The notes beneath the pieces are model-generated. The model was not told where the DNA came from. It was given only the letters and a program-made list of their open reading frames with translations, and did not search any database. Both the position numbers and the translations under genes were made by a program. Of a stretch of 64,000 nt of DNA, positions 1 through 64,000 are shown piece by piece (positions within the stretch are counted from its first letter, which is position 1; every line of letters begins with the position of its first letter). Source of the stretch: Candidatus Nomurabacteria bacterium (lineage in GTDB: Bacteria > Patescibacteriota > Patescibacteriia > UBA1558 > GWA2-36-10); contig JACKFO010000002.1 in NCBI GenBank assembly GCA_020632415.1, forward strand, positions 642,732-706,731, in the 5' to 3' direction.

Positions 1-1
1 T

Positions 2-511
2 GGCAAAGGAAAAACCACCGCTGGTTTAGGCTTGTTAGTACGCGCCTTAGGGGCTGGACTTAAAGTTGGTCTGATTTTTTTTGATAAAGGCGGAGATTTT
101 TACAGTGAACGAAAAATTTTAGAAGAATTACAAAAGCTCCATCCAGAAAATTTACAATTTTTGGGTTTTGGCACCCAAAGAATGGTAGAGGGAAAAGGTT
201 TTCGTTTTGAAAATAACCCAGAAGATTTTGAAGAAGCTAAAAAAGCCTTAACACAAGCCTTGGCTTGGTTCAAAGAAAATTTTGATCTCCTGATTTTAGA
301 CGAAATTAACACGACGGTGAAAACTGGTTTATTAAAACTAGAAGATTTAAAAAAAATAATTACTGAAAAACCAGAAAATACCGAATTAATTTTGACTGGT
401 CGTTATTGTCCGGCAGAAATTATCGACCTAGCTGACTTGGTAACCAATATGAATGAAATCAAACACTATGTTTATCAGGGCGTCAAAGTCCGCCAAGGAA
501 TTGATTATTAA
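2..511 (+). CDS. cobO: cob(I)alamin/cob(I)yrinic acid a,c-diamide adenosyltransferase, CobO/BtuR type (5' end outside window)
   Basis: Reading frame from nt 2 gives GKGKTTAGLGLLVRALGAGLKVGLIFFDKGG, the CobO/BtuR P-loop; the ORF continues to the stop at 511. Confidence 0.65.
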   Translation, partial: GKGKTTAGLGLLVRALGAGLKVGLIFFDKGGDFYSERKILEELQKLHPENLQFLGFGTQRMVEGKGFRFENNPEDFEEAKKALTQALAWFKENFDLLILDEINTTVKTGLLKLEDLKKIITEKPENTELILTGRYCPAEIIDLADLVTNMNEIKHYVYQGVKVRQGIDY

Positions 512-535
512 ATTTATAATAAATGTATTAAACAT

Positions 536-964
536 ATGAAAAAAAAGATTATCTCCTTTAGTTTGCTCATTTTTATAATTTTACTGATTGCCCTTTTTTG
601 GCAACTAAAATCCCCAGCAATTGCACCAACAGAAAATATTCAACAAAAGCAAAGTCAAAATCTAGAAATTAATTTCCAGTTTGACAAAGGAGATATAATT
701 TCGCTACAATACCCCTACCAAAATTCTGAGAGTTTATTGGACATTACTCAAAAAATTGCCCAAGAAGAATCTTGGGATTTTCAGAGTCAAACTTACGCAG
801 AAATGGGCACATTGATTACTCAAATTAGAGACAAGGTTAATGGTGATGCTGGTAAATACTGGCAATATCAAGTTAATCAAAAAACACCTCTAGTCTCTGT
901 TGATCAATTTTTTCCAAAAAATGAAGACCTGATCGAATGGAAATTTGAAGCCTCTGCCCTATAA
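536..964 (+). CDS. membrane-anchored secreted protein with DUF4430-like C-terminus (putative cobalamin-binding)
   Basis: N-terminal hydrophobic anchor; C-terminal KYWQYQVNQ...VSVDQF...NEDLIEWKF resembles the DUF4430 W-Y-VNG...DGD-I-W-Y signature; lies directly after cobO. Confidence 0.4.
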   Translation: MKKKIISFSLLIFIILLIALFWQLKSPAIAPTENIQQKQSQNLEINFQFDKGDIISLQYPYQNSESLLDITQKIAQEESWDFQSQTYAEMGTLITQIRDKVNGDAGKYWQYQVNQKTPLVSVDQFFPKNEDLIEWKFEASAL

Positions 965-1019
965 AAAATAAGCTTTCAAAAAAATTTAACTAATTTATTT
1001 TAAAATAATTTCTAAACTG

Positions 1020-1547
1020 ATGCCTGAAAAAAATAATTTACTCTTAATCATGATGATTGCTATAGTGATTTTGTTGAGTCGCTTATTCCCCCATGCTCCA
1101 AATTTTTCTCCCTTAATCGCCGCTGTTTTATTTACCGCTGTTTATGCTGATAAAAAATTATTTTTTCTCCCCTTTATTGCTCTCTTTATCTCTGATCTTT
1201 TTATTGGTTTTTATACTTTGGGAGTGATGTTCAGCGTTTACGCTTCTCTAGGCCTTACTTTCTTAATCGGTGCTCTACTAAAAAAACATAAAAATACTTT
1301 AAATATTTTAAGCGGTTCATTGTTTAGCGCTTTGTTGTTTTTTCTGTTCACTAACTTTGCTGTTTGGTATTTTGGCAATTGGTATGCCCACGATTTAAAC
1401 GGCTTAGCCTTAAGCTATTCTCTGGCTATTCCTTTTTTTAGAAGTACTGTGCTTAGCACTGTATTTTATTCAACCGTTCTCTTTGGAACTTATGAACTTG
1501 TTTCTCTGATCATTAGCAAAAAGAAATTGACTTTAGAAAAAAATTAA
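1020..1547 (+). CDS. polytopic membrane protein, possible ECF-type vitamin transporter S component
   Basis: 175 aa, about 5-6 hydrophobic segments; position after CobO and the DUF4430 protein suggests a B12-uptake role (inference only). Confidence 0.3.
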   Translation: MPEKNNLLLIMMIAIVILLSRLFPHAPNFSPLIAAVLFTAVYADKKLFFLPFIALFISDLFIGFYTLGVMFSVYASLGLTFLIGALLKKHKNTLNILSGSLFSALLFFLFTNFAVWYFGNWYAHDLNGLALSYSLAIPFFRSTVLSTVFYSTVLFGTYELVSLIISKKKLTLEKN

Positions 1548-1658
1548 AAAGCAAAAAATCTTGATAAATTTTAACTACTCGTCTTTGGCGAGTAGTTTTA
1601 TTTATGGTATAATAAAAATGAATTTAAGACTCACATATCCAAAAATAAAAATAATTTC

Positions 1659-2693
1659 ATGAACTTAAACGACTTATTTAAAATTGCCTCACAATCAAAA
1701 GCTTCTGACTTACATTTGATTGTTGGTAAACCACCGATCTTAAGAATTGACGGTGAACTAAGAGCAATTCCAAATACCGAAGTACTAAGTAAAGCTAATG
1801 CTGAAAAAATGATCTTTAGCATTATCACTGAAAAACAACGCGATCAGTTTATTGCCGAAAGAGAGCTGGATATTTCTTATGAAATTACCGGTTACTCTCG
1901 TTATCGAGTTAATTTGCACTGGGAAAAAGATAATGTCGGCATGGTTGCTCGAGTTATTTCACAAATTATTCCTTCGATGGAAGACTTGGGCTTGCCACCA
2001 ATTGTCCATCGTTTAATCGAGCGTGAACAAGGCTTGATTTTGATCACTGGTCCAACTGGTTGTGGCAAATCCACTACTCTAGCAGCAATGATTGAAAAAA
2101 TAAACAACATTCGTTTTGCTAACATTATTACCTTAGAGGATCCGATTGAATACATCTTCAAACCAGATAAAAGTATTATCAAACAAAGACAATTAGGCAC
2201 CGACATGCTTACTTTTGGCAATGCCTTGAAACATGTCTTAAGACAAGACCCAAATGTAATCATGGTTGGTGAGATGCGCGACTTAGAAACTATCGCTGCC
2301 ACGATTACGCTTGCTGAAACTGGTCATTTAGTTCTCGCTACCTTACACACACATAATGCTGCTCAAACCATCGATCGTATCATCGACGTTTTTCCTCCAC
2401 ACCAACAAGCACAGGTCAGATTACAACTTTCAATGTCTTTAAGCGGTGTTATTTCTCAAAAACTTTTACCAAAAATTGGCGGTGGCCGAGTAGCTGCTCG
2501 TGAAATTTTGATCAATACTCCAGCGGTAGCAAATATTGTTCGTGAAAATAAAGTGCCTCAAATTAAAACTGTAATCCAAACCTCTGCCGACGTTGGCATG
2601 TTTTCAATGGATCAAAACATTCGCGAGCTTTTAGAAAATAAACTAATCGATGAGCCAACCGCTATGGCTCATACCACAACAAGCCAAAAATAA
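1659..2693 (+). CDS. pilT: type IV pilus retraction ATPase PilT
   Basis: 344 aa with Walker A GPTGCGKST; typical PilT/PilU length and motifs (PilT N-terminal region, Asp box, His box region). Confidence 0.8.
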   Translation: MNLNDLFKIASQSKASDLHLIVGKPPILRIDGELRAIPNTEVLSKANAEKMIFSIITEKQRDQFIAERELDISYEITGYSRYRVNLHWEKDNVGMVARVISQIIPSMEDLGLPPIVHRLIEREQGLILITGPTGCGKSTTLAAMIEKINNIRFANIITLEDPIEYIFKPDKSIIKQRQLGTDMLTFGNALKHVLRQDPNVIMVGEMRDLETIAATITLAETGHLVLATLHTHNAAQTIDRIIDVFPPHQQAQVRLQLSMSLSGVISQKLLPKIGGGRVAAREILINTPAVANIVRENKVPQIKTVIQTSADVGMFSMDQNIRELLENKLIDEPTAMAHTTTSQK

Positions 2694-2712
2694 AAAATAA
2701 TTTCTTTACAGA

Positions 2713-3669
2713 ATGAATGGTTTTAAATTAGAGCAAATTACGCTTTTTCAAAATTTGAGCAAAAGTGAACTTAAAATTGTCTCTAATTTTTTATTAGAAA
2801 AAAACTATCAAGCTGAAGATAAAATTTTCAAAAAAGATTCTATCCGTGACAAAGTGATCATTATTAAAGATGGCTTAGTGAAATTGCAAACTGAAATTGC
2901 TGACCATCAAGAAATCATCGCCCTCTTCAAAGATGGAGACTTTTTGGGAGAAATGGCTTTTTTAGAAAAAGGCAGTCACCACCAGCATTCTTTAGAAGTT
3001 GCTAGTCCTCGCTTGAGTACTTTGGAATTTTCAGTTTATCACTGGTACAAAATCTTAAAAGAACACCCAGAAATTTCTAGAAAAATTTATCAAAATATTG
3101 CGATTAGTTTAAAAAATCGTTTGGACCATGCAAACAATAAACTAGTCACTCTTTTTGCTTCTGGCCAAATCATTGCCAAGTATGACAACATCGAAGATAT
3201 TAGTCGTCACTTGATCGAAATCATCCAAAAAGTTATTCCTTGTCAAAAAACATTATTTATTACCAGTAGCCAAGGAAATGAAAGGTTCGTTGTCCGACAT
3301 CTAAGTGGCTACAAAAATATCAAGCTGGGAGAAATTTTTAATGCCAACCAAGATCCTCTCTTAGAAGAAATAATGACTAAGGCTGAAACAAAAATATTTC
3401 AAAAAAATACTTGGCCAAAGAATTTTATCAATCTCAAATATGTTAGCAATTCTTTGATTGTCGCTCCAATAAAAATCGCTCGCAAAATAACTGGCTTTAT
3501 TATTTTGGCCGACAAGCTAAATGGTCGAGCATTTAGCATGAACAATCAAATTCTTTTAGAAGCTATTGCTACTCAAATCGCTCCGATTATCGAAGAAGAA
3601 AGATTGTTAAATTTTCAAAACTCTAGCGATGACTTAAAAAGAGTCTATATCGACCCTTTTTCTTCTTAG
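2713..3669 (+). CDS. cyclic-nucleotide-binding (CAP-like) plus GAF-like domain protein, putative regulator
   Basis: N-terminal region with FGEMAFL-type cNMP-binding motif; C-terminal half resembles a GAF domain; immediately downstream of pilT. Confidence 0.4.
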   Translation: MNGFKLEQITLFQNLSKSELKIVSNFLLEKNYQAEDKIFKKDSIRDKVIIIKDGLVKLQTEIADHQEIIALFKDGDFLGEMAFLEKGSHHQHSLEVASPRLSTLEFSVYHWYKILKEHPEISRKIYQNIAISLKNRLDHANNKLVTLFASGQIIAKYDNIEDISRHLIEIIQKVIPCQKTLFITSSQGNERFVVRHLSGYKNIKLGEIFNANQDPLLEEIMTKAETKIFQKNTWPKNFINLKYVSNSLIVAPIKIARKITGFIILADKLNGRAFSMNNQILLEAIATQIAPIIEEERLLNFQNSSDDLKRVYIDPFSS

Positions 3670-3707
3670 TTGATTTCTAGAGACTTTTGTGTTAACTTAT
3701 CTTCTGT

Positions 3708-3782
3708 GCCCTTGTGGTGAAATGGATATCACGCTTGGCTTCGGACCAAGAATTGTGGGTTCGATCCCTGCCGAGGGCACCA
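3708..3782 (+). tRNA. tRNA-Arg (anticodon TCG)
   Basis: Cloverleaf folds by eye: acceptor gcccttg/cgagggc, anticodon stem cttgg/ccaag with loop cttcgga, T-loop ttcgatc, 3' CCA. Confidence 0.75.
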
Positions 3783-3902
3783 GACAGCTTATCGTCAAGC
3801 TGTTTTATTGTCCTTTATTTTATTCCCATTTTCTGCTAAATTAAGGCTATACTTATTCAATTACCAGCAAGACGATACATAAAACATTAACTTTCTAAAA
3901 GG

Positions 3903-4820
3903 ATGAAACTACAATACAAAAAAGAAGAGAAGATCAGACTTGATAAATTCTTAAGCGACAACTTACCAGATCTCACCCGAAGTCAAATTAAAAAACAAAT
4001 TTTAGCTGGTCTTGTTTTGGTTAATGAAAAAAGCTCATCGGTTCATAATTGGCTCAGGAAGGACGATTTGATAGAAATCGTTGAAAAAAACCCAAGCAAT
4101 GTAAAAAAAACAATTCCGAAAAAACTACGTCCAAAAGTACTTGAACAAAACTCCGAATATTTGATTTTAGAAAAACCAGCTGGACTTTTGGTTCATCCAA
4201 CTGAAAAGCTAGAGACTGACACTTTGACTGACTGGCTAAGAGATAATTTTCCAAAGATAAAAAAAGTCGGAGATGACCCAATGCGTCCTGGCATTGTCCA
4301 TCGCTTAGACAAGGATGTTTCTGGCTTAATGGTCATCGCTCTAAATAACGACTCTTTTGATTCTTTAAAAAAACAATTTCAAGAACGAACTGTTAAAAAA
4401 GAATACCTGGCTTTAGTTCATGGCGCAATGAAAGAAGAAGAGGGAGAGATTAATACTCGCCTCGAAAGAGATAAGGAAACGGGCTTGATGAAAGCACAGA
4501 GAACTTTGAAATCTGGAAAAACAGCGATCACAATTTATCGTCTAGAACAAAATTATATTAACTACAGTTTAATTAAGGTCCATATCAAGACTGGACGTAC
4601 TCACCAAATTCGTGCCCATTTATATAGCATTGGGCACTCTATTGTCGGAGACAAACTTTATCAAACCAAAGACATTCGTAAAAAGAAAAAAGGTGTTTCT
4701 GAGGTCAGAATCTTCTTGCATGCTTATTATTTATCTTTTCAAGATTTAAACAAAGCTTGGCAAGAATTCAAATCTCCTCTACCAAAAGAATTAAGAGACT
4801 TTTTAAAAACCATAAAATAA
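3903..4820 (+). CDS. rluD: RluA-family 23S rRNA pseudouridine synthase (RluD-like) with N-terminal S4 domain
   Basis: HRLDKDVSGLMV catalytic motif; 305 aa. Confidence 0.8.
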   Translation: MKLQYKKEEKIRLDKFLSDNLPDLTRSQIKKQILAGLVLVNEKSSSVHNWLRKDDLIEIVEKNPSNVKKTIPKKLRPKVLEQNSEYLILEKPAGLLVHPTEKLETDTLTDWLRDNFPKIKKVGDDPMRPGIVHRLDKDVSGLMVIALNNDSFDSLKKQFQERTVKKEYLALVHGAMKEEEGEINTRLERDKETGLMKAQRTLKSGKTAITIYRLEQNYINYSLIKVHIKTGRTHQIRAHLYSIGHSIVGDKLYQTKDIRKKKKGVSEVRIFLHAYYLSFQDLNKAWQEFKSPLPKELRDFLKTIK

Positions 4821-4825
4821 TTTAT

Positions 4826-5407
4826 ATGGTAAAAAATTTATTAATTACAATTTCTGGCACACCAGGAAGCGGCAAAAGCACAATTGCAGAAATTTTGAGT
4901 AAAAAATTAAAAGCAAAGAGAATCTATGTCGGTGGAATCAGAAGAGATTTAGCTCGAAAAAAAGGAATGACTCTTGAACAATTAAATGAATACGCATTAA
5001 TTCACCCTGAAACTGATGTCGAAGTTGATGAAACAGCTGCCAAAGAAGCTCGCCAACTTAATAAAGAAACAAATGTTATTGTCGAAGGAAGAACTCAATT
5101 TCATTTTTTGCCGGAATCAATAAAAATCTACATTAAAGTTGATCTAGCAGAAGGCGCAAAAAGAATTTGGCAACAAATCCAAAATAGCCAAGAGCAAGCC
5201 CAAAGAAACGAAGGTCTTCCAGATTCAATTGAAGGAGTAATAGAAAAGCTCCAAGAACGCCAGAAAAGCGACAAAAAACGCTACAAAAAGTACTATAATT
5301 TAGACCATACCGACCTAAGTCAATATGATCTAGTAATCGACACAACGAAGATTAGCGCTGAAGATGGGGCCCAAGAAATCATTGATTTTCTTGAAAATAA
5401 AGCCTAA
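4826..5407 (+). CDS. cmk: cytidylate kinase, archaeal-type
   Basis: ISGTPGSGKST P-loop and GMTLEQLNEYALIHPETDVEVD closely resemble archaeal CMP kinases; start taken at internal MVKNLL (M24 of the track ORF 4757..5407). Confidence 0.55.
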   Translation: MVKNLLITISGTPGSGKSTIAEILSKKLKAKRIYVGGIRRDLARKKGMTLEQLNEYALIHPETDVEVDETAAKEARQLNKETNVIVEGRTQFHFLPESIKIYIKVDLAEGAKRIWQQIQNSQEQAQRNEGLPDSIEGVIEKLQERQKSDKKRYKKYYNLDHTDLSQYDLVIDTTKISAEDGAQEIIDFLENKA

Positions 5408-5457
5408 ACTAATCTTTTCTAAGGTTAGCCAGCTTAGATAATAACCACCAAACGGGG

Positions 5458-5486
5458 TTGACAAAAAATCAATTTTAGTCTAAAAT
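5458..5486 (+). promoter_or_regulatory. sigma70-like promoter (TTGACA-17-TAAAAT) upstream of rplS
   Basis: ttgaca at 5458-5463, 17-nt spacer, taaaat at 5481-5486. Confidence 0.4.
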
Positions 5487-5531
5487 AGACGAGTATTATT
5501 TAATCGTTTTATCCAATTTTAAAGGAAAAAT

Positions 5532-5882
5532 ATGTCCGAAGAGAAAATTCAGACCGAAAAAAAAGCAGAGATTGCTCCAGAAATCAAACCTGGAATGACT
5601 GTTAAGGTCCATGAAAAAATCAAAGAAAAGAACGCCAAGGGTGTTGAAAAAGAAAGAATTCAAGTCTTTGAAGGTTTAGTTATCGCCAGAAAACACGGTA
5701 AAGAAATCGGTTCTACAATCACTGTTCGTAAAGTATCAAATGGCATTGGTGTAGAAAAAATCTATCCTTTAAACTCTCCTTTGATTACTAACATTGAACC
5801 AGTTAAACAAGCAAAAGTTAGACGTGCTAAATTGGGTTTTGTTCGTACTGCTAAAAAGAAATTCAAAGAAACCAAAATCTAA
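5532..5882 (+). CDS. rplS: 50S ribosomal protein L19
   Basis: 116 aa; MTVKVHEKIKEKNAKG...VFEGLVIARKHG...TVRKVSNGIGVEKIYPLNSP is the L19 signature. Confidence 0.9.
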   Translation: MSEEKIQTEKKAEIAPEIKPGMTVKVHEKIKEKNAKGVEKERIQVFEGLVIARKHGKEIGSTITVRKVSNGIGVEKIYPLNSPLITNIEPVKQAKVRRAKLGFVRTAKKKFKETKI

Positions 5883-5923
5883 ATCATTTCTTGGCGTGTC
5901 TCTTTAAAATTTAAGTTTCACAT

Positions 5924-6012
5924 GCCGGAGTGGTGGAATTGGTAGACACGCCAGCTTGAGGGGCTGGTCCTTATTTTTGAGGGTGGAGGTTCAAATCCTC
6001 TCTTCGGCACCA
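5924..6012 (+). tRNA. tRNA-Leu (anticodon GAG), long variable arm
   Basis: acceptor gccggag/cttcggc, anticodon loop ttgaggg, long extra arm, T-loop ttcaaat, CCA. Confidence 0.75.
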
Positions 6013-6024
6013 ACTTATTATTTA

Positions 6025-6101
6025 GGGCCCATAGCTCAGTTGGCTAGAGCGCCTGCTTTGCACGCAGGAGGTCGCAGGTTCGATTCCTGTTGGGTCCACC
6101 A
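6025..6101 (+). tRNA. tRNA-Ala (anticodon TGC)
   Basis: G3:U70 Ala identity pair, anticodon loop tttgcac, T-loop ttcgatt, CCA. Confidence 0.85.
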
Positions 6102-6111
6102 CTATTTTTAA

Positions 6112-6188
6112 GGGCGCTTAGCTCAGTTGGCTAGAGCATCTCGTTTACACCGAGAGGGTCAGGGGTTCGAGTCCCTTAGCGCCCACCA
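6112..6188 (+). tRNA. tRNA-Val (anticodon TAC)
   Basis: acceptor gggcgct/agcgccc, anticodon loop tttacac, T-loop ttcgagt, CCA. Confidence 0.85.
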
Positions 6189-6303
6189 TAGAATAATCTT
6201 GTGTATAAGATTATTTTTTGTTTATTAAAAAATAAAATTATGCTTGAAAAGATAAGTAATCCATTATATAATAAGCTCGTCTTTAAATTACTCTCAAATA
6301 TTA

Positions 6304-7866
6304 TTGATGTCTAAAAAAGGATTCACCTTAATGGAATTAATTATTGTAATTGCCCTAATAGCTTTGCTTGCGGCAATTACTTTTGTCGCCATTGATCCAG
6401 CAAGAAGAATTGGCGAATCTAGAAATAGCCGAAGGTATAGCGAAGCTCTAAACATTAAAAAAGCTCTGGAGAAATATACTGTAGATAATATCACTCTGCC
6501 AAGCACCATTACCGCCTTAACAGACAACACTAACTATATGATTGCCGCAGTAGGTGACTCTGCCGGAGGCACCGTTACTTGCACAGCGCTAGGAGCTGAG
6601 ATTACTAAAGTAGATATTGCCGACGGAGTTGACCTTGTTCCTACTTATCTACCGACTATGCCAGTAGACCCAACCGAGTCTGCCCCATATACCAACGGCA
6701 CTGGTTATTACTTTAGTAAGGTCGGTTCTATTATTGTCGATATAAAACCTTGTACTGTTTATACAGTAGCGGTAGCTGAAAGTACACCGACCACAATCAC
6801 CGGTCTCTCCTTTGATGGTTCAGCAGTTGTTGTCGATGCCGGAGCTACTACATATAACCAAGTAACTGTTTTAGATAGCACTAATTTTGTTAGCGCATAT
6901 AATGATACAACGACTGGTGGTGGTAGAGCAGCTGTTGGTGTAGTCACTGGTAGCAGTATTGCTTTTGGTTCAGATTATCAATACAATGCTGGGGCAACTT
7001 TAGAAAATAGTTTAACTGCTTTGAGTAGTACTAAATTTGTTGTAGCTTACAGAGACAATGCTAATGGTAACTATGGTCAAGCAGTTGTTGGCACCGTCAG
7101 TGGCACTACTATCTCTTATGGTTCTGAGTATCCATTTAATGGCACCAATGTTTCTTATCGTCCAGCAGTTACTGCTTTGAGTAGTACTAAATTTGTTGTG
7201 GTTTACCAAGATAATGCTAGCTCTGACCTAGTTACTAAAGTTGGTAGTGTCAGTGGTAATGCTATCTCTTATGGTTCTGGAACAACAGTGCACACAGGAG
7301 GACAAAATGATGTTAGATTAGCCACTTTGGACGACAGTCATTTTGTCATCATTTTTGAGGATAGCGCGGCTGGCAATAGCGTAGCTTATGTAGGAACAGT
7401 TACTGGCACTAGCATTGCTTTTGGTTCTGAGTACACCTACAATACTGGCCTTCTTAGAGAGCCAAATATTACAGCTCTAGATGCTAATACAATTTTAATT
7501 GTCTATGAAGATTCAGCTAACAGTAGCTATGGTACAGCTATCGTAGGAACGATTAGTGGAACTACTATTTCCTTTGGTTCTGAATATGTTTATGAAAGCG
7601 AGGCAACAAGGTACCATGCGACAAGTAAAATTGATGCCAGCAATGCTGTGATCAGCTACCGAAAGAGTACTTTGGATGGTTATAGTAGGATTGCTACAAT
7701 TGACGGTACTACTATTAGTTTCTTAGACTCTGTAAATTATACTGCTAACATAGTTGCCTACAATGGCGTTGGGGTTTTAGATAGCACAAGCTTTGTTAAT
7801 GGCTATGCAGACAATACCAATAGTAACAGAGCAACTGCAATTGTCGGAACGATTGCTTGGGAATAA
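6304..7866 (+). CDS. type IV pilin-like protein with prepilin leader and about 8 tandem ~50-aa repeats
   Basis: N-terminus MSKKGFTLMELIIVIALIALLAAI is a class III (prepilin peptidase) signal; body is repeats of the form TAL-S-T-FVV-Y-D-...-G-A-VGT-SG-TI-FGSEY-Y. Confidence 0.6.
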   Translation: MMSKKGFTLMELIIVIALIALLAAITFVAIDPARRIGESRNSRRYSEALNIKKALEKYTVDNITLPSTITALTDNTNYMIAAVGDSAGGTVTCTALGAEITKVDIADGVDLVPTYLPTMPVDPTESAPYTNGTGYYFSKVGSIIVDIKPCTVYTVAVAESTPTTITGLSFDGSAVVVDAGATTYNQVTVLDSTNFVSAYNDTTTGGGRAAVGVVTGSSIAFGSDYQYNAGATLENSLTALSSTKFVVAYRDNANGNYGQAVVGTVSGTTISYGSEYPFNGTNVSYRPAVTALSSTKFVVVYQDNASSDLVTKVGSVSGNAISYGSGTTVHTGGQNDVRLATLDDSHFVIIFEDSAAGNSVAYVGTVTGTSIAFGSEYTYNTGLLREPNITALDANTILIVYEDSANSSYGTAIVGTISGTTISFGSEYVYESEATRYHATSKIDASNAVISYRKSTLDGYSRIATIDGTTISFLDSVNYTANIVAYNGVGVLDSTSFVNGYADNTNSNRATAIVGTIAWE

Positions 7867-7883
7867 AAATAAAACTTAACTTA

Positions 7884-7920
7884 AAAAACAATTTTATTTT
7901 TTTAAAATTGTTTTTTATTT
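7884..7920 (+). terminator. AT-rich hairpin plus T-run after the pilin gene
   Basis: aaaaacaatttta...taaaattgttttt inverted repeat followed by tttttatttt. Confidence 0.3.
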
Positions 7921-8059
7921 TCTAAAAAATTTATAGATTAACCTAAAAAAATATTTTTTTCAAAAAATTTTACAAAAAAAACAAAAATACTATTCTCTTT
8001 TTAAAAAAATTATGTTATAATTTCTTTGTTATAAAAAAGTTTTTTTAAAAAAATAATTT

Positions 8060-8326
8060 ATGACTTTTGGAAAATTTATTTTAGGAATTTTAATTGCCGT
8101 CGGGGGTTTCTTTGTTACTTGGAAATCAGAATGGCTCTTAAGAAACTTCGGTCGAATTCCATTTGCTGAAAAATATTTAGGTGGTGAGGGCGGCACTCGT
8201 TTAATGTATAAATTAATTGGTATCTTATTTATCATTATCGGCCTGATGTACGCTACAGATTTAACAGACAATTTAATTGCTAAAATAGTCAATCTAGTCT
8301 TCAAAACTAACATTACAGTCGAATAA
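8060..8326 (+). CDS. small membrane protein (2 TM), hypothetical
   Basis: 88 aa with two hydrophobic segments; -10-like ttataat upstream. Confidence 0.4.
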   Translation: MTFGKFILGILIAVGGFFVTWKSEWLLRNFGRIPFAEKYLGGEGGTRLMYKLIGILFIIIGLMYATDLTDNLIAKIVNLVFKTNITVE

Positions 8327-8408
8327 ACCTTTGTCCTATTGCTCAAAGCAATGAGATAAGGCGAAAATAAAAATATTATCTTAAAAAAAGAAAGGGGGTG
8401 AAAATAAA

Positions 8409-8615
8409 ATGCCAGCAAAGAAAAAAGTTGCAAAAAAACCAGTTGCTAAGAAAAAAGTAACTAAAAAGAAAGTTGCAAAAAAACCAGTTGCTAAGAAAAA
8501 AGTAACTAAAAAGAAAGTTGCAAAAAAACCAGTTGCTAAGAAAAAAGTAACTAAAAAAAGAGTCGCCAAAAAAGCTGCTCCAAAAAAAAGAAAAGCTACT
8601 CGCAAAAAGAAATAG
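8409..8615 (+). CDS. lysine-rich histone H1-like/Hc-like DNA-binding protein built from (KKVAKKPVAKKKVTK)x3 repeats
   Basis: Strong RBS aaaggggg 8 nt before the ATG; three perfect 45-nt tandem DNA repeats encode KK(V/P)AKK units. Confidence 0.55.
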   Translation: MPAKKKVAKKPVAKKKVTKKKVAKKPVAKKKVTKKKVAKKPVAKKKVTKKRVAKKAAPKKRKATRKKK

Positions 8616-8681
8616 TTTTTCGAAAATAAAAAATTCCTTTAATAGTCTTTATGAAGGAATTTTTTATTTACTCTATAATTT

Positions 8682-9947
8682 TTAAAATAAACTTTTTTGC
8701 TGATTAATCTTAGCTAACTTCTGTTCTTCTTCGGAAAAAATTTCTATCTTTCCATACTGACCATCAAAGCCAGGAATTAATTTCAATTTATTTTCTCGCA
8801 TCCTAATAATGCCTAAAGCTAAATTTTCTGGCATTATTTTTTTTAAATCTGCAAAAGAAAGATCTAATAAAACTTCAAATTCATTTTTAGCATGGCTCAA
8901 AATATCAAAAAACAAAGTCTGCACTTTTTTACTATTACGTGACATGCCAAAATAATCAGCCAATAAATCTGGCAAAGGAACAATACTTTTATAAGGAATG
9001 TGTTTACTTTTCTCTACCTCCTCTTTTTTAAGATCCGCCAAAGCAAAAACTCTACTTTCTACGCCAATAGTAAGCGGCTTTTTACATTTTGGACAAATAT
9101 TTTTATATTTTTTACTTTCTTCTGGCGAACAAGAAAAATTACAAGTTCGATGACCATCAAAATGATACATCCCTTCTTCGGGAAAAAATTCTATTGTATA
9201 CAAAAACTTCTTTTTATTTTTAGTTTTAATAATTTCTACTATTTCATCGTAGGTATTTTCTTCTAAATCCATCACGTTTGCTTCACGTCCAATGTGTGGT
9301 CCCGAATGAGCATCGGAATTTGAAACCAAAGTAATTTGATCAAGCTGAGATAATTGCCAATTCATAATCGGATCAGAAGAAAGCCCAGTTTCAATTGCTT
9401 TAATGTATGGCGTAAGATCTTCAAAACATTCTTCCAAAGAATCAAAGCCAGATTTTGAACCAAAAACCGCAAACCATGGCGTCCAAGCGTGAGCCGGAAT
9501 CATCATTGCTCTTTCGTCTGTTTCAAGCATAATTTCCAAAACCTGTTTAGCGGACATGCCTAAGATTGGTCTCCCGTCAGAAGCAAGTTTAGCTCCGCGA
9601 TCACTCAAAGCTTGGTTAAACTTTTCAGCGGCTTGTAAACTTGGCATCAAAATACAAAGATGCACCCGGCGAGTCTGATCATTTTGTCGATAAATGCAAG
9701 AAATTTCCGTGGAAATTAAAAAACGGACAGTCGACTGAACGTCTTTTAATTTGTATAAACCCGAATTACCATCTTCAATTAAATGATTTTTTAGTTCCTT
9801 AAACCAAGCTGGATGCGTGAAATCAGCGCAAGAGACAATGTCTACGCCCTTTATTTCTGACCACTTGACCATCTCTGCCAAATCAAAATATTTAGAAGTA
9901 GCTCGAGCGTATTTAGAATGAATATGTAAATCTATGATCTTTTTCAT
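8682..9947 (-). CDS. PHP-domain endonuclease Q (EndoQ)-like protein with zinc-ribbon
   Basis: MKKIIDLHIHSKYARATS...CADFTHPAWFKEL matches the EndoQ/TIGR00375 N-terminal PHP motifs; C-x2-C ... CPKC zinc ribbon present; start taken at internal MKKII (M12 of the track ORF). Confidence 0.5.
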   Translation of the reverse strand: MKKIIDLHIHSKYARATSKYFDLAEMVKWSEIKGVDIVSCADFTHPAWFKELKNHLIEDGNSGLYKLKDVQSTVRFLISTEISCIYRQNDQTRRVHLCILMPSLQAAEKFNQALSDRGAKLASDGRPILGMSAKQVLEIMLETDERAMMIPAHAWTPWFAVFGSKSGFDSLEECFEDLTPYIKAIETGLSSDPIMNWQLSQLDQITLVSNSDAHSGPHIGREANVMDLEENTYDEIVEIIKTKNKKKFLYTIEFFPEEGMYHFDGHRTCNFSCSPEESKKYKNICPKCKKPLTIGVESRVFALADLKKEEVEKSKHIPYKSIVPLPDLLADYFGMSRNSKKVQTLFFDILSHAKNEFEVLLDLSFADLKKIMPENLALGIIRMRENKLKLIPGFDGQYGKIEIFSEEEQKLAKINQQKSLF

Positions 9948-9948
9948 T

Positions 9949-10470
9949 CTATTTTGCAAAAAAATTAGCGTGCTCTCCAATTTTTAATCCATTTTGTTTT
10001 TCACCAACGTCAATAGGAATTTGTTTGCCATTTAAACTAAGTAATAAATAATGATGAATAACGAAATTCAAAAAAGTTAACTTGATTTTTATATCTTCTT
10101 GTTTAAAAAAATCACTGCGCACTAAAAATATTTTGAAAATAAAACTACTTTGATGACAAGGCACAAAGCCGTCAATTTGCCAAATTTGTTCTAAATTTTT
10201 AAACCATAGCTGTGGCTTTAATAAAGTATTCCAACGCTCTGAATGATATTTATTGCCTAAATAATCATAAGTTAAGTCTAAAAATTCTTCCGGAGAACCA
10301 GCGCTATTCTTCAATTCATTTATCTTATCTTCCATGCTCTCAGGAATATCATTTGGTACTGATATTTTTCTAAAACCAAAATGTGGAATCAAAAAATAAG
10401 CAAACAAAAAAATAGCTAATAAATACCCAATAAATGCGATTAAAAACCAAATGATAATCATATAATACAT
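9949..10470 (-). CDS. membrane-anchored hypothetical protein, co-directional with and immediately upstream of the EndoQ-like gene
   Basis: 173 aa, N-terminal TM helix; stop abuts the EndoQ start. Confidence 0.4.
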   Translation of the reverse strand: MYYMIIIWFLIAFIGYLLAIFLFAYFLIPHFGFRKISVPNDIPESMEDKINELKNSAGSPEEFLDLTYDYLGNKYHSERWNTLLKPQLWFKNLEQIWQIDGFVPCHQSSFIFKIFLVRSDFFKQEDIKIKLTFLNFVIHHYLLLSLNGKQIPIDVGEKQNGLKIGEHANFFAK

Positions 10471-10562
10471 CTTAAAATCTCATTAAGCTTAGCAAAATCA
10501 AGCTAAAAAATAAAGCAAACAAAAAAACGATGCTTCAAACTATAAATTTACAGAGAACAACA

Positions 10563-10688
10563 GGGTTCTGGCGATGACCTACTCTCGCAACCCTAAATGG
10601 GTTACTACCATCGGCCTTGAAGAGCTTAACTGCTGAGTTCGAAATGGGATCAGGTGTGGCCTCTCCAGTAGAACCACCAGAACTCTAT
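10563..10688 (-). rRNA. rrf: 5S rRNA
   Basis: Reverse complement reads ...CCGATGGTAGT...GAGAGTAGG..CGCCAG, the conserved 5S helices; lies directly downstream of 23S. Confidence 0.8.
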
Positions 10689-10877
10689 CGTCCTCGAAAA
10701 AATAAATTTATAAATCGAAACATCGTTTCCTAACCTAATACTATTTGATTGATCGGCGTGAATAACATCACGACACCCAATAATAATATCAAGCCAATGA
10801 AAAGTAAAACGATTTTAATCATTTAAACAATGTTTAAGAACAAAAAATTTGTATAAAAATTTCCAAAATTTTTAGTG

Positions 10878-13995
<3,118 letters not shown>

Positions 13996-14366
13996 AAAAA
14001 TTCTGAAAACTTTTGGCACTAAAATTTTTTATGAGTAATACAAATTTATACTTAAAATTGAATTGATAAATTATCGAATCTATCAATTTTTAAAAGATGC
14101 TCTTAAACATTATTGTTTAAAAAATTATTTACTTGTCAAAGTTCTTGTGTTGCTAAATTTAATTACTTGGCAACAAGCAGTTCTTTAGTGGATCGCGCAA
14201 AGCCTACCCATAAAAAACTGCTTGCTAACAACTAATTTTCAAAGAGACAAAAAACCGCTTTTTAGGCGGCTCAAAAAGTAGAGAATTAACTTTCTGAACC
14301 TTAGATTTTTAACTTAACTAATTGTCCTAACATGTATTATTTCTTCTCCTTAATAAAGGTAGGCGT

Positions 14367-14395
14367 ATTATATACTATTTTTCATAGCTTGTCAA
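14367..14395 (-). promoter_or_regulatory. consensus sigma70 promoter (TTGACA-17-TATAAT) on the minus strand, about 370 nt upstream of 23S
   Basis: Reverse complement of 14367-14395 reads ttgaca agctatgaaaaatagta tataat. Confidence 0.45.
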
Positions 14396-14499
14396 ACCCT
14401 TTTGATAGCTGGGAATTTAGCTTAAATTCTCAATAAAAATCAATAAAAACAAGAGATAATTAAGGGGCTCTGATTTTCATCAAAGCCCGAGTATTTTTT

Positions 14500-14643
14500 T
14501 CAAGTGACTAATCGCCCAATTGAACGCCAAAGCCAAAATGGCAATCGCGATCATGATGGTAGCGAATGGCGGTTGCCACGTCACCAGAATGCCAACGAAA
14601 ACCCAAGCAAGCAATTTGTAATGTCGCCGATTCAACTTAAACA
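14500..14643 (-). CDS. 48-aa hydrophobic peptide in GC-rich island (hypothetical)
   Basis: Minus-strand ORF MFKLNRRHYKLLAWVFVGILVTWQPPFATIMIAIAILALAFNWAISHL with aaggag RBS; not in the ORF track because it is under 60 aa; coordinates hand-counted. Confidence 0.25.
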
Positions 14644-14699
14644 TCTTCTGCTCCTTGTTCTAGACAATGAACTAACTCTTTTATTAAAAGACAAATCTT

Positions 14700-14749
14700 A
14701 TCATCTAATAAAAGAGTCCGAAGTGTCCCTGCTGAGCAGAAACACTTCG
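14700..14749 (-). terminator. hairpin terminator after the GC-rich two-gene module
   Basis: ccgaagtgt...acacttcgg 9-bp stem with nested tgct/agca; T-rich on the minus strand after the stem. Confidence 0.35.
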
Positions 14750-14772
14750 GCACATTGAAGTTGGAGCGCTAG

Positions 14773-14967
14773 TCACCGAAGTCCTCGACAGACCTCGTAG
14801 AACTCACTGAAGCCCTCCTCCAGCAGTTCACTGAAGCTCGGTCCATCGGAACTTCCTCTTCCGACTCGCCTCATGAGTGGATCGCCTCCATTGGCCGTGA
14901 CGTTCTTCCGTGGAGAAGCGGGTGGTTGTGGGTGTTGTGAGTACATCTGTTTCGTGTCCTTGGCCAT
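14773..14967 (-). CDS. 64-aa hypothetical protein (GC-rich island)
   Basis: Internal start MAKDTKQMYSQHP... preceded by ggaggaagg RBS; begins 26 nt after the stop of the 183-aa gene. Confidence 0.35.
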   Translation of the reverse strand: MAKDTKQMYSQHPQPPASPRKNVTANGGDPLMRRVGRGSSDGPSFSELLEEGFSEFYEVCRGLR

Positions 14968-14992
14968 CGTTCCTTCCTCCATGCTGCAAACT

Positions 14993-15544
14993 TCAATCAA
15001 GTAAGCTCGTTTGGGCGACTTGTGCTGACATGTCAACGTTCGCCTTGCGCAAGATGCGTAAAGCAAAACCAGAAACCAACTCCGCACGAGAAGCACCGGT
15101 CAAAGCACAATCAAGCGCTCGACCAATGTCCTCCTTGCTGATCTTTCGATCTAACTCTGGAAACTCTTCGAGGATCCTTCTGATCACTTCGATTAACCTT
15201 TCAGCTTCTTTCTCTGCTTTGCGATAAGCGACTTGTTTCGGTTCATCGGGAATTCCCGCTAAGAACACCCGAACTTCCGCATCGCCAGCTTTGGACAAGT
15301 CAACGTCCAAAGATTGCCCGGCGACTCGGCCTCTCGGAAACTCGATGCCAGCTAGACTTCGCGCTGACGTCAAATCTCCTACGTTACCAAACGCTTGAAC
15401 AAATCCCTCCACTTGCATCATGCGATTCAATCGCGGAAGCAAGTATTCGCTCAAGCGAGTGCCTTTAAAACCAAGCCCCTTGCCTTCGCGAATCAAAGCC
15501 TCAACCTCTGCACGATGAGCTTTTAACCATTCAACGCGTGTCAT
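14993..15544 (-). CDS. 183-aa hypothetical protein (GC-rich island, no recognisable domain)
   Basis: Long ORF in a region of markedly elevated GC; protein composition is plausible (not antisense-like); no family recognised by eye. Confidence 0.5.
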   Translation of the reverse strand: MTRVEWLKAHRAEVEALIREGKGLGFKGTRLSEYLLPRLNRMMQVEGFVQAFGNVGDLTSARSLAGIEFPRGRVAGQSLDVDLSKAGDAEVRVFLAGIPDEPKQVAYRKAEKEAERLIEVIRRILEEFPELDRKISKEDIGRALDCALTGASRAELVSGFALRILRKANVDMSAQVAQTSLLD

Positions 15545-15683
15545 GTTGCTTGCTCCAAGTTATTACATTCAAGTTTGCAACTTGAATATGTTAATGTTCA
15601 GCTCTTTCCTTAAAATAATTTCCAAAAAACTATTCTAAGGAAAAAGGAGCTTAAGTTAATAAGCTCTTTTTTCTATTTTAATT

Positions 15684-16172
15684 TTATAAAATCTCCATTT
15701 TTAAATATTTAGCGCCGAATTTAATCGACTCAGCTTTATCAGCCATCCAAATATCCATCCGGTAATAATAACGAGAATTCATTCGATCTTCGACGACGAA
15801 AATTTTGTCACCAAATTCATCAGGAAATCTGACTAAAGTTCCTTTTGGTAAAAAGTTAGTAGCCACAATACCATCACGCACATGAGTATTAAAAGCAGTA
15901 ATAAAAGGAGAATCGTCAGTTTGACCAGGCTCACTATTATAAGAAGTAACAATAATATTCATGGTTGTTTTAGCCAAACGATCGCCACTTTCTGGTAAAG
16001 TAGGCTCACCATAGTGACTTTTTAAGACATTTTCAGCTCTTGGGCCAGTATTAGCGCTAGTTTCACTTTGAGAAAATACAGCTTGTGGAAAGTCAAAAAT
16101 CACTAAAATAGCCAAGATTGTCCCTAAAATAACCGTTTTATTCAATTTTCCTTGATTTTGTGTAAAATTCAT
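15684..16172 (-). CDS. secreted 3D-domain protein (MltA/YuiC-like, cell-wall associated)
   Basis: Signal/TM N-terminus; C-terminal TSYNSEPGQTDDSP...DGIVAT...GTLVRFPDEFGDKIFVVEDRM...MDIWM fits the 3D domain pattern. Confidence 0.55.
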   Translation of the reverse strand: MNFTQNQGKLNKTVILGTILAILVIFDFPQAVFSQSETSANTGPRAENVLKSHYGEPTLPESGDRLAKTTMNIIVTSYNSEPGQTDDSPFITAFNTHVRDGIVATNFLPKGTLVRFPDEFGDKIFVVEDRMNSRYYYRMDIWMADKAESIKFGAKYLKMEIL

Positions 16173-16239
16173 AAAATTTGCTTATTTTTCAAATTGATGT
16201 ACAATAATAGCATATAATTAAATTTTTGTCAATACTAAG

Positions 16240-16524
16240 ATGCTGAACACAAGTTTCAAAGAAAAAGTCTATGCAATTGTCAGCCAAATACCACTTGGGC
16301 AAGTTTTAAGCTATCAAGAGGTCGCAAAACTCGCTGGATCCCCTCGCGCTTATCGAGCAGTTGGTAATTTGATGCACAATAATCCTGATCCCAAAAATAT
16401 TCCCTGTCATCGCGTTGTAGCGAGTCAAAATAAACTCGGTGGTTATGCCTGGGGAACTTTAGCTAAAATCAAAAAATTACAAGCTGAAGGTTGGCAAATT
16501 AAAGGCAATCAATTATCAAAATAA
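16240..16524 (+). CDS. methylated-DNA-protein-cysteine methyltransferase C-terminal domain protein (MGMT/Ogt-like, 94 aa)
   Basis: IPCHRVV active-site motif with the Cys retained; helix-turn-helix YQEVAKLAGSPRAYRAVG. Confidence 0.6.
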   Translation: MLNTSFKEKVYAIVSQIPLGQVLSYQEVAKLAGSPRAYRAVGNLMHNNPDPKNIPCHRVVASQNKLGGYAWGTLAKIKKLQAEGWQIKGNQLSK

Positions 16525-16588
16525 GCTATTGCTTTCTCTGAGAACAATCTGATATAATAACTTAACTAATTAATTAAATAAATAAAGT

Positions 16589-17359
16589 ATGGAAGAAAAA
16601 TATACAAGTGAAAATCCATATGAGAAAAAATTCATTGATAACTTGCCTCCACGCTCTGCTTTTAAAGTAGGCCTTTTTAGTGGCGTTGGCGCGATGTTCG
16701 CTGTAGGATTTTTTATCATGGCTGGATTATTTATCAATCAAGCAGTCCAAACTAGAGCTGATGATGAAAAACCAAACGTCAATGTTAATGCCAATGTTAA
16801 CGATAACGCTGCTGCAGCAAATAATATTGCCAATGTTAAAGTTGAAAAAGACGATTGGTTAAGAGGTGATAAAAAAGCTGACATTACTATTGTTGAATAC
16901 TCTGACATTGACTGCCCTTACTGCCAAAAATTTCACGAAACAATGAAACAAGTTCTTGCTGATTATAATGGCGATGTGAATTGGGTCTATCGTAACTTTC
17001 CTTTAACCCAACTACACCCAGAAGCTGCTAAAAAAGCAGAGATTGCCGAATGTGTTGGCGAAGTTGCTGGCAATGACAAGCTTTGGGACTATCTAGATTA
17101 TATGTATGCCAACAAAACCGCCCTTGCTGATATTAATACTGCTTTAGCAAAAATTAACGTTAACGCTGAAAAAGTAAATTCTTGTTTTGAAGCTGGTAAA
17201 TACACTCAAAAAGTCCAAAGCCAAATCAGCGAAGCTGTTGCTGCCGGTGGTCGTGGCACCCCTTACTCAATCATTGTTGCCGGAGACCAAAGAATGCCAA
17301 TCAACGGAGCCTTGCCTTATGAGACAATTGCTCAACAATTAGACGCTTTATTAAAATAA
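16589..17359 (+). CDS. DsbA-like thiol:disulfide oxidoreductase, membrane anchored
   Basis: CPYC active site in a thioredoxin fold; N-terminal TM; Asn/Ala-rich linker. Confidence 0.6.
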   Translation: MEEKYTSENPYEKKFIDNLPPRSAFKVGLFSGVGAMFAVGFFIMAGLFINQAVQTRADDEKPNVNVNANVNDNAAAANNIANVKVEKDDWLRGDKKADITIVEYSDIDCPYCQKFHETMKQVLADYNGDVNWVYRNFPLTQLHPEAAKKAEIAECVGEVAGNDKLWDYLDYMYANKTALADINTALAKINVNAEKVNSCFEAGKYTQKVQSQISEAVAAGGRGTPYSIIVAGDQRMPINGALPYETIAQQLDALLK

Positions 17360-17460
17360 TAATCTAATTTTTTACCCGCCGCGTCTGACGCGGCGGGTTT
17401 TCTTTTTGAGAAAATATTGCTATGATAATCTCACTGATTTAAAAAAATAATTTTTAAGAT

Positions 17461-18096
17461 ATGAAAAATAATAATTTACTTTTTTGGCTAATTTCTCTTG
17501 TTGTTTTGGCCTTGCTTGCCTGGGGCATGATTTCTCTAGCTACCAATAACCAAGGCGAAGAAACGACTCTTTTTGATGAAACACAAATTCAAGCCAATGA
17601 CCACGTTCAAGGCTCTGAAAGTGCTCAAAATATTTTGATTGAATATAGCGATTTCCAGTGCCCAGCTTGCGGAGCTTACTATCCAATGCTCAAAACCTTA
17701 AGCGAAGAATTGGCTGATCAAGTAAAATTAATCTATCGCCATTTTCCTTTAGAAAGCCTCCACCCAAATGCCAAAATTGCCGCATTAGCTTCTGAAGCAG
17801 CCGGTCAACAAGGAAAATTTTGGGAAATGTATGACAAACTGTTTGAAAATCAAACAGACTGGTCAAATGAACAAAATCCAATTGAAAAATTTACTCAATA
17901 TGCCGCAGAAATCGGTCTAGACCCTGAACAATTTAAAAATGATCTAGACAGTGAACCTGTAAAAGATAAAGTCAAACAAGACCAGGGCTTTGCTAATAGC
18001 CTCAGACTAAACAGCACACCAACATTTTTTCTTAACGGAGAAAAAATTAGATTTAATAGCTACAACCAATTAAAAAATGCAATCAAGCAAAATTAA
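17461..18096 (+). CDS. DsbA-like thiol:disulfide oxidoreductase (second paralog)
   Basis: CPAC active site; N-terminal TM; 211 aa. Confidence 0.65.
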   Translation: MKNNNLLFWLISLVVLALLAWGMISLATNNQGEETTLFDETQIQANDHVQGSESAQNILIEYSDFQCPACGAYYPMLKTLSEELADQVKLIYRHFPLESLHPNAKIAALASEAAGQQGKFWEMYDKLFENQTDWSNEQNPIEKFTQYAAEIGLDPEQFKNDLDSEPVKDKVKQDQGFANSLRLNSTPTFFLNGEKIRFNSYNQLKNAIKQN

Positions 18097-18526
18097 TTTT
18101 TCTTTACTTTTGGCATTTGCTTTAACAGCGACCGTTGGTTTTTTGGATTCCGTTTATCTAACTACTAAATATTTTGTCGGCACAATCAATTGCTCCGTTC
18201 TTTCTGGCTGTCAACAAGTTTTAGATAGTAAATATTCGGCAATCTTTAATATCCCGATTGCTTCATTGGGAGTCCTTTATTATTTATCAATAATTTTTGC
18301 AGTTTTACTTTACTTCAAGTACCAACATAAACTCACGTCTTTATATCTTAAGTTTATTCCCAGTCTAGGCTTTGTATTTACCCTTTGGTTGGTTTATCTC
18401 CAAATTTGGGTAATCAAAGCAATTTGTATTTACTGCATGCTTTCAGCAACGAGCTCAACAATTATTTTTATTTTTAGTCTATTGCTATTTAAAAATAAAA
18501 AGGAAATAACAACAGAGGTAAATTAA
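18077..18526 (+). CDS. vitamin K epoxide reductase (VKOR) family protein, DsbB functional analogue
   Basis: Multi-TM; loop Cys pair NCSVLSGC and TM4 CIYC redox motif. Confidence 0.55.
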   Translation: MQSSKINFSLLLAFALTATVGFLDSVYLTTKYFVGTINCSVLSGCQQVLDSKYSAIFNIPIASLGVLYYLSIIFAVLLYFKYQHKLTSLYLKFIPSLGFVFTLWLVYLQIWVIKAICIYCMLSATSSTIIFIFSLLLFKNKKEITTEVN

Positions 18527-18538
18527 AAAAACAAATCT

Positions 18539-19468
18539 ATGAATACTATTTACGATCTAATTATTATCGGTGGCGGCCCAGCTGGAGTTGCCGCTGGCGT
18601 TTATGCCGCTCGCAAAGAATTAAAGACACTTTTTATAACAAAAGATTTTGAAAGTCAATCAATCGTTTCTCCTAAAATAGAAAACTGGATCGGCACTGTG
18701 GCTATTTCTGGTGCTGAACTAGCGCAAAACTTACAAAAACATCTAGAGGCTTATCAAGGAGAAAATCTACAAATTATTAGTGGACAAAAAGTCTCTAATT
18801 TAGAAAAGAAAGACGACTTGTTTCAAGTCACTACTGAAAATCAAGAGACCCATCAAAGCAAAACGATTTTGATCAGCACTGGTTCACAAAGAAGAAAATT
18901 AAATGTTCCTGGGGCAGACCGCTTAGAGCACAAGGGCTTAACTTATTGCGCTACTTGTGATGGACCGCTCTATCGAAACAAAGACATAGTAGTAATCGGT
19001 GGCGGCAATGCTGGCTTTGAATCAGCAGCGCAACTTGCTGCTTATGTGAATAGTGTTACTATTTTACACCGTGGCCCAGAATTTAAAGCTGATGAAATTA
19101 CCATTAAAAAAGTATTAAACAACCCCAAAGTAAAAGCTTTGACTAATATCGAAACTCTAGAAGTCAAAGGAGAAAATACAGTTGAAGCAATCATTTATCA
19201 AAATCAAGACTCTCAAAAAACAGAACTAAAAACTCAAGGCATTTTTGTTGAGATTGGGGCGATACCAAATACTGAATTTGCCAAAAACCTCGTAGCAACT
19301 AATTCTTTCGGAGCAATCATTATTGACCCCAAAAATCAACAAAGCCAAACTTTGGGTGTCTGGGCTGCTGGTGATTGTACCGACGCTTTGTACCACCAAA
19401 ACAATATCGCCGTTGGCGATGGCGTCAAAGCCTTAGAGGATATCTATAATTTTTTACACACCAAATAA
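18539..19468 (+). CDS. trxB: thioredoxin-disulfide reductase
   Basis: GGGPAG FAD motif, CATCDGPLY redox-active disulfide, GGGNAG NADPH motif. Confidence 0.75.
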   Translation: MNTIYDLIIIGGGPAGVAAGVYAARKELKTLFITKDFESQSIVSPKIENWIGTVAISGAELAQNLQKHLEAYQGENLQIISGQKVSNLEKKDDLFQVTTENQETHQSKTILISTGSQRRKLNVPGADRLEHKGLTYCATCDGPLYRNKDIVVIGGGNAGFESAAQLAAYVNSVTILHRGPEFKADEITIKKVLNNPKVKALTNIETLEVKGENTVEAIIYQNQDSQKTELKTQGIFVEIGAIPNTEFAKNLVATNSFGAIIIDPKNQQSQTLGVWAAGDCTDALYHQNNIAVGDGVKALEDIYNFLHTK

Positions 19469-20224
19469 ATGTGGCATTTAATCATCCCTAGTTTCTTTGC
19501 CGGACTCTTAACCTTTCTTGCACCCTGCACGCTCCCTTTGGTTCCTAGTTATTTAGGATTTATTAGCGGCGTGTCTTTGACCAAAGAAAATCTAGAACAA
19601 AAAATAATCAAAAAGAAAATTCTACTCAACAGCCTACTTTATGTTTTGGGTTTTAGTTTGATTTTTATTATTTTAGGGAGCCTTTTTGCCTTGGGCGGTG
19701 GAGCCTTGATTGGCTATCGTCTAATCTTATCTAGAATTGGTGGAATTTTCATCATCATCTTTGGCCTGTTCATGCTCCATTTTTTAAAAATACCAGGATT
19801 TGGTTTTTTAAATAAAACTAAAAAAATTAACTTATTCAATAAACTGCAACCAGGCAAACCTTTGAGCTCTTTTATTTTTGGCGCTAGCTTTGCTTTTGGC
19901 TGGACGCCCTGCATCGGCCCAATCTTAGGCAGCGTTCTTTTCTTGGCCTCTACAACCGCTACTTTAGGCTCAGGAATTATTCTATTAAGCATTTTTTCTT
20001 TGGGCTTAGCCTTGCCATTTTTACTGATTGCTCTCAGTATAGAGTCTGCTTTAAAATATTTACCAAAAATAAACAAAATCTTACCCTACATCTCAACTAT
20101 TGGTGGTATATTTTTAGTCATCATTGGCGTTTTGATGCTCACTGATAGTTTTGGTTTATTTATTTCTTGGTTTTATAAAATTTTTAGCTTCTTAAACTAC
20201 GACCAACTTTTAAATTATTTATAA
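19469..20224 (+). CDS. ccdA: cytochrome c biogenesis/thiol-disulfide transporter CcdA (DsbD membrane domain)
   Basis: LAPCTLPLVPSY and WTPCIGPILGSVL, the two conserved Cys-containing motifs of CcdA. Confidence 0.7.
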   Translation: MWHLIIPSFFAGLLTFLAPCTLPLVPSYLGFISGVSLTKENLEQKIIKKKILLNSLLYVLGFSLIFIILGSLFALGGGALIGYRLILSRIGGIFIIIFGLFMLHFLKIPGFGFLNKTKKINLFNKLQPGKPLSSFIFGASFAFGWTPCIGPILGSVLFLASTTATLGSGIILLSIFSLGLALPFLLIALSIESALKYLPKINKILPYISTIGGIFLVIIGVLMLTDSFGLFISWFYKIFSFLNYDQLLNYL

Positions 20225-20299
20225 AAAATTAAAAAAACAACTAGCAAAGATTGTCTGGCTGTTTTTTTATTATCCAAAAAATGCTAAAATATAAATGTT

Positions 20300-21130
20300 A
20301 TGCAAAAAGATTCTCTCTTTGAATTAAAAAAAATAGCCAACGAACTACGACAAGATGTAATTCGTAGTCTAAAAAATGCTGGCTCAGGACACAGCGGCGG
20401 ATCTTTGGGTATGGCTGATATTTTTGCTGTTTTATATTTTGCTATTTTAAATCATGATCCAAAAAAACCAAATTTAAAAAATAGAGATCGTTTAATTTTA
20501 TCCAATGGTCACATTTGCCCGATTCTTTATGCTAGTCTTGCTCGTGCTGGGTATTTTCCTTTAGCCAAACTAAAAACTTTACGTAAACTAAATAGCGATT
20601 TACAAGGTCATCCACATAATTTAAGTTTAGCAGGAGTAGAAACGAGCTCTGGTCCTTTGGGACAGGGAATTTCTCAGGCTGTCGGCATGGCTCTTGCTGC
20701 TAAACTAGACCATCTAAAACATCACATCTTTTGTGTCACTTCTGATGGAGAACATAACGAAGGGCAGGTTTGGGAAGCAATCATGACTGCCAATAAATAT
20801 CATCTAGGCAATCTAATCAATATCATCGATTACAATGGTATTCAAATTGACGGTTACACCAAAGATATTATGCCTTTGGGTAATTTAAAAACTAAATATG
20901 AAAGTTTTGGTTGGAAAGTCCTAGAAACAAATGGCCATGACCTTAAACAAATCATCAAAACCTTAGACAAAGCTAAAACTTACCAAAAATCTCCCGTAGC
21001 AATTATTGCTCATACTATTTTAGGAAAAGGTGTCTCTTTTATGGAAAATAAATACCCTTGGCATGGCAAAGCACCAAACCAAGAACAAGCTTCAAGAGCT
21101 TTGGAGGAATTACAAAATCATGACCAATAA
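20300..21130 (+). CDS. transketolase, N-terminal (TPP-binding) subunit (split transketolase)
   Basis: SGHSGGSLGMADI and GPLGQG TPP-binding motifs; 276 aa. Confidence 0.8.
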   Translation: MQKDSLFELKKIANELRQDVIRSLKNAGSGHSGGSLGMADIFAVLYFAILNHDPKKPNLKNRDRLILSNGHICPILYASLARAGYFPLAKLKTLRKLNSDLQGHPHNLSLAGVETSSGPLGQGISQAVGMALAAKLDHLKHHIFCVTSDGEHNEGQVWEAIMTANKYHLGNLINIIDYNGIQIDGYTKDIMPLGNLKTKYESFGWKVLETNGHDLKQIIKTLDKAKTYQKSPVAIIAHTILGKGVSFMENKYPWHGKAPNQEQASRALEELQNHDQ

Positions 21131-22070
21131 TAATTCTCAAAAAAATAATTTACGTTCGACTCGCGATGCTTATGGCGAGGCTTTATTGTCTTTGGCTAAA
21201 ACAAATAAAAATATCATTGCTGTTTCAGCTGATTTAGCAGAAAGCACTCGTCTACAAGATTTTGCTAAAAAATATCCAGAGCGCCTAATTGAAGTCGGCG
21301 TAGCTGAACAAAACATGTTGGGCGTAGCTGCTGGCTTGGCTTTGAGCAACAAAACTGTTTTTGCTTCTTCTTTTGCAGTTTTTTCTCCGGGAAGAAATTG
21401 GGAACAATTAAGAATTTCGGTTTGTTACTCAAAAGCTAACGTCAAACTAGTATCTACCCACGCTGGGCTTTCTGTTGGTGCAGACGGAGCAACTCATCAG
21501 GCCTTAGAAGACTTGGCTTTAACTCGAGTTTTACCAAATTTAATCGTCATCTCTCCGAGCGATTATCAAGAAACAAAAAAAGCAGTCGTTGCTATTGCTA
21601 AAATAAATAATCCCGTTTACTTAAGATTGCATCGCCAAGAATCCGAACAAATTACCACTTCTAAAAGTCCTTTTAAAATTGGCAAAGCAAATATTCTACA
21701 AAAAGGAAACCAAGTAACTTTAGTTGCTTGCGGACCAATTTTAAGCGAAGCAATTGCTGCGGTAAAAAAATCAAAAATTTCCGTGGAGATCATCAATTGT
21801 CACACTATCAAGCCGCTAGATAAAAATACCATTCTCAAATCTTTGAAAAAAACCAAACGCTTAATCACTTTGGAGGAGCACCAAGTTGCCGGCGGTTTAG
21901 GCTCTGCCATTTTGGAAGAAGTAGTTGCTCAATTTCCAGTACCAGTAGAAATGATTGGCGTTCAAGACAGCTTTGGAGAATCTGGCAAGGTTGTTGAGCT
22001 TTGGAAAAAATATAAAATAGATCGAAACTATATTGAGACTATAATTAAAAAAATAATAACTAGAAAATAA
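21120..22070 (+). CDS. transketolase, C-terminal (pyrimidine-binding) subunit
   Basis: Start at internal MTNNN overlapping the upstream stop; EDLALTRVLPNL and C-terminal domain motifs. Confidence 0.8.
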   Translation: MTNNNSQKNNLRSTRDAYGEALLSLAKTNKNIIAVSADLAESTRLQDFAKKYPERLIEVGVAEQNMLGVAAGLALSNKTVFASSFAVFSPGRNWEQLRISVCYSKANVKLVSTHAGLSVGADGATHQALEDLALTRVLPNLIVISPSDYQETKKAVVAIAKINNPVYLRLHRQESEQITTSKSPFKIGKANILQKGNQVTLVACGPILSEAIAAVKKSKISVEIINCHTIKPLDKNTILKSLKKTKRLITLEEHQVAGGLGSAILEEVVAQFPVPVEMIGVQDSFGESGKVVELWKKYKIDRNYIETIIKKIITRK

Positions 22071-22071
22071 A

Positions 22072-23031
22072 ATGTTTAAAGTAATTGAAGACTTCCCAAA
22101 ACAATTTTCCTGGCCAGCCAAAGTAAATAACGCCAAAAATTATCGTTCAAAAAATAAATTTATTGTTTTAGGAATGGGCGGTTCACACCTGGCTGCTGAT
22201 ATTCTAAATCACCACTTAGACAAAGAAATTATTGTCCACCATTCTTATGGCCTACCAAAATTATCCGATAAAACATTAAAAGATTACACAATTATTGCCA
22301 GCTCTTTTTCTGGTAATACAGAAGAAGTAATTGATGGCCTAAAACTTGCTTTGCAAAAAAAATTAAGCGTTGCTGTTTTGGCTGTTGGAGGCAAATTGAT
22401 CAAGATGGCCAAAGAAAAAAATCTAGCTTATGTCCAAATGCCGGATCTCGGACTTCAGCCTCGCATGGGCTTAGGACTACAAACCAAGGCTCTTCTAGCT
22501 TTAATGAGAGAAAATAAAGTTGCCCGTGATTTGAAATCTTTGGCAAATACCAAAACTAAAACCTACCAAAAACAAGGTCAAAAATTAGCCAAACAATTAA
22601 AAAACAAAGTGCCGATTATTTATGCTTGCCATTATTATGAAACTTTGGCTTATAACTGGAAAATAAAATTTAATGAGGACACAAAGATTCCTGCTTTTTA
22701 CAATACTTTCCCAGAACTAAATCATAATGAAATGAACGGCTTTGATCATGTCTTAAGTACTAAGCATTTATCAGAAAAATTTCATTTTATTTTTCTAAAA
22801 GATAAAAATGACCATCCAAGAATAAACAAAAGAATGCAGGTTTTACAAAAACTTTTAACCCAAAGAAAATTTCCCGTAACTATTATCGAATTAAAAGGCA
22901 AAAATATCTGGGAAAAAATGTTTACAAACTTAATCATCGCTGACTTTACTGCTTTTTACCTAGCCGGACACTATGGGATCGATCCAGAACCAGTACAGAT
23001 GGTCGAACAATTTAAAAAATTGATAAAATAA
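22072..23031 (+). CDS. bifunctional phosphoglucose/phosphomannose isomerase (SIS domain, archaeal type)
   Basis: VLGMGGSHLAADIL SIS motif; 319 aa; follows the transketolase subunits. Confidence 0.5.
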   Translation: MFKVIEDFPKQFSWPAKVNNAKNYRSKNKFIVLGMGGSHLAADILNHHLDKEIIVHHSYGLPKLSDKTLKDYTIIASSFSGNTEEVIDGLKLALQKKLSVAVLAVGGKLIKMAKEKNLAYVQMPDLGLQPRMGLGLQTKALLALMRENKVARDLKSLANTKTKTYQKQGQKLAKQLKNKVPIIYACHYYETLAYNWKIKFNEDTKIPAFYNTFPELNHNEMNGFDHVLSTKHLSEKFHFIFLKDKNDHPRINKRMQVLQKLLTQRKFPVTIIELKGKNIWEKMFTNLIIADFTAFYLAGHYGIDPEPVQMVEQFKKLIK

Positions 23032-23113
23032 CTACAGTTTCTTTTTTAAAAAAAATATTGTATAATAAACTCAGATTAAAATTAAAACTAAAATAAAAAA
23101 GAAAGGAGCACTT

Positions 23114-23443
23114 ATGAATAAAGATAACAAAAGTTGTTGTACTAACCACGATACCTATTGGTATCATGCTAATAAAATAGGCTTGCTATTTATTTTATTG
23201 TTTGCGATCTGTTTCTTCTGGCCATCATTTCATCCTGCACAATACGGCTTGCACTTACAAATGATGCAAATGACCTTCTTCGGCTTTAGCGGTATGGACT
23301 GGCAAAGTTTTGCTGCCGGCTTAATCCAAGCTTACTTCTGGGCTTACATTTTCGTTATTGTTTGGAAAATCGTTTGCTTAAGCTCCGAATGCTCTTGCAG
23401 CTGTGAAAAAACTGAAACAAAAAAAACTTCTAAGAAAAAATAA
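23114..23443 (+). CDS. hypothetical membrane protein with Cys-rich C-terminus
   Basis: aaaggagc RBS; 2-3 TM; CLSSECSCSCEK. Confidence 0.4.
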   Translation: MNKDNKSCCTNHDTYWYHANKIGLLFILLFAICFFWPSFHPAQYGLHLQMMQMTFFGFSGMDWQSFAAGLIQAYFWAYIFVIVWKIVCLSSECSCSCEKTETKKTSKKK

Positions 23444-23456
23444 AGCCTTAACAAAA

Positions 23457-23487
23457 ACACCCCTGAATTTCTCAGGGGTGTTTTTTG
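23457..23487. terminator. bidirectional intrinsic terminator
   Basis: acacccctga/tcaggggtgt perfect 10-bp stem flanked by A-run and T-run, between convergent genes. Confidence 0.55.
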
Positions 23488-23506
23488 GTTTTACTTTTCC
23501 TTTTCT

Positions 23507-23998
23507 TTATTGAGCTATTTTTTGTCTGATCATTTGGCCAAAACCTCTGCCTTGTTTGAAACCCTCAAAATCAGCTGGCTGATCAGGTCTTTGACCCATT
23601 TCATCCATTCGTTGTAAACGTAAGTCAGCTTGTTCTTGGGTGATTTCTCCAAGCGCTACAGAATCAGCTAATTTTTCTTTAATCTGAGCTTGCATTGCTT
23701 CGTGCATTTGCTCTTGAGTAATGCCTTGAGCCTCAGCGATCTGATCTAATCTTTGACCAGAATCTAAAGCAGCCTGCAATTCTTCGGTACTCATGCCCAA
23801 AATCTGAGCATGATCAGCTAACCATTCGGTATTGCCGCCGTGAAAGCCAAAACCCTTTCCTTCATGCATCCTCTGACAAACAGTGGGATCAAGCTGTTGA
23901 TCAGAAGAGCTAGACGTGGTTTGAGCGTGAACCAATCCGCCAGTGATTGCACTGGCCATGATTGCGCCTAATGCTAAATAACCTAATTCTTTTTTCAT
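23507..23998 (-). CDS. secreted hypothetical protein with ITQEQ (LTXXQ-like) repeats, possibly Spy/CpxP-like
   Basis: Signal peptide; GITQEQMHEAMQAQ and EITQEQADLRLQR repeats. Confidence 0.35.
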   Translation of the reverse strand: MKKELGYLALGAIMASAITGGLVHAQTTSSSSDQQLDPTVCQRMHEGKGFGFHGGNTEWLADHAQILGMSTEELQAALDSGQRLDQIAEAQGITQEQMHEAMQAQIKEKLADSVALGEITQEQADLRLQRMDEMGQRPDQPADFEGFKQGRGFGQMIRQKIAQ

Positions 23999-24078
23999 AT
24001 TTTTATTTATTTAATTATTAGACTTTTAAATAAGCTTATTTTTCTTTGTCTAATAATTAATACAAGATAAAAAGTTTT

Positions 24079-24843
24079 TTATTTCATCATCGGCATACTT
24101 GGCATAAACGGCCTAAAATTTGGCTTAAATCTTGGCCCCCATTGCTCATCTAAGGGATGAATGCCCCAGGCTCTAATTTGGCCAGCCTCTTCTTCTCCCA
24201 TCACCATCACCCAATCTCCGGTTTTAAAAACAAACTTTTTTGGTAAACGAGTTTCTTTTAAAACCAAAATTTCTAATTCACGATCTTGAGCTAAAAGTAA
24301 ATTTATTCGATCATCGATGATTGCTGAAATTTGTCCGGTATAAACTTTGTCATCAGCATCCATTCCATAATGACGATACATTCTACTGATGATTGGCAAA
24401 TCTTCATCTTCAGATCTATCTAGAAAATTAAGATGCACAGGATTAGTCCTCAAGAAAAAGCTAGTTAGAAAAACGACAGCGGCAATAAAAAACAAAGAAT
24501 AAAGAATGGGCTGACGATAAACCGTTGTGTGTTTTTTTACAAAAAATTCTAAAAAGAAAATAATAACAACAGCCCCGAAAATAATTAACCAAGGCAATGA
24601 AACAAACAAGTGCGTCCAACCTCTAAAGCCAAAGTTTGGCAGAAAAACAGAACCATTAGCTTGAGCAATGAAAAAAACAAAACTCAATAAAAAAGTCCCC
24701 AAAAGTAAGCCAAACAAAACAGCAGAAACAATTAAAATATTTTTTAGAATAAAATAATTTTTAGAATGCATTTCTACCTTACCCTCTTTGAGTTTGGCTT
24801 GAATAACTTCGCTAATTGATTTTTTTTCTTCTTGCTTATTCAT
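24079..24843 (-). CDS. polytopic membrane protein, putative anti-sigma factor
   Basis: Start overlaps the stop of the upstream ECF sigma factor gene; no zinc-binding anti-sigma motif seen, so assignment is by context only. Confidence 0.3.
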   Translation of the reverse strand: MNKQEEKKSISEVIQAKLKEGKVEMHSKNYFILKNILIVSAVLFGLLLGTFLLSFVFFIAQANGSVFLPNFGFRGWTHLFVSLPWLIIFGAVVIIFFLEFFVKKHTTVYRQPILYSLFFIAAVVFLTSFFLRTNPVHLNFLDRSEDEDLPIISRMYRHYGMDADDKVYTGQISAIIDDRINLLLAQDRELEILVLKETRLPKKFVFKTGDWVMVMGEEEAGQIRAWGIHPLDEQWGPRFKPNFRPFMPSMPMMK

Positions 24844-25405
24844 ATTTTTTCTCCTTAAAAATTTTGGCCAAATTTTCCTTGGCCCTTTTAATCCTCACTC
24901 CAACAGTGGAAACCGGAATCTGCATTACATCAGAAATATCTTGATAACTTAAGTCTTGTAAATAATATAAAATTACCGGCTCTTTGTATTTTGCATCCAA
25001 TTGATCCAAACCATAATCAAGCATTTGCTGTAATTCTTTTAGTTCCGCATCTTTGTCTGGGCGTTCTTTGGCTATCGGATGCGGAAATAAGGTGTCAGCA
25101 TCAAAAAACAAAACTAGATCATTTTTTTTCTTTTTCAGATGATTCACAAAAGTATTATGAGCAATTCGGTAGAGCCAAGAAGAAAATTTCCTCTCTAGAT
25201 CAAAAGACTGAATATTAACAAAAGCCTTGATAAAAGTCTCCTGCACCAAATCTTCGATATCTTGCTGATTATTCAAAAATCTATAAGCATAGCTTTTTAG
25301 TTTTTTTTCGTATCTTTCTACCAAAAAAGAAAAGGGCTCTTGCTGGCCTTTTTGAATTAACTGAACAATTAGCTCATCACTAAGGTTTTTTGTTTTTTGA
25401 TCCAT
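24836..25405 (-). CDS. ECF-subfamily RNA polymerase sigma factor
   Basis: 189 aa; region-2 like YRFLNNQQDIEDLVQETFIKAF and region-4 like DVMQIPVSTVGVRIKRAKENL. Confidence 0.7.
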   Translation of the reverse strand: MDQKTKNLSDELIVQLIQKGQQEPFSFLVERYEKKLKSYAYRFLNNQQDIEDLVQETFIKAFVNIQSFDLERKFSSWLYRIAHNTFVNHLKKKKNDLVLFFDADTLFPHPIAKERPDKDAELKELQQMLDYGLDQLDAKYKEPVILYYLQDLSYQDISDVMQIPVSTVGVRIKRAKENLAKIFKEKKYE

Positions 25406-25446
25406 TTATATTTAATACAATAAACTTCTTGTTTTATTTCACTAGA

Positions 25447-25647
25447 CTAAAATCCTCCCAAAGTTCCTAAATAATTATTTAAAAATGCTGGTAAAGCAAA
25501 CAACAAGCCTATTAATGGCACGATAAAGAAAACGATCGTTAAAATAAACCCCCACAAAAAATACTTGCGCATTTTTTCTACAGAAGCATACATTTTATCT
25601 ATTTTAGCTTCTTGCGCATTTAATTTTTCAATAATTTCTTGTTCCAT
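25447..25647 (-). CDS. small membrane protein (about 66 aa from internal MEQEII start)
   Basis: Single C-terminal TM helix; weak. Confidence 0.25.
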   Translation of the reverse strand: MEQEIIEKLNAQEAKIDKMYASVEKMRKYFLWGFILTIVFFIVPLIGLLFALPAFLNNYLGTLGGF

Positions 25648-25744
25648 AAATTTATTTAATAATATTATCTTGAGTATAGCAAATAACAGATGTGCTTGGC
25701 TAATACCGCAAAACAAAAACAAGCCCAGAGGCTTGTACAATATT

Positions 25745-25819
25745 TGGAGCGGGTGAGCGGAATCGAACCGCCCTCTTCAGCTTGGAAGGCTGACATAATA
25801 GCCACTATACGACACCCGC
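25745..25819 (-). tRNA. tRNA-Gly (anticodon TCC)
   Basis: Reverse complement folds: acceptor gcgggtg/cacccgc, anticodon loop cttccaa, T-loop ttcgatt, CCA. Confidence 0.75.
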
Positions 25820-25875
25820 CTACGCTTCGCTTCGACAAAACAACTTTGCTCTTTACGAATTGTAGTAAATATAAA

Positions 25876-25952
25876 TGGTCGGGGTGAGAGGACTCGAACC
25901 TCCGGCCTCATCGTCCCAAACGACGCGCGCTAGCCAACTGCGCCACACCCCG
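25876..25952 (-). tRNA. tRNA-Pro (anticodon TGG)
   Basis: Reverse complement: acceptor cggggtg/caccccg, anticodon loop tttggga, T-loop ttcgagt, CCA. Confidence 0.8.
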
Positions 25953-25962
25953 AAAAATTTAG

Positions 25963-26035
25963 TGGTGCCACGGGGCGGAATTGAACCACCGACACAGGGA
26001 TTTTCAGTCCCCTGCTCTACCACTGAGCTACCGTG
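25963..26035 (-). tRNA. tRNA-Phe (anticodon GAA)
   Basis: Reverse complement gccacggtagctcagtggtagagc...ctgaaaa...ggttcaattcc...ggcacca. Confidence 0.85.
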
Positions 26036-26065
26036 GCTAAAATAGAATTGTAATAATGCTTAAGC

Positions 26066-26142
26066 TGGTGGGCATGGGAGGACTCGAACCTCCGACCCCT
26101 ACATTATCAGTGTAGTGCTCTAACCAGCTGAGCTACATGCCC
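26066..26142 (-). tRNA. tRNA-Ile (anticodon GAT)
   Basis: Reverse complement gggcatgtagctcagctggttagagc...ctgataa...ggttcgagtcc...cccacca. Confidence 0.85.
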
Positions 26143-26382
26143 AACAACTTAAACATTCTTACTTAAAAAAATTCTAATTAACAGAAAGATAATAACAAAA
26201 AAATGCTGATTTGGCAATAGCCTAAAGAAACAAAAAAACCCGCCTCACGCGGGAAAATATTTAACAACTAGAAAGTGACCATTTTTAGCTAAATCCATTT
26301 TAACTAAAATAAATTAGTTAATCGACTATGGTAATAAAAAAGGGTGTTGGACCTTTTTATTTTATTACACCTATCTCCTTAG

Positions 26383-27861
<1,479 letters not shown>

Positions 27862-28177
27862 AAATAAAGTTTGCACATCTTGCTAAAAGATGTGTTTGGC
27901 TCGAGTTGTTACTCGAAATATGATTGACTTGTCCAAACTTTTAGTTGGACAATAAAATTTAAAAATTGACTTATGGTTTAACTAAAAACGGTTCACTTTT
28001 TAGTTGTCAAATATTTATTTGTCAAAAAACATTGTTTTTCTTGCTTATAGATAGCTTCTAAAGTTCAAGAAAAAACAGCAATGTCCAAAGACCTTAGACA
28101 CTTCTGTTTTTTCTCGGGTGCAACTCCCTTAATTTCTTTGTAAATCAGCTACGACTTTATTTTTTTAATGCTCCCGT

Positions 28178-28206
28178 ATTTTAAAGCAAAAAAAACATTT
28201 TGTCAA
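28178..28206 (-). promoter_or_regulatory. sigma70-like promoter (TTGACA-17-TAAAAT) on the minus strand upstream of 16S
   Basis: Reverse complement reads ttgaca aaatgttttttttgctt taaaat; lies between the trmD stop and the 16S 5' end. Confidence 0.35.
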
Positions 28207-28227
28207 GCCTTTTAAGCCTCCTGGAAA

Positions 28228-28905
28228 TTAAGCTCTAAATTTAGTTTGTTTTTCCCGCCATTCTTTAATTTTTTGATGATTTCCAGAAAGCAATACTTCT
28301 GGGACCTTAAGGCCTTTAAACTCCTCTGGACGCGTATATTGTGGATATTCTATATTAAATTCTTTAGTCTTTTTATTATACTCTGAAAAAGATTCGTCAT
28401 CTAAAGACTCTGCCTTGCCCAGCACTCCTGGCACTAAACGAGCTACCGAGTCGATCAGGGTCGCGGCAGCCAATTCACCGCCAGTCATAATAAAATTACC
28501 AAGCGAAATTTTCTGATCAATAAAATTATCTATTCGCGCATCAATAGCTTCGTAGTGTCCGGCAATCAAAATCAATCTTTTGTATTTAGCAAGTTCTTTG
28601 ACTTTGGTCTGGGTCAAAGTCTCGCCACGCGGAGTTAATAAAATAACTTGAGTATTTTTGTTTTTTATTTTATAAATTTTTTTTAATGTTTTATAAACCG
28701 GCTCTATTTTTAAAACCATTCCCGGTCCTCCACCATAAGGAGGTTCATCAACTGTATTATGTTTATTACCGGCTTGCTCTCTAATGTCGTGAGTGTTTAT
28801 CTCGATTAATTTATTTTTCTGTGCTCGCGCTAAAATAGAACTACTAAAATAGCTGTCCAAACATTCTGGAAAAATTGTCAGTAAATCAAATTTCATATTA
28901 TTCAC
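28228..28905 (-). CDS. trmD: tRNA (guanine37-N1)-methyltransferase
   Basis: MKFDLLTIFPECL N-terminus and SPOUT knot motifs (LIAGHYEAIDAR, GNFIMTGGE). Confidence 0.85.
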   Translation of the reverse strand: MNNMKFDLLTIFPECLDSYFSSSILARAQKNKLIEINTHDIREQAGNKHNTVDEPPYGGGPGMVLKIEPVYKTLKKIYKIKNKNTQVILLTPRGETLTQTKVKELAKYKRLILIAGHYEAIDARIDNFIDQKISLGNFIMTGGELAAATLIDSVARLVPGVLGKAESLDDESFSEYNKKTKEFNIEYPQYTRPEEFKGLKVPEVLLSGNHQKIKEWREKQTKFRA

Positions 28906-28980
28906 TTAATGATGCATTTATTATACAAAATAAAACCGCCCTGTGATAGTGCGGTTTTATTTATTCTATTGTTTGAATAT

Positions 28981-29322
28981 TTATAATGATAATTCTTCAA
29001 CGTCTTCGGTGGCACTTGGAGCTTGTTCGCTACTGGCCATATTTTCATCGCGATTTTCGCGATCATGAGATCTCATTCCTTCTGGTTCAAAGATCTTTAA
29101 GTTAACGCGAGCGTTGTTATTATTACCAACGATGCGTAATAAAGTACGTAAAGCTTTGGCTGTTTGACCTTGCTTTCCGATAATCTTACCCATGTCGGCT
29201 GGATTAACCTTTAAGGTTAACAATACGCCTCTTTCGTCAATGTCGCGCTTTACTTCGACGTCGTTTGGATTCTCGACTAAAGCTTTGACAACTGTTGCTA
29301 GGAAATCTTTATCTTCCATCAT
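28981..29322 (-). CDS. khpA: KH-domain RNA-binding protein (KhpA/YlqC-like) with acidic C-terminal extension
   Basis: GKIIGKQGQTAKALRTLL KH GXXG motif; sits between rpsP and trmD as in many bacteria. Confidence 0.6.
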   Translation of the reverse strand: MMEDKDFLATVVKALVENPNDVEVKRDIDERGVLLTLKVNPADMGKIIGKQGQTAKALRTLLRIVGNNNNARVNLKIFEPEGMRSHDRENRDENMASSEQAPSATEDVEELSL

Positions 29323-29408
29323 AGTTTTTCTTTAATAATCTTTTAAATAACAGTTCGTTCAACACGAAACTTTATCTAAATATACAACTTCTGTAAAAAA
29401 TAATCAAG

Positions 29409-29891
29409 TTATTTAGCTTCATCCGAAGCAACTTCGGCCGGAACTTCTTCGGTTGCTAGTTTTTCTTCTGTTGTTACTTCTGCTTCTGCTTTTTCTTCAG
29501 CAACAGCCTCTTCTTTTACTTCTTCGGCTGGAGCCTCTGCTTTTTCTTCAGCGGCTACTTTGGCGGCTTCTTCTTTTTCTTTTTTAGCTGCTTTTTTTGC
29601 GTCAATTTTAGTTTGACGTTTTTTACTAATAGAAACTGCTTTGGCTTTTTTTTCAGTTTTAACTAAACCTACTTTTGCTAATAAGTTACTAACCACTTCG
29701 GAGCTCTGAGCGCCCATTTTCAACCAATGTTCAATTCGGTCGTTTTTAAGAACCGTTTCCTTGGTATGTGGATTATGGTGACCCAAAATCTCCAAATGAT
29801 TACCATACATATCTTTGGTGCTTTCAGAAACGACCACTCTATAAAGTGGCATTTTCTTTTTTCCAACTCTTGCTAATCTAATTTTTAACAT
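29409..29891 (-). CDS. rpsP: 30S ribosomal protein S16 with long Lys/Ala/Glu-rich C-terminal tail
   Basis: MLKIRLARVGKKKMPLYRVVV...HWLKMGAQ is S16; 160 aa compared with about 85 aa typical. Confidence 0.85.
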   Translation of the reverse strand: MLKIRLARVGKKKMPLYRVVVSESTKDMYGNHLEILGHHNPHTKETVLKNDRIEHWLKMGAQSSEVVSNLLAKVGLVKTEKKAKAVSISKKRQTKIDAKKAAKKEKEEAAKVAAEEKAEAPAEEVKEEAVAEEKAEAEVTTEEKLATEEVPAEVASDEAK

Positions 29892-30050
29892 TTTTCTTCT
29901 TTAATTTGCTTAATAATCAAAATTGAGCACTCCATGACAAGGCTTATGCTACTATAATCTTGATTTTTTGTCAATAATGAAAAAGGGCAGGCCTTACAAC
30001 CTACCCGAGCAATCACGAAATTTGTCTTCGGAATGTCTAATGAGGAGATT

Positions 30051-30260
30051 TCAGGTGACAATTTTCGCCTTTGTAATGTCGGCAATCCGAAATTCAAATC
30101 GTATTCCACTCTCACAATCAACAACCGTTACTCTCTTGGTAGAATCATTGACTTCGGAGACTCTAACTCTCATCTGATGTTCATCTCTCCAAATCTCAAC
30201 GATTCGCTGAAAATCACAAGCAGTCCATAACAATTCATGAATTTTAATTGTGCGTGACAT
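30051..30260 (-). CDS. 69-aa hypothetical protein
   Basis: aagggg RBS 7 nt upstream of the ATG; beta-rich composition; no family recognised. Confidence 0.3.
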   Translation of the reverse strand: MSRTIKIHELLWTACDFQRIVEIWRDEHQMRVRVSEVNDSTKRVTVVDCESGIRFEFRIADITKAKIVT

Positions 30261-30381
30261 CTGTCGCCCCTTAATTTGAATGACCCTTGTTTAAAACCAG
30301 AATAAAATAAAACCCAATCCTTGTCAAACTAAAAATTCAGACTTAAAGCCTGAATTTTTAAATTTTTTATTATTAAGTTAT

Positions 30382-32949
30382 TTAAGCAGCTATTTCATCA
30401 GCTTGATCAAAATTGATTGATAATAAATTTGAAATGCCATCATCGCCCATTGTCACGCCATAGATTATTTTTGCCTTGTGCATCAAAGCACGATTATGAG
30501 TAATGCCAATAAACTGCGTCTTATCAGAAAGCTCGGCTAAAATATCCGCTAAACGAATTGAATTTGCTTCATCCAAAGCTGCATCAACTTCATCCAAAAC
30601 CACAAATGGAGAAGGATTGTTAGCAATAATTGCGCAAATCAAAGCAATCGAGGTCAATGCCTTCTCGCCACCGGAAAGCATATTGATGCCAGAAAGTTTT
30701 TTTCCAGGAGGTGTGGCTAAAATTTCAATTCCATATTGCTTTTTGGTTTTTACTTCTTCTGGGTTATCATCTGAAAGATCGTCTTGATTTTCAGTTGAAG
30801 AATTGTCCAATGAAATTTCTTTGATATCCAAAATTAATTGCGCCCTACCGCCATTAAACAATTTTTTAAAATAACCACTAAACAATTGATTGATGTTTTG
30901 AAAAGCTTCATCAAACTGTTGAGAAATAGTTTCTTCTAAATCTTTAATTACTTTTTCCAAATGTTTAATTGCCTCATTTAAATCAGCAACTTGCGTACTC
31001 AAAAAAACAAAACGTTGATTAACTTCTTCGTACTCTTCTAAGACGCCTTGATCGATGGCGCCAATTTGGCTTAATTGATTTTTCAGGCTACTAATTTTTT
31101 GACGAGCAAGCTCTACTTCTAAATCTGCTGAAAATTTTACTCTGGAAAAACTTTTTGCCTCTTGTAAAATCTCTAGATCTAAATCTTCTTTTTTAGTTTC
31201 GACTTTAGCCATCAAAACTTTCACTTCATTAAGTTCGTTGTTTTTGGAATTAAATTCACTCTGTAATTCTCTAAATCTTTTTTGGTCAGCCAACAAAGAA
31301 GACTTCATTGTTTCTTCTTGCTGATTAAACTCAGCAATTTGCTGAGAAATTTCTACTGACAACTTTTCTTTTTCTTCAATTTTTGCTTCCAACTCTTTCA
31401 GCTGTTGATCAACTACGCTTGCTGATGGATTTGAACCAGCTGTTTGCAAATCACTCTCTATTTTTTTTAAATCATTTTCTGCCTGACTGATCTGCTCTTT
31501 GATTTGTTGCAAACTATGTTCTAAAACCGTTACTTCGGTTTTGGCCGAATTAACCTCGCTAACTAAATTATCTTTTTCTCCTAAAAGTTTATTAAACTCT
31601 AACTGCCAATTAATTTTTTGATCATCTGGACTTTCTTTGATTGAATGCCAAAGTCTTTTGGTATTTTCTTTCAAAGAATCAAAAATATTTCGCAAAGTTC
31701 CTAATTCTTCCAAATTTTTAATCTCAAAAACTTGAGAAAACAAATCATCTTGCGCTTGCACAATTTTTTCTAATTCTTCTGAAATATTTCCTTTAGAAAA
31801 ATTTTGTTGTTCTTGTAATTTTTTTTCTAAATCTTTAAACTGCGCAAGAATAGCTTGCTGTTTATTTTCCAGTTCAGCTAAAACTTCTTTTTTGCTAACT
31901 AATTCTTTATTTTTATCATTCAAAAATAACCTGTTTTTTTGAATGAGGTTAACTAATTCTTGCTGACGATTTTTTAGCCAAACCAAATCTCCTTTTCCTC
32001 CGGATAATAATTTTAAATCAGCCTTAGCTTCCAAAATCGTCTTTTCTTTTAACAAAGAATTTAGTTCATTTTGTTCTTGCTTTAGTTTGTCTTGTAAATT
32101 TTGGAATTTATCCTGCCGGGAATCAGCTTTGCTATGTTTATCCAAGTTGGTCTGCAAGACAACTAACTCTTGATTTAAGCTGCTGACTATTTTTTTTAAA
32201 CGATCGTGCTCACTTTGATTAGAGGCTAAGTCATTTTCTAGGTGGCTCAATAAAAAACTGTAATAATTGTTTTGTAATTCTTGTAATTCTTTTTCTAAGC
32301 CCTCTCTTCTCTCCAATTTATTTACCTGGCGAGTTAAGCTTTTTAAACGAGGCTCCAGTTCAGCTAAAATTTGATCAGTTTGTTCTAAATTTTCTTTTGA
32401 ATGTTCTAGCTTAGAAATTGCTTGATCTTTTTTGATCTGAAATTGTTTAACGCCAGTTGCTTCATCAAAAAACTCTTTTCTTTCAGCAGCAGAAGAAGTT
32501 AAAATCGAATCAATCATTCCCTGACCAATTACGCTGTAAGTCTTTTGACCAAAGTTTGCTTGAGCAAGTAAAAGCTGGACATCTAATAAACGAACTTTGT
32601 TGTTGTTAATCAAATATTCGCTTTCTCCTTTACGATCAATTTTACGAGAAATAATCACTTGTTCATAATCAATGTCCGCTTTACGATCATGATTGTTTAA
32701 ATACAAGTCAACTTGGGCATAACCAAGCTTTCCTTTTTTATCAGATCCCGCAAAAATAACATCATCTGATTTCTTGCCACGTAAAGTTTTGGCACTTTGC
32801 TCACCCAAAACCCAACGCACAGCATCAGCAATATTTGATTTTCCAGAACCGTTTGGTCCGACAATAGCGGTCAGCTCACGATTAAAAACCAGCGTGCTGG
32901 CTCTGGCAAATGATTTAAAACCTTGAATTTCTAGTTTCTCTAAATACAT
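30382..32949 (-). CDS. smc: chromosome segregation protein SMC (short, about 855 aa)
   Basis: N-terminal MYLEKLEIQGFKSF...GPNGSGKSN Walker A; long coiled coil; C-terminal LSGGEKALTSIAL signature and DEVDAALD Walker B; start at internal M29 of the track ORF. Confidence 0.8.
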   Translation of the reverse strand: MYLEKLEIQGFKSFARASTLVFNRELTAIVGPNGSGKSNIADAVRWVLGEQSAKTLRGKKSDDVIFAGSDKKGKLGYAQVDLYLNNHDRKADIDYEQVIISRKIDRKGESEYLINNNKVRLLDVQLLLAQANFGQKTYSVIGQGMIDSILTSSAAERKEFFDEATGVKQFQIKKDQAISKLEHSKENLEQTDQILAELEPRLKSLTRQVNKLERREGLEKELQELQNNYYSFLLSHLENDLASNQSEHDRLKKIVSSLNQELVVLQTNLDKHSKADSRQDKFQNLQDKLKQEQNELNSLLKEKTILEAKADLKLLSGGKGDLVWLKNRQQELVNLIQKNRLFLNDKNKELVSKKEVLAELENKQQAILAQFKDLEKKLQEQQNFSKGNISEELEKIVQAQDDLFSQVFEIKNLEELGTLRNIFDSLKENTKRLWHSIKESPDDQKINWQLEFNKLLGEKDNLVSEVNSAKTEVTVLEHSLQQIKEQISQAENDLKKIESDLQTAGSNPSASVVDQQLKELEAKIEEKEKLSVEISQQIAEFNQQEETMKSSLLADQKRFRELQSEFNSKNNELNEVKVLMAKVETKKEDLDLEILQEAKSFSRVKFSADLEVELARQKISSLKNQLSQIGAIDQGVLEEYEEVNQRFVFLSTQVADLNEAIKHLEKVIKDLEETISQQFDEAFQNINQLFSGYFKKLFNGGRAQLILDIKEISLDNSSTENQDDLSDDNPEEVKTKKQYGIEILATPPGKKLSGINMLSGGEKALTSIALICAIIANNPSPFVVLDEVDAALDEANSIRLADILAELSDKTQFIGITHNRALMHKAKIIYGVTMGDDGISNLLSINFDQADEIAA

Positions 32950-33040
32950 AGTGCAATTAAAAATAATCGCCAAAAGCAAATCCGCCTCTGGCGGAAAAAC
33001 TATTGATATTTTATCACATTTTCTTTTCTTCAACCAGTTT

Positions 33041-33086
33041 TAAAACAAAAAGAAAAATCGCTCAGTTCACAAAGGACACTGAGCGA
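33041..33086 (-). terminator. intrinsic terminator on the minus strand, immediately upstream of smc
   Basis: atcgctcagt/actgagcgat 10-bp stem; on the minus strand it is followed by tttttctttttgtttt. Confidence 0.45.
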
Positions 33087-33640
33087 TCGCAGCAGTTGTG
33101 CCGATCCACGGGGACCGGTCCGCCAAAACACCCAGTCGGGTGGTAGTGGCCAAAGGTAGCGGAAGGCGGCGCGGGGTTGAACGAATTCAGACTCGTCAAA
33201 ACGCGAACGAGAAGCCTCGCACCTCACCTTTGCAGTCGCGTCAACAGCCCGCAAGGCCTCTCGTGTTTACCACGAAATAGGAGGTTCCAATGGCATCGAA
33301 CGGTTGTGCGCCACCTTCCGCATTTTCTTTTCTTGCTAAAGAGCCAAGAAGACTTATTTAGTATAAGATCAGAAAAGAAAATTGTCAAATATATATTTAA
33401 ACAAAAGAAAAACTGCCCAGTTCTCAAGGAACTCTGGGCAGCTTGGGGGGCCTCTTTCGAGGCGTCGTCGCAGCAGCAGAAAGCCGGGGCACAGGGAGCG
33501 TCACACACACAGGTCGGTAGGAAGTTATCTGGAAAAGTCCAGGCGGACTTTTGGCTGCAAAATAAGGAAGGAGCACAAAATCATTATCAAAATACACGAA
33601 AACAATTATTTTGTCAAGACCAACAAAAAACTCATCTGTC
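33087..33640 (-). ncRNA. GC-rich, ORF-poor region: candidate structured RNA gene(s) of unknown class
   Basis: G+C far above flanks; only overlapping, biased-composition ORFs on both strands; bounded by three minus-strand intrinsic terminators (33041-86, 33398-440, 33641-79). Confidence 0.25.
33398..33440 (-). terminator. intrinsic terminator on the minus strand inside the GC-rich island
   Basis: ctgcccag/ctgggcag 8-bp stem followed on the minus strand by tttttcttttgttt. Confidence 0.4.
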
Positions 33641-33679
33641 CAAATAAAAAACATTCCGCCAAAGTCAGACTTTGGCGGA
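33641..33679 (-). terminator. intrinsic terminator on the minus strand downstream of rnc
   Basis: ttccgccaaag/ctttggcggaa 11-bp stem followed on the minus strand by tgttttttattt. Confidence 0.45.
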
Positions 33680-33774
33680 ACGGAGCGCTCTCAAAAACCA
33701 TTACGGTAAGTAGATCCGGATCTGGCCTCTGGGCAGCTACACAATCATTTGAGTAAAAGAGCTATTATCTAAGT

Positions 33775-34476
33775 TTATTTATCTTCCCAGCCTTTTTTCA
33801 ACAAGCCTTTAGCAGCAGCATCAGTTTGCGCTTCCTGTTTACTAAAACCTTCGCCTTCAGCTACTAATTCTTTTTCTAAATAAACTCCGACAATAAATCT
33901 CTTATTATGATCTGGTCCTGATTCAGCAATCACTCGATAATTTGGTGTGATTCCGACTAACTCTTGAGCCTTTTCTTGAAAATTAGTTTTTGGATCAATA
34001 TATGATTTCTCTTCGATGATTTTTTCTAAATTAACAATCAAATTTTCTCTGATAAACTTTTCTGCTGTTTTATATCCTTGATCTAAATAGATTGCTCCCA
34101 CTACCGCTTCAAAAGTGTTGGCCAAAATATAGCTACGAGCTTTTTTATTTTTATCGCGAGCCTCTCCCCGACTCATATGAAGCCAACGATATAAGTCTAA
34201 ATTTTCTGAAGCGGCGGCAAGTTGATCACGATTTACTAAACTCGAGCGCCAATTAGTCAAAACACCCTCTGCTTCTTGAAAATTTTTATACAAATAATCA
34301 GTAACAACTAATTCTAGCACTGCGTCACCTAAAAATTCTAAACGCTCATTATGATCTAGGGCAAAGTTTTTATGTTCATTTAAATAAGATCTATGCACCA
34401 AAGCAGATTTTAAAAAGTCACGGTTCTTAAAAGTGACTTTTAGTTTCTCTTCCAAATCTTTCAAATTCTTCTCCAT
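33775..34476 (-). CDS. rnc: ribonuclease III
   Basis: ERLEFLGDAVLELVV RNase III signature; C-terminal dsRBD. Confidence 0.85.
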   Translation of the reverse strand: MEKNLKDLEEKLKVTFKNRDFLKSALVHRSYLNEHKNFALDHNERLEFLGDAVLELVVTDYLYKNFQEAEGVLTNWRSSLVNRDQLAAASENLDLYRWLHMSRGEARDKNKKARSYILANTFEAVVGAIYLDQGYKTAEKFIRENLIVNLEKIIEEKSYIDPKTNFQEKAQELVGITPNYRVIAESGPDHNKRFIVGVYLEKELVAEGEGFSKQEAQTDAAAKGLLKKGWEDK

Positions 34477-34482
34477 AAAAAA

Positions 34483-35346
34483 TTATTCTAAACCCAACTT
34501 CTTTAGTCCTAGATTAAAAATGTCATGAGCATTTTCATAACCTAATATTTTTTTTGCCTCTTCTTTGGAAAACCACTTTACGTCTTGTAATTCATTGACT
34601 TTCGGAACAGTTAGCTCGGTTTGATTGGTAAAAATCAAAAAATATTTAATCATTTTACGATAAGGGGTTTCATTTGGCTTATGTACTTTGACCTGTGTTT
34701 CTCCTAAATAATCGATGATTTCTAAGTTGTGTAAACCAGTTTCTTCTTCTAATTCTCTGACCGCAGCATCTTCTAAACTTTCGCCTTGTTCAACATGTCC
34801 TTTTGGAAAAGTCCACTTGCCATAAGCATCTAAAATCAAAACAAAATAATAACCATCGTCACTTTTGCGATAAATCAAACCACCAGCAGAAACTTCTTTG
34901 ATTCCTTGTTCTTCTAGATTTTGTTTTTCGCCATTTTGAGACATCTCTTTGTAGATACTACCTAAAACTCCGTTAACAAATTTACCAGATGAATCACCAC
35001 CAAAAGCTTTGGCTAGCTCTATTGCTTCGTTGATTGCTACTTTTGGTGGAATTTCCAAACTCATTTTCAATTCATAGATTCCGATCCGCAAAACATTACG
35101 ATCAACAATCGTGATTTGATCCAATGGCCATTCAGGAGCAAATTTTTTAATCAAAGCATCAAGCTCATTTTTTTTAGCAACAACTTGTTTTACCAACTCA
35201 TCAGCAAAACCCTGATCATCAAAATCAGGAGCAAACTCATCGTGATTTTTATGCAAAATCTCAGAAGGAACTGCGTTGCCCTCTTTAAAATCCCATTCAA
35301 ATAATGATTGTAAGGCTAAAGTTCGAGCTAAATGTCGATTGGCCAT
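34483..35346 (-). CDS. nusB: NusB antitermination factor fused to a C-terminal NUDIX hydrolase domain
   Basis: N-terminus MANRHLARTLALQSLFEWDF is NusB-like; C-terminus has NUDIX box GHVEQGESLEDAAVRELEEETGL. Confidence 0.65.
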   Translation of the reverse strand: MANRHLARTLALQSLFEWDFKEGNAVPSEILHKNHDEFAPDFDDQGFADELVKQVVAKKNELDALIKKFAPEWPLDQITIVDRNVLRIGIYELKMSLEIPPKVAINEAIELAKAFGGDSSGKFVNGVLGSIYKEMSQNGEKQNLEEQGIKEVSAGGLIYRKSDDGYYFVLILDAYGKWTFPKGHVEQGESLEDAAVRELEEETGLHNLEIIDYLGETQVKVHKPNETPYRKMIKYFLIFTNQTELTVPKVNELQDVKWFSKEEAKKILGYENAHDIFNLGLKKLGLE

Positions 35347-35358
35347 GATTTTATTTTT

Positions 35359-35550
35359 TTATTTTTTAGAAATATTTTTCGCAGGCACTTTTTTCTCACC
35401 TTTAAAATAACCGCATTTAGGGCAGGCACGGTGTGGCAAAATGCTAGCACTACAATTTTTACAAACCAAAACACTTGGTTTTTTTAAGGCAAAATGAGAA
35501 GCTCTTCTGCGAGCTGACGATTTTGTACGTTTTTGTGAAGGTAAACCCAT
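35359..35550 (-). CDS. rpmF: 50S ribosomal protein L32
   Basis: 63 aa; KRTKSSARRRASH...C-x2-C...C-x2-C zinc ribbon typical of L32. Confidence 0.8.
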   Translation of the reverse strand: MGLPSQKRTKSSARRRASHFALKKPSVLVCKNCSASILPHRACPKCGYFKGEKKVPAKNISKK

Positions 35551-35698
35551 AAAATTATTTAATTTATTAGAAAATCTTTTTGTGGCTTAGATAATACTGG
35601 AAAAAACCACTTTGGTCAAGATAAGTATCCAAATTATACCACAAAGCTTAAGAAAAAGCGACATTTTAAAGCTTAATCTAAATGTTTTTAAAATGGAC

Positions 35699-35727
35699 TT
35701 GACAATATTTTTAATGTATGCTACAAT
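35699..35727 (+). promoter_or_regulatory. consensus sigma70 promoter (TTGACA-17-TACAAT) with no protein gene downstream
   Basis: ttgaca at 35699-35704, 17-nt spacer, tacaat at 35722-35727. Confidence 0.45.
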
Positions 35728-35733
35728 GCTTTA

Positions 35734-35955
35734 TCCAGTAAGGAAAACATCAAAAATAGAAATTAAAATAAAAAATCCCTAAAAACAGCAGATTTAAAAA
35801 GCATCTTTCTAGCTAGCTGTGTCCACGACAAGCATGGGGATCATTTTTGGATTTCATTCGGCTCAGGCTAAATTATTTCTAATAATGATTTTCTTGGACG
35901 CAGCTAATTGGAAAGATTCTAAAAACAAAAACCGCCTGTAATCAGGCGATTTTTT
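35734..35955 (+). ncRNA. candidate ~220-nt sRNA (promoter to intrinsic terminator), class unknown
   Basis: Transcript bounded by the promoter above and the cgcctg-taat-caggcg hairpin plus T8 at 35931-35955; lies between convergent/divergent minus-strand genes; only a 35-aa ORF without SD inside. Confidence 0.3.
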
Positions 35956-37814
35956 TATTGACTAATTTCTTCTGGAGTGGAGCTAGTATTCTCAGCATCC
36001 AGCTCTTCTTGTGTCACGCCCAACAAACAAACCTCCTGCCAAGGCACATAGTGACTACGGAAAGTCGTCACTATTGGCTCTTCGCTGTTTGGATACAAAA
36101 CAGAATAATCAAATTTTGCATCAGCACCATTGTGCGCTCGCTCAGTACACTTGGTTTGACCTGGTTCCAAATCTAAAGTTTTGATAATTTTCTTTTCTGG
36201 TGGCGGAGTAATATTATAAACCTCGGGTTGAGTCATGATCACTTGTCGACCATCTTTGGTTCCCCAATAATCAAAATATATTTTTGTGCCTTCAATTCGA
36301 CTTTGAATCAAAATATATTTTTCGGTGTCATTTTTGAATCTAAAATCTGGCCAAGGATCATAAATCGTTGCGTCAGTTCCAGCTGGCTCATAATAAGAAA
36401 CACGATAGGAATGATTTCTTCGTTCAGTGATCGGCAGACCAGATGACAAGGCTCCACGAAAAACAGTTGTGCCAATCTGACAAAGTCCTCCGCCGTATTC
36501 TGGCTTCGTCTCATTTCCCTTGATTACCAACTCTTGCAAATAACCATGCTCGCCATCTATTTCTCCTAAAGTTGCCAGCAAAGAAAATTCTTCTTGTGGC
36601 GCAATCAAAGTTCCGTTAACAGCCGCTGCCCCGACACTAATATTGTGCACACGATTTCGCGGACTACCAGTAAAATCAGAAATGCCTGTACCAATGATTT
36701 CTAAAATTCCCAAACTATTTACATCGTCATTACTAATTTTGGGATCAATCGTTTCTACTGACAAATTAATCAAATAATTTTCATTTTGATTGTTTAAAAC
36801 AGACTCTAAATCAGAAATTATTTTTTCCCAATCCAATGCCCTGCCTGGCTGACTAGAAACAAACTCCTCAACTTTTCCTTCTGAAACTTCAAACTTAGCG
36901 TCTTTTACCGGCTGCTCTATTTGTTTGCTGATTCCTCGATCAATAAAATATTGCTCTAGTTTTTTTTCATCTATTCCTAAATAAGGAGCAACTGGCCCTA
37001 TTTTCAAAACTAACCAAGGATTCCAAATGTCTTTAGTGACGTCCCAGGTTTCTTCTTCAAAAACAAAATGAAGCTCGTCTCGATCGGCTGCGGCCAAAAT
37101 TTCCGCTTCTCGATCCTTGATCATTTTAGCGCTAAGTTCTGGATCGCCAGTACTAATCAATAAACTAATTTCTTTATTTTCTAAAGTAGCAATTTGTTTT
37201 TCTGTGTCTGCCAAAGCTGTTTGATAATCAAAAATTTGTCCGCTCTGACCAGGAATAATTTTTAACTCTCCATCTAATATTTCAAAACTAGCTTCTTTTT
37301 TCTCAGTCAAAACATCTTTTAAACCATTTTGTAAAATATTAAGATGCTGTTCTTTGTCCCATTTATATTGCAAAACAAAGTCTTTTCCTTTCCACATTGT
37401 AATTAATTTAGAGAAAAGATTTTTCCAACTTTTGTCTTGTTGCCAAACAAAAATTTGATCTAAACTTTTTTCAATATCCCAAGAAACAAGAGCATAAGAA
37501 CTATCGGTTGATTCAATCGAATTTACATTTGGGTAAACTATAATATTTTTTAAATCTGACTGATAAATAAAGCCTCGGCGAGAAATAAAATCTACCCTCT
37601 TTTGCAACAAGTCTCGAGCTTCTTCATAACTTAAATTTTCTACTAGATTAGAACCAATGCTGACTTTTGGCAAAATCACATTTTGATAATTTTGATTAAC
37701 CGTCATGTTAGTCAGCCAAAAAGCTAAAAGCAAAATAGCAAAAATAGCCGATAAGATCAGCGGCCATTTTAACCAAGACATTTTTTTAATTTTTGCTACC
37801 TGCTCTTCAATCAT
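35955..37814 (-). CDS. VanW-family protein (membrane anchored, large extracytoplasmic region)
   Basis: C-terminal GGGLCQIGTTVFRGALSSGLPITERRNHSY matches the VanW domain core; N-terminal TM. Confidence 0.6.
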   Translation of the reverse strand: MIEEQVAKIKKMSWLKWPLILSAIFAILLLAFWLTNMTVNQNYQNVILPKVSIGSNLVENLSYEEARDLLQKRVDFISRRGFIYQSDLKNIIVYPNVNSIESTDSSYALVSWDIEKSLDQIFVWQQDKSWKNLFSKLITMWKGKDFVLQYKWDKEQHLNILQNGLKDVLTEKKEASFEILDGELKIIPGQSGQIFDYQTALADTEKQIATLENKEISLLISTGDPELSAKMIKDREAEILAAADRDELHFVFEEETWDVTKDIWNPWLVLKIGPVAPYLGIDEKKLEQYFIDRGISKQIEQPVKDAKFEVSEGKVEEFVSSQPGRALDWEKIISDLESVLNNQNENYLINLSVETIDPKISNDDVNSLGILEIIGTGISDFTGSPRNRVHNISVGAAAVNGTLIAPQEEFSLLATLGEIDGEHGYLQELVIKGNETKPEYGGGLCQIGTTVFRGALSSGLPITERRNHSYRVSYYEPAGTDATIYDPWPDFRFKNDTEKYILIQSRIEGTKIYFDYWGTKDGRQVIMTQPEVYNITPPPEKKIIKTLDLEPGQTKCTERAHNGADAKFDYSVLYPNSEEPIVTTFRSHYVPWQEVCLLGVTQEELDAENTSSTPEEISQ

Positions 37815-37824
37815 TTAAGTCGAG

Positions 37825-38052
37825 TTACTCTTCTTTATTATTGCCAACTAGTTCATTTAACATTTCTTTTTTGTAATCATCGGAACTCGGCATAATTTTT
37901 GTATCGGCGCTCAAGAAAATTCCTTCTTTAAAATCCGGATGAGCTTCCAAAAGAAATTTTGGCAAAACTATTTCCATGCCATTTTCAGTTTCTAAAAAAA
38001 CTTTTTCCTCTTCTTCTTTTTTAAAATTAAGTCGTAAATTTTGAATCAACAT
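37825..38052 (-). CDS. 75-aa hypothetical protein, co-operonic with the VanW-family gene
   Basis: Small acidic protein; no family recognised. Confidence 0.3.
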   Translation of the reverse strand: MLIQNLRLNFKKEEEEKVFLETENGMEIVLPKFLLEAHPDFKEGIFLSADTKIMPSSDDYKKEMLNELVGNNKEE

Positions 38053-38063
38053 TTTTCTATACT

Positions 38064-38543
38064 TTAATTTTCATCTTTTACTTTAATCTCTTTTTCTTTT
38101 TTCTTTGCCTTTGGTAAGGTGATTGTCAAAATTCCATTTTTCATTGCTGCGTCTACTTTGTCAGCTTCAACTTCTACTGGTAAAATTATTGAGCGCGAAA
38201 AACTTCCCCAATAACATTCCTGATAAAAATAATCATCTTCTTTAACCGTGCGATCTTTCTCTCGGCTACCACGAATCGTGATCATATCATTATCAATCGA
38301 GATATCAATATCTTCTGGTTCAACACCAGCAACAGTTGATTTAATAATCACATTATTTTTATCCTGATAAACATCAACGGTCAATTGCCCTTCTTCGTCA
38401 ATCTCTTCTTCCATTGCCTCTAGCTCTTGATCATTCCAAGGATCTGCTTCTTCCTCGGTTTCATCTTCTGTTAACTCCTCTTCTTCTACGTTTTCTAGTT
38501 CTACTTCTTCCTCGGTTTGTTTTTTGTTTTTCTTTTTAAACAT
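38064..38543 (-). CDS. Hsp20/alpha-crystallin family small heat-shock protein with acidic N-terminal extension
   Basis: alpha-crystallin core DVYQDKNNVIIKSTVAGVEPEDIDISID...AAMKNGILTITLPK. Confidence 0.75.
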   Translation of the reverse strand: MFKKKNKKQTEEEVELENVEEEELTEDETEEEADPWNDQELEAMEEEIDEEGQLTVDVYQDKNNVIIKSTVAGVEPEDIDISIDNDMITIRGSREKDRTVKEDDYFYQECYWGSFSRSIILPVEVEADKVDAAMKNGILTITLPKAKKKEKEIKVKDEN

Positions 38544-38679
38544 AGTTTATATTTTTGCTTCTTTTAATACCTATATTATAAAAGTTTAAAGCCGGATTGT
38601 AAAGAAGCCTTACTTGATTTTTTATCCAAAATCAGCTATAAATACACTTGTTAAAATTTTAAATGATTTTAACTACTGT

Positions 38680-38764
38680 GCCGGAGTGGTGAAATTGGTA
38701 GACACGCTTGGCTTAGGACCAAGTGCCTTCGGGCGTGGGGGTTCAAGTCCCTTCTCCGGTACCA
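38680..38764 (+). tRNA. tRNA-Leu (anticodon TAG), long variable arm
   Basis: acceptor gccggag/ctccggt, anticodon loop cttagga, extra arm, CCA. Confidence 0.8.
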
Positions 38765-38771
38765 GATTAAA

Positions 38772-38848
38772 GGGTGTATAGCTCAGCTGGTTAGAGCGTT
38801 ACATTGACATTGTAGAGGTCAGAGGTTCGAGTCCTCTTACACCCACCA
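38772..38848 (+). tRNA. tRNA-Val (anticodon GAC)
   Basis: gggtgtatagctcagctggttagagc...ttgacat...ggttcgagtcc...cacccacca. Confidence 0.85.
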
Positions 38849-38866
38849 TTTTATACAAACAAAAAA

Positions 38867-38895
38867 CACCCGATATAAGGGTGGTTTTTATTTTT
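38867..38895 (+). terminator. intrinsic terminator after the tRNA pair
   Basis: caccc-gatataa-gggtg followed by tttttattttt. Confidence 0.45.
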
Positions 38896-39125
38896 AGCTA
38901 AAAATTTAATTACAGAAAAAATCCTTCTAAAAAATCCGTAAAAGAAAAATCGATCGCTTTCAGAAAAAAGAAAATTGCCAAAACTAACAAAATTGGTGCC
39001 CAAGGTAAGTTAGCGGCAATTGAAACTGGCATTTCCACAAATAATCCGTGTAAAATATCTCTCATTTTTTTTAAAATTAAGCAATTTTAATATACTCTCT
39101 TCTCTTTTTAATTTCAAGCAAACCA

Positions 39126-39154
39126 TTGACAAAATTTATAATTTATCCTATTAT
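39126..39154 (+). promoter_or_regulatory. sigma70-like promoter (TTGACA-17-TATTAT) upstream of the GC-rich membrane gene
   Basis: ttgaca aaatttataatttatcc tattat. Confidence 0.35.
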
Positions 39155-39193
39155 AAATTAATTTTGCACATCTTCAAACTCAAGGAGAATCCG

Positions 39194-39769
39194 GTGGAAA
39201 ACCTCTTCTTTTTCCTAGATTGGAAGCTCTTGTTTGCTTCCTTCATCCTGAACACACTGGCCATCTGCGCCATGTTGATCGTCCAGTGGTGCGAAAGCAC
39301 TTCAGGAGTGATCAGACCAAGACACCACATAATCCCCAGCACCAAGCAGAAGTTCCTCTACTGGCAGGACTTCTACTGCCAAAAGTGGGGTAACGTCTGG
39401 GGCATGCCTCTGATGCTCTACCCTACGATGTTCCTTTACAAGTACAACTGCCTAGATTCCTGGTCGCTCTTGTTCGCGTTGCTGGCAATTCTTGCCACCA
39501 GAGCATTCTTCAAAGAATGCACAAAGAAGACACATAAGCCGGATTGGGGCTACCCCAAGCCAGGAGAACACAGCTTCAGCGGAACACTCCACTTGACCTA
39601 CTTTGGGTTTTATATCTTTGTCGTGATCACCTCGATCTATTCCATGATCAGAGGCTACCTGGTCCGAGAAGAAATCTTCGTTTTCTTCCTCGGTGCGACG
39701 ATCTACATCGCAACCTGGGTCAAAGACGTCAGGTCTGGTAACTTCGCCAAACTGGAGAAAATCCATTGA
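39194..39769 (+). CDS. 191-aa polytopic membrane protein in GC-rich island (hypothetical, GTG start)
   Basis: aaggag RBS 6 nt before the GTG at 39194 (in frame with the track ORF 39020..39769); 4-5 TM; Cys/Trp/His rich; no family recognised. Confidence 0.45.
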   Translation: MENLFFFLDWKLLFASFILNTLAICAMLIVQWCESTSGVIRPRHHIIPSTKQKFLYWQDFYCQKWGNVWGMPLMLYPTMFLYKYNCLDSWSLLFALLAILATRAFFKECTKKTHKPDWGYPKPGEHSFSGTLHLTYFGFYIFVVITSIYSMIRGYLVREEIFVFFLGATIYIATWVKDVRSGNFAKLEKIH

Positions 39770-39843
39770 AAACCCTCCGTTTCCTGAATCAGCTCTGGGG
39801 CTGGTTCAGTCATGGCGAGCTTCACTGGTAAGCTCAGCTCCTC

Positions 39844-39880
39844 CCTCTGCGTACGCGAGCACGCAGAGGGATTTTTTTTA
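39844..39880 (+). terminator. GC-rich intrinsic terminator
   Basis: ccctctgcgt/acgcagaggg 10-bp stem followed by atttttttta. Confidence 0.5.
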
Positions 39881-42664
39881 TTTACTAAACTTTTTCTTTA
39901 ACGAAAAAATAATTAACAAAATTAAACTGCCGCAAATTATAAACAATAAATTCTTTTTTATTTTTTCACTCCGCAGATCATTTTCTACCTGATAAACTTC
40001 TTCGCTAATTTCTACTTGTTTGTTTGGCTCTTTGTTTATTGCTGCTTCTACTTTTTGAGCAAACTGCAAATCATTTTTATTCAAAGGCAATAATTTAAAT
40101 CCACTACTGGTTTCAGACAAAATTCCAGCAACAATCATTTCTTGACCTTTGCTGATTTCTAAATCACTTAAATCAAAATTTGCATAAACGCGCACTTGCC
40201 AATCCTCTTCTTCTTCGCTAGCCAAATAAATATTCTTGCCACTTTTTTTGACAATAATTCCCTTGAGATGCAAAAAGTCTCCTAATAAATCTTCACTCAA
40301 ATCATCGGTAGAAATTAATTCTGGCGCTGCCAAATCCAAATGAAACTCAGTTTTTAAAAGATCTTCTTTGCTTTTTATTTTTACTCGTGGCAAAGGATCC
40401 AGTTTTGAAATTTCACCAGACACTTCCACAAGATCTCCCGCTTTTATTTCGGGCCAATCTTTTTTGCTAAAATAAATCTCCACTGGTTGATCATAATAAA
40501 TTTCCTCTTGGTCCCAATCTACTAAATATAAACTTGCGCTTTTTGGATTAGCATCATTGATTGCTAGGCCCTGCAAAATAACATTGGCTTTTATTTTTTG
40601 ATCATAAATAGCTGGCGGATTTAAAAGGCTAAAACCAGCAACGTCTTGTTTAGCTTGATTTACAGATCCTGGACTAGCTTGCTTATTGACAAACCATTCT
40701 AAATTCTCAAAATCCCAAGCGTACGATTGTCCTTCGGGAATTTTATTATAATTTACTTCCTGCCAAACTTCTTGCAATGGGTTTAATAAACGCACACTAT
40801 CTTCTGAATTATTTAAAGTAACGCCTGTTTCTGAACGAGAAAAAATCTTGAACTCACCCGGCAAAATAATTGTGCTGGTCGCAAATAAGTATGGCCGACT
40901 ACCACCATCTTGGTCATCCAAATACCAACCCAGCAAATCTATTGGTTCTGAAAAATTATTACAAACTTCAATCCATTCACCGTCATCAGAGCCGACTGGA
41001 TTTGGAATAAACTCAGAAATAATCAAGTCTCCAAGCTCAAAATTTATTACTTGGATGTTTTTTATTTCTAAATTATTCTCTGCCTCAAAAATATTTAACA
41101 ATAAACTAGCCTCGCCGCTCAAACCTTCGCTGTCGCTAACTTTTAACTTTACTAAATAATTTCCAGCTGCCGAGTATTGATGATTTTCTATTTTTTCATC
41201 ACCAGAAGTTTCGTCACCAAAGTCCCAAAAATATTCTAGCGTTCCTTCTTCGGGATCAGAAGAATCTTCTGCTGATAATTTAATTTTTTCACCAACTAAA
41301 AAATTTTCTGACAACAACTTAATTACTGCCTCCGGCGCAAGATTTGCTACAAAAATATTTTCCGTTCCAGGAGTCAATTCTGCGGTCCACAAAAAATTAT
41401 TCTGAAAAATATTTTCTCGGGCATAACTTTTGTTTTCTAAGGCTGTATCAATGTATGAAATTTGTTCCAACAAACTTCCTTCTGGATCATAAAGCTTGAC
41501 GGCATCACCTCCGGCATTATTCAAAGAAACTCCCGTAACACTTTTTTCTAAAACCAAATAAGTGTTAGCGCCAATGCTGAGATTGTCATCTTCAGAAATT
41601 GTAAATATTCGCGCTGAGTTATCTTGCAAAGCAAAACCACTCAAATCTATTCTTTGTTCTCCTTTGTTATAAAGCTCAATCCACTCACCATCATCAACTC
41701 CAGTTGGATTTGGTAAAAACTCGGAGACAATAATGTCTTGCCAATGATTTTGCGGCGGCGGATTTCCGCCGCCGTTATTACCGCCACCATTTTCTCCACC
41801 CCCACCATCTTCCTCCTCTTGATCTTCTGCTGTCACAGTCACCAAACAACTAGCATAAGCTTCTAATTCGCCATTGGAAACAGTCAAACTAACATTGTAA
41901 TTATTTGCTTCCACAAAAGTATGGGTCGCTTGCACTGTTGTTATCGTTGTACCGTCCAAAAAATCCCAAAGATAAGTAAGCGGTAAATTTTGCGGATCAA
42001 TCGATTGAGAAGCGTCAAATAAACCCTCTTCTCCAAGGAGCAAGCTTGTCGGACAAATAGCTACAGCAAGCGGCTGATCGCTCTCTTCTCCACTACCATC
42101 GTCGTGACTATTTTCTAAGCCTGGCGTGCCACCAATGACAAAACTTTCTTGCCAATTTTCTGGACTTGAGTCTTGATTTAAATTTATTTTTTCTAGACTT
42201 TTGCCAGATCCCGATCCACCCCAAGCCGAATCATAAGTAGCTTGAATTAAATAAGTCTCTCCGCCATCGAAACTTAAAGCCAGTTCTCCTGTTGTATTTG
42301 CCAAACTCATTACTGTATCAAAAACCGTGCCAGAAAATTCTGGATAGTCTTGCAAAAATTGCTCAGCATCTGCCGCGATTATAAAATATTCTCCTGGCAC
42401 AATTAAATTATCTTCACCTTGCGCTAAATTTAAAGTATGATTTGTGCCGTCAAAAAAACGCCAAGTATCAGAACCCGCGCCCGTCAAAACTTCGATCTCC
42501 TCATTGCCGCTATTAAAAATTTCAACCCACTCATGTCCAGCGTCACCACCAGATAAATCATACATGATTTCGGAAATCAACAAATCAGCTTCTGTTGCCT
42601 GCGCTATTTTGGTCGCGCTAAAAACTAGCAAGCATATGATGCTTAACAAAACCGCTTTCTTCAT
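39878..42664 (-). CDS. large secreted surface protein with lamin-tail-like (LTD) domains, PKD domain(s) and C-terminal TM anchor
   Basis: Signal peptide; repeated LISEIMYD..GHEWVEIFNSG / IISEFLPNPTGVDDGEWIELYN / IISEFIPNPVGSDDGEWIEVCN motifs (LTD); PLTYLWDFLDGTT...YNVSLTV (PKD); Gly-rich linker; C-terminal hydrophobic helix plus KKKFSK. Confidence 0.6.
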   Translation of the reverse strand: MKKAVLLSIICLLVFSATKIAQATEADLLISEIMYDLSGGDAGHEWVEIFNSGNEEIEVLTGAGSDTWRFFDGTNHTLNLAQGEDNLIVPGEYFIIAADAEQFLQDYPEFSGTVFDTVMSLANTTGELALSFDGGETYLIQATYDSAWGGSGSGKSLEKINLNQDSSPENWQESFVIGGTPGLENSHDDGSGEESDQPLAVAICPTSLLLGEEGLFDASQSIDPQNLPLTYLWDFLDGTTITTVQATHTFVEANNYNVSLTVSNGELEAYASCLVTVTAEDQEEEDGGGGENGGGNNGGGNPPPQNHWQDIIVSEFLPNPTGVDDGEWIELYNKGEQRIDLSGFALQDNSARIFTISEDDNLSIGANTYLVLEKSVTGVSLNNAGGDAVKLYDPEGSLLEQISYIDTALENKSYARENIFQNNFLWTAELTPGTENIFVANLAPEAVIKLLSENFLVGEKIKLSAEDSSDPEEGTLEYFWDFGDETSGDEKIENHQYSAAGNYLVKLKVSDSEGLSGEASLLLNIFEAENNLEIKNIQVINFELGDLIISEFIPNPVGSDDGEWIEVCNNFSEPIDLLGWYLDDQDGGSRPYLFATSTIILPGEFKIFSRSETGVTLNNSEDSVRLLNPLQEVWQEVNYNKIPEGQSYAWDFENLEWFVNKQASPGSVNQAKQDVAGFSLLNPPAIYDQKIKANVILQGLAINDANPKSASLYLVDWDQEEIYYDQPVEIYFSKKDWPEIKAGDLVEVSGEISKLDPLPRVKIKSKEDLLKTEFHLDLAAPELISTDDLSEDLLGDFLHLKGIIVKKSGKNIYLASEEEEDWQVRVYANFDLSDLEISKGQEMIVAGILSETSSGFKLLPLNKNDLQFAQKVEAAINKEPNKQVEISEEVYQVENDLRSEKIKKNLLFIICGSLILLIIFSLKKKFSK

Positions 42665-42690
42665 TTTGTTAGATTTAAATAATTAAATAT

Positions 42691-43251
42691 TTACAACTCT
42701 TTAATATCTCCTTTGGCTAAATATCTTTCTATTTTTTTAAATTCATTAACAACCCTTTTATTATTTTCTTTTTTTACCCACCAATCATCCTTATTAAACC
42801 CATATGCGTCATAAGTTGCCAAAGAAAACTTTATGTCTTTTGGAAAATATTTTTTAATGGTCATCAATGCTCTCCGAGAATGATAATTTTTAGTGATCAA
42901 CAAAATACTATCAATTTTATCTAATGCCCCTTTGCTTTTTAATAATCTTCTAGAAAATAAAACATTTTCTAAGGTGTTGGTTGCTTTATCCTCCAACAAT
43001 AAACACTCTGCTTTAATTCCTTTTTTAATTAAAGCTGTAGCAATGCTTTTTGCTTCAATAATGCTTTCTGGAAATTTTTTACCCCCTGAAATTAAAATTT
43101 TATTAAAAAATTTTTCTTTATCTAATTTAGACACTAAATCCACCAATTCTTTATAATGAATCGTTCCAAAAACAAAACCCAAGTCGGCCTGAACCACGTT
43201 TTCCTTTAAAAATAAATATTCCGTTATTTTTTTCACTTCTTCCTCGTTCAT
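42691..43251 (-). CDS. DUF218 (YdcF/SanA/ElyC-like) domain protein
   Basis: LISGGKKFPESIIEAKSIATALIKKGI...LLEDKATNTLENVLFS...LLITKNYHSRRAL fits the DUF218 core; start at internal MNEEE. Confidence 0.45.
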   Translation of the reverse strand: MNEEEVKKITEYLFLKENVVQADLGFVFGTIHYKELVDLVSKLDKEKFFNKILISGGKKFPESIIEAKSIATALIKKGIKAECLLLEDKATNTLENVLFSRRLLKSKGALDKIDSILLITKNYHSRRALMTIKKYFPKDIKFSLATYDAYGFNKDDWWVKKENNKRVVNEFKKIERYLAKGDIKEL

Positions 43252-43315
43252 ATTTAATATAATAACAAATTGTATAAATAAGCCCAAGTTAACCCTAACC
43301 TGGGCTTATTTATTA

Positions 43316-44071
43316 TCATCCTATATTTTTACAAACTTGATTATAAGCAATAGCCTGAGATTCACCGTGGACAACCAAAGAAATTAACGTTTCATACCAC
43401 AACATCAATTGCAACGCCTGATTATAATTCATCTCTTTTTTGCATCTCTGCAAAAAATTCATAGCAGGCATTGAATCGACGTTGTATATATCATCAAAAT
43501 GTCTAAAACATTGAACCAAATCCGACGGGGAACATATATACCGTAAAGAAAACCGACAAGCATAGCGCGTTAATGCATTACCTGGACCATGCAATAACTT
43601 ACTTACAAAAATCCTTGCCTCCGCTTTCTCAAGCGTCCTTACTAACTGTCTACGACAAATCGTCCTATTGTCTAATAAAACATACGTAGCCATATCTGCG
43701 AAACTAGCAACCTCTCCTCTGTTACAACTCGACTCAATGGGCATTCTGCCTTTAATATCTGTGCCAGAAACTAAAGATGGATTATAGCGTGGATACCACA
43801 TCGGTGAAAACAAATTTGTAATTTCATCCATTGTATGTGGAACTAGGTCAATGTCACAGCTCGTGCTAAGACATAATTTCTCCCTTAAATCGCGTAACTT
43901 TTGATAAACATCCAGTTCAACAACCCCCAATCTACTTGGTATCATAATTGCTATATCTAAATCCTCTGAATCGTGATTAAAAAACCAAGATCCATAAATT
44001 CTAGCTGCGATTACCAAATTATTCTCTGCGATAGCTTCCGCTACACAGTCAACAATCGCTTGCTTCTTCAT
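43316..44071 (-). CDS. Pol-beta-superfamily nucleotidyltransferase (kanamycin/lincosamide NTase-like architecture)
   Basis: GS...DSEDLDIAI nucleotidyltransferase motif in the N-domain, helical C-domain; aaggag RBS before internal M28 start. Confidence 0.45.
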   Translation of the reverse strand: MKKQAIVDCVAEAIAENNLVIAARIYGSWFFNHDSEDLDIAIMIPSRLGVVELDVYQKLRDLREKLCLSTSCDIDLVPHTMDEITNLFSPMWYPRYNPSLVSGTDIKGRMPIESSCNRGEVASFADMATYVLLDNRTICRRQLVRTLEKAEARIFVSKLLHGPGNALTRYACRFSLRYICSPSDLVQCFRHFDDIYNVDSMPAMNFLQRCKKEMNYNQALQLMLWYETLISLVVHGESQAIAYNQVCKNIG

Positions 44072-44187
44072 CACTCTTCTCCTTTTTTTGTTTGTAAAAA
44101 TTGTGAAAGTGCTTTTCTTCATTAACTCTCTTAAGAAAACTCCAAAGCTCAACAGGCCGAAAAACTTTGGAATTCTCCTTAAAACAA

Positions 44188-44595
44188 TTAATTGTTTTCT
44201 AATTGAATCTCCTCTACCTCAATATCTTCTCGAGCAGTTTCGTCTCCCTGACTTTCTTTGCGCTGACTTCCGCCAAGCATAATTAAGTCAGAAGCAATCA
44301 CTTCGGTAGCATAATGTTTCCGTCCATCTTTATCGTCCCAAGTTCTGTTTTGCAATCTACCTTCCAAATAAATTTTTGATCCCTTTTTTAAATAAGTAGC
44401 AACAATGTCGGCTAAATGTCCCCAAGCTACGATTTTATGAAAATCGGCACGAGACTTTTTTTCTTTTGATTTTGAGTCGTACCAAACATAATTAGTAGCT
44501 AAACCAAAGGCACTTACTGCTTGTCCAGATGGTAAATTTTTTAACTCTGGATCTTGAGTCAAATTACCGATCAAATTTACTTTGTTTAAATCCAT
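44188..44595 (-). CDS. ssb: single-stranded DNA-binding protein
   Basis: MDLNKVNLIGNLTQDPELKNLPSGQAVSAFGLATN OB-fold N-terminus; acidic C-terminal tail. Confidence 0.8.
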   Translation of the reverse strand: MDLNKVNLIGNLTQDPELKNLPSGQAVSAFGLATNYVWYDSKSKEKKSRADFHKIVAWGHLADIVATYLKKGSKIYLEGRLQNRTWDDKDGRKHYATEVIASDLIMLGGSQRKESQGDETAREDIEVEEIQLENN

Positions 44596-45029
44596 AATCG
44601 CTTTTCCTTTCTGATTATTAATAATTATTTTTTAAATATCTATTGACAAAATCGACTTTTTTGTTTATTATTTTGATTGAAGGCTATTTATTTAGCCCTC
44701 AAAATCGCTTTTCTTCAAGAAAAACCAGCCGCAAGGCTGGTTTTTCTATTATTTTAAATAAAAAATCACATCACTAATAGCGCTCAACCCATAATCAGAC
44801 ATATTAAATAACATGGGTTTTTTCTTTAATAATAAATTGCTCAAAAATTTGAAAATCATCTTTTTTTCTTAAATCTTTCATAATTGACTTATTTTTATTT
44901 TGTTTTTTATTTGCGCCGTCGATATATTTAAAGACGGCTTAAATATATTTCTATCATATCAAAAATAAAAAATCTGTCAATACTAAATAATTTAGCTAAT
45001 ATTAGCTAAATTAAAAAAGCCTGGTCCTT

Positions 45030-45278
45030 TCACAAGAACAAGGCTTTGATAATCTGACTCGAAAATAGACCAAAAAAGGCGATTAAAACTGGCAATGCCA
45101 AGAAAAAATAGAACAAAAATCCCCTGAAATAGTGCAAAAACCGATCTGTCAAACTAATAATATGAACATCTCTAGGATAAATCCTACAAGCTATTGTCCA
45201 AGAAATTATCAAGACAAGGCCTAAATACAGCCCAAAGTGGCTATGGATATAAGCTAAGGCTTTCATGTTTTCCCCCAA
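45030..45278 (-). CDS. 82-aa small membrane protein (hypothetical)
   Basis: Two hydrophobic segments. Confidence 0.3.
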   Translation of the reverse strand: MGENMKALAYIHSHFGLYLGLVLIISWTIACRIYPRDVHIISLTDRFLHYFRGFLFYFFLALPVLIAFFGLFSSQIIKALFL

Positions 45279-45342
45279 AAAATTGAAGAACTGTTCTTTC
45301 TTGTATTATAGAGCCTTTGGTTTTATTAGGTCAATCTTACTA

Positions 45343-45371
45343 TTGACAAAATATATATTATGTGATATAAT
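45343..45371 (+). promoter_or_regulatory. consensus sigma70 promoter (TTGACA-17-TATAAT) upstream of the GC-rich 315-aa gene
   Basis: ttgaca aaatatatattatgtga tataat. Confidence 0.45.
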
Positions 45372-45448
45372 TGTATATTGGCCGATTCACTACGAATTAG
45401 CCAACAGCTCCTTGCAACTTATAACTTTTTGCAGAAGGGATTGAAATC

Positions 45449-46396
45449 ATGACCGCCAACCATCATCCTTCCCTCCCGACCGCCGAAGAAATCAGCCACC
45501 ACTGCGTCGCGGCAGCCTACAAGGCAGTCGGCAAGGGCAACCCCTGGCGCAATGCTGCCTGGCATGCCCTGCAGGACTACGCCACCGAGCATCACGGCTA
45601 CGACCGCGATGACCGGTGGCAGACCGCCCAGCTGCGTCGACGCTTCTATGCCACGGCCAACTGCGGTTCCCCCGAGAACATGCTCAAGACCAAGATCCGC
45701 CAGCTGAACCTCGGGGGGCTGACCATGAGCCAGGCTCTGGCAACGCTCTATCACGATCCGCTTCTCGACCTGATCGATGGTGAAGGCCACTTCTGGCTCA
45801 ACAAGCTGAGTGAGGAAGAGGGTCTGAACTGGGCCGAACCGCACACCAAGAACCAACTGAAGCAGCTCGCCCCCAAGAAAGCCTCGCCGAGACCGCTTTC
45901 GCCTCAACGACGCTTTGTGCTCCGAATCAAGGAACTGCAGGACGATCTCGACCTCAGTCGACGAGAAGCCTACAAGAAGATCCATGCCGAATTCGCAGGT
46001 GAACTCGAGCGGGATCGCGGGCTCTTCATGACGCACTGGCCTTTCGACGAAGAAGAGCTTTCGGCCCTGGTCACGATGTTCGAAGAAGACACCAACAAGA
46101 TCCCGAAGCTCCACCGCCGCGAACTCTTCGGCTTCCTGATCACCGAGCAGATCACCGATCCGGGTGATCCGCGCGAGATGCAGAAGTTTGTAGAGACCTT
46201 CCTCAAGGTCAGTCCACTGCCGCTGGACGAGCTGAAAGCCGAGATCGAGAAAGGCTACCGAATCGCTGGCTTCAATCGTCCCTATGTGAGGGCTCAAGTG
46301 GAAAAAAGCTTCCGCGATCGGCTGCTCCCAGGCGAATTCGATCACGTCTTCGACAAGATCTGGCGTGACTGCGTCACGCTCGGACTCACTGGCTAG
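45449..46396 (+). CDS. 315-aa hypothetical soluble protein in GC-rich island
   Basis: aaggga RBS; protein has normal composition while the opposite-strand ORF (45419..46345) has antisense-like Leu/Val/Gly/Arg bias; followed by a strong terminator; no family recognised. Confidence 0.55.
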   Translation: MTANHHPSLPTAEEISHHCVAAAYKAVGKGNPWRNAAWHALQDYATEHHGYDRDDRWQTAQLRRRFYATANCGSPENMLKTKIRQLNLGGLTMSQALATLYHDPLLDLIDGEGHFWLNKLSEEEGLNWAEPHTKNQLKQLAPKKASPRPLSPQRRFVLRIKELQDDLDLSRREAYKKIHAEFAGELERDRGLFMTHWPFDEEELSALVTMFEEDTNKIPKLHRRELFGFLITEQITDPGDPREMQKFVETFLKVSPLPLDELKAEIEKGYRIAGFNRPYVRAQVEKSFRDRLLPGEFDHVFDKIWRDCVTLGLTG

Positions 46397-46408
46397 CTTC
46401 CTCCTGCT

Positions 46409-46464
46409 GCCCGCTCACTGCAAGCAAACCTTGTGTTTGTCTTGCGATGAGCGGGCTTTTTTTA
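46409..46464 (+). terminator. GC-rich intrinsic terminator
   Basis: gcccgctca...tgagcgggc with inner gcaag/cttgc, then ttttttta. Confidence 0.5.
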
Positions 46465-46530
46465 TTTGACAAAATAATTTAAAAATTCTAAGCTTTTCTA
46501 AATTGCACGCCAGCAGTTTTTGGAGGAAAA

Positions 46531-46653
46531 ATGCTAGAACAAGTCAGGCTCTACATCGACCAACACTTGGGACAATTCCTGCCAGTCTTGCTGATGCTCT
46601 CTCTTCCTTTGATCGCCGTGATCAGAAACAAAATAAGGCGGAAGAAAGCTTAG
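46531..46653 (+). CDS. 40-aa hydrophobic peptide (hypothetical)
   Basis: ggagga RBS 6 nt upstream; MLEQVRLYIDQHLGQFLPVLLMLSLPLIAVIRNKIRRKKA; followed by its own terminator. Confidence 0.25.
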   Translation: MLEQVRLYIDQHLGQFLPVLLMLSLPLIAVIRNKIRRKKA

Positions 46654-46661
46654 ATCCCCAC

Positions 46662-46690
46662 GCAGCCACCTTGAGCGGCTGCTTTTTTTA
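46662..46690 (+). terminator. intrinsic terminator
   Basis: gcagcc...ggctgc stem followed by tttttttatttt. Confidence 0.4.
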
Positions 46691-47284
46691 TTTTAAATAC
46701 TTCTTTAAAAAACTAATTCGATGCAAATCAGAAACACCGTGTTTGGCGATCAGCTCTAAGTGCTCTTTTGTACCATAACCCTTGTGTTGAGAAAAATTAT
46801 ATTTAGAATATTTTTCTCCTAAATTCATCAACAAATTATCGCGATAAACTTTAGCTAAAATTGAAGCTGCGGCAATAATCGAAAATTTACTCTCACCTTT
46901 TATGTGAAATTCTATTTTTTTGTTTTTTACATAATTTTGTGCACCACCAATATGGTCGGCTAAAATTTTTCCCTCAAAATTTTCTAGCTGTAAAATCAGC
47001 TTTTCAACTGCTCTCTCTACTACTAAACAATTAGCTGGCTGAATTCCAATTTTATCTATCTCTTGACCATCTATTTCAGCGTACGCCCAGATAAAATTAT
47101 TTTTTAATAACTCAAAAAGCTCTTCTCTTTTTTTAGCTGTTAATTTTTTAGAGTCTTTCACCAGCTTTAAAACTTCATCTTCGTTTTCTAGACCACGCGA
47201 CAAACAAGCCGCAGCCACAATCGGACCAGCCACACAACCACGACCAACTTCATCAACGCCAATAAGGTAATTTTCATTTTCCAT
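46688..47284 (-). CDS. rnhB: ribonuclease HII
   Basis: IGVDEVGRGCVAGPIVAAA catalytic N-terminus. Confidence 0.85.
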   Translation of the reverse strand: MENENYLIGVDEVGRGCVAGPIVAAACLSRGLENEDEVLKLVKDSKKLTAKKREELFELLKNNFIWAYAEIDGQEIDKIGIQPANCLVVERAVEKLILQLENFEGKILADHIGGAQNYVKNKKIEFHIKGESKFSIIAAASILAKVYRDNLLMNLGEKYSKYNFSQHKGYGTKEHLELIAKHGVSDLHRISFLKKYLK

Positions 47285-47353
47285 CTTTTGATTATATCAT
47301 AAAACCTCGGGACAAACCCGAGGTTAAGTAAAATTTAAACAAAATAATTAAAA

Positions 47354-48583
47354 TTAATTTCTAGCGCGAGAAGCTTTGTCGATTCTTTCTAGGGCGGTCA
47401 CAAAAGCGGCTGTTCGTAAATTAACTTGATACTTTTGTCCGGTTTCCCAAATTGCTTGCCAAGCCGGAATCATTCTTTCTCTAAGCTCAGCATCTACCTC
47501 TTCGGCGCTCCAATAATTATTACTTAAATTTTGCACCCATTCAAAATAAGAAACCGTCACCCCGCCGGCGTTAGCCAAAACGTCTGGCACTACGACAACT
47601 TTGTTTTTAAATAAAATATCATCGGCCTCCGGAGTAGTTGGTCCGTTGGCAAGTTCTAACAAAATCTTTGCTTTAATATTTTCAGCATTGTCTTTGGTAA
47701 TTTGATTTTCTAAAGCAGCCGGCACCAAAACGTCCACTTCCAAAGCAAACAATTCTTCGATGTTTATTTCTTTAGCTCCTTTAAAACCTTTGACGCTCTT
47801 GGTCTCTTCTTTGTGCATCATTAATTCTGGAATATCTAAACCAGCTGCGTCATAAATTGCCGAACTAGAGTCAGCCACAGCTACTATTTTATAACCAGCC
47901 TCAAATAATAAGCCAGCCATTACTGCTCCGGCATTACCAAAACCTTGAATAGCTACTTTCAAATCTTTTTCCGGCAAGCCTAGTTGTTTAACCGCTGCTT
48001 CCAAAACATAAAAACCACCTTGTGCCGTAGAAGTACCGCGTCCTTTTGAACCACCGTATTCCAAAGGCTTGCCAGTGACAACGCCCAAAGAAGGCTTACC
48101 TTCAAGTTGTGAAAATTCATCGGCCATCCAAGCCATAATTTGTGGGGTTGTATAAACATCTGGTGCTGGAATGTCTTTTTCTGGCCCAATAACCGGACGA
48201 AAAGCACGAATCCAAACACGAGACAATCTCTCTAGTTCATTTTGACTTAGTTTTTTAGGGTCCACAATCACGCCGCCTTTACCGCCGCCCATCGGGATTC
48301 CAACTACCGCGCACTTGATCGCCATCCAAAAACTCAAAGCTTTTACTTCATCCAAATCAACTTGTGGATGAAAACGAATTCCTCCTTTGTATGGTCCACG
48401 GGCACTGTTGTATTGAACACGATAAGCTTGATAAATATTTAAACTGCCATCGTCCATTCTAACTGGCAAAGAAGCTTGATTGATTTTTTCTGGGTTAGAC
48501 AAACGGGCCAAAGTTTCTGAATTTAAATCCATGATTTTAGCCGCTGTCTCTAATTGCCTTAAAGCATTGTCATAAGCATTCAT
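47354..48583 (-). CDS. gdhA: Glu/Leu/Phe/Val-family (glutamate) dehydrogenase
   Basis: 409 aa; GGGKGG substrate motif region and GFGNAG NAD(P)-binding motif. Confidence 0.85.
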   Translation of the reverse strand: MNAYDNALRQLETAAKIMDLNSETLARLSNPEKINQASLPVRMDDGSLNIYQAYRVQYNSARGPYKGGIRFHPQVDLDEVKALSFWMAIKCAVVGIPMGGGKGGVIVDPKKLSQNELERLSRVWIRAFRPVIGPEKDIPAPDVYTTPQIMAWMADEFSQLEGKPSLGVVTGKPLEYGGSKGRGTSTAQGGFYVLEAAVKQLGLPEKDLKVAIQGFGNAGAVMAGLLFEAGYKIVAVADSSSAIYDAAGLDIPELMMHKEETKSVKGFKGAKEINIEELFALEVDVLVPAALENQITKDNAENIKAKILLELANGPTTPEADDILFKNKVVVVPDVLANAGGVTVSYFEWVQNLSNNYWSAEEVDAELRERMIPAWQAIWETGQKYQVNLRTAAFVTALERIDKASRARN

Positions 48584-48621
48584 ATTTTTGATTTTAAAAT
48601 AAAAATTTTAATTAATATTTT

Positions 48622-49563
48622 TTAACTCCAATCTGGACCAGCTGCAGCATTTGCTCCTTGTAAAAACTTATAAGCTTGCAAAGCGGCTTTCGATCCTTCG
48701 CCAGCAGAAATCACAGCTTGCTTGTAGCTAATGTCTGTAATGTCTCCGGCCGCAAAAAGTCCTGGGGTCTTTGTTTCACAATCTCGAGAAATTTTTATTT
48801 CCCGACGTTCAGTCAAGTCTACCAAGTCTGCTGTCCAATCAGTTTTGGCAATGTGACCAATCTCAACAAAGACTCCATCAACTTTGATTTCTTTTTCTTG
48901 ATCTTCTTGCTGATAAACCAAAGCTTCTACCTTCTGATCACCTTTTACGATTTTGCTTTCGGCGTTATAAATAATTTCGATATTTTCTGTATTTTGAACT
49001 TTATCGATCAAAACTTGTTCACCACGAAAAACATCACGACGATGCAAAAGATAAACTTTGTTAGCAATCTTTGACATAAACTCAGCAGCATCTAGAGCCG
49101 AATTTCCACCGCCAACTACCACAACATCTTTACCTTTATACAATGGACCATCACAGGTTGCGCAATAGGCAACTCCTTTGCCAATCAGTTCTTTTTCTCC
49201 TGGTACATTAAGGTTTCTTGGCGTTAAACCAAAGGCTAAAATTACCGCTTTTGCTTTGATTTCTCTATTTTTACTAGTTGTCAAAATAAAAGTCTCCCCT
49301 TCTTTATTTAGTTTTTCTACTTCTTCAAAAGCAAATTCTGTGCCAAATTTTGTTGCTTGTGCTTGAAATTTTTGCATCAACTCCAAACCATCAACGTGTT
49401 CAAAACCAGGATAATTTTCAATATCACTAGTCATTGCTGCTTGACCACCAATATCTTTGGATAAAACCAAGGTTTTTAAAGATCTGCGAGTCGTATAAAT
49501 TGCCGCAGTCAAACCAGATGGCCCAGCGCCAACCACCACTACATCATAAATATTTTCTGACAT
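48622..49563 (-). CDS. trxB: thioredoxin-disulfide reductase (second copy)
   Basis: GAGPSG, CATCDGPLY, GGGNSA motifs. Confidence 0.8.
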   Translation of the reverse strand: MSENIYDVVVVGAGPSGLTAAIYTTRRSLKTLVLSKDIGGQAAMTSDIENYPGFEHVDGLELMQKFQAQATKFGTEFAFEEVEKLNKEGETFILTTSKNREIKAKAVILAFGLTPRNLNVPGEKELIGKGVAYCATCDGPLYKGKDVVVVGGGNSALDAAEFMSKIANKVYLLHRRDVFRGEQVLIDKVQNTENIEIIYNAESKIVKGDQKVEALVYQQEDQEKEIKVDGVFVEIGHIAKTDWTADLVDLTERREIKISRDCETKTPGLFAAGDITDISYKQAVISAGEGSKAALQAYKFLQGANAAAGPDWS

Positions 49564-49573
49564 ACTATTTTAG

Positions 49574-49900
49574 TTAAGCTAAGTGTTGTTTGATTTTGTT
49601 AGACAAATCATCTGAGCCTTGTAGTCCGATCATCTCTTCAACAACATTTCCGTCTTTAAAAATTTTTAAAGTTGGAATGCTCATTACGGCAAATGCCTGA
49701 GCAGTTGCTTGATTTTCATCAACGTTTAACTTTGTAATTTTTACTTTTGCTTCGTCTTTGAAGCTTTCAGCAAGCTCTTCAATAATTGGACCTTGCATCT
49801 GACATGGTCCGCACCATGGTGCCCAAAAATCTACCAAAGCTACTCCTTTGAAATCTTTGATTTCTTGTTGAAAATTTTGATCATTTACTTCTTGTGCCAT
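49574..49900 (-). CDS. trxA: thioredoxin
   Basis: WAPWCGPCQM active site. Confidence 0.85.
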   Translation of the reverse strand: MAQEVNDQNFQQEIKDFKGVALVDFWAPWCGPCQMQGPIIEELAESFKDEAKVKITKLNVDENQATAQAFAVMSIPTLKIFKDGNVVEEMIGLQGSDDLSNKIKQHLA

Positions 49901-49937
49901 ATTTTTTCTTTAAATTTTAAATTTATTAAATATATTT

Positions 49938-50198
49938 TTAATTAACATCAAACAAGATGTCTACTAATTTTTCTAGTTCTTTTTTATTGGTAATTTCTTT
50001 ACCATCAAAACAACCATGGACTTTATCGTTGATCAACATTTTGGTTACAGCGCCCAAAGAAGCGCGTGCTGCCAAAACCACTCGAACAATTTCTTCTAAG
50101 CTTCGTTTTTCTTGATACATTTTTTCGATTGAACGAACTTGTCCTTCAACGCGATGCAAACGAGCTAAAATTTTTTGTGGATCACATTTTTGTTCCAT
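49938..50198 (-). CDS. CsoR/RcnR/FrmR-family (DUF156) metal- or thiol-sensing transcriptional repressor
   Basis: 86 aa; LARLHRVEGQVRSIEKM helix and conserved H-x-C in DKVHGCFDG; first gene of the trxA-trxB operon. Confidence 0.55.
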   Translation of the reverse strand: MEQKCDPQKILARLHRVEGQVRSIEKMYQEKRSLEEIVRVVLAARASLGAVTKMLINDKVHGCFDGKEITNKKELEKLVDILFDVN

Positions 50199-50286
50199 AT
50201 TTTTATATACCCTGTGGGGGTATTATACAGCAAAGTAAAATTCTTGTCAAATCCCCTGCTCTCACCACATCCTCAAAACACCTTAC

Positions 50287-50315
50287 TTGACAAAATACTC
50301 TAAATATGCTAATAT
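50287..50315 (+). promoter_or_regulatory. sigma70-like promoter (TTGACA-17-TAATAT)
   Basis: ttgaca aaatactctaaatatgc taatat. Confidence 0.4.
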
Positions 50316-50361
50316 AATAAGAATCTGTACAAAAGCAAACAACAAAGAAGGAGGAGCAAAA

Positions 50362-50703
50362 ATGCTCGCCTACAAAAAAACTCACGTCAAATTGACACTT
50401 TTGAGCATTGTGATTGTCGCTGCCCTGATCTGGCTGGCGATCAAGAATCAGCACGTGGTTTCGTACTTCTCACCTCTCTGGAGTGAAAACCCGAACATCG
50501 CCGATTGGTTTCACAGCTTCTGGTTCTGGGTTTTCGCCATAATCCTCTACGTCTTTAGCTGGGGAATAGTTTCCTTGCCTTTTTCGAAGAATTTCGAAGG
50601 AAACACACTTGGTTTTCTGCTCATTGGAATTCTCTGGGCCATAATCTATTTTCCCCTAGCAATCAAGGCCTGGAACTGGCTAGTTCCTCACTTCGTCTGG
50701 TAA
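50362..50703 (+). CDS. 113-aa membrane protein in GC-elevated island (hypothetical)
   Basis: aaggagga RBS 7 nt upstream of the ATG at 50362 (in frame with the track ORF 50287..50703); 3 TM; Trp/Phe rich. Confidence 0.45.
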   Translation: MLAYKKTHVKLTLLSIVIVAALIWLAIKNQHVVSYFSPLWSENPNIADWFHSFWFWVFAIILYVFSWGIVSLPFSKNFEGNTLGFLLIGILWAIIYFPLAIKAWNWLVPHFVW

Positions 50704-50719
50704 GCTGCTGCTTCGCTCA

Positions 50720-50780
50720 AGCTCGTCACAACGAGCAAAGAGCCCTCGATACACCGTGTATCGAGGGCTCTATTATTTAA
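50720..50780 (+). terminator. GC-rich intrinsic terminator
   Basis: agagccctcgatacaccgtgtatcgagggctct perfect hairpin followed by attattt; second small hairpin gctcgtcacaacgagc upstream. Confidence 0.5.
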
Positions 50781-50832
50781 AAAATTTATCTAATTTTAGC
50801 CAAAAAATAATCTTTAATTCTGCGCGGAAAAG

Positions 50833-51798
50833 CTAGTCTTTTTCATCCTCTATTTCACCAACTAGCTGTTCCAAAAGATCTTCTAAGGTCAAAACGCCAA
50901 TGGTCTGAGAATCTTCTTTTCTTTTCACTACAGCCATGTGGATCTTTTTTTGCCTCATTTTAGCAAAAATCTTATCTATTTTAGTCTCTTCATTAACTTC
51001 AATAATGTTTTGTAAATATTTTTCTAAACTATCTTCTCGATTCTCACTGTTTAAGGCTCCTAAAATATCTATCACATGCACATAGCCAATGATATTATCT
51101 TTGTTGTTACTAAAAACCGGATAGCGGCTCCAACCCTCTTTGGCCATAAAATAAGAAACCTGATCAATTTCCGCTTCTTTGTTTAAAACTGTAATTTTAT
51201 AAAAAGGGGTCATTACTTCTTTAGCGGTTTTATCATCAAAAGCCAAAACATTCATAATCATCTCATGCTCTTCAAAATCAATCACGCCTTTTTCAACTGC
51301 CAAACGACTTAAGGCTTTAAATTCTTTTTCAGAAACAACTTCTGCTGTCTTTCCACGTGTCAAAAAAAATAAAAGTTTTTCCAAAACAAAAATCACTGGA
51401 AATAAGATTATTTCTAAAAAGTAAATAAAAGGAGCAAAAAACAAGGCAATTTTACCAGCATGTAGCTGAAATAAGGCTTTTGGATACATTTCGCCAAAAA
51501 TCAAAATAATTACCGTCAAAACTCCGGTGGCAATCCCAACTCCGGCTGAACCAAATTTTTGTACAGCCCAAACTGTGGCCAAAGAAGCTGCACCAATATT
51601 TACCAGATTGTTGCCCAACAAAATCAAAGACAATAAACGATGTTTATTGCTCAAAATTTTCTCTAAAATTAGAGCGTTTTTTTGATGATGTAAAACGAAA
51701 GATTTTGTTTTAGCAGAGGAGAGTGAAAACAAGGCAATTTCCATTCCGGAAAACCAAGCTGATAATAAAATTAAAAAAAATAAATAAAAAGTAAACAT
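50833..51798 (-). CDS. HlyC/CorC (CNNM) family transporter, DUF21 plus CBS domains
   Basis: N-terminal 4-TM DUF21, paired CBS domains, C-terminal CorC_HlyC-like region. Confidence 0.7.
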   Translation of the reverse strand: MFTFYLFFLILLSAWFSGMEIALFSLSSAKTKSFVLHHQKNALILEKILSNKHRLLSLILLGNNLVNIGAASLATVWAVQKFGSAGVGIATGVLTVIILIFGEMYPKALFQLHAGKIALFFAPFIYFLEIILFPVIFVLEKLLFFLTRGKTAEVVSEKEFKALSRLAVEKGVIDFEEHEMIMNVLAFDDKTAKEVMTPFYKITVLNKEAEIDQVSYFMAKEGWSRYPVFSNNKDNIIGYVHVIDILGALNSENREDSLEKYLQNIIEVNEETKIDKIFAKMRQKKIHMAVVKRKEDSQTIGVLTLEDLLEQLVGEIEDEKD

Positions 51799-52003
51799 TT
51801 TAAAAAAGTAAATAAAAAATACCAGCCTAAAGCTGACTTTTGTTTAAAAATAAATTTTTGCCCATTGTGAATGGGATTTTTTGAATTCGCGACAAGGGAT
51901 CTGGATCAAGCAAACTAATCATGTCTATATGATAGCAAATTTTAAAACATTCGTCACTACTTAAAAGCGAGGATTCCGATAAGCGCCGCAACGCGTCATA
52001 GTC

Positions 52004-52078
52004 TGGTGTCCCCACCATGAGTCGAACATGGATCTAGAACTTAGGAGGTTCTTGTTCTATCCATTGAACTATGGGGAC
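52004..52078 (-). tRNA. tRNA-Arg (anticodon CCT)
   Basis: Reverse complement gtccccatagttcaatggatagaac a agaac ctcctaa gttct agat ccatg ttcgact catgg tggggac a cca folds as a canonical cloverleaf. Confidence 0.75.
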
Positions 52079-52357
52079 ACAGGATCATAACACGTTTTAA
52101 TCTGCTGGATTATGGAGTCTAATAAATTCTCCGCTGCTACTTAAAATTAAAAATGTTTTTTATTTAATATTAGATAGTATTTAGTGTCGTAAAATATTTA
52201 TATTCTCTGAATAAAAATAAAGTAAAAAATCAAAGACTTTTTTATTTTAAAAAACTTTTGTTCAAGTTTAATACAAGTCGGCTAAAAAGTCTAGATAAAT
52301 TAAGAAAAAATACTTTGACTTTTTTAAAATTTTAGCCTAAGATAAACTGGCTTATAA

Positions 52358-52804
52358 TTGAAAATAAACTATATGTTTAATAAAAACCAGGATATCAATG
52401 CTTCTAAAAACATTGAAACCATTATTGGACCATCTGTAAAAGTTCAAGGAGATTTTAAAGGGGAAGGGGATTTGATTGTTGAGGGTATTTTGGTCGGAAA
52501 CTTACAAACAAAAAATAATTTAAAAATTGGCCAAAATGCTATTGTTGAAGCAGAGGTAAAAGCAAATAACGCTTTTATTTCTGGAAAAGTGAAGGGTAAT
52601 TTAACTATCAAAGGTAAGTTAGAAATTACCAGCACTGCCGTGATCTTGGGCGACATCAAAGCACAAATTATTTCCATCGAAAGCGGGGCTTTATTAAAAG
52701 GTAAGTTAGACATGCCCGCTGGAAGTATTAAAATTGACGAGCCAAGAGAAGAAGTGGCAGAAGACCTAGAAGAAGTAGAAGAAAGCGAAGAAGAAGATAA
52801 CTAA
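52358..52804 (+). CDS. bactofilin (DUF583) cytoskeletal protein with acidic C-terminus
   Basis: Repetitive beta-helix pattern KVQGDFKGEGDLIVEGILVGNLQTKNNLKIGQNAIVEAEVKANNAFISGKVKGNLTIKGKLEITSTAVILGDIKA. Confidence 0.7.
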   Translation: MKINYMFNKNQDINASKNIETIIGPSVKVQGDFKGEGDLIVEGILVGNLQTKNNLKIGQNAIVEAEVKANNAFISGKVKGNLTIKGKLEITSTAVILGDIKAQIISIESGALLKGKLDMPAGSIKIDEPREEVAEDLEEVEESEEEDN

Positions 52805-52806
52805 AA

Positions 52807-53565
52807 TTGGAGGGTATGTATTTATACATTTACGATTCTTTTTTGAATCATAAAAAATACGCCGATCTCTTAATCAAAATTGAAAAACGAGTAACTGATC
52901 TTGGAATCAAAGGAAAGATCGCTCGCTTATCCGTTCTGAAAAACATGAAAGAAATGATTTTGGATGGAGTGAGAAACGGCGTCCAAACTGTTGTTGTCAT
53001 TGGCAACAACCAAAGCTTCGCAAAAGTAATCAATGTTGTAGCTGATCTTGATGTCACTCTCGGTTTGATTCCGGTTGAAAATGACAACTCGATCGCCAAA
53101 ATTTTGGGAATTCCTCCTGGAGTTTTGGCTTGTGATATCTTGGCTTCGCGAATTATCAAAAAAATAGACTTAGGAAAAATAAACAATCACTACTTTATCA
53201 AAAATGCTGAAATTTTAAATGGTGATGTTGATATTGAATTTGAAAATTTTTCTATTAGCCCAACCACTTTAGAAAATAAAATTACCATCTATAATTTTTC
53301 AGACGACAAAAGCTCTTACAAAAAATCCAAACCAATCGATGGAATATTAGAAACCGTCGTTACACCAATAAAATCAACCTTATTTGGCAAAAAAGCTATT
53401 TCTGAAACCGTGCTACCTTTTAAAAAAATAAAAATTACCAGCAAGTCAGAGGAGCAGATTTCAATCGTTAGTGATGAACAAATCATTATGAAAACCCCAG
53501 CTGAAATAAAAGTTGTTCCTGAAAAATTAAAAATCATCGTTGGCTCTGATCGACAATTTGAATAA
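52807..53565 (+). CDS. DAGK_cat/NAD-kinase-fold protein with degenerate GGDGT motif (possibly non-catalytic)
   Basis: VVVIGNNQSF...VTLGLIPVENDNSIAKILGIP aligns to the GGDGT...lgiiPlGTgNdfar.lgip pattern of YegS/DAGK-like kinases, but the glycine-rich loop is replaced. Confidence 0.35.
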   Translation: MEGMYLYIYDSFLNHKKYADLLIKIEKRVTDLGIKGKIARLSVLKNMKEMILDGVRNGVQTVVVIGNNQSFAKVINVVADLDVTLGLIPVENDNSIAKILGIPPGVLACDILASRIIKKIDLGKINNHYFIKNAEILNGDVDIEFENFSISPTTLENKITIYNFSDDKSSYKKSKPIDGILETVVTPIKSTLFGKKAISETVLPFKKIKITSKSEEQISIVSDEQIIMKTPAEIKVVPEKLKIIVGSDRQFE

Positions 53566-53576
53566 ACCTAAAAAAT

Positions 53577-53640
53577 TAAAAAATCCCCTGGGTTATTTTA
53601 TACATTTTATTTTGTAAAATAACCCAGGGGATTTTTAGTT
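53577..53640. terminator. long perfect inverted repeat, bidirectional terminator
   Basis: aaaaatcccctgggttatttt...aaaataacccaggggattttt (about 21-bp stem) between convergent genes. Confidence 0.5.
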
Positions 53641-53650
53641 TTATCTTTTT

Positions 53651-54379
53651 TTAATTATGTTTAGTTTCTACAACCTCTACTTCTTTTTTCTTTTTAAATC
53701 CTAAAACCATATACTGTTGTAAGACTGAGAAGAGAGTGGTCAGCAACCAATAAAAAGTAAGGCCGGCCGGAAACTGTGACCCAATCACCACGGTAATGAT
53801 TGGCATGAAATACATCATCTGATTACCAATTGCAGCTGCTGGGTTGTTGCTCTTGGACTTATTCATCATCATCTTGGATTGCCAAAACTGTGCCCCACCA
53901 GCAAGCACTGCTAACAACAAACTCTTGTCAGCAAAATTTACAAAACCAAAGGCAATTGGGTTGAGGGCCCCTGGATTAGAAACAAAAGAATAAAGAGAAC
54001 CCGCATCAAAAGACGCTCCTTCTTTAAGTTCGTTAAAAAAGACGCGATACATGGCAATCAAAAATGGCAGCTGAACTAATAAAGGTAAACAAGAACCAAA
54101 AGGATTTATCTTTTTAGTTTTATAAAGAGCCATGATCTCTGGGCCCATTTTTTCTTTGTCGTCTTTGTACTTTTCTTTAATCGCTTCGATTTCTGGCTGA
54201 ATGGTTTGCAAATCTTTTTGGGACTTAATCGCTTGTTTGGATAAAGGATACAAAATCAAACGAATAATCAAAGTAATCAAAATAATCGCCACACCAATGT
54301 CCCGAAAAGCGACCGTGTCATACAAAAAAACTAACAAGTTAAAAATTGGTTGATAAAAAACAGTAAAAAAGAATCCCAT
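53651..54379 (-). CDS. yidC: membrane protein insertase YidC (short Oxa1-type)
   Basis: 242 aa, 5 TM; conserved core; canonical position next to yidD-rnpA-rpmH. Confidence 0.8.
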   Translation of the reverse strand: MGFFFTVFYQPIFNLLVFLYDTVAFRDIGVAIILITLIIRLILYPLSKQAIKSQKDLQTIQPEIEAIKEKYKDDKEKMGPEIMALYKTKKINPFGSCLPLLVQLPFLIAMYRVFFNELKEGASFDAGSLYSFVSNPGALNPIAFGFVNFADKSLLLAVLAGGAQFWQSKMMMNKSKSNNPAAAIGNQMMYFMPIITVVIGSQFPAGLTFYWLLTTLFSVLQQYMVLGFKKKKEVEVVETKHN

Positions 54380-54427
54380 TATTTTTCGTTTACTAATTAA
54401 GTGTTTCTATTATAACTAAAAATCATT

Positions 54428-54661
54428 TTATAATAAAGGGTCGTCTCCACCTTTTGACCACGGATGACAACGAACAATTCTTAAAAAAGCTTTAATTGTT
54501 CCTTTAAAAATTCCGTATTTTTCAATGGCCTGATAAGAATATTCTGAACAATGTGGTCGAAACTTACAATACCCAACAGGATGCTGATAAGAAAACCAGC
54601 CGGTGTCTGGAGAAAGGGTTTTTTGGTAAAGACGAATTAATTTTAATAAAAGCCAACGCAT
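54428..54661 (-). CDS. yidD: membrane protein insertion efficiency factor YidD
   Basis: LIRLYQK.LSP......C.F.P.CS.Y...A....G signature. Confidence 0.75.
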   Translation of the reverse strand: MRWLLLKLIRLYQKTLSPDTGWFSYQHPVGYCKFRPHCSEYSYQAIEKYGIFKGTIKAFLRIVRCHPWSKGGDDPLL

Positions 54662-55002
54662 TATTTTTTCAAAAGACCTATTTTGGTCAGGGCAAACTCC
54701 ATTTGTTTAGAAATTGTAGCAAAATCAAGTTCTAGAGCGCTTTTTTTAACAATCACCAAAACATCAAAGCCGGTGATTCTTGGTAAAAACTCTCTAATAG
54801 CTTCTCTTAGTTGTCTTTTTAAACGATTTCTAACCACCGCACGCTTATCAACCTTAGTTGAGATCACAAAAGCAAAGCGAGGAGTGTTTTCTTTATTTTT
54901 TTGATACTTAATCACAAATTGGGGCAAAAAAAAGGTCTGACCTTTTTCAATCAAACTCTTTATTTCTTTATCTTTTTGTAATCTGTTGTTTTTAGACAAC
55001 AT
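54661..55002 (-). CDS. rnpA: ribonuclease P protein component
   Basis: 113 aa, basic; LQKDKEIKSL...FAFVISTKVDKRAVVRNRLKRQLRE RNR motif. Confidence 0.75.
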   Translation of the reverse strand: MLSKNNRLQKDKEIKSLIEKGQTFFLPQFVIKYQKNKENTPRFAFVISTKVDKRAVVRNRLKRQLREAIREFLPRITGFDVLVIVKKSALELDFATISKQMEFALTKIGLLKK

Positions 55003-55030
55003 AAAAATTTTGTTTTTTTAAAAACCAAAA

Positions 55031-55171
55031 TTTAAACACTAACCTTGGTTCTGCCTTTATCTCGACGTCTTTTTAAAACAGCCCTTCCGTTTTTAGTAGA
55101 CATTCTTGCCCGGAAACCATGAGTTTTTGCTCTTTTTCTGGTTTTTGGTTGGTAGGTTCTTTTTGTTGCCA
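55031..55171 (-). CDS. rpmH: 50S ribosomal protein L34
   Basis: Minus-strand [44 protein letters not shown]... (not in the ORF track because it is under 60 aa); coordinates hand-counted. Confidence 0.7.
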
Positions 55172-55373
55172 TATATCTAGACTATCTTGCTTAATTTTAA
55201 CCTTCCCAAGATAACATATTTTTTATCTTTTGGCAATAGTCAAAAGCACTTGTCTTTGTCCACAACTAAACACAAATTATCAACAACTTATTCACTTTTG
55301 TCTATATTTTAGTAATTTTGAATCTATGGTATATTTAAACAGATTCGAAAAACCCAAAAAAATACTAAAAAAT
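55172..55373. other. putative oriC region (rpmH | dnaA divergent intergenic) with DnaA-box-like 9-mers
   Basis: ttgtccaca at 55256-55264 and ttatcaaca at 55277-55285 (1 mismatch each to TTATCCACA); AT-rich; canonical rnpA-rpmH/dnaA-dnaN context. Confidence 0.35.
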
Positions 55374-56741
55374 ATGAATAATTTTGAAAAAGAGTGGCAA
55401 AGCGTCTTAGGAGAATTAGAGCTGTTGATTAGTCGCGCCAATTTTACCACTTGGTTTAAAAATACTTTTATTTTTGACTTCAATGAACCAGAAATTGTTG
55501 TTGGCGTGCCCAATGCTTTTACTAAAGTTTGGTTAGAAAAAAAATATCATCAAGATATTGTTAAATCTTTAGAAAAAGTCTTTTCAAAAAGTAATCTACA
55601 AGTTATCTACAGGGTCGCTGCAGAAGAATTACCCGCTAAGGTTAGCGAAAAAGAAGAAAATCCCGCGCCAAAAGAAGAAAAGCCTGTGAATAACTTCCCA
55701 GAGAGAAAAAACAACAATAAATTCGGACTAAATCCTAAATATACCTTCCAAAGCTTTATTGTTGGACCAGGAAATGAGTTGGCTCAAGCTGCTGCAATGG
55801 CTGCCGCTCAAAAACCAGGCGAACTGTATAATCCTTTGTTTATCTATGGTGGGGTTGGTTTAGGAAAAACCCACCTAGTACAAGCTGTCGGTAACTATAT
55901 TTTGGCTAAAGATAGCACAAAAAAAATATTATATATTAATAGTGAAAAGTTTACTAATGACTTTATTTATGCTATTAAAAACGGCCGAACCGAGGAATTT
56001 AAGCAAAATTATCGTAATGTCGACGTTTTATTGATTGACGACATTCAGTTTATTACTGGAAAAGAGCAAACTCAAGAAGAGTTTTTTCACACTTTTAATG
56101 CTTTACACCAAAGTAATAAGCAAATTGTCCTATCTTCTGACCGCCCACCAAAGGCTATTCCAGCGGTTGAGGGTCGTTTAATCTCTCGTTTTGAGTGGGG
56201 CATGATCGCCGACATCTCTTTTCCTGACTTTGAAACCAGAATGGCTATTTTAGAAATAAAATGCCAAGAAAAAAGCTACAACCTAAGCAAAGAGATTATT
56301 AGTTTTATTGCTCAAAGCATTCAAGAAAACATTAGAGAGCTTGAGGGCGCTTTAAACCGAATTATTGCCTTTCACCAACTCAACAACACAAAACCAAGTC
56401 TAGAAAGCGTCCGTTCTATCTTAGGTGGCATTTCTGCTAACCCAAAAAAAGCTGGTCTGACAACCAAAAAACTTCTCTCGGTTGTAATAGATTTTTATGG
56501 TATTTCCATGCCTGAGCTTTTGGGCTCTAGCCGCAAAAAAGAGTTGGTTACGCCACGCCAAATTGCGATGTTTTTGATGCGAGAAGAGCTTAAAGCCTCT
56601 TATCCAAACATTGGACAAGGACTTGGGGGACGAGATCATACTACTGCGATGCATGCTTGTTTAAAAATTTCTGAAATCATCAAGGTTGATGATAAATTAA
56701 GAAATGATGTTGAGGTCTTAAGACAAAAAGTATATGAATAA
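55374..56741 (+). CDS. dnaA: chromosomal replication initiator DnaA
   Basis: GGVGLGKTHL Walker A, LLIDDIQF Walker B, C-terminal DNA-binding helix; start taken at MNNFEKEW (M49 of the track ORF). Confidence 0.85.
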   Translation: MNNFEKEWQSVLGELELLISRANFTTWFKNTFIFDFNEPEIVVGVPNAFTKVWLEKKYHQDIVKSLEKVFSKSNLQVIYRVAAEELPAKVSEKEENPAPKEEKPVNNFPERKNNNKFGLNPKYTFQSFIVGPGNELAQAAAMAAAQKPGELYNPLFIYGGVGLGKTHLVQAVGNYILAKDSTKKILYINSEKFTNDFIYAIKNGRTEEFKQNYRNVDVLLIDDIQFITGKEQTQEEFFHTFNALHQSNKQIVLSSDRPPKAIPAVEGRLISRFEWGMIADISFPDFETRMAILEIKCQEKSYNLSKEIISFIAQSIQENIRELEGALNRIIAFHQLNNTKPSLESVRSILGGISANPKKAGLTTKKLLSVVIDFYGISMPELLGSSRKKELVTPRQIAMFLMREELKASYPNIGQGLGGRDHTTAMHACLKISEIIKVDDKLRNDVEVLRQKVYE

Positions 56742-56992
56742 CAAGATGTATAACTTGTGTAAAAAATATTAACTAAACACCAGCTAGCCTGTGCACAAAA
56801 AAGGGCAAAACAACAAAACCTAAAAACTTGTACACAAAAAATATTTTCTTACCGAGTTTCTTAAGAGTTTGTCCACCAGTAAAATAAACAAAAAATATTT
56901 AAAAAGCCTAGAATAAACTTTCCAAAAAGCAAATTTATCAACATATCCCCAACGCTTACTACTATTACTATTTTATACTTAATATAATTATT

Positions 56993-58087
56993 ATGAAGCT
57001 AAGTTGTACTCAAGAAAATTTAAACAAGGGTTTAAATCTTGTTTCCCATATTGCCAATAAGAATTCAAACTTACCAATTCTTAATAATGTTTTGTTAAAA
57101 GTAAACAAAGGCGGTCTAACTTTAGTCACAACAGATTTAGAAATAGGGATTAAGGTTTTTGTTAGAGGAAAAGTTGATGAAGAAGGGGAATTTACCGTTG
57201 CAGCAAAACTATTTAATGATTTCGTGGCTTTGTTACCAAGAGAAAATATCGAACTAGAAATAGAGGACGCAAGTTTATTTGTCAAAAGTCAGAATCAAAA
57301 AACAAACATCAAGGGCTTAGAGGCAGAGGATTTTCCACTTATTCCAGAAATAGAAAAAGAAAACGAAGTAGAGATAAACATCGTTGAGTTTAAAAGGGCC
57401 TTGAATCAATTAATTTTTGCTGCTTCTCTGGATAGCTCAAGAATAGAGATTAATGCTGTTAACTTTAATTTTTCCAAAGACAAGTTAGTTTTAGCTGCTA
57501 CCGATAGTTATCGTTTGGCTGAAAAACAAATTAAAATTAACAACAACGAAGAAAGATCTTTGATTGTTCCTTTGAAAACAATTCAGGAGTTAGTTAGAAT
57601 TTTAAACGACCAAGAAAAAGAAAATATTAAGCTTTATTTTAACGAAAACCAAATCATGTTTGTTTTTGATGGAGTGGAATTAATTTCTCGAGTGATCGAA
57701 GGAAAGTACCCAGACTATCAACAAATAATTCCAGAAAAATTCATCACAAATGCTAAGTGCGCTAAAGACAAATTAATTCCCGCGATTAAATCAGCAGCGC
57801 TTTTTTGTAAACAAGGAATCAACGATGTTCGTTTGAGTTTTGCTAAGGATGAAATCGTGATTGCCTCAGCCTCGTCTGGTTTAGGTGAAAATGTGATTAA
57901 GGTCCCAGCAGAAATTAGCGGAGAAGAAAACGACATTGTTTTTAACTATCGTTATTTATTAGATGGCCTTTTGAATTTGGGGAGTCAAAATTTAAATTTA
58001 AAAATAAACAATAACAACACTCCAGGACTTTTAACTCCTGAAAGCAGTCAAGATTATTTGTATTTAATCATGCCGATTAAGCAGTAA
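56993..58087 (+). CDS. dnaN: DNA polymerase III beta sliding clamp
   Basis: 364 aa, three-domain clamp pattern; immediately after dnaA. Confidence 0.85.
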   Translation: MKLSCTQENLNKGLNLVSHIANKNSNLPILNNVLLKVNKGGLTLVTTDLEIGIKVFVRGKVDEEGEFTVAAKLFNDFVALLPRENIELEIEDASLFVKSQNQKTNIKGLEAEDFPLIPEIEKENEVEINIVEFKRALNQLIFAASLDSSRIEINAVNFNFSKDKLVLAATDSYRLAEKQIKINNNEERSLIVPLKTIQELVRILNDQEKENIKLYFNENQIMFVFDGVELISRVIEGKYPDYQQIIPEKFITNAKCAKDKLIPAIKSAALFCKQGINDVRLSFAKDEIVIASASSGLGENVIKVPAEISGEENDIVFNYRYLLDGLLNLGSQNLNLKINNNNTPGLLTPESSQDYLYLIMPIKQ

Positions 58088-58126
58088 ACAGATTGTTTTA
58101 ATTAATAAAAATGTTATTATTAATTT

Positions 58127-58696
58127 ATGATTGCTTACTTAGAAGGTTTGGTTTTTAAAAAAAATAACAAGAATTTAATTTTGTTAGTTAATAATATTGG
58201 CTATCTAGTTTCTTTGAGTGTTAAGGATTTAGAGGTCTTAAAACTCGAGCAAAAACTTAGTCTTTTTATTCATACTCACGTCAAAGAAGACGCTTTAGAT
58301 TTGTATGGTTTTTTAAAACAAGAGCAGTTAGAATTTTTTCAGCAATTAATTTCTGTTTCCGGTGTTGGTCCAAAAAGCGCCCTGAACATCATTTCTCTGG
58401 CTTCGCTAGAAGACCTAAAAAAAGCCATTACCTCTGGAGACCCAAGCATTTTACAGCAAGTCTCTGGGATTGGTAAAAAAACAGCCGAGCGCTTGGTTGT
58501 GGAGCTAAAAGAAAAAATAATTACCGACTTGTCCGTTGGTTTTGAACAAAAACTAATTGGCGATCAACAGCTTATCGAAGCTCTGCTTTCCTTGGGTTAC
58601 AAAGAAAGAGAAATTAGAGAGGCTCTAAACATCATAAAACCAGAAGGTGAGCTGGGGGAAAAAGTTAAACAAACCTTAAAATTTTTAGCAAAATAA
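58127..58696 (+). CDS. ruvA: Holliday junction branch-migration protein RuvA
   Basis: MIAYLEGLV N-terminus; two helix-hairpin-helix motifs VSGVGPKSALNI and VSGIGKKTAERL. Confidence 0.8.
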   Translation: MIAYLEGLVFKKNNKNLILLVNNIGYLVSLSVKDLEVLKLEQKLSLFIHTHVKEDALDLYGFLKQEQLEFFQQLISVSGVGPKSALNIISLASLEDLKKAITSGDPSILQQVSGIGKKTAERLVVELKEKIITDLSVGFEQKLIGDQQLIEALLSLGYKEREIREALNIIKPEGELGEKVKQTLKFLAK

Positions 58697-58700
58697 TTTA

Positions 58701-59714
58701 ATGGAAGTCTTAGTTAAAAATACCAACCAGGAAGTTTTTTTAAGCGCTAGATTTTTAAGCGGAGCTTTTTTACAAAGCGATCTTTGGAAAGATTTTTTGT
58801 CAGCGCAGCAGAAAAGATTTTGGCAAATTACAACTTGGGAAAAAGACGAACTTTTGGCTTTGTGTTTGCTGTACGAAAATAAATTGCCGCTCGGAAAGAG
58901 TTATTTATACGCACCAAAAGGACCGGTTTTTAAAAATGATTTAGACGAAGAAATGCGAGCAGAGGCCTTGAGGCTTATTCTTTCTAAGACTCGAGACTTA
59001 ACAATTGAAACTAAAAAAATAGAAGAGGTTTTTTTGCGTCTAGAAGCAAGCGACGAACTTGTTTCTGTTGACGGACTGATTGACTCGGAGTCTACTCAAC
59101 CAAAAGACACTTTGTTTTTGGATTTAAAAAAAGACACAAAAGAATTGTTAGCTGCAATGCACCCAAAGACTAGATACAACATTAGCTTGGCAATTAAAAA
59201 AGGCGTCAAGATTGTGGTTAGCGAAAAAGAAGAAGATCTAAAATATTTTTTAGAGTTAAATAAGAAAACCTCTTCTCGTCAGCAAATCAGCAGTCACCCA
59301 GAAAAATATTATCAATTACTTTGGCAAACTCTTTTGAAAAACAGGGCTGGAAAATTATATTTAGCTTATTTAGGAAAAGAGGTTGTGGCTGTAAATTTGA
59401 TTTTAAACTTTGCGCAAACCAGCACATATTTGCACGGAGCTTCTGATTACCAATTTAGAAAGTATATGGCGCCACATCTTTTGCAGTGGCAAGCAATCAA
59501 AGATGCGCAAAGCGCTGGTATGCTTTATTATGATTTTTGGGGAGTAGCACCAAAAGATGGTAGTAAACCAAAATGGGAGGGCTTTACTAGATTTAAAGAA
59601 GGTTTTGGTGGTCAAAGAATTTCTGCTCCAAGAGCCAAAATTTTTGTTTACCAAGAAAACCTTTATCAAGCTTATCAATTTTTTAAAAAACTAAAAAAGT
59701 TTTTGAGATTTTAA
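58701..59714 (+). CDS. FemAB-family aminoacyltransferase (peptidoglycan interpeptide/lipid II modification)
   Basis: N-terminal FLQS..W pattern and size typical of FemX/FemAB GNAT-fold proteins; adjacent to the Mur ligase. Confidence 0.5.
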   Translation: MEVLVKNTNQEVFLSARFLSGAFLQSDLWKDFLSAQQKRFWQITTWEKDELLALCLLYENKLPLGKSYLYAPKGPVFKNDLDEEMRAEALRLILSKTRDLTIETKKIEEVFLRLEASDELVSVDGLIDSESTQPKDTLFLDLKKDTKELLAAMHPKTRYNISLAIKKGVKIVVSEKEEDLKYFLELNKKTSSRQQISSHPEKYYQLLWQTLLKNRAGKLYLAYLGKEVVAVNLILNFAQTSTYLHGASDYQFRKYMAPHLLQWQAIKDAQSAGMLYYDFWGVAPKDGSKPKWEGFTRFKEGFGGQRISAPRAKIFVYQENLYQAYQFFKKLKKFLRF

Positions 59715-59730
59715 AATTAATTTTTTTAAA

Positions 59731-60456
59731 ATGATTAAAAAAGCTTTAATTTCAGCAGCGGGTCGTGGTACTAGAATGCTTGATTTTGCCAAGGACAAAC
59801 CAAAACATTTAATTGAGGTTGGCGGCAAGCCTTTTTTGTATTACTTGTTAAACAATTTAAAAAAAGCTGGATTTTTGGATATAGTCATGGTGGTTGGTTA
59901 CAAAAAAGAAATTATGGATTTATTTCTAGAAGAATACAAAGATGATTTTAATGTCACGGTGGTTAATCAATTTGAAATTTTAGGAGATAAAAAATACGGA
60001 ACAGCCTGTCCACTTGAGTGTGTCAAAGATTTGTTAAAAGGCGAGAGCTTCTTATCAGTTTACGGTGATAATTTATACGCCGTTGAAGACTTAAAAAACT
60101 TTAATCTTGATGATCAGTATCATTATGTCGCTGGCTTAAAACACGAGCAACCACAAAATTATGGCGTTTTGCATTTGGATGAGCAAGGCTTTTTGCAGGA
60201 GATAATTGAAAAGCCAGTAGAGTTTGTTGGTGATTTAATCAACACGGGTTTGTATAAATTTACAGCAGAGGTTTTTGATTATTTAGATCAAATTTCTTTA
60301 TCTCCGCGCGGCGAATATGAGCTAACTGATGTGATTAATTTATTGGCTCAACAAAAAAAAGTAAAAGCAAAAAATTTAACAGACATTTGGTTTGACTTTG
60401 GTAAACCACAAGACATTGTCAAGGTGGAAGAATACATTAAAGAAAAATATGCTTAA
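59731..60456 (+). CDS. sugar-phosphate nucleotidyltransferase (RmlA/GlmU-N-like)
   Basis: KALISAAGRGTRM signature G-x-G-T-R-M nucleotide-binding motif. Confidence 0.6.
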   Translation: MIKKALISAAGRGTRMLDFAKDKPKHLIEVGGKPFLYYLLNNLKKAGFLDIVMVVGYKKEIMDLFLEEYKDDFNVTVVNQFEILGDKKYGTACPLECVKDLLKGESFLSVYGDNLYAVEDLKNFNLDDQYHYVAGLKHEQPQNYGVLHLDEQGFLQEIIEKPVEFVGDLINTGLYKFTAEVFDYLDQISLSPRGEYELTDVINLLAQQKKVKAKNLTDIWFDFGKPQDIVKVEEYIKEKYA

Positions 60457-61744
60457 TTTTTTTAGAAAAATTACTCCTCGCTTTTTAAAACAAGCCTATC
60501 ACTGGTTCTTGGCAAGAGTTGCGGCTTTGTTTTATTTTTTTCCTAGCAACAAACTAATCGTAATCGGGGTTACCGGAACCAACGGCAAAACTACCACGGT
60601 TAATTTGATTTCTCAAATTTTAGAAGCTTTAGGTGAAAAAGTTTTTTTAAGTTCAACTGTAAATTTTAAGCTCGGCAAAAAAGAGTGGTTGAATAATAAA
60701 AAAATGACCATGCTTGGTCGTTTTGCTACGCAAAAATTATTAAGACAAGCAGTCAAAGAAAATTGCCGTTTTGCAATAATCGAAAGCTCCTCTCAGGGCA
60801 TTGACCAGTTTCGTCACCTGGGAATAAATTATGATTTAGTAGTTTTTACCAATTTGACGCCAGAGCACATTGAAGCGCATGGCGGTTTTGAAAACTACCG
60901 AGCAGCCAAAGAAAAATTATTTAAACATTTATCAAATAGTAGACGTAAAATAGTTTTTGGCAAAAAAATTAATAAAATTATTATTAGCAACGCCGATGAC
61001 TCAGAAACCGAAAGATTGAAAAAATATTCGGTTGATCAATTTGTTACTTACGGCTTTCAAAATTCTGCTGATTTTCAAGCGAAAAATTTAATCTTAGAAA
61101 GTGGTTTAGTTTCTTTTGAGCTTGGACAAGAAAAAATCAAAACCAAACTTTTAGGAAAATTTAATGCTTATAATATTTTAGCTAGCATCGTAGCAGTTAA
61201 AAATTTAGGTTTTTCTGAAACTGAGATTTTAAAAACAAGCTTTCAAGGTGTTCCTGGAAGACAAGAGTTGATTGAAAACAACAAAGGATTCCAAGTGATG
61301 GTTGATTACGCTCCAGAGCCAGAATCTCTAAAACAACTTTATCAGGCTTTAAAAAATTTAAATTATCATAAACTAATTCACGTTTTAGGTTCTTGTGGTG
61401 GCGGCAGAGATCGTGCTCGTCAGCCAATTTTAGGAGAAATGGCCGGGCAGTTTGCTGATATTGTTGTTGTGACCAACGAGGATCCTTATGATGATGATCC
61501 GCAAGAGATTATGACCAATGTGTCAGCTGGCGCAATTAAGGCTGGTAAAGAGGCAAATAAGAACCTGTACGAGGTTCTAGATCGTAAACAAGCAATCATC
61601 AAGGCCTTGTCTCTGGCCAAAAGTGGGGATTTAGTTTTAATTACCGGTAAAGGAGCGGAACAATTTATTTGTGGCCGCAATGGTCAGAAAATTTTACACG
61701 ATGATCGACAGGTGGTTAGGGAATATTTTCAGAGAATTAAATAA
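60449..61744 (+). CDS. Mur ligase family protein (MurE/MurT-like)
   Basis: VIGVTGTNGKTTT ATP-binding motif, central and C-terminal Mur ligase domains; start ATGCTTAA overlaps the upstream stop. Confidence 0.6.
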   Translation: MLNFFRKITPRFLKQAYHWFLARVAALFYFFPSNKLIVIGVTGTNGKTTTVNLISQILEALGEKVFLSSTVNFKLGKKEWLNNKKMTMLGRFATQKLLRQAVKENCRFAIIESSSQGIDQFRHLGINYDLVVFTNLTPEHIEAHGGFENYRAAKEKLFKHLSNSRRKIVFGKKINKIIISNADDSETERLKKYSVDQFVTYGFQNSADFQAKNLILESGLVSFELGQEKIKTKLLGKFNAYNILASIVAVKNLGFSETEILKTSFQGVPGRQELIENNKGFQVMVDYAPEPESLKQLYQALKNLNYHKLIHVLGSCGGGRDRARQPILGEMAGQFADIVVVTNEDPYDDDPQEIMTNVSAGAIKAGKEANKNLYEVLDRKQAIIKALSLAKSGDLVLITGKGAEQFICGRNGQKILHDDRQVVREYFQRIK

Positions 61745-61765
61745 AAAATTAATTTTAAAGCAAAA

Positions 61766-61800
61766 AGAAAGCCGGCGCGTGGAATGCGTCGGCTTTTGAC
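61766..61800. terminator. bidirectional GC-rich terminator
   Basis: aagccggcgcgtggaatgcgtcggctt flanked by A-run and tttt, between convergent genes. Confidence 0.4.
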
Positions 61801-61818
61801 GATCAAGGTCGTCACCAC

Positions 61819-62325
61819 TCATTTCTTCTGGAAGGGATTGCGGAATGGTCCGTCTCCTTCCGTGTCACCGTGAAAAAGTTTGAGGTAGTGGTGATGCAGT
61901 AGATCACCCAAGATGCAGCTGAGACCAACTGCGATCAAGAGGCGATCTAGTTGCCAATTGGTTACTTCAGCGAAGAAACCAACAACGACCATTAAAGCTC
62001 CCCAGTGAGCATGGTGAATGCCTATGCGTCGTCCCTTGTGAACGATGTACAAGCGCTCATTTTTTCCCTGCTTACCAAAGACATAGCGAAAGAGTAACAT
62101 TGTGGCCTCTTGGAAGACGATTGTTCCCAAGAGAAACCAAAGAAACTCAATGTTGGTCATGGTCTGGAAGAAGCTGATCAGTTGTTCGAACTTGAGGTTG
62201 GAAATTTCTCGAGAGTTTTCCCAGCTATTGGTCCAGAGCCAACTCATCCAGTAGAAACTGAGCAGAAGCAAAAAACTTGTAATCAGGAGAAAAAGTCCTT
62301 TGCTAGGCTTGCTTTGCGTTTGCAT
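61819..62325 (-). CDS. 168-aa membrane protein in GC-elevated island (hypothetical)
   Basis: 4 TM; His-rich loop GIHHAHWG and LLHHHYLKLFHGD; GC clearly above the flanks. Confidence 0.45.
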   Translation of the reverse strand: MQTQSKPSKGLFLLITSFLLLLSFYWMSWLWTNSWENSREISNLKFEQLISFFQTMTNIEFLWFLLGTIVFQEATMLLFRYVFGKQGKNERLYIVHKGRRIGIHHAHWGALMVVVGFFAEVTNWQLDRLLIAVGLSCILGDLLHHHYLKLFHGDTEGDGPFRNPFQKK

Positions 62326-62655
62326 GGCAATAATCCTTTTGTCTTTAGATGGAAGTTTAGTAGCAAAATGTGAAGGATCGAATGATTAATATTAACATAT
62401 ATTTAATATTTTGTCAAGCACATGGTATTAAATTTCGGGTTTTTATCAGCAAAACAGCTTTTTATTTTTAATTTTAGCTAAAAAATGTGGATAACTTGAG
62501 GGTAAATCACCTCTTCTGGGGATTAGTTTGGCTGATCTTAGGTGAAAAAGCTTGAAAATTTGACAAAGCTAGAAATAGCTATCTCATAAAATTTAGCTAA
62601 TATTAGATAAGATAATTAAAAAAGAGCGACTTTTAAACTTTTTATGAAAGTCTTC

Positions 62656-62684
62656 TTGACAACTCTAAAAAAAACTACTAATAT
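62656..62684 (+). promoter_or_regulatory. sigma70-like promoter (TTGACA-17-TAATAT) upstream of rpoB
   Basis: ttgaca actctaaaaaaaactac taatat. Confidence 0.35.
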
Positions 62685-62829
62685 ATAAGCATGCAAATTT
62701 TGTCGACTAAACCCTTTTTAGTCTAGAAAATTAAATAACTGACCTCAGTGATTTTCCGGGGTGAGTTTATTTTTTGTCTAAAATCGTAGTTAAAATCGGC
62801 GGATTAAAAATTATCTTTAAGAACTTCTA

Positions 62830-64000
62830 TGTCCCCCAAAAAAGCCCCAAACACTACTCGCGAGTATTTTGATACTCTACGAGAGTCTATTCCTTTGACT
62901 GATTTAGTCGAGGTACAAAAAAATTCATACAACTGGTTTTTTAAAGACGGTCTAAAAGAGTTGTTTGAAGAAGTCTCCCCAATTAAAGATTTTATTGGTC
63001 GTGATCTAGAATTATATTTTTTAGATTACTATTTAGATGAACCAAAATTTGACGAGGTGACCGCCAAAGCTAAAAATACTACTTTTGAAGCTCCGTTGCG
63101 AGTCAATATTCGTTTGTTAAATAAAAAAACCAACGAAATCAAAGAACAGGAAATTTATCTTGGTGATTTTCCAGTCATGACCGAACGTGGTACTTTTGTG
63201 ATCAATGGCGTAGAAAGAGTAGTGGTTTCTCAGTTGATCAGAAGTGCAGGCGTCTTTTTTACTTCTCAAATTTTACGTGGTCGTAGACACTATGGCGCAA
63301 AGATTATTCCTAATCGTGGAGCATGGCTTGAAATTGAAACCGACGCCAATAACGTGATCTATGTTAAGATTGATCGTAAAAGAAAAGTAGCAGTTACTGC
63401 TTTGTTGCGAGCCTTGGGCGTTTCAACAGATGAAGAAATTAAAAAACTATTTGCCGACGTTGATGTTCATCCAGAAGTAAAATTTATCGAAAAGACCTTA
63501 GAGAAAGACACCTCAAACGATGAAGCAACCGGATTAAAAGAAGTTTACAAACGTATTCGTCCAGGAGACTTAGCGACCGTGGACAATGCTCGATCTTTGA
63601 TTCATGCAATGTTTTTTAATTTTGATCGTTATGACTTTGGTCGCGTTGGTCGTTATAAAATTAATTCTCGTTTTAGTTTAGATTTAGCAAACAATAAAGA
63701 AACTAGAGTCTTAAGAATCGAAGACTTGGTTTTGACTGTTAAAGAAATTATTCGTTTGAATTTAAGCCAAGACGAAGCTGATGATATTGATCACTTAGGA
63801 AACAGAAGAGTTAGAGCTGTTGGTGAGTTGGTTCAAAATAAGTTCCGCATTGGGCTTGCTCGAATGGAAAGAATCATTCGAGATCGCATGAGTACTTTGG
63901 ATATTAATAATATTTCACCAAATCAATTAATCAACGCTCGTCCGGTAATTGGTTCGATCAAGGAATTTTTCATGAGTTCACAATTGTCTCAATTCATGGA
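62830..64000 (+). CDS. rpoB: DNA-directed RNA polymerase subunit beta (3' end outside window)
   Basis: Open frame from the ATG at 62830 to the window end; ...FFKDGLKELFEEVSPI...VMTERGTFVINGVERVVVSQL... is the RpoB N-terminus. Confidence 0.85.

Follow-up and report, generated by a model that had tools for sequence, protein, structure and literature searches.

The closest described counterparts of the RNAs reported here are small RNAs (sRNAs) that target ribosome-binding sites (RBSs) by means of pyrimidine-rich stretches. The Cia-dependent csRNA1-5 of Streptococcus are paralogous RNAs, every one transcribed from a strong promoter of its own up to an intrinsic terminator, and their CCUCC-like pyrimidine stretches target RBSs. 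They are about 90-150 nt long, consist of two simple hairpins, form a CiaR-box regulon in Firmicutes rich in Shine-Dalgarno (SD) sequences, and act without an obvious chaperone. In LhrC1-5 of Listeria monocytogenes and RsaE/RoxS of Firmicutes, C/U-rich motifs in loops or single strands pair with SD regions; LhrC1-4 are tandem copies in one intergenic region, and the LhrC and RsaE RNAs, of about 100 nt and with UCCC or CCCC seeds, are well conserved across species. Another route to structured RNAs is the GC-IGR approach of the Breaker laboratory, by which orphan structured RNAs are reportedly recognized as GC-rich intergenic regions of AT-rich genomes. For the Patescibacteria/CPR, whose tiny genomes encode few recognisable regulators, a full-text literature search for small RNAs or anti-SD found no description of regulatory small RNAs.

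In the 64-kb stretch of Candidatus Nomurabacteria DNA that we analysed (the window), positions 33034-33774 have a GC content of 0.474, as compared to a window mean of 0.366, a level reached by just 2.9% of the non-rRNA 740-bp segments, and the other segments that reach it are GC-rich ORF cassettes. On the minus strand, the region lies downstream of rnc, which encodes RNase III (33775..34476; Pfam Ribonucleas_3_3, 3.8e-38, and dsrm, 1.7e-13) and whose product is 100% identical to the entry 'ribonuclease III [Candidatus Nomurabacteria bacterium]', and upstream of smc (30382..32949, ATG at 32949; Pfam SMC_N, 1e-61). The initial annotation had described this region as a GC-rich island with three minus-strand terminators and merely overlapping ORFs and had suggested two consecutive small RNAs of about 170 and 300 nt, and our analysis agrees with all of this. 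The rnc gene has an intrinsic terminator (33642..33682) with a 14-bp stem (33682-33652) that is followed by the U run UUUUUUAUUU, the other two terminators are located at 33442-33399 and 33087-33042, and the scan of 32500-34300 gave 7 terminator-like sites, as compared to 1.5 +/- 1.1 in shuffles. None of the ORFs is credible; they mostly use TTG or GTG starts and cross promoters and terminators. As to transcription starts, the annotated TTGACA-17-TATTTT element was indeed found (P1, minus strand, 33589..33617; score 10/12 in the promoter scan), and a second, better promoter, TTGACA-17-TATACT (P2, minus strand, 33360..33388; 11/12), had been overlooked. Both P1 and P2 are perfect TTGACA-17-TAnnnT promoters. 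They and the respective terminators delimit two minus-strand units, U1 of about 180 nt (33403..33582), whose 5' end is predicted 7 nt past the -10 box, give or take a few nt, and whose 3' end lies within the U run, and U2 of about 306 nt (33048..33353), whose 5' end is likewise a prediction. With its own promoter, a Rho-independent terminator and no coding capacity, each unit is built as a stand-alone gene, as anti-RBS sRNA genes are, and the prediction of two independently transcribed, folded non-coding RNA genes is well supported; each RNA is modelled to extend from a strong sigma-70-type promoter to an intrinsic terminator, with predicted ends.

From 5' to 3', the units begin with an unpaired leader that contains a CU-rich box and end with the terminator hairpin, and in U2 and most units of related lineages a G-rich/C-rich closing helix encloses a variable domain. 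In U1, the CU box GUGCUCCUUCCUU (minus strand, 33564..33576) is predicted to be single-stranded, with P(unpaired) 0.94. It is followed by the hairpin CCAAAAGUCC-GCCU-GGACUUUUCC (33531..33554, minus strand), which is found in both the RNAfold MFE and centroid structures and is replaced by a hairpin of other sequence at the equivalent position of L166_U1 and L167_U1, and by the conserved module CUGCUGCUGCGACGAC with the GAAA-tetraloop hairpin GCCUC-GAAA-GAGGC (33450..33479, minus strand), which is common to L166_U1 and L167_U1, where it has the form GCUGCGACG-CCC-GAAA-GGGC. U1 is orthologous to these two units via the common CUGCUGCGACG module, and the units contain 4 copies of CTGCTGCGA where 0.0 would be expected. 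The U1 terminator (33399..33442, minus strand) was recognized by RNAfold and missed by the consensus scanner because its stem is interrupted (11+3 bp). It is paralogous to the U2 terminator, as evidenced by a 37-nt direct repeat that is 78% identical to 33048-33084 (blastn). A long-range closing helix is absent from U1, and its fold is multi-branched in the MFE and centroid structures and marginally more stable than shuffles (z -2.0 to -2.2).

The fold of U2 is also multi-branched in both MFE and centroid, with an MFE of -122 to -125 kcal/mol and a z of -4.2 to -4.4, and none of 100 shuffles was as stable. Its closing helix, detected as inverted repeat I7, is formed by the purine-rich 5' strand GCGGAAGGUGGCGC (33308..33321, minus strand) and the pyrimidine-rich 3' strand GCGCCGCCUUCCGC (33159..33172, minus strand), with 14 pairs in a row, 11 of which are G-C. 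Within the window, the motif of this helix is found at these two sites only. One of the 14 pairs is a G.U that can pair only in the minus-strand transcript, as it would be a C.A on the opposite strand. The interior of U2 contains the motif UGGAACCUCCUAUUUC (33274..33289, minus strand), which resembles the 16S rRNA 3' tail UGGAUCACCUCCUUUC and whose ACCUCC has a P(unpaired) of 0.45 in the ensemble, being about half paired. The sequence CAACUGCUGCGA (33098-33087), a module common to L169_U1, directly precedes the U2 terminator (33042..33087, minus strand), which consists of a 12-bp stem and UUUUUCUUUUU according to RNAfold. Orthologous patches of U2 were found in L169/L088_U1, L168_U1 and L099.

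We regard it as very improbable that the units are genes for small proteins or type I toxins, or MITE-like mobile inverted-repeat elements. A short hydrophobic ORF, for example the leaderless MILCSFLILQPKVRLDFSR, is present at the predicted 5' end of U1, and the 14-bp inverted repeats resemble terminal inverted repeats. However, tblastn of all local ORFs against the same gap in relatives gave zero matches, no ORF is common to orthologues, the longest sense ORFs do not exceed those of shuffles in length (40.9 vs 44.1 aa), and the 41-aa ORF of L166_U1 is shortened to 12 aa in an 85-88% identical orthologue. As for mobility, no other copy of either unit was found in the 64-kb window or in 192 loci, and the units are thus single-copy; the inverted repeats differ between lineages at one chromosomal site, which speaks for vertical inheritance and led us to reject a MITE or repeated mobile element. 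An 18-base conserved pattern had 16 matches in viral contigs, 15 of which are clearly homologous copies in one or two related GC-rich phage groups, with the sixteenth (L192) in another context. Because none of them has the promoter-RNA-terminator architecture, we read these as chance, in essence a sole chance 18-mer within a GC-rich phage family.

The position between rnc and smc on a single strand might also suggest cis-acting RNAs, such as a structured leader or attenuator of smc or elements of the rnc 3'-UTR. The smc 5' leader indeed contains a terminator-like hairpin (32968..32994, minus strand; terminator scan), visual inspection showed similar hairpins with U runs ahead of smc in L099, L090, L170 and L169, and a 14-nt perfect direct repeat flanks the U2 body, joining its start to the smc promoter region. 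However, P1 is separated from rnc by a strong terminator, every unit ends at a terminator of its own, and smc has its own extended -10 promoter TGTGATAAAAT (33008..33018, minus strand; read from the sequence) downstream of them. In relatives, a TATG(A/C/G)TAAAAT box is likewise located 3' of the last terminator, and it is present too where there is no RNA unit: in some relatives, the RNA-free rnc-smc gap is just 64-118 bp long and contains the identical box. U1 and U2 are thus not an smc leader. Riboswitch families had no Rfam match in the U1/U2 region, and a cis-acting function appears highly unlikely to us.

The comparison with relatives gave insight into the history of the locus. The rnc-smc synteny is kept in 14 related lineages (Rnc 68-87% identical), each of which has 1-3 units in the gap, and the promoter-RNA-terminator layout recurs in all 14. 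Perfect TTGACA with 17-bp spacing accounts for 24 of the 26 promoter-pattern matches in 14 gaps (relatives and window), and every lineage has intact promoters and terminators. No unit was found in the rnc-smc gap of six close relatives, which concerns this locus only, as absence from the gap does not equal absence from the genome and the gene may sit elsewhere. In more distant relatives (Rnc at most 64% identical), the next gene mostly follows rnc directly, and nhmmer searches with U1 and U2 gave zero matches in 80 such loci. As judged from sequence, the units form a group that occupies the rnc-smc gap of a Nomurabacteria subclade in 0 to 3 copies and matches no described RNA family. The sequences of the units are almost unalignable across genomes with 75-87% identical Rnc. 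Nevertheless, an equivalent long-range helix of 12-18 bp and unrelated sequence is present in most related units, the 5' strand of the closing helix is purine-rich and the 3' strand pyrimidine-rich in most lineages, and the folding of 27 units from 14 lineages, with their terminators, gave a mean z of -4.2.

Rates of divergence differ between unit types. Units of the U1 type and the L082 type are 82-86% conserved, as compared to 70-76% for third-codon positions of rnc. In contrast, the interior of U2-type units diverges at or above this neutral proxy: it is 70% identical between L166 and L167, and between L088 and L169 it has 82% identity and 30 gaps in spite of a 98.7% identical rnc. Weak constraint fits this fast divergence as well as diversifying selection does, as far as the sequences suggest. 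Several clean compensatory changes were found at unambiguously aligned positions. In the GCUUCC/GGAAGC hairpin, UA is exchanged for CG between L088 and L169, the closing helix of U2 shows an AU to GC change, and two C-G pairs are U-A in the GCGCGC/GUGUGC hairpin of L166 versus L167, which MAFFT misaligned. The covariation rests on few sequences, with a handful of clean compensatory pairs from close orthologues, and MAFFT with RNAalifold on orthologue trios gave poor alignments. The closing helices of the window and L169 can be aligned in two registers, with 1 double change in the MAFFT alignment versus 4-5 in the other, and due to this ambiguity we do not rely on the higher count. The length of the longest G.U-tolerant helix, compared with shuffles, is a noisy measure, as U-rich tails make long G.U/A.U helices in shuffles.

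These data bear on the idea that the units represent GC-rich orphan cassettes in decay or their non-functional remnants, which would be transcribed but have no function at the RNA level. The window contains at least five GC-rich cassettes without Pfam matches whose TTGACA-17 promoters and hairpin terminators are similar in style to those of the units, two protein cassettes have the CU box in their 5' UTRs, and a GC-rich protein ORF is found within the rnc-smc gap of L102 and L091; the patchy presence and the near-neutral or faster rate of the U2-type interior would also agree with decay. On the other hand, promoters and terminators that are intact in every lineage, strong folding, long-range helices that are kept despite differing sequence, compensatory changes, and conservation of U1-type units above synonymous sites are not what remnants would be expected to show, and a residual ORF signal was not found. 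We thus consider this origin distinctly improbable.

The initial annotation had suggested that the larger RNA could be RNase P RNA, tmRNA or 6S RNA, and the Rfam search that it called for gave no support to any of them. With Rfam 15, there was nothing relevant at gathering score in the whole window and no identity at E<=10 in 32900-33900, a gathering-score search of 31 related loci returned tRNAs only, and ARAGORN detected no tmRNA in the window. RNase P RNA was rejected as RNaseP_bact_a/b did not match at gathering score or at E<=10, and as the P4 strands CR-I GAGGAAAGUCC and CR-V ACAGAA..GGCUUA are missing from the minus-strand transcript, the only GGAAAAGUCC string being on the non-transcribed strand; moreover, RNase P RNA is essential and evolves slowly, whereas the sequences of the units cannot be aligned across relatives with an Rnc identity of 75-87%, and at the level of this locus the RNA is absent from the gap in six close relatives. 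A tmRNA is contradicted by the lack of an Rfam tmRNA match at E<=10 and of a tRNA-like 3' end. For SRP RNA there was no Rfam match at E<=10 and no GNRA/symmetric-loop domain on the transcribed strand, with GCGGAAGG being unable to form the SRP helix-8 hairpin with its flanks. The 6S/Ms1 RNAs, which bind RNA polymerase, resemble our units in being GC-rich, highly structured, about 180-300 nt long and transcribed from a strong promoter. However, 6S RNA is nearly universal, evolves slowly and folds into a rod in which a central bubble separates the closing stem from the terminal stem, whereas U1 and U2 are multi-branched, patchy, and had no Rfam 6S match at E<=10. A very divergent RNase P RNA, tmRNA, 6S/Ms1-like or SRP RNA that Rfam fails to recognise in Patescibacteria would be compatible with the size range and high GC content of the RNA, its strong promoter and its pronounced structure, and CPR RNAs can be atypical, as exemplified by the 23S rRNA of the window, which exceeds the model by about 200 nt. 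In view of the negative searches, the lacking motifs, the multi-branched MFE structure, the absence from the gap of six close relatives and the unalignable sequences, we nevertheless hold such an identity to be extremely improbable. An accessory RNA accounts better for the fast divergence, patchy presence and copy number of 0-3 than a universal housekeeping RNA does, and a GC peak in an AT-rich genome thus need not be a housekeeping RNA.

Hints to a function come from the pyrimidine-rich elements. The CU box, with a consensus of roughly UUYG-N0-3-YCCUUY, was picked up in 21 of 27 units, at a distance of 7-20 nt from the predicted 5' end, by a permissive regular expression that had no background control. 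The first 20 nt of the units have an unpaired P of 0.65 as compared to 0.39 for the remainder (Wilcoxon p=5e-6). ACCUCC occurs 9 times in the units versus 1.8 expected, and CACCUCC is also enriched (0/500 shuffles in both cases); the p-values of the enrichments are optimistic in view of the shared ancestry of related units. As the units lack GGAGGU, ACCUCC has no perfect internal partner in them. As to potential targets, GGAG or GAGG at -20 to -4 was found in 3 of 48 core genes, which equals background, whereas strong SDs precede about 6 of 8 GC-rich cassette genes according to an unscored hand reading. As core genes lack SDs, purine-rich RBSs are limited to few, mostly GC-rich orphan genes. 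With 11 hand-picked SD-led start regions of the 64-kb window, the 5' box of U1 matched better than shuffled boxes (p=0.004), including a 9-nt match at the RBS of a 109-aa membrane-protein gene at 23114 and an 8-nt match at gene 14644, whereas the complementarity of the U2 motif to the same 11 regions was not significant (p=0.10). This seed-complementarity test replaced a full-length RNAduplex scan, whose long-loop duplexes were unrealistic.

Our tentative explanation, which we would put at a little less than an even chance, is that U1 and U2 are a cluster of two paralogous sRNA genes belonging to a lineage-specific, accessory and fast-evolving group with a trans-acting anti-RBS mechanism. The exposed pyrimidine boxes would pair in trans with purine-rich RBSs, and the RNAs would thereby repress translation or change the stability of the SD-led accessory gene set. 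Since these RBSs are confined to accessory genes, the RNAs would leave the core genes untouched. It speaks against this explanation that the units, with 180-340 nt and heavy structure, exceed the typical size of anti-RBS small RNAs. In addition, the CU box could be a DNA-level or transcription-start-proximal element and not an RNA seed, given its near-fixed distance from the -10 box and its occurrence in the cassette 5' UTRs.

The ACCUCC motif, which is present in about one third of the units, permits other readings, as the likeness to the 16S rRNA reaches past the CCUCC core: UGGA-ACCUCCU-UUUC in the U2 of the window and AUGGA-ACCUCCUU in L169_U1 compare with AUGGAUCACCUCCUUUC in the 16S rRNA, L081_U2 contains the tail-like stretch GGACUCACCUCC, L166_U2 and L091_U2 have 10-nt identities to the 16S tail, and the order of the tail is enriched in the units versus 1000 permutations of it. 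The host 16S rRNA retains a canonical anti-SD tail, though the core genes lack SDs. It is conceivable, if unlikely, that the units are mimics of the 16S 3' end, a fast-diversifying family in which the tail copies GGA-N-CACCUCC(UUU) and the closing helix resembles an SD:anti-SD helix. Such RNAs might compete with the ribosome for SD-led GC-rich orphan or foreign genes, which, if true, would represent an RNA-based gating of accessory-gene expression, or they might titrate 16S 3'-end-binding factors; the hypervariable interior would in that event be the outcome of an arms race or of diversifying selection. A role as decoys for a protein or the ribosome, with GGA(N)CACCUCC and the AAGGUGG/CCACCUU helix mimicking the 16S tail or an SD:anti-SD helix, or as an RNase III substrate, is in our view decidedly unlikely. 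Titrated candidates would be, for example, Era, KsgA, YbeY, other 3'-end RNases or bS21. The Era KH domain binds GAUCACCUCC at the 16S 3' end, and in E. coli era follows rnc. A decoy would agree with the extended 16S likeness, with the purine/pyrimidine polarity of the closing helices that most lineages keep, and with the position of the units directly behind rnc, and it would avoid the difficulty that a general anti-SD regulator finds few targets where core genes lack SDs. However, the gap encodes no protein partner, and the motif varies in its place, from the 5' side in the U2 of the window to the 3' side in L169_U1, and does not occur in U1-type units. With 12-18 bp, the helices are also on the short side for RNase III, and the patchy presence speaks against a core role in ribosome biogenesis.

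With the anti-RBS explanation as the preferred one, the locus offers a concrete pair of sRNA genes with predicted promoters, terminators and candidate seeds, and the roughly 14 lineages provide a comparative series of gain, duplication, remodelling and loss at one chromosomal hotspot. The window also reveals a two-class initiation landscape, with SD-less core genes versus SD-bearing GC-rich orphan cassettes, and if the link to this landscape is true, the retained anti-SD tail and the units would gain a specific regulatory role.

In comparison with the described systems, the units share with the orphan RNAs of the GC-IGR approach a long GC-rich, ORF-free intergenic region and a strong predicted structure, whereas GC-IGR motifs have many covarying representatives and we have about 14 lineages with few clean compensatory pairs. 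As no described anti-RBS sRNA family matched the units in Rfam, the resemblance to these families is functional and architectural only. The tandem multicopy arrangement in one intergenic gap and the C/U-rich motifs are reminiscent of LhrC and RsaE, from which our units differ by being almost unalignable at 80% identity of the flanking protein and by copy numbers of 0 to 3. In contrast to the csRNAs, the units are 135-340 nt long, have a long closing helix, lack an Rfam match and occur in a background of core genes without SDs. What they have in common with the csRNAs are multiple paralogous RNAs, each with its own promoter and terminator, and pyrimidine stretches that resemble an anti-SD.

The GC-rich island between rnc and smc (33034-33774), recognized by the initial annotation, is real: its GC content is 0.474 in a window with a mean of 0.37, and only 2.9% of the non-rRNA 740-bp windows of this Patescibacteria/CPR genome segment are equally GC-rich, the remaining ones being GC-rich ORF cassettes. 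Minus-strand gene order is VanW-like gene, NusB-NUDIX fusion, rnc, island, smc (ATG at 32949), S16, TrmD and 16S rRNA. At 33775-34476(-), rnc encodes an RNase III with 100% identity to the database entry 'ribonuclease III [Candidatus Nomurabacteria bacterium]', which places the window in Patescibacteria/CPR. The three minus-strand terminators already postulated are present at 33682-33652, 33442-33399 and 33087-33042, the latter two located by RNAfold and our own scan, and the postulated promoter TTGACA-17-TATTTT was confirmed at 33617-33589 (P1). The initial annotation missed another promoter, which is the better of the two: TTGACA-17-TATACT at 33388-33360 (P2). The local ORFs cross promoters and terminators and mostly start with TTG or GTG. 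From the confirmed terminators, the two promoters, and the ORFs running across them follows the layout rnc, terminator, P1, U1 (~180 nt), terminator, P2, U2 (~306 nt), terminator, smc promoter, leader hairpin, smc. The proposal of two consecutive minus-strand small RNAs holds, each with its own promoter and terminator and predicted lengths of ~180 and ~306 nt. We are fairly confident that two real small RNAs are encoded here, each transcribed independently, non-coding and structured, and both belonging to a new, lineage-specific group; our literature search turned up no report of comparable RNAs in Patescibacteria.

Loci for comparison were gathered via Rnc homologues (80 distant loci, 80 metagenome loci, and individual contigs). 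Close relatives (Rnc 68-87% identical) keep the order VanW-L32-NusB/NUDIX-rnc-gap-smc, with a gap of 64 to ~1580 bp; the NusB-NUDIX hydrolase fusion, one 287-aa protein in the window (34483-35346(-)), is kept in all of them. One to three promoter-RNA-terminator units occupy the gap in 14 lineages (window, L081, L082/83, L087, L084/85/101, L088/169, L099, L090, L102/103, L091, L166, L167, L168, L175/176), and six lineages have a minimal gap with no unit (L086, L089, L093, L094/95, L170-172, P0014). When the gaps were scanned for promoter patterns (14 gaps, that of the window included), 24 of the 26 matches combined a perfect TTGACA with a 17-bp spacer. U1 and U2 have no similar sequence in more distant relatives, in most of which rnc directly adjoins the next gene. 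The units could be taken for leaders of the smc gene that follows them, which we reject because smc has its own extended -10 box 3' of the last terminator in all relatives, including those without RNAs; in the window, this box is TGTGATAAAAT (33018-33008(-)), downstream of the U2 terminator.

The smc 5' leader itself carries, 3' of this promoter, a terminator-like hairpin and, after it, a U run (32968-32994(-)); the hairpin is 79% alike to the rnc terminator over 19 nt. Hairpins of a similar kind just upstream of smc in L099, L090, L170 and L169 suggest a possible attenuator. One copy of a perfect 14-nt direct repeat on the minus strand, AAGAAAAGAAAAUG, abuts the U2 closing helix on its 5' side (33321-33334), and the other lies directly upstream of the smc -10 box (33017-33030), so that the two flank the ~290-nt U2 body and terminator. 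The repeat may be due to low-complexity chance, or it may be a scar left by insertion or duplication in the promoter region of smc.

The larger RNA had been suggested to be RNase P RNA, tmRNA or 6S RNA, and this did not hold. Rfam 15 recognized the rRNAs and tRNAs of the window and found no match in the island; at E<=10, the island gave only meaningless matches (snoRNA, miRNA, CrcZ fragments), with none to RNase P, tmRNA, 6S or SRP RNA, and ARAGORN detected no tmRNA. A divergent housekeeping RNA is largely refuted. The rRNA genes are unlinked (23S 10873-13994, 16S 26383-27867, 5S 10566-10681), with protein genes and GC-rich cassettes in the 12 kb between 16S and 23S, and the 23S match of 3122 nt, compared with a 2925-nt model, points to an insertion. 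CPR genomes typically show both features. That the units are small proteins or mobile elements was also considered. Their sense ORFs are not longer than those of dinucleotide shuffles (40.9 vs 44.1 aa), the 41-aa ORF of L166_U1 shrinks to 12 aa in L167_U1, and tblastn of local ORFs found no match in the relatives' gaps. Neither the window nor any of the loci fetched has more than one copy of any unit. A viral-contig scan gave 16 matches. Of these, 15 are homologous to one another and come from one or two groups of related GC-rich phages, and the remaining one (L192) has a different context; since none has the unit architecture, we read them as chance matches.

The primary sequence of the units diverges very fast, as blastn and nhmmer connect only near relatives and a few patches of 18-21 nt, shared by U2 with L169_U1 (GAUCGGnnCAACUGCUGCGA), L168_U1 (AAAAUGCGGAAGGUGG) and L099 (CGACUGGGUGUUUUGGCG), and by U1 with L166_U1 (CUUUCYGCUGCUGCGACG). 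The window's two unit terminators are paralogous (37 nt, 78% identical), as are terminators in L081 and L091, and we therefore infer that units arise by local duplication. Between L166 and L167, identity is 70% at rnc third positions, 85% in U1 and 70% in U2, whose interior is scrambled although 5' box, helix strands and terminator stay conserved; between L082 and L087, the values are 76%, 82% and 86%. For L088 and L169, rnc is 98.7% and U1 99.7% identical. Their U2 (locus ~3619-3860) reaches just 82%, with 30 positions in gaps, owing to remodelling of the 3' half; this RNA segment is hypervariable, yet a hairpin is kept via compensatory change. By these comparisons, some parts of the RNAs are constrained and others evolve as fast as the neutral rate or faster. 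That the units are non-functional cassette remnants is a rival reading. The gap appears to be an insertion hotspot for GC-rich cassettes, since those of L102 (~2190-2950) and L091 (~3790-4510) also hold a GC-rich reverse-strand ORF; its product has a signal-peptide-like N-terminus (e.g., MKRSLFTIISIITITLLPRLTLAEIP...), and sRNA-like units lie on the flanks.

Folding is stable in U2 (MFE -122 to -125 kcal/mol, z -4.2 to -4.4) and weaker in U1 (z ~ -2), with a mean z of -4.2 over 27 units, terminators included. Most non-U1-type units have a long-range closing helix of a purine-rich 5' and a pyrimidine-rich 3' strand, built from different sequences in different lineages: 14 bp in U2 of the window (GCGGAAGGUGGCGC / GCGCCGCCUUCCGC), L081_U2, L102_U1 and L175, 16 bp in L167_U2 and 18 bp in L082_U2. 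Unambiguously aligned stretches show clean compensatory changes: UA to CG (GCUUCC-GCUA-GGAAGC in L088, GCUCCC-GCUA-GGGAGC in L169), AU to GC in the closing helix (window versus L169), and GCGCGC/GCGCGC (L166) versus GUGUGC/GCACAC (L167). Aligned in another register, the closing helices of the window and L169 give four to five double changes, which were set aside because L169 carries a duplicated GCGG. The lone wobble of the window helix is a G.U in the minus-strand RNA only. Two ~340-nt units with extremely stable folds, in L090 (~3313-3656, z -7.5) and L102 (~3081-3420, z -9.3), have no Rfam match and no detectable likeness to U1 or U2. They could be novel structured RNAs in their own right.

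In 21 of 27 units, a loose pattern without background control finds a CU-rich box (hand-derived consensus UUYG-N0-3-YCCUUY) 7-20 nt past the predicted 5' end, and the first 20 nt of the units are predicted to be unpaired (P 0.65 vs 0.39 for the remainder, Wilcoxon p=5e-6, ignoring relatedness among some units). ACCUCC (9 observed, 1.8 expected) and CACCUCC (6 observed, 0.6 expected) are enriched in the units (0/500 shuffles each, ignoring unit relatedness), and GGAGGU is absent. The genome's 16S rRNA has the 3' tail GGAUGGAUCACCUCCUUUCU, a 16-mer that the units match better than any of 1000 permutations of it, again ignoring relatedness; 10 of 23 units share at least 7 nt with it (win_U2 UGGAACCUCCUAUUUC, L169_U1 AUGGAACCUCCUU, L081_U2 GGACUCACCUCC, L166_U2 CACCUCCUUU, L091_U2 CCUCCUUUCU). 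One rival reading takes the units for a 16S-tail mimic or a decoy for proteins, or else for a substrate of RNase III.

Two classes of translation starts are seen in the window. Core genes are effectively Shine-Dalgarno (SD)-less: GGAG or GAGG at -20 to -4 occurs in 3/48 long genes, the background frequency, and the other 45 lack it; the 16S tail stays canonical, CACCUCCUUUCU (26383 end). The second class comprises SD-led, GC-rich orphan cassettes without any Pfam match (14480-15544(-), 39126-39880(+), 45343-46465(+), 46466-46690(+), 50287-50703(+), 61770-62417(-)) and a few small genes; the starts set against those of the core genes include 23114, 14644, 50362, 46532, 39194 and 15544. The cassettes are self-contained, with a GC of 0.45-0.61 in a 0.37-GC genome and the promoter and terminator style of the units; our scan found a perfect TTGACA-17-TAnnnT promoter for most (none listed for 14480-15544), and every one closes with a hairpin terminator. 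Searched against 5.8 billion proteins, the 315-aa product of one (ORF 45449-46396) has just one homologue, at 58% identity. Another SD-led gene, at 23114-23443(+), has surroundings of ordinary GC. By hand reading, with no scored test, most start regions of the cassettes and of this gene carry strong SDs (AAGGAG, GGAGGA, often GGAGCA, the last in 4 of ~10 SD-led genes).

With much lower confidence than for the RNAs themselves, we propose that U1 and U2 would act in trans as anti-RBS RNAs on such SD-led accessory genes. Candidate U1 targets are 23114-23443(+), a 109-aa Cys-rich membrane protein with the RBS AAAGGAGCAC, over which the CU box matches 9 nt (GUGCUCCUU / AAGGAGCAC), and 14480-14644(-), a 54-aa membrane peptide with an 8-nt match (AAGGAGCA). 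For U2, the motif did not reach significance against the SD-led start regions (p=0.10). Over 11 hand-picked SD-led start regions of the window, complementarity of the U1 5' box is above that of composition-matched shuffles (p=0.004), and it exceeds that of the 16S rRNA tail itself.

Follow-up and report, generated by a model that had tools for sequence, protein, structure and literature searches.

NusB ranks with the best conserved of the single-domain bacterial transcription factors, and it is the subunit that binds BoxA in the rRNA and lambda-N antitermination complexes. Canonical NusB consists of one domain of ~140 aa. In RsmB/Sun, a NusB-like N-terminal domain is joined to a 16S rRNA m5C methyltransferase, which places an RNA-binding NusB fold and an RNA-modifying catalytic domain in one protein. 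Nus factors and RNase III are, moreover, genetically linked (PMC4807359).

Among Nudix enzymes, aq_158, Thermus Ndx1, Chlamydia CT771 and the C. elegans and human NUDT2 Ap4A hydrolases are stand-alone proteins of 126-150 aa. The 'Ap4A hydrolase' aq_158 (PDB 3I7U/3I7V) was shown in 2026 to convert PPP-, PP-, Ap4-, NAD-, FAD- and m7G-capped RNA to 5'-P RNA, an activity demonstrated in vitro only and abolished in the E51A mutant, and the enzyme has been renamed Omnivore RNA pyrophosphatase (PMC13145063). Human NUDT2 trims PPP-RNA for XRN1 (PMC8616924), and Np4 caps are present in bacteria, where Nudix or other hydrolases remove them (PMC7044304, PMC8833179, PMC13010140). The literature cited here reports no in-vivo function for bacterial members of the aq_158/Ndx1 group, and Nudix substrates are not reliably predictable from sequence (PMC13145063).

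We analysed a 64,000-nucleotide stretch of DNA from Candidatus Nomurabacteria bacterium, hereafter the window, which carries a gene whose product is best explained as the organism's NusB covalently joined to a NUDIX domain predicted to be catalytically competent. The gene and its parts are as follows.

34483..35346, (-) strand: nusB::NUDIX fusion gene, a single ORF with an ATG start, 287 aa plus stop.
34933..35346, (-) strand: NusB domain, residues 1-138, from PF01029, TIGR01951, alignment and fold.
34897..34932, (-) strand: inter-domain linker, residues 139-150, GEKQxLxSQGIKE in the window's clade.
34486..34896, (-) strand: NUDIX domain, residues 151-287, aq_158/Ndx1/NUDT2-like, from PF00293, PDB matches and Foldseek.
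34732..34800, (-) strand: Nudix box, G183-x5-E189-x7-R197-E198-L-x-E201-E202-x-G204-L205, read from the sequence.

The NusB half appears to be the true NusB orthologue. A Pfam search matched PF01029 to residues 7-133 (E 1.4e-35; 123 bits, cut-off 23.1), and the nusB equivalog TIGR01951 scored 135.3 bits (cut-off 88.35). This half aligns end to end with NusB of E. coli, T. maritima and Aquifex, including VAINEAIELAK-FG---S-KFVNGVL; its AF2 model is all-helical, with seven helices over residues 2-138 at pLDDT mostly >90, and Foldseek matched it to T. maritima NusB (1tzv) with a TM of 0.86 and an rmsd of 2.3 Å. The fusion gene occupies the slot rpmF-[ ]-rnc-smc that is taken by plain nusB in the NusB-only relatives (loci L074 and L076-L080), and there is no second nusB or NUDIX gene within the 64-kb window. 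The protein is like canonical NusB in equivalog score, fold, hallmark motifs and genomic position, but adds a C-terminal NUDIX domain of ~140 aa. It differs from RsmB/Sun in that its NusB half appears to be the true orthologue and its catalytic domain is Nudix, with no methyltransferase; the RsmB models match the NusB half weakly and far under their cut-offs (62 against 319).

The C-terminal half matches PF00293 over residues 152-267 (Pfam search; E 3.7e-22, 79.2 bits against a cut-off of 21.1), and its box, GHVEQGESLEDAAVRELEEETGL (residues 183-205), fits GX5EX7REUXEEXGU exactly. The two halves are thus as described in an earlier note on this DNA, which had taken residues 1 to ~140 as NusB-like and had seen a complete NUDIX box in the remainder. 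In the AF2 model, strands span residues 149-162, 165-173, 209-221, 229-239 and 253-260 and the box helix residues 191-203, and the half is predicted to have the alpha/beta/alpha Nudix fold. At E <= 0.001 Foldseek matched 543 PDB entries, and the best 50 of these 543 are all Nudix structures but one; ranks 1-8 are taken by 3i7u, 4mpo, 1ktg, 1vc8 and 4ilq. Against 3i7u (aq_158) the TM is 0.88-0.90, the rmsd 1.5-1.9 Å and the identity 38-39%, and phmmer against the PDB likewise found 3i7u (4.5e-18), 1vc8 (5.4e-14), 4ilq (4e-10) and 1kt9 (8e-10). E202 lies opposite E51 of aq_158 in the alignment (residues counted by hand). By sequence and modelled fold, the NUDIX half appears to belong with the small ApnA hydrolases aq_158, Thermus Ndx1, CT771 and NUDT2, with which it has in common a W-T/S-F-P-K-G-H/N-x-E-x-G-E lead-in and an intact REUXEE. 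It differs from them in being fused and, in the strand after the box, in having KVHK where aq_158 has the Tyr/Trp-rich HYWY.

RppH (E. coli NudH; B. subtilis YtkD) has the same Nudix fold and the same proposed chemistry (5'-PPP, -PP or -Np4 to 5'-P), but the window protein is not a member: NF001936, NF001938, NF001937, NF001935 and NF001934 gave 24-36 bits against cut-offs of 116-259 (the best, NF001936, 36.4 against 118), and the YtkD model TIGR02705 gave 34.8 against 154.4. NudC, again of the same fold, was also rejected, NF001299 scoring 30.6 bits against 158 and the N-terminal region being NusB, without the zinc-binding domain. The NudC-type motif downstream of the Nudix box is defined as SQPWPFPxS; direct reading of the sequence after the box, HNLEIIDYLGETQVKVHKPNETPYRK, found it absent. 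MutT and NudE-J membership failed as well, with NCBIfam scores far under cut-offs, and the resemblance to Dcp2 is a loose 'helical domain plus Nudix' parallel only, the Foldseek alignment spanning both domains but at an rmsd of 13-15 Å and a TM of ~0.34. The RNA 5'-end decapping in the RppH or NudC style proposed earlier stands in part: by its model scores, and with neither the motif nor the zinc domain present, the NUDIX half is of neither type, while decapping as such is a reasonable hypothesis, and survives only because aq_158, which like NudC removes NAD caps, and NUDT2 themselves act on RNA 5' ends (PMC13145063, PMC8616924).

Strict purifying selection acts on the catalytic residues in the window's clade. 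The box is intact in 119 of 120 members (114 with GEREEEG and five with GDREEEG), and its invariance over >40% sequence divergence indicates selection on catalysis in this clade; stand-alone forms have it intact at the same frequency (119/120). Elsewhere, as predicted from motifs, the box is degenerate in 41 of the 71 Paceibacteria-type fusions among the GTDB species loci and in 42 of the 51 full-length representatives of 50% clusters, with ~30 different degenerate patterns interspersed with intact boxes in the tree. The non-catalytic signature G155, D173, W178, T179, K182, L237, W258 and Y270 is at least 95% conserved. Since catalytic residues have been lost from the majority of fused homologues in the rest of the phylum, hydrolysis cannot be the sole conserved role of the module, and the Paceibacteria losses, together with relatives that have no such domain, imply that the hydrolytic step is dispensable in many lineages.

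Between the two domains, E140, K141 and E151 are invariant in 27/27 clade members. The linker has a pLDDT of ~60 and the whole model a pTM of 0.55, because of which the AF2 model leaves the relative orientation of the NusB and NUDIX domains undefined.

All 120 of the best protein clusters, which span 57-100% identity and 285-303 aa and come from many independent contigs, have both Pfam domains, PF01029 and PF00293, as does the window protein, in agreement with the genuine NusB-NUDIX fusion that the earlier note had recognised. Its description of the fusion as uncommon is right outside Patescibacteria but not within the phylum, where fused loci are the norm: of the 80 best GTDB species loci, 72 have the fusion and two more are split-adjacent. 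In Saccharimonadia, nusB is followed directly by a separate NUDIX gene and then by rnc (loci L071, L073 and L081-L086), and this pair and the fusions form a classic fused-versus-adjacent pattern of independent linkage. Some close relatives have NusB without the NUDIX domain. The two halves co-evolve, with a correlation between their pairwise identities (Pearson 0.80), and the fusion is ancient in Patescibacteria and has passed down vertically. The NusB-NUDIX pairing is conserved across the phylum; we found no description of such a fusion in the literature searched, in which a survey of the Nudix clan makes no mention of NusB.

The fusion gene lies between the following features.

35954..35927: terminator-like hairpin of the upstream vanW gene.
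35591..35619, (-) strand: promoter-like TTGACC-17-TATTAT just upstream of rpmF, from a consensus scan (10/12 matches).
35359..35550, (-) strand: rpmF (ribosomal protein L32), first gene of the unit, PF01783 at E 3.2e-14.
33775..34476, (-) strand: rnc (RNase III), last gene of the unit, PF14622, PF00636 and dsrm.
33652..33682, (-) strand: intrinsic-terminator-like hairpin after rnc, a 14-bp stem then a T-run, closing the unit.

The promoter-like site is likely to be the start of an rpmF-nusB::NUDIX-rnc unit. With rpmF 12 nt upstream of the fusion gene, rnc 6 nt downstream and Pfam matches for both neighbours, the tight rpmF-nusB-rnc arrangement noted earlier is confirmed. In related loci, rpmF is upstream of the fusion gene in most, and rnc comes after the fusion gene, the lone nusB or the split pair in nearly all. 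The gap between rnc and smc had no Rfam match at E <= 1, and at E <= 10 only unrelated families far under their gathering scores; it holds no tmRNA, and nhmmer found no match to it in 90 loci.

How might the two halves work together? We favour, tentatively and at somewhat less than an even chance, the reading that NusB tethers an active pyrophosphohydrolase of the aq_158/Ndx1/NUDT2 type to nascent rRNA leaders that carry BoxA. Within the antitermination complex, the NusB half and S10 (NusE) would together bind BoxA-type elements of these leaders, setting the flexibly linked NUDIX half near the 5' end of the same transcript, where this half would leave a 5' monophosphate in place of a triphosphate, diphosphate or nucleotide-type cap (Np4, NAD). 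Once RNase III, the product of the next gene in the operon, has released the leader fragment, 5'-monophosphate-dependent decay could act on that fragment, and the heavily initiated rRNA transcripts would be cleared of non-canonical caps. Free ApnA would probably be hydrolysed by the NUDIX half too. The undefined domain geometry of the AF2 model, the loss of catalytic residues in most Paceibacteria fusions and the relatives with no NUDIX domain all speak against this reading. BoxA-like sequences are present in the 23S leader (CTCTTTGAAAA, about 14236..14246) and in the 16S leader (TGTTTTTTGACAA, 28031..28019), although such matches in the window are not above chance: the consensus YTCTTTRAMAA was observed 3 times against 3.6 expected, with no enrichment. 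A TTTGACAA(N)TAAA element is common to both leaders and also resembles a -35 box. The BoxA matches are not usable as statistical support.

Were tethering true, bacteria would offer a first case of co-transcriptional delivery, to a defined transcript class, of an enzyme that deprotects RNA 5' ends. It would also join three fields usually studied apart (antitermination, RNase III processing, and 5'-end-dependent RNA decay along with non-canonical capping) and provide a biological context for the aq_158/Ndx1 group, so far known by in-vitro activities. A lineage-wide NusB-Nudix partnership, covalent or operonic, would in itself add a novel type of accessory to the Nus machinery, and the repeated erosion of the box in a domain that is kept offers a natural experiment in the passage from enzyme to binding module. 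Patescibacteria (CPR) are ultra-small bacteria with tiny genomes, and a domain so widely kept in them is therefore unlikely to be decorative.

A different account, which we regard as rather unlikely, is that the NUDIX half is a housekeeping Ap4A/Ap5A/Ap6A hydrolase that was co-expressed with NusB, then fused to it, and clears free ApnA alarmones, the tether having no targeting role. Its closest relatives speak for this, as aq_158, Thermus Ndx1 (1vc8 being the Ndx1-Ap6A complex), CT771 and the C. elegans and human enzymes were first characterised as Ap4A-Ap6A hydrolases and the JGI label for the split-form homologues is 'diadenosine hexaphosphate hydrolase'; the flexible linker and undefined domain orientation would also suit two independent activities. 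A purely metabolic enzyme would, however, have no obvious cause to stay fused or adjacent to nusB across several classes, nor is there an obvious metabolic reason for keeping the domain after loss of its catalytic glutamates, and the linker is conserved within the clade. Moreover, the free-ApnA hydrolases and the enzymes that remove Np4 caps from RNA show heavy overlap in practice (PMC8833179, PMC13145063), and so this account may be a subset of the tethered-hydrolase reading instead of an alternative to it.

Going further than either, the NUDIX module could be an unrecognised, phylum-specific part of the machinery for rRNA transcription and processing in Patescibacteria, with hydrolysis ancestral, now optional and repeatedly lost; SuhB would be a functional counterpart from a different enzyme fold. 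We judge this unlikely; if true, the 5' terminus of the transcript would be physically coupled to the elongating polymerase. A related proposal, that the conserved job of the module is non-catalytic, strikes us as distinctly unlikely. Here the module would join the rRNA antitermination complex as an additional subunit or sensor and bind the 5'-terminal nucleotide or polyphosphate of the nascent leader, a nucleotide ligand or a protein partner; hydrolysis would be an extra, dispensable activity that the window's clade has kept. The widespread box degeneracy alongside a conserved non-catalytic signature is what such a role would lead one to expect, and the many fusions with a degenerate box make relevant the enzyme-fold modules that are tied to a transcription factor and whose enzymatic activity is not what matters. 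Of these, SuhB in the E. coli rrnTAC depends on NusB for recruitment to rRNA and has a growth role not tied to its phosphatase activity (PMC4807359), and non-enzymatic Nudix domains occur in regulators of the NrtR type (PMC5389931), an NrtR Nudix domain being among our fold matches. The window protein has no homology to SuhB. Against this proposal, degeneracy is a prediction from motifs, and the window protein keeps a perfect box that its clade has held invariant.

Some Nudix enzymes degrade (p)ppGpp, and the substrate could be this or another nucleotide of rRNA transcription, such as 8-oxo-GTP, hydrolysed locally at the transcription complex, which we hold to be improbable. Nudix enzymes are promiscuous (PMC13145063), and mycobacterial MutT1/Rv2985, which acts on 8-oxo-(d)GTP and diadenosine polyphosphates, is among the fold and sequence matches, but these matches, at ~25% identity, are clearly weaker than the ones to aq_158 and Ndx1, NCBIfam models for MutT and MutT1 stay far under cut-off, and nothing points specifically to (p)ppGpp.

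Finally, there is practically no chance that the gene is an artefact of two genes joined by a sequencing frameshift or missed stop codon, the possibility that the earlier note had raised for about 34900-34950, because the 34483..35346 (-) ORF is unbroken (zero internal stops by direct reading), the 285-303 aa architecture recurs in >120 clusters from NCBI, JGI, ENA and Logan assemblies and in the 72 fused species loci, and the linker is conserved; GC content, too, does not shift across the NusB/NUDIX junction, and the split nusB and NUDIX genes that do exist belong to another class, Saccharimonadia. The window protein is 100% identical to a database entry, P0001, which has a longest contig of 842 kb and is annotated 'transcription antitermination factor NusB [Candidatus Nomurabacteria bacterium]'.

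The nusB::NUDIX gene is a single open reading frame of 287 codons with an ATG start and no internal stop codon. Pfam searches placed NusB (PF01029, E 1.4e-35) at residues 7-133 and NUDIX (PF00293, E 3.7e-22) at residues 152-267 of its product, both far over the gathering scores, bearing out the two-domain composition proposed in the earlier note; the motif quoted there matches the Nudix box exactly (G-x5-E-x7-R-E-L-x-E-E-x-G-L). With the NCBIfam nusB equivalog TIGR01951 the product scored 135 bits (cut-off 88), and GC content is even on either side of the domain junction. The rpmF-nusB-rnc setting also held, and given the tight same-strand spacing, the promoter-like site before rpmF and the terminator-like hairpin after rnc, the three genes look like one transcription unit:

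35619..35591, minus strand, promoter-like site ahead of rpmF
35359..35550, minus strand, rpmF (L32), ending 12 nt upstream of the fusion gene
34483..35346, minus strand, nusB::NUDIX
34732..34800, minus strand, Nudix box (residues 183-205)
33775..34476, minus strand, rnc (RNase III), starting 6 nt downstream of the fusion gene
33682..33652, minus strand, strong terminator-like hairpin after rnc

Both Pfam domains were present in all of the best 120 protein clusters (57-100% identity, 285-303 aa), which were drawn from NCBI, JGI, ENA and Logan assemblies and, if named, were plain 'transcription antitermination factor NusB' (Patescibacteria, Komeilibacteria, Parcubacteria, Nomurabacteria). The linker GEKQxLxSQGIKE was itself conserved in an alignment of 27 of these clusters. 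An exhaustive HMMER search covering 1.84 billion cluster representatives gave 51 full-length fusions (30-54% identity) among its best 150 matches. In the distribution survey suggested by the earlier note, the best 80 GTDB species loci included 72 with the fused protein (one cut by a contig end), with identity reaching down to about 37%; the two genes are separate in Saccharimonadia, and NusB stands alone in six loci (L074, L076-L080). Gene order rpmF - nusB::NUDIX - rnc - smc is nearly constant in these species loci, and in close relatives, at 73-86% identity, the extended order hsp20 - small ORF - vanW - rpmF - fusion - rnc - smc is common to all. Conservation of nusB::NUDIX is phylum-wide, taxon labels being those of the sequence records, a few of which, such as 'Dormiibacterota' and 'Gammaproteobacteria', probably stem from mistaken binning or labelling. 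That two genes were joined artificially by a frameshift or missed stop codon, the doubt raised in the earlier note, we rejected as having a negligible chance, the frame being continuous, the linker conserved and the architecture recurring across independent assemblies in at least 120 clusters and 72 species loci.

In two loci of the split form (L071 and L073), nusB is closed by a stop codon; NUDIX follows as a gene in its own right, starting at a separate ATG, and then comes rnc. Such a stand-alone NUDIX protein, used as query, retrieved 2,749 proteins at E <= 1e-8; the best 120 contained PF00293 only, were frequently annotated by JGI as 'diadenosine hexaphosphate hydrolase' and, in the few named cases, came from Saccharibacteria, Saccharimonadales, Nanoperiomorbaceae or Nomurabacteria. 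The stand-alone gene lay immediately 3' of nusB, with slight overlap in another frame, in all three loci examined, and rnc came next in two of them. The NusB-only proteins (141-168 aa) are 62-67% identical to the NusB half of the window protein, and, where downstream sequence is available, rnc directly follows their gene in four of the loci. Neighbour joining on the NusB domain, as a rough tree without support values, gave three groups, namely split Saccharimonadia, the window's clade and Paceibacteria-type fusions. Fused and NusB-only genomes are intermixed in the window's clade, which suggests that the latter lost the NUDIX domain secondarily. Pairwise identities of the two halves are correlated (Pearson 0.80), NusB being more conserved (mean 64% versus 49%). 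This correlation, the tree and the split, fused or absent distribution indicate that the partnership is old and vertically inherited and occurs in both adjacent and fused form, as is typical of functionally linked genes.

The split Saccharimonadia loci L081-L086 (~2559-3735) have called nusB and NUDIX genes in different frames with an overlap of 17-26 nt, a gene of 48-50 aa without Pfam match ahead of nusB at the window's rpmF position, and rnc - rpsP - KH-domain protein - trmD downstream, versus rnc - smc in the window. In the divergent locus L008, the ORF immediately before rpmF (766..3675, 969 aa) weakly matches, over residues 404-497, the NUDIX half of the window protein (E 9e-05) and may encode another protein with a Nudix domain close to the operon in that lineage.

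By sequence, the best solved relative of the NUDIX half was the Aquifex 'Ap4A hydrolase' aq_158 (3i7u, E 4.5e-18), followed by Thermus Ndx1 Ap6A hydrolase (5e-14), Chlamydia CT771, and C. elegans and human Ap4A hydrolases. In the AlphaFold model (mean pLDDT 90.8, pTM 0.55) the linker, although conserved, is modelled as flexible; the N-terminal half matched T. maritima NusB (TM 0.86) and the NUDIX half 3i7u (TM 0.88-0.90, rmsd 1.5-1.9 A, 38-39% identity), then CT771, 1ktg, Ndx1, mycobacterial MutT1/Rv2985 and NUDT2. We rejected membership of RppH, YtkD, NudC and MutT, whose NCBIfam models all scored far under their cut-offs, so that the 'RppH/NudC style' of the earlier note was wrong as a family, while the RNA-end chemistry it proposed has direct precedent in the aq_158/NUDT2 subgroup. 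In vitro, aq_158 leaves a 5' monophosphate on RNAs that began with a triphosphate, a diphosphate or an m7Gppp, Ap4, NAD, FAD or sugar cap, and its E51A mutant is inactive (PMC13145063, 2026); by residue count in the alignment E51 is E202 of the window protein. Human NUDT2 converts PPP-RNA to P-RNA for XRN1 (PMC8616924). Dcp2 (5n2v, 6y3z, 6am0, 5j3y) also combines helical regulatory and Nudix domains, and its Foldseek alignment spans both fusion halves (234-259 columns), but the rmsd of 13-15 A and the TM of about 0.34 make this a loose architectural parallel and no evidence of kinship.

The catalytic box is invariant in the window's clade (114 GEREEEG and 5 GDREEEG among the best 120) and intact in 119 of the best 120 of the 2,749 stand-alone proteins, but in only 30 of 71 GTDB species loci with Paceibacteria-type fusions and 9 of 51 50%-cluster representatives of full-length fusions. 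Degenerate boxes (GTIAKVKEEIGL, RVIKEELGL, REIKEKTGL, SKAIKKEIGL), for which sequence-by-sequence inspection excluded misalignment, show about 30 distinct patterns mixed among intact ones in the tree; yet G155, D173, W178, T179, K182, L237, W258 and Y270 are at least 95% conserved everywhere. Catalysis, as predicted from the box, has been lost repeatedly in a domain that is not decaying and retains its fold and, presumably, a binding surface, which argues for a role beyond hydrolysis. The same pattern places the window protein in the part of the family where hydrolysis is predicted to be still under selection.

The window protein is a true NusB joined to an aq_158-like Nudix domain with an intact catalytic box, encoded in what looks like an operon with RNase III. 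We tentatively propose, at somewhat less than even chances, that it acts in tethered deprotection of RNA 5' ends. On the nascent rRNA leader, NusB with S10 would bind BoxA-type elements and so hold the Nudix domain close to that transcript's 5' end, which it would strip of its triphosphate, its diphosphate or a nucleotide cap; once RNase III has cut the leader off, the fragment would thereby be marked for 5'-monophosphate-dependent decay, and transcripts that are initiated very heavily would be cleared of non-canonical caps. In E. coli and Firmicutes it is established that RNAs carry Np4 caps and that Nudix and other hydrolases take them off (PMC7044304, PMC8833179, PMC13010140). Nus factors and RNase III are genetically connected in E. 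coli, where rnc mutations suppress Nus mutants (PMC4807359). The putative substrate is assigned from about 39% identity to aq_158, a promiscuous enzyme characterised in vitro only. The rRNA genes of the window are:

26383..27867, minus strand, 16S
10873..13994, minus strand, 23S (match of 3122 nt versus a 2925-nt model)
10566..10681, minus strand, 5S
near 28207, minus strand, strong 16S promoter-like site, TTGACA-17-TAAAAT
near 14394, minus strand, strong 23S promoter-like site, TTGACA-17-TATAAT

The 16S and 23S genes are unlinked, about 12 kb apart. Each of their promoters is followed, at a distance of some 100 to 170 nt, by a BoxA-like sequence, these matches being statistically indistinguishable from chance, and an TTTGACAA(N)TAAA element is common to both leaders (28026, 28011 and 14140). 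The 23S gene may contain an insertion, as its match exceeds the model.

Hydrolysis of free ApnA without a targeting role agrees with historical annotations, but we consider it unlikely, since it leaves unexplained both the persistent attachment to nusB and the retention of predicted inactive domains. An essentially non-catalytic binding or sensor module is quite improbable for the window protein and more probable for the family; it would resemble SuhB, an enzyme-fold protein with NusB-dependent recruitment to rRNA and a growth role not tied to phosphatase activity (PMC4807359), and the recognised non-enzymatic Nudix domains offer a further precedent (PMC5389931). Other nucleotide substrates, such as (p)ppGpp or 8-oxo-GTP, are very unlikely. 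Tethered deprotection is directly testable with existing assays. The literature searched, including the main Nudix-clan survey, yielded no mention of a NusB-Nudix fusion or gene pair, and the database label of the fusion is plain NusB; as both domains are well known, the novelty is one of architecture and partnership, not a new kind of system. A specialist would not have predicted NusB with an RNA-end-type Nudix enzyme throughout the phylum, nor expected the repeated predicted loss of the catalytic site with the domain kept.

Downstream, the ORF-free rnc-smc spacer (33040..33620, minus strand; 45-60% GC versus about 34% for the genome) apparently holds two small transcription units, both of them bounded by a promoter-like site and a terminator hairpin:

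about 33585 to 33400, minus strand, unit 1, about 180 nt, fold z -1.9
about 33355 to 33040, minus strand, unit 2, about 316 nt, MFE -123 kcal/mol, z -4.2

Unit 2 has a 14-bp long-range helix, GCGGAAGGUGGCGC/GCGCCGCCUUCCGC. The spacer had no Rfam match at E <= 1 (at E <= 10 unrelated families only, all far under gathering scores), no tmRNA and no nhmmer match in 90 related loci; with the spacer of relative L089 it has nothing in common but the promoter and two motifs, AAGGUGGCG and ACAACCGUUYGAU. It may encode an unclassified small RNA. In relatives the spacer measures between 70 nt and 3 kb, and L088 (fusion protein 76% identical) has a 3-kb insertion between rnc and smc (5566..8632) with five small ORFs (86-176 aa) without Pfam match, exactly at the site that varies among the other relatives. 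The smc ORF was mechanically called from a TTG at 33033 (minus strand), but the true start is probably about 84 nt downstream, as it is an ATG near 32949 that opens the conserved SMC N-terminus (MYLEKLEIQGFKSF...), and the putative extension (32949..33033) contains a terminator-like hairpin (32993..32968).
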